From Octopus sinensis (taxonomy: Eukaryota), in contig NW_021824967.1 in the NCBI RefSeq assembly GCF_006345805.1, positions 1-16,902 on the forward strand: DNA of 16,902 bases, read 5' to 3'. Positions 1 to 16,902 of the stretch are shown one piece after another. The translations under genes and the position numbers were made by a program. Within the stretch, counting starts at the first letter, position 1, and the number at the start of each line of letters is the position of its first letter. The notes under the pieces are model-generated. The model saw only the letters and a program-made list of their open reading frames with translations. It did no database searches and was not told where the DNA came from.

Positions 1-11
1 GGACGCAGTGT

Positions 12-130
12 AGAGAGAGAGAGAGAACAGTGAGGAGAGAGAGAATAAGCAGTGAGAGAGAAGAGAGAAGCATTGAGAGAGAGAGAGAGAGAGAGAGAAA
101 CAGTGAGAGAGAGAGAGAGAAGCAATGAGA
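12..130. repeat. (AG)n microsatellite with interruptions
   Basis: Direct reading. Confidence 0.95.
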
Positions 131-264
131 TATAAAAATGTTTAATTTTTCTATGTTAGGAAGTCGTTACATTCGTTGCAGGTAATTGCATGCAGAACTG
201 TTTCATTCTTTTTAGAAATCTTCAGCATGAACAAGGAAAGAAACAAACAAAACGAGATGCTTAC

Positions 265-430
265 CTCTTTTTATAGCTTTGTGCAGAAGGCTGCGGCCTG
301 TGTTGTCTTTACGATTCACATCGGCCCTGTGCGAGACCAGGAGTTGTGCGATGCTCTCCTGCCGGCTCAGCAAAGCCAGATCCAAAGGTATGTCTCCACG
401 AGTGTCCAATTCGTTCAGCTTCACGCTCAG
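265..430 (-). CDS. ANKFY1: ANKFY1 coding exon 7 (first ankyrin repeats)
   Basis: ctccag|CTG AGC ... AAA AGA G|gtaagc, 166 nt. Encodes LSVKLNELDTRGDIPLDLALLSRQESIAQLLVSHRADVNRKDNTGRSLLHKAIKR(G), with ankyrin consensus G.TPL.LA...LL...ADVN..D..G.S.LH.A. Confidence 0.96.
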
Positions 431-681
431 CTGGAGACAGGAAGAGAGAGAGAGAGAAGAGATGAGTGATGGAGAGGAACCGAAGGATGAAGAATCATGG
501 AGGAGGAAGGAGAAAAACTCTGACAATAACGGAGAAGGAAAACAAGGGAAGAGATAAGGGGAAAAACAGAAATAACATTCCCGCTGTTACAAGAACCAGT
601 TCGGGCCCTTAGCTCCATACTCCCTAAATTTTAGGGATAACTTCAGGCTCCCAGCCCCTTACTCTCTCAGTTATATATATT

Positions 682-1271
682 TATTTACTACCCACAAGGG
701 GCTAAACACAGAGGGGACAAACAAGGACAGACAAAGGGATTAAGTCGATTACATCGACCCCAGTGCATAACTGGTACTTATTTCATTGACCCCGAAAGGA
801 TGAAAGGCAAAGTCGATCTCGGCGGCATTTGAACTCAGAATGTAACCGCAGACCAAATACCTATTTCTTTACTACCCACAAGGGGCTAAACACAGAGGGG
901 ACAAACAAGGACAGACATAGGTATTAAGTCGATCACATCGACCCCAGTGCATAACTGGTACTTATTTAATCGACCCCGAAAGGATGAAAGGCAAAGTCGA
1001 CCTCGGCGGAATTTGAACTCAGAATGTAACGGCAGACGAAATACCTAGTTCTTTACTACCCACAAGGGGATAAACAGAGAGGGGACAAACAAGGACAGAC
1101 AAAGGGATTAAGTCGATCACATCGACTCCAGTGCGTAACTGGTACTTAATTTATCGACCCCGAAAGGATGAAAGGCAAAGTCGACCTCGGCAGAATTTGA
1201 ACTCGGAACGTAGCGACAGACGAAATACGGTTACGCATTTCGCCCGGCGTGCTAACGTTTCTGCCAGCTCG
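682..1271 (-). mobile_element. tRNA-derived SINE family A, one head plus three tandem 184-bp bodies
   Basis: Head (cgagctggcagaaacgttagcacgccgggcgaaatgc) at 1271. Units start at 686, 870 and 1054, each with a B-box (gagttcaaatncc). cagttata flanks both sides (668-675, 1272-1279) as a possible TSD. Confidence 0.85.
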
Positions 1272-1640
1272 CAGTTATAGGGGCCACATCAGGTTCATAT
1301 CCCTGCACTCCCTCGGTTAAGGGGCCACTTTGGGTACTTGACTTCACAAAGAGCTACTTCAGCCATTAATCTTGTACTTCCTCAGTTATAAGGACCTTTA
1401 GCCTTGCAGTCCTTCACTTATAGGGGACTGCACTAGGCCTTTTTCCTTACACTCCTTCAGCAATAGGGGCCCACATTAAACCCTTAGTCTTGCACTCCCC
1501 TATTTACAGGGGCCACATTAGGCCTTTTCCCTTACACTCCTTCAGCAATAGAGGCCCACATTAAACCCTTAGTCTTGCACTCCCCTATTTACAGGGGCCA
1601 CATTAGGCCTTTTGCCTTACACACCTTCAGCAGTAGATAG
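1272..1640. repeat. Degenerate ~42-bp minisatellite with an 85-bp dimeric unit
   Basis: taggcctt recurs at 1434, 1519 and 1604, and the ggggccacatta / cttgcactcc subunits alternate. Similar sequence lies at ~600-675, left of the SINE. Confidence 0.8.
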
Positions 1641-1875
1641 GAACCACTTCAGACCCCATAATTGGGAAGCAAGCTTCTTAGCACACAGCCAAACCTGCAT
1701 CACCATGGAAACCTGACAGCGGTGGTGCCCCAGCATGGCCGCGGCCTTCGGGCTAAACAATTTTTAAGGATTTAAAGATTTAAGGATGGTGGGCAATCTG
1801 GGACAATATCTGTGCATTCAAACAAAGAAATTTAAAATAAGTCCACCTGTGCCCCTCGACAATGAGTTTACTTAC

Positions 1876-2025
1876 CTGGGAATCGAACTCAATAAGGTAG
1901 AGGAACACCACATCCTCTCTCTTCACCCTTATGGCTGTATGGAGTACGTACTCCGATTTTGATTTGAACATCCTGTATAGAAGAGCAGCAGGCATGTTTG
2001 CAAAATCCTCACTCGTAAAATCATC
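1876..2025 (-). CDS. ANKFY1: ANKFY1 coding exon 6
   Basis: tcccag|GAT GAT ... TCC CAG|gtaagt, 150 nt. Encodes DDFTSEDFANMPAALLYRMFKSKSEYVLHTAIRVKREDVVFLYLIEFDSQ. Confidence 0.96.
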
Positions 2026-2092
2026 CTGGGAGGAAGTAGAAGAGGAAATAAAACCAAAAGATTAAGAAATGGTAACAACAACAAGAATATTG

Positions 2093-2127
2093 ATAATAAT
2101 AATAATAATAATGATAATAATAATAAT
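2093..2127. repeat. (AAT)n microsatellite
   Basis: Direct reading. Confidence 0.95.
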
Positions 2128-2890
2128 GCCCTGATGCAGTACCAGGCAGTGGCTCTCGTGGCTTCTGATCTTAACTGATTGGAAGTGTTATCATGTACAT
2201 TGTTTTGTCTTGGTATAAAAGATGGGTTTTACAGCAAATATTCTGCTCAATACCTATTTCTTTATTACCCACAAGGGGCTAAACATAGAGGGGACAAACA
2301 TGGACAGACATAGGTATTAAGTCGATTATATCGACCCCAGTGCATAACTGGTACTTAATTTATCGACCCCGGAAGGATGAAAGGCAAAGTCGACCTTGGC
2401 GGAATTTGAACTCACAACGTAACAGCAGACGAAATACTGCAAAGCATTTCGCCCAGCGTGCTAACGTTTCTGCCCAGATTAACTTGTCAGTTGTTTGACC
2501 ATAACCAGTTGACCATGTCCCTTGGTGGCTGACGATATGTGCATCTCTGATCATGAGCAGAAGTAGTGGGGGAACATCATAGCCATGTGCTGAGAGGGAT
2601 TCTTTGAGGTTTGGATAATTCACCTCTGGAAACATGGGTGTTTCGTTCAACATCCTTAAACAACCCTTATTCAGAAACCTTTTGAGCGGGATGGGTTACT
2701 CGACCAGAAGAAAATTCTAACTGGGCCCCACCTGCAAAGTCATGTGCTGTTTATCTTGGCATGAGATCACCATGTTGCACACACATGGTTGTGATGCATG
2801 TGCCTGGTGTACCCTTATCAGACGGGTAGTCATGATGGGTATACTGGGTTTGGTATATTTTACCCCGGTGTCACTTTGATGGCATGCAAG
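2128..2890. mobile_element. Unclassified interspersed repeat abutting (AAT)n, interrupted by a family A SINE
   Basis: Recognised from memory as an abundant octopus repeat (2128-2255 and 2475-2890). There is no second copy in the window, so it cannot be verified here. Confidence 0.4.
2256..2474 (-). mobile_element. SINE family A, single copy
   Basis: Same head, B-box, body and tail as 682-1271. Confidence 0.85.
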
Positions 2891-3018
2891 ATCCTTAATA
2901 TGGAGAGTACTCAATAAGTTCTGGGGTTGGTATATACGACTAAAAGACGCTTCAAAGTGATGCCCCAGCATGGCCACAATCCAAACAACTGAGACAAACA
3001 AAAGCAAATGAAGATATA

Positions 3019-3970
3019 GGTGCAGGAGTGGCTGTGTGGTAAGTAGCTTGCTTACCAACCACATGGTTCCGGGTTCAGTCCCACTGTGTGGCACCTTGGG
3101 CAAGTGTCTTCTACTATAGCCTCGGGCCGACCAATGCCTTGTGAGTGGATTTGGTAGACGGAAACTGAAAGAAGCTCGTCGTATATATGTATATATATAT
3201 ATGTATGTGTGTGTGTGTTTGTCTCCCTAGCATTGCTTGACAACCGATGCTGGTGTGTTTACATCCCCGTCACTTAGCGGTTCGGCAAAATGAGACCGAT
3301 AGAATAAGTACTGGGCTTACAAAAAAGAATAAGTCCCGGGGTCGATTTGCTCGACTAAAAGGCGGTGCTCCAGCATGGCCGCAGTCAAATGACTGAAACA
3401 AGTAAGAGTAAACTTAGCGGTTCAGCAAAATGAGACCGATAGAATAAGTACTGGGCTTACAAAGAATAAGTCCCGGGGGTCGATTTGCTCGACTAAAGGC
3501 GGTGCTCCAGCATGGCCACAGTCAAATGACTGAAACAAGTAAGAGTAAACTTAGCGGTTCAGCAAAATAGACCGATAGAATAAGTACTGGGCTTACAAAG
3601 AATAAGTCCCGGGGGTCGATTTGCTCGACTAAAGGCGGTGCTCCAGCATGGCCACAGTCAAATGAGTGAAACAAGTAAGAGTAAACTTAGCGGTTCAGCA
3701 AAAAGAGACCGATAGAATAAGTACTGGGCTTACAAAGAATAAGTCCCGGGGGTCGATTTGCTCGACTAAAAGGCGGTGCTCCAGCATGGCCACAGTCAAA
3801 TGAGTGAAACAAGTAAGAGTAAACTTAGCGGTTCAGCAAAATAGACCGATAGAATAAGTACTGGGCTTACAAAAAAGAATAAGTCCCGGGGTCGATTTGC
3901 TTGACTAAAAAGGCGGTGCTCCGGCATGGCCGCAGTCAAAATGACTGAAACATGTAAAAGAGTAAAAGAG
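3019..3970 (+). mobile_element. tRNA-derived SINE family B with five tandem 3' modules
   Basis: Head ggtgcaggagtggctgtgtgg (A-box-like) and gggttcagtccc (B-box-like), then an internal (TA)/(TG) microsatellite. The ~137-bp 3' module starts at 3273, 3413, 3550, 3686 and 3824. Confidence 0.88.
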
Positions 3971-3992
3971 CATAAGAAACAAAAATACTGAC

Positions 3993-4116
3993 CCAATGGG
4001 AGGATATCAGCTCAGAGCAGTGCTTCTTGAGGATGTTGGCATCCATTTCTTCGGCAGATTGGTAGAACTTGATGCAGTTCTTCATAGTAACGAATGACAT
4101 CAATGCATTCTCACAC
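3993..4116 (-). CDS. ANKFY1: ANKFY1 coding exon 5 (BTB end / BACK-like helices)
   Basis: ttgcag|G TGT GAG ... CAT TGG|gtcagt, 124 nt. Encodes (R)CENALMSFVTMKNCIKFYQSAEEMDANILKKHCSELISSHW. Not in the ORF track. Confidence 0.95.
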
Positions 4117-4331
4117 CTGCAAAGGTGAGTGATAGTTTCAGAGGGAGAGAGAGAGAGAGGTCGAAGACAAAGGCATCATCATCATCATCATAGCAACTAT
4201 CGATAATGGCAACAGCTCCTGTTACCATTTTCACTAGTAGGGACCCATGGAGATTCCATGGCATAAGACGGTACATTTCAAAACATTATGTTACCATAGC
4301 AAAGAACACAAGCAAAGAATTTCAAAAAAAT

Positions 4332-4748
4332 GGATCTTTTCCGTTTGAACGGCAGTTTTTAACATAATTTCTAGGTAACTAAACACTTTTAAACTTCGTA
4401 TACTGTAGAATGTGTTTATAAAACATCTTTTTCTTTGGCTTTATTGAGAAAATTCTATAGTTTGTAAGATATTTGGGTTTTTTTTTTTCTCAATTTCTGC
4501 AATTTCAACCATCAATGACGTCTATTGAGGTAAAAAAACATTCCGTGCCGTATGAATATGTCCCTCGTTTAAGAAACAGATTGGGTTTATTTACTTTTGT
4601 GAAGAAAAAAAATATACCCTTCCCCCCACCCCTAACCCTAACCCTAAAACAGATTGAAATGCAATAGATTGATACTAGGGTCATAATTATGGGTGACAAT
4701 TTCATATGACACTGCTAGAAAAAACTGCCGTTCAAACCGAAAAGATCC
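4332..4748. mobile_element. MITE (Merlin-like by termini/TSD) with internal (CCCTAA)3
   Basis: ~29-bp TIRs ggatcttttccgtttgaacggcagttttt / aaaaactgccgttcaaaccgaaaagatcc. The flanking 8-mers AAAAAAAT and AAAAAAAC match at 7/8. Telomere-type repeats at 4630-4647. Confidence 0.85.
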
Positions 4749-4867
4749 AAAAAAACTCTTTTGAAATCCTAGCATTTAATCTAAACTGTACTTTGAAATA
4801 TAATTGAAATTACATTATGTACATTATTTACAATTGACGGATATTTGTCCTCATCTTGTTTGTTGTT

Positions 4868-4913
4868 AACACAACATTTCGGCTGATATACCCTCCAGGA
4901 TTCATCAGGTGTC
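4868..4913 (-). ncRNA. Degenerate hammerhead motif, family 3 copy B
   Basis: gacac-CTGATGA-a-tcctg[gagggtatat]cagcc-GAAA-tGTT-gtgtt. The core is intact but the base of stem II is disrupted. Confidence 0.5.
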
Positions 4914-5018
4914 TTGGGGAAATTTCAAACCTGGGTTCTCATTCCTAAGGTATTTTTCGATGTTATTATTATTATTATTTATATTAGACGGATATTTGTC
5001 CTCATCTTGTTTGTTGTT

Positions 5019-5064
5019 AACACAATATTTCGGCTGATACACCCTCCAACCTTCATCAGGTGTC
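5019..5064 (-). ncRNA. Minimal hammerhead motif, family 3 copy A (sense to ANKFY1 intron 4)
   Basis: gacac-CTGATGA-a-ggttg[gagggtgtat]cagcc-GAAA-tATT^-gtgtt. Stem II has one G-U pair, stem III is the loopless palindrome AAUAUU, and stem I is gacac/gtgtt. Confidence 0.65.
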
Positions 5065-5074
5065 TTGAGGAAGT

Positions 5075-5570
5075 GTTAGTTGAAGGCTACCAAACCTGCC
5101 ATACACAGACAACTTCAGCTTTATAAATCGTAAAAAATAGGGATTTTCATAGGAAAAAAGCACCTTTTTGATGTAAATAATTATTGGTGTTAACATGGTC
5201 CGATTTGAAATTTTATCTTCTACGGAAGGAAGAGCAAGCCTTCTTCCATCATACTCTCAATTTTGGTCAACTTGTACGGCAGGGTCTCGGAGGAGATAGG
5301 GTTAGTTGAAGGCTACCAAACCTGCCATACACAGACAACTTCAGCTTTATAAATCGTAAAAAATAGGGATTTTCATAGGAAAAGAAGCACCTTTTTGATG
5401 CAAATAATTTTTGGTGTTAACATGGTCCAATTTGAATTTTATCTTCAACGGAATGAAGAGCAAGCCTTCTTCTATCATACTCTCAATTTTGGTCAACTTG
5501 CGCCGCAGGGTCTCGGAGGAGATAGGGTTAGTTGAAGGCTACCAAACCTGCCACACACAGACAACTTCAG

Positions 5571-5608
<38 letters not shown>

Positions 5609-5997
5609 TAGCAATATAGCCCGGCATTGCTTGGGTTTGTTTCGACCCTTTAGAATTGGAATTTTTGAAAAGTAAAAATTTTGCATTATGTAGCTTGTTA
5701 TTCTCTTTAAGTGAACATTTTTCTCGTTGAAATACACCGAAAAATGGCGACACAGCAATCAAAATATCGTAAAATATAGGGATTTTCATAGAAAAAAAGC
5801 ACCATTTTGATGCAAATAATTTTTGGTGTTAACATGGTCCGATTTGAATTTTATCTTCGACAGAATGAAGAGCAAGCCTTCTTCTATCATACTCTTAATT
5901 TTGGTCAACTTGCGCCGCAGGGTCTCAGAGGAGATAGTGTTAGTTGAAGGCTACGTAAATCTGCCACACACACAGACAACTTCAGCTTTATATATAT

Positions 5998-6031
<34 letters not shown>

Positions 6032-6124
6032 TAGCAATATCGCCCGGCGTTGTTCAGGTTTGTTTCGACCCTTTAGAATTGGAATTTTTGAAAAGTAAAA
6101 ATTTTGCATTATGTAGCTTGTTAT
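5075..6124 (-). mobile_element. Tandem array of a non-autonomous Helitron
   Basis: The complete 393-bp copy at 5608-6000 reads A|TC...hairpin (cccaagcaatgccggg)...CTAG|T on the minus strand. A second 3' end has CTAG at 6031-6034. Truncated 226-bp units start at 5075, 5301 and 5527. Confidence 0.78.
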
Positions 6125-6186
6125 CCAAATATTGTCTTGACCACGGTCGAACAATGATGATGATGACCATCCGATCATGGCCATTG

Positions 6187-6318
6187 TCACAAGGCTTTGG
6201 TCTGCCCAAGGCTATAGTAGAAGACCCTTGCCCAAGATGCCACGCAGTGGGACTAAACCCGGAACCATGTGGTTGGTAAGCAAGTTACTTACCACACAGC
6301 CACTCCTACGCCTAGACA

Positions 6319-6362
<44 letters not shown>

Positions 6363-6590
6363 TGTCTATATCTATGTTTGTATGTCCCCGCCCCATCACT
6401 GCTTGACAACCAGTGTTGGTGTGTTTACATCACCATAACTTAGCACTTCAGCAAAACAGACTGATAGAATAAGTACTGGGCTTCAAAAAGAAGTCCTGGG
6501 ATTGATTTGTTCGACTAAAATACATAAAATCCTTCAAAGCAGTGCTCCAGCAGGGTCGCAGTCAAATGAGAGAAGCAAAATTAAAAGAAA
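6187..6590. mobile_element. SINE family B fragments: minus-strand head (6187-6313) and older plus-strand 3' half (~6375-6590)
   Basis: Similarity to the other family B copies. The two pieces are separated by (TA)n. Confidence 0.75.
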
Positions 6591-6644
6591 AAAATTATAT
6601 GCAGTGCTTTCTTTCTTTCCTCTTTTCTTTCTTACTGACTGACT

Positions 6645-7360
6645 GGATGGATGAATTGATGGATTGATGGATGGATGGATGGATGGATTGATGATGGATG
6701 GATGGATGAATGGATTGATGGATTGATTGATGAATGGATGGATGAATTGATGGATGGATGAATGGATTGATGGATTGATTGATGAATGAATGAATGGATT
6801 GATGGATGGATGGATGATGGATGGATGAATGGATTGATGGATTGATTGATGAATGGATGGATTGATTGATGAATGGATGGATGGATGATGAATGAATGAA
6901 TGAATGAATGAATGGATTGATGGATGGATGGATGGATGGATTGATGAATGAATGAATGGATGATGGATTGATGAATGAATGAATGGATGGATGGATTGAT
7001 GAATGAATGAATGGATGGATTGATTGATTGATGAATGAATGAATGGATTGATGGATGGATGGATGGATGGATTGATGAATGAATGAATGGATGGATGGAT
7101 TGATGAATGAATGAATGGATGGATGGATTGATGAATGAATGAATGGATGGATTGATTGATGAATGAATGAATGGATTGATGGATGGATGGATGGATGGAT
7201 TGATGAATGAATGAATGAATGGATGGATGGATTTATGAATGAATGGATGGATGGATGGATTGATGAATGAATGAATGGATGGATTTATGAATGAATGGAT
7301 GGATGGATGATGAATGAATGGATGGATGGATGAATGAATGAACCAATCAATCAATCAATC
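6645..7360. repeat. ~700-bp (GGAT/GAAT/GATT)n tetranucleotide satellite
   Basis: Direct reading. It ends in (CAAT)n about 40 bp from the exon 4 donor. Confidence 0.97.
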
Positions 7361-7402
7361 GAGTGATTAGTCAACCTGGTGCCACCATTGTTGCCACTTT
7401 AC

Positions 7403-7538
7403 CTTGTTCCAAGAGTATCCAACTGGAACCTTGCAGAAACCTTCAGGAGCTCCAATAGGAATGTCTCTTCACTCTTTATGTTTATTTCGTCCGTGTAGAC
7501 CCACTTCAGTAAGGCGTATGCAACATCATAGCTGATAT
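7403..7538 (-). CDS. ANKFY1: ANKFY1 coding exon 4 (BTB domain)
   Basis: tcacag|AT ATC AGC ... GGA ACA AG|gtaaag, 136 nt. Encodes (D)ISYDVAYALLKWVYTDEINIKSEETFLLELLKVSARFQLDTLGT(R), with the BTB motif LL.W.YTD. Confidence 0.95.
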
Positions 7539-7719
7539 CTGTGAGAGGAGATAGAAAACAGGACACCAACACCATTACTATAATCAACATTGCATCCAAT
7601 GTCTATCCGAAAAGTTATGTATATATACATTGCGTGATGGCTAAATTGTTGCTGTTTGCTTTTAATTTCATGCACACACATTGTTTGTTTTTAATTTTGT
7701 CAACTAGTAGTGATACCAA

Positions 7720-8492
7720 TGCCAGTGGCATGTAAGAGAACCATCCGGAACATGGCCGTTGCCAGCGCCACCCCGACTGGTAAAAAGCACCATCCGACAG
7801 GCCTGGCCAGCCTGTAATGACATGCATAAGATCTGGTCATCAAATCTAAGTAGAGACATCAAACTTGAAATCTTCAAAGCCACAGTCAAACCAATTCTAC
7901 TATATGGCTCAGAAACCTGGATGTTATCAAAGAAGCTTGAGAGGTGGTTGGATGGAACTTACACTCGCCTTCTTATGAGAGCTCAAAATCTCTCGTGGAA
8001 GCGCCATCCAACCAAAATGCAAATATATGGGAAACTACCACCTGTGTCATCTCTTGTGAAACGTAGGAGAGTCCAGTTTGCTGGACATTGTTGTAGAGCT
8101 GAAAAAGAGGTAATTTCTACTCTCCTCCTCTGGAAGCCATCTACTCGCAATACCAGAGGGCGCACACTCTCCTACCCTGAAGTAATCTCCAGGGATACAG
8201 GCATCCAGCACCAGGACCTCCGTAATGCCATGATGGACCATGAAGTCTGGCGTAGCATGGTAAATTCCATTGTCTCGACCACGGTCGAACAATGATGATG
8301 ATGAGCATCCGATCATGGCCATTGCCAGCCTCCTCTGGCCCCTGTGCCGGTGGCACGTAAAAAGCACCCACTACACTCACGGAGCGGTTGGCATTAGGAA
8401 GGGCATCCAGCTGTAGAAACATTGCCAGATCAGACTGGGCCTCGTGCAGCCTTCTGGCTTCCAAGACCCCAGTTGAACCGTCCAACCCATGC
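7720..8492 (+). mobile_element. Non-autonomous family C element (7720-7797 and 8305-8492) split by the RTE insertion
   Basis: gtggcacgtaaaaagcacc / catccga.catggcc.ttgccagc modules lie on both sides of the LINE, followed by the gttggcattaggaagggcatccagc...ccaacccatgc body. A related older minus copy lies at ~11840-12070 and a 3' fragment at ~10560-10615. Confidence 0.7.
7798..8304 (+). mobile_element. 5'-truncated RTE-clade LINE (ORF2 C-terminal region only)
   Basis: Open frame to TGA at 8293-8295 with RTE-type motifs IFKATVKPILLYGSETW and RRRVQFAGH, then a (TGA)4 tail. catccga is duplicated at 7791-7797 and 8306-8312 (TSD). No RT catalytic core is present. Confidence 0.85.
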
Positions 8493-8638
8493 GATTTTAC
8501 TGAATAATTTTATTCATTAGTTTTTCAAGATATTTTTTTGTAATTTTGGTAAATATATCTGGTAAAATGAGATGTCATTATCATAATTTAGACAACAGTT
8601 TAGTCACCACACCCTGTATGTATATATATATGTGTGTG

Positions 8639-8677
<39 letters not shown>

Positions 8678-8848
8678 ATAAATATTAGGGAATAAATCCA
8701 AATTTACAGGGAAAAATCAGATTTAGGATTAAATCCAATTTTATAGTAAAATATTATATAATATAATTCAAGACAAAACCACTATTTTAAAACCAAACAA
8801 GGAAAGACTTAATCAATACATAAAATTTTAATATAAAGAAATAAACCG

Positions 8849-8891
8849 CCACTACAATCGTTTCATGTCTTCAATGACATTCGTCAGGTGG
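8849..8891 (-). ncRNA. Minimal type I hammerhead ribozyme motif (family 1, left arm; sense to ANKFY1 intron 3)
   Basis: Exact reverse complement of 8934-8976. Confidence 0.82.
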
Positions 8892-8933
8892 ATTAATCTG
8901 TTTTAATTTAAAACAGATTAGGAGATCGAAAAT

Positions 8934-8976
8934 CCACCTGACGAATGTCATTGAAGACATGAAACGATTGTAGTGG
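8934..8976 (+). ncRNA. Minimal type I hammerhead ribozyme motif (Penelope-like family 1, right arm)
   Basis: ccac-CTGACGA-atgtc[attgaa]gacat-GAAA-cgatt-GTA^-gtgg. Intact core, 5-bp stem II, 4-bp stem I. The stem III region ACGAUUGU is self-complementary with G-U pairs. Confidence 0.82.
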
Positions 8977-9092
8977 CGGTTTATTTCTTTATATTAAAAA
9001 TTTTTATGTATTGATTAAGTCTTTCCTTGTTTGTTTTGCAAAATAGTGGTTTTGTCTCGAATTATATTATATATATATATATATATATATGT

Positions 9093-9401
9093 GGAGGCAC
9101 AATAGCCCAGTGGTTAGGGCAGCGGACTCGCGGTCGTAGGATCGCGGTTTCGATTCCCAGACGGGGCATTGTGAGTGTTTATTGAGGTAAAAACACCTAA
9201 AGCTCCACGAGGCTCCGGCAGGGGATGGTGGCGATCCCTGCTGTACTCTTTCGCCGCAACTTTCTCTCACTCTTTCTTCTGTTGGCCTGCTCGCTTAGCC
9301 AGTGGGGTGGCGTCATTTGAAGGCTAAAACAATGCGAAGCGCATTGTGACCAGCGATGTGTAGCAACATCAGATAGCCTGGTCGGTCACGGTCACGGTGA
9401 T
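9093..9401 (+). mobile_element. tRNA(Arg)-like SINE (probably octopus OR-type)
   Basis: A-box TAGCCCAGTGG (9103-9113), B-box-like gtttcgattcc (~9147-9157), tRNA-like anticodon arm, (ggtcac)n tail, and (TA)n on both sides. The family name is from memory. Confidence 0.7.
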
Positions 9402-9653
9402 ATATATATATATATCATCTATCCATCCATCATTTTGAGTCCCTGTTAACGAGGATATCCAGATATACCTCAATACCATAGCAACCATCCTCACACCATC
9501 TCACCTGGTTTTGGGCCTCGTCCCTTCTCAAGCCAACCCTCCTAATCTCCTCCACATTTTCCTCAATCTACCCCCCACCGGTGTAGTAGGGAGACGTGGT
9601 TGTTACACTGGGTCTCATGCAAACACACATACATAGATGTAAGGGTCACTCAC

Positions 9654-9775
9654 CTGTGAGATCCAGCTGGGACACCTTAGAAATATCTATTCCAGGGCCC
9701 CAGTCACTGGAACGTGCTGTCATAATGAACTTGTGGGCTTTGATCTCGCCACCTTGGAGTAGGATGGTGATATCA
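9654..9775 (-). CDS. ANKFY1: ANKFY1 coding exon 3 (BTB domain)
   Basis: atgcag|T GAT ATC ... CTC ACA G|gtgagt, 122 nt. Encodes (S)DITILLQGGEIKAHKFIMTARSSDWGPGIDISKVSQLDLT(D), with the BTB signature SD...AHKF..AR. Not in the ORF track; read by hand. Confidence 0.95.
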
Positions 9776-9819
9776 CTGCATAAGAAAGTAACGGAGAGAG
9801 AAATAAGACAAAATGGTAA

Positions 9820-10460
9820 TCATCAGTCATCGCCAACTATTAGTCATTGTCAGTCAACACCATCTGTCATCGGTCATTGTCTTTTACCAGTCATCAGCTA
9901 TCATCAGTCACCATCTGCCATAAGTCGTCATCAGTCATCTGTTGCTGACTGTCATCAGTCACCATCTGTCATCAGTCATTGTCTTTTACCAGTCACCATA
10001 TGTCATCAGTCACCATCTGCTATAAGTCATCATCAGTCATCAGTTGCTGACTGTCATCGGCCATTGTCTTTTACCAGTCACCATATGTCATCAGTCACCA
10101 TCTGCTATAAGTCATCATCAGTCATCAGTTGCTGACTGTCATCAGTCACTGTCTGTCATCAGCCATTGTCTTTTACCAGTCACCATCTGCTATAAGTCAT
10201 TTTCAGTCATCAGTTGCTGACTGTCATCAGTCACTGTCTGTCATTGGCCATTGTCTTTTACCAGTCACTATCTGTCATCAGTCACCATCTGCCATAAGTC
10301 GTCGTCAGTCATCAGTCACCGTCTGCTATAAGTCGTCATCAGTCATCAGTTGCTGACTGTCATCAGTCACCGTCTGTCATCGGCCATTGTCTTTTACCAG
10401 TCACCATCTGCCATAAGTCGTCGTCAGTCATCAGTCACCGTCTGTCGTCATCACTCATCA
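9820..10460. repeat. 17-bp minisatellite (ccatctgtcatcagtca) with 187-bp higher-order structure
   Basis: The marker cattgtctttt occurs at 9875, 9977, 10062, 10164, 10249 and 10385. Spacings of 102, 85, 102, 85 and 136 are all multiples of 17. Confidence 0.9.
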
Positions 10461-10819
10461 GTTTTCACCAGTCAAATACCTCCATCACCATCAGTTACTG
10501 CCATTATCATTATTAACCATCATCATTTGTCATCAGCATGGAAAAGGGATTTTAAATGACGAGTCCAACCCATACCAGCATGAAAAACAGACATTAAGTC
10601 ACAATCATAATGATGATCACTCACCATCATCAATCACCAGTCATCATCAATTATCAGTCACCACCATCAGTTACCATCATCATCAATTAGCAATCTCTAT
10701 CAGTCATCATCAGCAGCAGCAGCTACCATTCATCAATCATCACCACCACTTCGACCCCAGGGTGGGGCTCAAGTAGAATCCACTCGCATGCGTTACTGGA
10801 CCAGAGCCGACCTTCAAAA

Positions 10820-10956
10820 CAACAACCACTACGACTACAACTAGCCCTGCCACTACTACCTCCACCACCACCACTACTTCCACATCAACAAGTACTACTA
10901 CCACCACTACTTCAACATCTACTACTACTACCACCACTACTTCAACATCTACTACC

Positions 10957-10994
<38 letters not shown>

Positions 10995-11575
10995 CACCAC
11001 TACTTCAACATCTACTACTACTACCACCACTACTCCAACATCTACTACTACTACCACCACTACTTCAACATCTACTACTACTACTACCACTACTCCAACA
11101 TCTACTACTACTACCACCACTACTTCAACACCTACTACTACTACTACTACAACCACTACTTCAGTATCTACTACGACCACTACTTCAACATCTACTTCTA
11201 CTACTATGACCACTACTTCAACACCTACTACGACCACTACTTCAACACCTACTACTACTACTACCACCACTACTGCTACCACAACTTCTACTAATACTAC
11301 CATAACTACCAGACACAAAAAGTACTACCACAACTACTATTACCAGAACTACCAGACACAAAAACTACTACCAGAACTACAGACACAAATACCACTACTA
11401 CAACTACTACCAGAACTACCAGACACAAAAACTACCACCACAACTACTACTACTACTACCACAACTACCAGACACAAAAACTACCACCACAACTACTACT
11501 ACTACTACTAGAACTACCACTGACACAAAAACCACTACCACAACTACCACCACCACCACCACCACCACCACATTT
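10820..11575. repeat. (ACT/ACC/ACA)n low-complexity trinucleotide array with 30-33-bp sub-units
   Basis: accactacttcaacatctactactact repeats, followed by cagacacaaaaa-containing units. Confidence 0.95.
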
Positions 11576-11588
11576 ACTAATCACTCAC

Positions 11589-11784
11589 CTGTAGGTCTCC
11601 TTGTTGAACAGTTCTCCGACCGTCTTGAGCAATCGAGAGACGAAACTGTCGTCGCTGCCAGCGCTCTGTCCAGTTGTTGCTATAGCGACATGGTATTTCT
11701 TTTCCACCTCGACCAAGCGTTCTTGGAGTTTCACGTATTCCTCGCGAAGTAACCTCAGGTGATTCTGCAATTTGCTCACCTCAC
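11589..11784 (-). CDS. ANKFY1: ANKFY1 coding exon 2 (coiled coil to start of BTB)
   Basis: ttacag|GT GAG ... TAC AG|gtgagt, 196 nt. Encodes (G)EVSKLQNHLRLLREEYVKLQERLVEVEKKYHVAIATTGQSAGSDDSFVSRLLKTVGELFNKETY(S), recognisably similar to the ANKFY1 N-terminus. Confidence 0.95.
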
Positions 11785-11839
11785 CTGTAATCAAGGAAGA
11801 CGAGGAAAAAGAAATGATGTAAAGAAGGTGGAAGTTATC

Positions 11840-12070
11840 ATTTTCATCACTGGCGTCGATTAACATCTGTTTGTCATGCTGGCATGGGTCGGGCCAGTTT
11901 GACAGGGCATGGCAGGAGGGCTGCACCAGGCTCAAATTGTCTGTTTTTGGTATGGTTTCTATGGCTGGATGCCCTTCCTAATGTCAACCACTTCACAGAG
12001 TGTAATGAGGGCTTTTTATGTGGTACCAGCACCAGTGGTTCTTTATGTGGTACCAGCATCAGTGCTTTTT
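11840..12070 (-). mobile_element. Older family C element copy
   Basis: ggctggatgcccttcctaatgtcaaccac and the ttt(t)atgtggtaccagca modules are diverged reverse complements of 8335-8492. Confidence 0.6.
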
Positions 12071-12079
12071 ACACACACA

Positions 12080-12235
12080 CACGATGGGCTTCTTTCAGTT
12101 TCCTTCTACCGAATCCATTCACAAGGTTATGGTCGGCCGAGGCTATAGAAGGCACTTGCCCAAGGTGCCACGCAGTGGGACCCCATCCTGGAGCCTTGTG
12201 AGCAGATTTGGTGGATGGAAACTGAAAGAAGCCCG
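12080..12235. mobile_element. Two opposed SINE family B central fragments
   Basis: Minus fragment ~12081-12181 and plus fragment ~12191-12235 share the gccttgtgag...gaaagaagccc segment. Confidence 0.7.
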
Positions 12236-12260
12236 ATGAATGAATGTATGTATGTATGTA

Positions 12261-12666
12261 GGCGCAGGAGTGGCTGTGTGGTAAATAGCTTGCTAACCAA
12301 CCACATGGTTCCGGGTTCAGTCCCACTGCATGGCATCTTGGGCAAGTGTCTTCTACTATAGCCTCGGGCTGACCAAAGCCTTCTGAGTGGATTTGGTAGA
12401 CGGAAACTGAAAGAAGCCCGTTGTATATATGTATATATATATATATATGTGTGTGTGCGTGTGTTTGTCCCCCTAGCATTGTTTGACAACCGATGCTGGT
12501 GTGTTTACGTCCCCGTCACTTAGCGGTTCGGCAAAAGAGACCGATAGAATAAGTACTGGGCTTACAAAGAATAAGTCCTGGGGTCGATTTGCTCGACTAA
12601 AGGCGGTGCTCCAGCATGGCCGCAGTCAAATGACTGAAACAAGTAAAAGAGTAAAGAGTAAGAGTA
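12261..12666 (+). mobile_element. SINE family B, full-length copy
   Basis: Same head, body and (aagagt)-type tail as 3019-3412. Followed by an older 3' remnant at ~12667-12780. Confidence 0.88.
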
Positions 12667-12882
12667 TATGTTTGTGTGTCTACATTTACGTCCCCGTAAC
12701 TTAGCGGTTCGGCAATAGTAGCCGATAGAATAAGTACTAGGCTTACAAAGAATAGGTCCTGGGGTCGATTTGAAACAAGTAGACTTCGAACTTTCGACCA
12801 GAAAAGTAACTTCGAAGTTACTGTCGATAATACTCTTGACTAAGAATAATGTGTGTGTGTGTGTGTGCCAAATACAAGGATG

Positions 12883-13540
12883 GAATCATTTGCGTTTGAA
12901 CGGCAGTTTTTTCTAGCGGTGTCATATGAAATTGTCACCCATAATTATAACCCTAGTATCGATCTATTGCATTTCAATCTGTTTTAGGGTTAGGGGGAAC
13001 GGTATCTTTTTTTCTTCACAAATGTAAATAAACCCAATCTGTTTCTTAAACGAGGGACATATTCATACGGCACGGAATGTTTTTTACCTCAATAGACGTC
13101 ATTGATTGGTTGAAATTGCAGAAATTGAAGAAAAAAAAACCAACAAATATTTTACAAACTATAGAATTTTCTCAATAAATCCAAGAGAAAAAGATGTTTT
13201 ATAAACACATTCTACCAGTATACGAAGTCTAAAAGTGTTTAGTTAACTAGAAATTATGTTGAAAACTGCCGTTCAAACCGAAAAGATCCCTGTTTCTTAA
13301 ACGAGGGACATATTCATACGGCACAGAATGTTCTTTTACCTCAACAGACGTCACTGATTGGTTGAAATTGCAGAAATTGAAGAAAAAAAATAACAAATAT
13401 CTTACAAACTATAGGATTTTCTCAATAAAGCCAAGAGAAAAGGATGTTTTATAAACACATTCTACCAGTAAAAGAAGTTTAAAAGTGTTTAGTTACGAGG
13501 AAATTATTTAAAAAAACTGCCGGTCAAACGGAAAAGATCC
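12883..13540. mobile_element. Same MITE family, opposite orientation, with a 251-bp internal tandem duplication
   Basis: Reverse-complement match to 4332-4748. 13039-13289 is repeated at 13290-13540, including the TIR. Perfect 8-bp TSD CAAGGATG at 12875-12882 and 13541-13548. Confidence 0.88.
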
Positions 13541-13674
13541 CAAGGATGTACTACTTGACAATATGAAAGTGTTTGTATAACCGATGATCGTTGGATATCA
13601 TCTGATGGCATCAATTCTTCCTGGCCAAAGCTCTATTCACGTTGACGAATAGAAAAGATGCACCTTCTTCCAGG

Positions 13675-14068
13675 TTTTACTCTTTTACTCGTTTCAGTCA
13701 TTTGATTGCGGCCATGCTGGAGCACCGCCTTTAGTCGAGCAACTCGACCCCGGGACTTATTCTTTTGTAAGCCCAGTACTTATTCTATCGGTCTCTTTTG
13801 CCGAATCGCTAAGTGACGGGGACGTAAACACACCAGCATCGGTTGTCAAGCAATGCTAGGGGGACAAACACAGACACACAAACATACACACACACATATA
13901 TATATACATATATACAACGGGCTTCTTTCAGTTTCCATCTACCAAATCCACTCACAAGGCCTTGGTCAGCCAAGGCTATAGCAGAAGACAGCCCAAGGTG
14001 CCACGCAGTGGGACTGAACCCAGAACCATGTGGTTGGTAAACAAGCTACTTACCACACAGCCACTCTT
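13675..14068 (-). mobile_element. SINE family B, near full-length inverted copy
   Basis: Reverse complement of 12261-12666 over about 390 bp. Confidence 0.88.
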
Positions 14069-14326
14069 ATATATATATATATATATTATATATATATATA
14101 TAATTTATATATATATATATAATCGTTGCCTCACGACGAAGCCTCTATGGTGGTCATTCTTTATGCTAGAAATAACCATCTTCAAAACAGGTGTGGTGAA
14201 ATGGGCGCATCAGAGAAATAACCGGAGTAAACACATAAATGTGAAACAAGGTGGAGAAAAAGAGTACTCAAATACCAGAGGTAGAGTAATATGCTTTATT
14301 TAAAAGCAGCAGAAATTTAACAAAAC

Positions 14327-14364
14327 CTGTTACTCGGAGTTTCACGTTCCCGTTCGTCGGACAG
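14327..14364 (-). ncRNA. Minimal type I hammerhead motif with CCGACGA core variant (family 2; sense to ANKFY1 intron 1)
   Basis: ctgt-CCGACGA-acg[ggaa]cgt-GAAA-ctccga-GTA^-acag. 4-bp stem I, 3-bp stem II, near-palindromic stem III ACUC-C-GAGU. U4 is replaced by C. Confidence 0.7.
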
Positions 14365-14403
14365 TTTTGTTAAAATAGAACCGAGATGACAATTCTATCA
14401 AGA

Positions 14404-14441
14404 CCGTCCGACGAACGGGAACGTGAAACTCCGAGTAACAG
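14404..14441 (+). ncRNA. Hammerhead motif, family 2 right arm (stem I weakened)
   Basis: ccgt-CCGACGA-acg[ggaa]cgt-GAAA-ctccga-GTA-acag. One mismatch in stem I relative to the left-arm copy. Confidence 0.55.
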
Positions 14442-14642
14442 CGTTTGTTAAATTACTGCTGCTTTTAAGTATATATATACATATTCATATATGTATTATG
14501 TATGTATATAAGTTATGTCATCCTGACTTCACATATGTTATATATACATTATGCGTGTATATTCTAGATAGACAGATATGCAATTACAAGTTGTCATCGT
14601 GTGTGAATACACACACGTATATATATATATATATATTATATA

Positions 14643-14670
14643 TACGTATGTGAACTCACAATAACAGACA

Positions 14671-14701
<31 letters not shown>

Positions 14702-14760
14702 CATACGTAAGTGAACTCACAATAACAGACAACTATAATATATATATATATATTATATAT
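14643..14760. repeat. 61-bp direct duplication containing (TA)n
   Basis: tacgta.gtgaactcacaataacagacaactataatata at 14643 and 14704. Confidence 0.85.
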
Positions 14761-14885
14761 ACATATGAAAGAAAATAGGTGTTCAGAATGCTGGATGGTT
14801 GTAAATATATATATTTATTTACGTATCACATATCATTTCTTCTTTGTAGTTTCAATATGTATATATACATATATATATACATATA

Positions 14886-14888
14886 TAG

Positions 14889-14977
<89 letters not shown>

Positions 14978-15078
14978 TAGAGAGATAGATAAATACATAG
15001 ACAGATAGAAAGACAGACAGACAGACAGACAGATAGATAGATAGATAGATAGATAGATCGATCGATCGATGGATAGAT
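14886..15078. repeat. (AGAT)n/(AG)n/(AGAC)n compound microsatellite
   Basis: Direct reading. Confidence 0.95.
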
Positions 15079-15501
15079 ACACATTCGTTTGTTGTATTTC
15101 TCTCAACATATTTTCTCATCAACGTTTGAAATTTGAGGAGAGAAAAACAATTATAAAACGCACAAAAATTTCAGAAACAAAGCTCCTATCGTCATCATCA
15201 TACATAGTCAAACGAAAATTACTAATTGAATCAACCGATCAACGAATATTTTAACAATTAATCGCCAATTAACGTTAAATTAATTAAAGAAATATACAAG
15301 CACCTCCGCCCACACCAGCAATTAAAACAACAACAAAAGCGATATTCTGAGCAACTGATCGTAATTATTATAAATTAATCGGCTGAGGGGGTGAACAAGG
15401 GTTCACAGTAGGGGGTCAGGTTGCTATATAAGGGGTCAGATAAGACAGAAGGCCCTAAAAGGGGAGAATTAGGGAGGAGAAGAGGAAATTTGATGGATTA
15501 C

Positions 15502-15511
15502 CTTCCGCCAT
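15502..15511 (-). CDS. ANKFY1: ANKFY1/Rabankyrin-5 coding exon 1 (10-nt start exon, ATG GCG GAA G)
   Basis: Minus strand reads CAAG ATG GCG GAA G|gtaatc. Joining it to exon 2 (GT GAG GTG AGC) gives MAEGEVSKL, matching the vertebrate N-terminus MAEEEVAKL as I recall it. Phase 1 fits exon 2. Confidence 0.78.
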
Positions 15512-15515
15512 CTTG
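15504..15515 (-). promoter_or_regulatory. TISU / YY1-type element at the start codon (CAAGATGGCGGA)
   Basis: 11/12 match to the TISU consensus SAASATGGCGGC, centred on the predicted ATG. Confidence 0.55.
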
Positions 15516-15601
15516 CCATAGAAATTAAGCCTCACTTTTCTCATGTGATTTGATTTGGAGCCGCAGCTTCGTATTTTCGGATTTTAGATCAGTTTGTGAA
15601 A

Positions 15602-16902
15602 GGCGGGTGAGATGGCGGGTGAATGGTTAAGCACGCCGGGCGAAATGCGTGGTCGTATTATTTCGTCTGCTGTTAGGTTCTGGGTTCGAATTCCGCCGAG
15701 GTCGACTTTGCCTTTCATCCTTTCGGGGGTCGATTAATTAAGTACCTTTTTCTTTAAGTAGCTATTTCTTTATTACCCACAAGGGGCTAAACACAGAGGA
15801 GACAAACAAGGACAGACATAGGTATTAAGTCGATTACATCGACCCCATTGCGTAACTGGTACTTATTTAATCGACCCCGAAGGATGAAAGGCAAAGTCGA
15901 CCTCGGCGGGATTTGAACTCAGAACGTAACTGCAGAAGAAATACCTATTTCTTTGTTACCCACAAGGGGCTAAACACAGAGGGGACAAACAAGGACAGAC
16001 ATAGGTATTAAGTCGATTACATCGACCCAAGTGCGTGACTGGTACTTAATTTATCGACCCCGAAAGGATGAAAGGCAAAGTCGACCTCGGCGGAATTTGA
16101 ACTCAGAACATAAAGACAGACGAAATACCTATTTCTTTATTACCCACAAGGGGCTAAACACAGAGGGGACAAACAAGGACAGACAAAGGGATTAAGTCGA
16201 TTATATCGACCCCAGTGCGTAACTGGTACTTAATTTATCGGCGAGCTGGCAGAAACGTTAGCACTCCGGGCGAAATGCTTAGCAGTATTTCGTCTGCTGT
16301 TACGTTCTGAGTTCAAATTCCGCCGAGGTCGACTTTGCCTTTCATCCTTTCGGGGTCGATTAATTAAGTACCTATTTCTTTATTACCCATAAGGGGCTAA
16401 ACACAGAGGGGACAAACAAGGACAGACATAGGTATTAAGTCGATTATATCATCGACCCCAGTGCGTAACTGGTACTTAATTTATCGACCCCGAAAGGATG
16501 AAAGGAAAAGTCCACCTCGGCAGAATTTGAACTCAGAACATAACCACAGAAGGGGCTAAACACAGAGAGGACAAACAAGGACAGACAAAGAGATTAAGTC
16601 GACTACATCGACCCAGGACGCAACTGGTACTTAATTTATCGGCGAGATGGCAGAACCGTTAAGCACGCCGGGCGAAATGCGTGGCCGTATTTCGTCTGCA
16701 GTTACGTTCTGAGTTCGAATTCCGCCGAGGTCGACTTTGCCTTTCATCCTTTCGGGGTCGATAAATTAAGCACCAGTTACGCACTGGGGTCGATGTAGTC
16801 TGTCCTTGTTTGTCCCCTCTGTGTTTAGCCCCTTATGGGTAGTAAAGAATAGGCATTTCGTCTGTCGCTACGTTCTGAGTTCAAATTCCGCCGAGGTCGA
16901 CT
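15602..16902. mobile_element. SINE family A cluster with alternating orientations
   Basis: Plus-strand pieces at 15602-15746, 16240-16372 and 16641-end. Minus-strand tandem bodies at 15762-16239 (starts 15771, 15954, 16138) and 16373-16640. Confidence 0.85.

Follow-up and report, generated by a model that had tools for sequence, protein, structure and literature searches.

A palindromic insertion in the Octopus sinensis genome: a short retroposon with a hammerhead-like motif, probably mobilised by Penelope-like elements

Introduction

Penelope-like elements (PLEs) leave insertions of a recognisable kind. They are heavily 5′-truncated and have an adjacent inverted copy that is itself 5′-truncated; a tail of 30-40 bp is often found at one end only, (TA)n sequences serve as targets, and a hammerhead lies near the 3′ end (Craig et al. 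2021, PMC8557442). The protein of PAc, a PLE of Anolis, cuts and extends both strands, and reverse transcription (RT) has two internal starting points, which set the extent of the tail. The PAc hammerhead is protein-assisted, with 85-92 nt between its cut site and these RT starts (Frangieh et al. 2024, PMC11167929).

The minimal hammerheads of PLEs have a type-I layout, a short helix I (4-5 bp), a helix II that is typically 6-8 bp long, a G10.1-C11.1 pair, and a helix III of ~1 bp with a palindromic loop, which implies that they act as dimers. They number in the thousands per genome, most of them as solitary copies, and pairs on opposite strands, separated by 100-700 bp, have also been described (Cervera & de la Peña 2014, PMC4209133). 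Animal non-LTR retrozymes, which are thought to be derived from or parasitic on PLEs, are small, non-autonomous, organised in tandem arrays and carry a type-I hammerhead (Cervera & de la Peña 2020, PMC7229834; 10.64898/2026.07.22.740005). FB elements and MITEs offer a third comparison: their palindromic, MITE-sized structures occupy TA-rich sites and can form a long RNA or DNA hairpin.

Here we analyse a foldback in a stretch of 16,902 nt from Octopus sinensis (the window), which had been predicted to be a non-autonomous PLE derivative carrying a textbook minimal hammerhead ribozyme on both strands.

Results

The near-perfect foldback predicted at 8755-9073 was borne out, with inverted arms detected in the sequence (Table 1). 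The inner arms (8822-8894/8931-9003) are 99% complementary, and the foldback is extended by outer arms with 91% (8785-8829/8998-9042) and 97% (8755-8788/9040-9073) complementarity. The folding energy of the 319-nt foldback was -211 kcal/mol (z = -35 relative to shuffles). The spacer had been thought to hold a hairpin of its own; the 12-bp hairpin found there is a mere continuation of the two arms. The left arm of this copy lacks 11 nt (tttcgatctcc) that the rest of the family has, and because of this deletion 11 nt (ggagatcgaaa) are left unpaired at the junction.

Table 1. Features of the insertion and its flanks (positions in the window)
Feature	Position	Strand	Remarks
(TA/TG)n microsatellite	8617..8673		adjoins the tail side; repeat unit common to other copies from ~8617; probable insertion target
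One-sided 3′ tail of left arm	8674..8754	-	two ~37-nt units, 8684-8720 and 8721-8757 (direct repeat D2)
Left arm, 5′-truncated copy	8755..8894	- (sense)	3′ end at 8755; inverted repeats I1, I2 and I4; outer end fixed among copies
Hammerhead-like motif, minimal type-I	8849..8891	-	descriptor match; predicted cut between 8853 and 8852
Head-to-head junction, palindrome centre	8895..8930		alignment of 21 copies
Right arm	8931..9065	+ (sense)	tail-less 3′ end at ~9065-9073
Hammerhead-like motif, minimal type-I	8934..8976	+	descriptor match; predicted cut after A8972
Conserved 3′-terminal block, ttttatgtattgattaagtctttccttgtttg..gtggttttgtctcgaat	9002..9063	+	mirror copy in left arm at ~8765-8826
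(TA)n flank, tail-less side	9066..9091		sequence and alignment

A 43-nt motif was confirmed in each arm, both with a regex descriptor and in the sequence itself; its presence on both strands is a trivial consequence of the arms being an inverted duplication. The motif reads ccac-CUGACGA-auguc-auugaa-gacau-GAAA-c-gauu-g-UA↓gugg, the arrow marking the predicted cut. The core C3U4G5A6N7G8A9 ... G12A13A14A15.1 and a U16.1-H17 cleavage site were present on both strands (CUGACGA ... GAAA ... GUA↓G). The three-helix layout was found as well: helix I (CCAC/GUGG) has 4 bp, helix II has 4-5 bp and a 6-nt loop, and helix III is a single C-G pair with a GAUU loop. The stem III region, ACGAUUGU, had been called self-complementary, which holds if two G·U pairs are counted and not otherwise.

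A scan of the window with Rfam at gathering score returned no hammerhead family, and a permissive scan (E<=10) of 8700-9120 returned none of Hammerhead_1, 3, II, HH9 or HH10. The Rfam hammerhead models, which the original prediction had put forward as a check, fail to match the motif, and Hammerhead_1 does detect other, canonical hammerheads elsewhere in the genome. To call the motif textbook was an overstatement: it has no Rfam match, its stem I is only 4 bp long, and position 10.1-11.1 in the copy at 8674-9073 is A-U, with G10.1-C11.1 absent.

The isolated 56-nt motif RNA folded as a monomer no better than its shuffles (z ~0.2-0.4). When two motif copies were cofolded (RNAcofold), a double-hammerhead topology was the minimum-energy structure (ΔΔG -5 to -9 kcal/mol). 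Sequence and cofold support reading the motif as a minimal type-I hammerhead of the dimer type, its 1-bp stem III capped by a palindromic loop. It is like the minimal hammerheads of PLEs in its type-I layout, its short helix I and its helix III (PMC4209133). It differs from them in its shorter helix II and in its location outside any recognisable pLTR of an ORF-bearing PLE; where they have G10.1-C11.1, the octopus motif has A or U at 10.1 and any base at 11.1, often without pairing, next to a 4-bp helix II that is always UGUC/GACA.

A genome-wide search for copy number, which the original prediction had suggested, revealed that the foldback is one member of a large family. Across the 2.72 Gb of the genome the exact motif pattern matched 4,363 times and a reversed control 0 times; for a flank-anchored pattern the counts were 4,068 and 12. 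With the 319-nt query, 1,282 first-look candidates were obtained, and the match was full-length in all 40 of the 40 that were scored. The copies of sublineage S1 (n = 21) lie 0-3.3% from their own consensus, most of them ~1% or less. Judged from these figures, the family appears both young and abundant; in copy number it resembles the PLE minimal hammerheads. It was also detected in assembled contigs of four sequencing runs with four organism labels, where A>G clusters, candidates for editing of the hairpins, were noticed.

Solo arms, direct tandems and head-to-head pairs were all found; solos and head-to-head pairs predominate, and tandems are rare. On contig 1, where solos and direct tandems also occur, the distance from hammerhead to hammerhead within inverted pairs ranged from 33 nt to 4.2 kb. 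The longer members of the family have arms of up to 1.4 kb and middles of up to 2.9 kb.

Comparison of the copies showed variable inner (5′) ends, whereas the outer (3′) end falls at one or other of two fixed termini. Among 21 aligned pairs the tail, ~80 nt in total, was on exactly one side in 20 and on both sides in one (L012), and no pair lacked it; the tail is also present in sublineages S2, S3 and S5. The palindrome centre differs in nearly every one of the 21 aligned copies despite their low divergence. Every copy examined has (TA)n on both sides, within which target-site duplications are unreadable. Single arms were found with the tail (L051) and, flanked by (TA)n on both sides, without it (L059). 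In two pairs the partner is extremely short: in one (L057) it is reduced to the tail plus 30 nt, and in the other (L062) it is truncated within the hammerhead. Private mutations are often common to both arms (L007, L012, L015 and L018), which, if each arm is a cDNA, requires one source RNA or locus for both, or else copying from arm to arm. Copying of one hairpin RNA as a whole was considered and rejected, since truncation is confined to the inner side of an arm, the outer side being spared in every case.

A near-perfect palindrome of MITE size with TA-rich flanks is what a foldback or MITE-type DNA transposon would leave, that is, an element with long TIRs and a TA target that moves by cut-and-paste and in which the motif would be a passenger or a chance occurrence. 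The sole Rfam matches at 8700-9120 are to plant microRNA precursor models, e.g. MIR7504, which score the long hairpin, and such hairpin-type matches fit this explanation, as do the longer members with their long arms, internal repeats and no ORF, reminiscent of Drosophila FB elements. We nevertheless consider it highly unlikely. The termini are not mutual inverted repeats, owing to the ~80-nt one-sided tail, and there is no intact end pair in every copy: a solo arm is flanked by (TA)n on both sides, and pairs may be extremely asymmetric, with outer ends intact and inner ends truncated. The centres differ among copies that are 0-3% diverged, direct tandems exist, and we saw no matching relative with a transposase. 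Across sublineages the hammerhead block is conserved while neighbouring sequence diverges, and the chance rate of the motif is ~7e-9 per position by an analytic estimate; the descriptor had 0 matches in 20 Mb of Markov-1 random sequence. Going by the alignments, the copies behave as retroposed units and not as a DNA transposon.

A retroposed unit with a type-I hammerhead might also be a metazoan retrozyme, the tandem units of which would be transcribed, self-cleaved, circularised and retrotransposed, with the foldback being incidental. The same genome does contain tandem repeats of 431 bp (L027/L028) with canonical type-I hammerheads that Rfam detects, and in one long palindrome (L025) a unit of the 431-bp type is fused 185 nt upstream of the motif on the same strand; moreover, animal retrozymes are traced to PLE pLTRs in a 2026 preprint (10.64898/2026.07.22.740005). 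Like these elements the octopus family is small and non-autonomous. Unlike their tandem arrays, however, its members lie scattered as solos and head-to-head pairs, and its units neither begin nor end at the predicted cleavage site, their 5′ ends lying 8-45 nt upstream of stem I. Head-to-tail tandem units of the retrozyme kind were not what the family consists of, and chimeras of the L025 type were seen at two loci only. We regard a retrozyme origin as very improbable.

The architecture of the copies is that described for PLE insertions: as in the published cases, copies are heavily truncated at the 5′ end and joined head to head, one end bears a tail, targets are (TA)n or AT-rich, and a hammerhead lies ~90-100 nt upstream of the RT start, which corresponds to the inserted unit's 3′ end (PMC8557442, PMC11167929). 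In the octopus family about 95-100 nt separate the hammerhead-like motif from the tail-less 3′ end downstream of it, a spacing that resembles the 85-92 nt between cut site and RT starts in PAc. The tail is longer than that of PLEs (~80 nt, in two 37-nt units, versus 30-40 bp). The element, unlike a PLE, has no ORF and is SINE-sized, and its mobilisation by a PLE is inferred.

Intact PLEs with RT and GIY-YIG domains are abundant in the genome. A GIY-YIG search gave 5,029 first-look candidates, and an intact PLE has a 780-aa ORF with RVT_1 and GIY-YIG, pLTRs and a U3-A8 variant hammerhead. Arm and tail had no nucleotide similarity to the two PLE families examined. A blastn comparison of the arms and longer family members with 14 PLE-bearing loci gave nothing convincing, and arm, tail and hammerhead had no homology to the L044/L045 family or to 12 GIY-YIG loci, a small share of the PLE families of this genome. 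Matches in two loci (L040 and L034) look like independent insertions. No matches were obtained when the 780- and 883-aa PLE ORFs were compared by tblastn with the long foldbacks and the window. The longer members contain no RT/EN remnant, and the four widest inverted pairs of contig 1 (1.7-4.2 kb) contain no ORF >167 aa.

Linkage of the arm to a PLE ORF with RT and GIY-YIG domains, as foreseen in the original prediction, was thus not found in the PLE loci compared. Because there is neither similarity to these PLEs nor an RT/EN remnant, the tie between the family and PLEs is one of architecture. The core of the proposal, a non-autonomous PLE-type element, is supported by the manner of insertion, by the conservation of the motif across sublineages and by the presence of intact PLEs in the genome.

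Conservation of the motif was analysed in sublineages that had been sampled via anchors leaving the core free. The core was kept in ~85-90% of the copies listed from this sampling, and the hammerhead block was conserved in roughly ten sublineages with diverged flanks. Between sublineages, differences occur at N7 (C/A/U), in loops 2 (6-13 nt) and 3 and in the adjoining linker, but not in the core, in stems I and II, at C15.2/G16.2 or at U16.1-A17. Stems I and II did not covary, being invariant save for one U·G wobble in S6. Positions 1 and 4 of loop 3 covary as G·U, A-U and G-C (GAUU, AAUU and GAUC), and AAUC was absent among the ~300 matches listed; this covariation supports a helix III formed between two molecules. 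In the S2b variant, loop 3 is perfectly palindromic. At 10.1/11.1 the sublineages have A-U, U-A, U·U, A·A, A·C or A·G, and the two positions, often mismatched, do not covary and are not maintained as a pair. S1 and S2, the two commonest sublineages, have a Watson-Crick pair there. A compensatory change at this position (A-U at 8674-9073, U-A in L025) was rejected in view of the U·U, A·A, A·C and A·G combinations of other sublineages. Besides the hammerhead, only the 3′-terminal block (ttttatgtattgattaagtctttccttgtttg..gtggttttgtctcgaat) is conserved throughout sublineages S1-S6, and it is a candidate for the region of RT recognition and initiation. This pattern indicates that the motif is under constraint in active lineages.

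The constraint need not be that of a ribozyme. The insertion could be of the PLE type and the hammerhead-like block a protein-binding, RNA-dimerisation or promoter module, for which the frequent mismatches at 10.1/11.1, the absence of G10.1-C11.1, the lack of an Rfam hammerhead match and the invariant, non-covarying stems I and II may be cited. Published PLE minimal hammerheads are poor cleavers in vitro (PMC4209133), and PAc hammerhead mutants insert unimpaired, with no reads ending at the cut site (PMC11167929). On the other side, all 11 nucleotides of the core are kept in roughly ten sublineages, together with the UH site and the three-helix layout, and variation is confined to positions at which hammerheads tolerate it. 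Furthermore, the covariation of loop 3 keeps the dimer helix III, the cofold minimum is the double hammerhead, and S1 and S2 have Watson-Crick 10.1-11.1. A non-ribozyme block is a possibility that we take seriously, although we lean against it.

Discussion

The sequence at 8674-9073 is probably one insertion of a short, non-coding, SINE-like retroposon (about 190 nt plus the ~80-nt tail) that was mobilised in trans by the RT/GIY-YIG protein of a PLE. Such a protein would break a (TA)n microsatellite, and both DNA strands would prime reverse transcription of the element RNA. With two internal start sites, one per cDNA, one cDNA would receive the tail and the other would not. Each cDNA would extend toward the 5′ end of the RNA and stop at a variable point, and the two would then be joined head to head. 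The expected outcome is a palindrome in which the outer 3′ ends are fixed, only one side bears the tail and the centre is copy-specific. On this reading the palindrome is the usual head-to-head scar of a small PLE hitch-hiker inserting into (TA)n, and not a new kind of system.

By analogy with PLEs, the motif most likely serves to process or fold the template RNA with the help of protein; once the palindrome is inserted, it would be a passenger. We also considered that the hammerhead block might be an RNA dimerisation module more than a cutter, with two templates loaded by a dimeric PLE RT/EN. Two template RNAs would be held together as a double hammerhead through the palindromic helix III, and the dimeric enzyme would prime both strands of the broken (TA)n, leading to a head-to-head insertion directly. 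This would explain why the palindromy of helix III covaries while 10.1/11.1 is free, as well as the dominance of inverted pairs and the private mutations common to both arms. We consider this quite unlikely.

Retroposition by a PLE protein, if correct, makes this family a clean and very young example of palindrome building by Penelope-type retrotransposition. Every junction is readable because the element is tiny and its copies are nearly identical, and the family is a handy natural data set for the integration mechanism of PLEs and for the role of their hammerheads. Automatic pipelines will mis-call such insertions as MITEs or microRNA precursors. The insertions also put ~140-bp perfect hairpins into introns, and the octopus is a heavily RNA-editing animal.

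As for the host, the minus-strand ribozyme had been placed in the sense of intron 3 of a named gene, ANKFY1. An ankyrin-repeat exon lies on the minus strand at ~215-586 (Pfam), and a PDB sequence search and a protein atlas gave no usable gene name for this piece. Action of the minus-strand ribozyme in the host intron is unlikely, because the motif would be sequestered by the opposite arm: judging from the predicted fold of the 319 nt, the sense hammerhead of a read-through transcript would be locked with the other arm in a ~140-bp hairpin.

The foldback and its hammerhead-like motif

The foldback is real: the window contains a near-perfect palindrome whose inner arms are 99% complementary, and further arm segments extend the pairing to its ends. 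When folded as a single strand it reached -211 kcal/mol (z = -35 relative to shuffles). Both arms carry the motif ccac-CUGACGA-auguc-auugaa-gacau-GAAA-c-gauu-g-UA↓gugg, with helices I and II of 4 and 5 bp and, as originally predicted, a canonical core (11 of 11 core nucleotides and the UH site). Since helix III consists of one C-G pair and a GAUU loop, ACGAUUGU is self-complementary only if two G.U pairs are allowed. A regex descriptor of the motif went unmatched in 20 Mb of random sequence of matched composition, and the analytic chance rate is ~7e-9 per position.

Other parts of the original prediction have to be corrected. The motif does lie on both strands, but this is a trivial outcome of the inverted duplication. 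The spacer hairpin is a mere continuation of the arms, 11 nt having been lost from the left arm of this copy. "Textbook" overstates the hammerhead: the Rfam hammerhead models gave no match to the foldback at the gathering score or at E≤10, A-U takes the place of G-C at 10.1-11.1, and the isolated motif RNA folded no better than shuffles.

On the minus strand, exon-like ORF pieces, one of them (215-586) with Pfam ankyrin repeats (Ank), probably belong to an ankyrin-repeat gene, tentatively ANKFY1, whose N-terminal part they resemble. The foldback lies between these pieces and is therefore intronic to the gene.

Features of the window
Feature	Position	Strand	Remarks
Palindrome	8755-9073
Inner arms	8822-8894/8931-9003
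Further arm segments	8785-8829/8998-9042; 8755-8788/9040-9073
Unit common to copies	~8617-9090
Tail	8674-8754		two 37-nt units; direct repeat D2
Hammerhead-like motif	8934-8976	+	predicted cut after A8972; sequence and descriptor match
Hammerhead-like motif	8849-8891	-	sequence and descriptor match
Exon-like ORF pieces	11588-11977, 3939-4175, 1783-2061, 215-586	-	probable ankyrin-repeat gene
Second hammerhead family	4860-5090	-	hammerhead 5019-5064; decayed copy 4870-4915
Tandem repeat	5075-5607		226-bp unit x2.2 (95% matches), then (TA)17
SINE-like repeat	9092 to about 9415		tRNA-derived; partial Rfam tRNA match at 9096-9120
Open frame	7714-8292	+	193 aa; Pfam DUF6451 borderline (28.1 bits, cut-off 28)

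A large, young family

The foldback belongs to a large and young family. The genome-wide copy-number search proposed for the arm, run with a 319-nt query against the 2.72-Gb genome, returned 1,282 first-look candidates, and all 40 of the 40 scored were full-length. A pattern in which the core and some of the stem sequence are fixed had 4,363 genome matches and none in the reversed control; one with no anchors but the flanks TCCACC and GTGGCGGTT had 4,068, against 12 in the control. The 21 aligned copies differ by 0-3.3% from their consensus, most by <1%, and the BLAST identities of 90-95% in the query search are an effect of indels at the palindrome centre. The unit common to the copies extends beyond the limits first assigned to it.

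In a contig-level comparison the family was present in sequencing runs under four organism labels. Of two small runs (X1/X8; guessed to be RNA), one had a contig with 13 A>G changes at 8789-8841, and the other a contig with four T>C changes at 8783-8788. Neither cluster was present in two large, DNA-sized runs of related organisms. The clusters, each on a single contig of a run whose library type is a guess, resemble hyper-editing of the hairpin by ADAR.

Architecture of the copies

The copies have the architecture of a retroposed unit and not that of a cut-and-paste element. Because the sense of the hammerhead runs from the centre outward, the outer termini are 3' ends. All copies have one of two fixed 3' ends, either at ...gtctcgaatt(a)atattatata or ~80 nt further out, beyond the tail, and their 5' ends are variable. 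The tail was found on exactly one side in 20 of 21 aligned pairs, on both sides in the remaining one (locus L012) and never on neither; the flank opposite the tail was always (TA)n.

Solo arms and direct tandems are common on contig 1, where inverted pairs have hammerhead-to-hammerhead spacings of 33 nt to 4.2 kb. One solo arm (L059) has (TA)n at both flanks; another (L051) has the tail and a unique 5' flank. At L057 the inverted partner is reduced to the tail plus 30 nt, and at L062 it ends inside the hammerhead. Truncation removes the inner side of the arm in every case, which rules out the copying of a single hairpin RNA from one end. The palindrome centre differs in almost every copy while the rest is near-identical; the junction was therefore made at insertion and not by slow decay.

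Comparison with Penelope-like elements

Penelope-like elements (PLEs) show strong 5' truncation, copies often adjoined by an inverted 5'-truncated copy to give inverted repeats, a tail of 30-40 bp, often on a single end, a preference for (TA)n targets, and hammerheads near the 3' ends of insertions (Craig et al. 2021, PMC8557442). The tail of the octopus family is about twice as long as these. The protein of the Anolis PLE PAc cleaves and extends both DNA strands, prefers AT-rich DNA and reverse transcribes from two internal sites whose spacing is the tail. The PAc hammerhead is assisted by the protein, and insertion in vitro does not require it; its cut site, at +26, is 85-92 nt from the RT starts at +111-118 (Frangieh et al. 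2024, PMC11167929). The octopus element has its predicted cut ~95-100 nt away from the 3' end that lacks the tail. Thousands of minimal hammerheads per metazoan genome, most of them solitary, were already reported in 2014, along with opposite-strand pairs separated by 100-700 bp (Cervera and de la Pena 2014, PMC4209133).

The O. sinensis genome is rich in PLEs: a GIY-YIG search gave 5,029 first-look candidates, and RVT_1 and GIY-YIG occur together on one intact 780-aa ORF. In intact PLEs with a 780-aa ORF (L039:2362, L045:5163) a minimal hammerhead with a U3-A8 variant core (UUGAUAA-GGUUC..GAACC-GAAA-CAUG-U) adjoins the pLTR repeat, ~570 nt downstream of the ORF. The proposed derivation from a PLE agrees with the insertion architecture, but neither arm nor tail had nucleotide similarity to the PLE loci compared; as for the suggested linkage to a PLE RT/GIY-YIG ORF, longer family members (arms ≤1.4 kb, middles ≤2.9 kb) contained no RT/EN remnant. 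For these reasons it is from architecture alone that we infer the dependence of the family on PLEs. The best reading of the foldback is that a non-autonomous retroposon bearing a hammerhead was inserted head to head by Penelope-type integration. The family joins kinds already known, with a somewhat atypical minimal hammerhead of putative activity.

A chimeric palindrome and retrozyme-like arrays

At locus L025 (641-1826; contig 5, about 30.25 Mb) a perfect palindrome spans 1,186 bp; its 587-nt arms show 100% complementarity around a spacer of 12 nt. Each arm is pieced together from an unrelated segment of 194 nt, a ~203-bp hammerhead unit and, as its outer 155 nt, the foldback family arm, followed by the tail. 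The ~203-bp unit bears a second hammerhead, of canonical type I and scoring above the Rfam cut-off (36.4 bits), 185 nt upstream of the family motif on the same strand. This repeat has 993 first-look candidates and also builds tandem, retrozyme-like arrays: at L027/L028 (contig 16, about 25.146 Mb) canonical type-I hammerheads (GUAU-CUGAAGA-GACCC..GGGUC-GAAAC-AUGU-GUC) lie head to tail with a period of 431 bp. The composition of L025 suggests template switching between hammerhead-bearing RNAs. A second long copy, 100% identical, lies on contig 12 (50403703-50404617) with a 41-nt spacer; different spacers in identical long copies again fit a centre made at insertion.

Constraint on the hammerhead and its predicted activity

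At least about ten sublineages of the motif were found.

Representative sublineages of the motif
Sublineage	Motif
S1 (window copy)	CUGACGA-AUGUC-AUUGAA-GACAU-GAAAC-GAUU-GUA
S2 (majority)	CUGAAGA-UUGUC-GAUCAA-GACAA-GAAAC-GAUU or AAUU-GUA
S3	loop 2 = GG(U)AGCA; loop 3 = AUUU
S4, S5, S6, S8	N7 = U or A; loop 2 = 7-13 nt; loop 3 = GAUC or AAUU

When representatives were aligned, conservation was confined to the hammerhead and to a block of ~60 nt at the 3' terminus; the 5' region is unalignable and the linker after helix I has diverged, with indels. With anchors outside the core, about 85-90% of copies among the matches listed have an intact core, and variation falls at hammerhead-tolerated positions (N7, loop 2 and loop 3).

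Stem covariation across copies was found only in part. Helices I and II give none because they are invariant. An apparent A-U to U-A compensation at 10.1/11.1 between the window copy and L025 is undone by U.U, A.A, A.C or A.G in other sublineages. Both observations speak against a fully functional ribozyme, although the two commonest sublineages do have a Watson-Crick pair at 10.1/11.1. Positions 1/4 of loop 3 do covary (G.U, A-U and G-C), and the mismatched AAUC was absent from the ~300 matches listed; judged from these sequences, this is covariation for a putative intermolecular helix III of a double hammerhead. When two copies of S1, S2b or S4a were folded with RNAcofold, the minimum-energy structure had the double-hammerhead topology, with intermolecular helices I and III (the latter of 8 bp) and an intramolecular helix II, and gained -5.0, -9.0 and -6.2 kcal/mol, respectively, over two monomers.

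The chances are slightly better than even that the putative ribozyme is catalytically competent in one setting or another, whether as a dimer, with protein or both. Activity within the intronic palindrome is very unlikely, because the predicted fold ties up the sense motif in base pairs with the other arm.

Other elements in the window

A second, unrelated hammerhead family in the window (GACAC-CUGAUGA-A-GGUUGG..UCAGCC-GAAA-UA-UU↓GUGUU) is like the classic PLE minimal hammerhead, with a nucleotide bulged after A9, G10.1-C11.1 and a 6-bp helix II. Its decayed tandem copy lies ~149 nt downstream, and the tandem repeat of 226-bp units directly adjoins this family. Genome-wide it has at least 3,125 first-look candidates, with a typical unit of ~127 nt, and an inverted partner adjoins several copies. 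The 193-aa open frame is probably a fragment of another retroelement. The SINE-like repeat directly follows the (TA)n flank of the foldback and was also found at locus L017.
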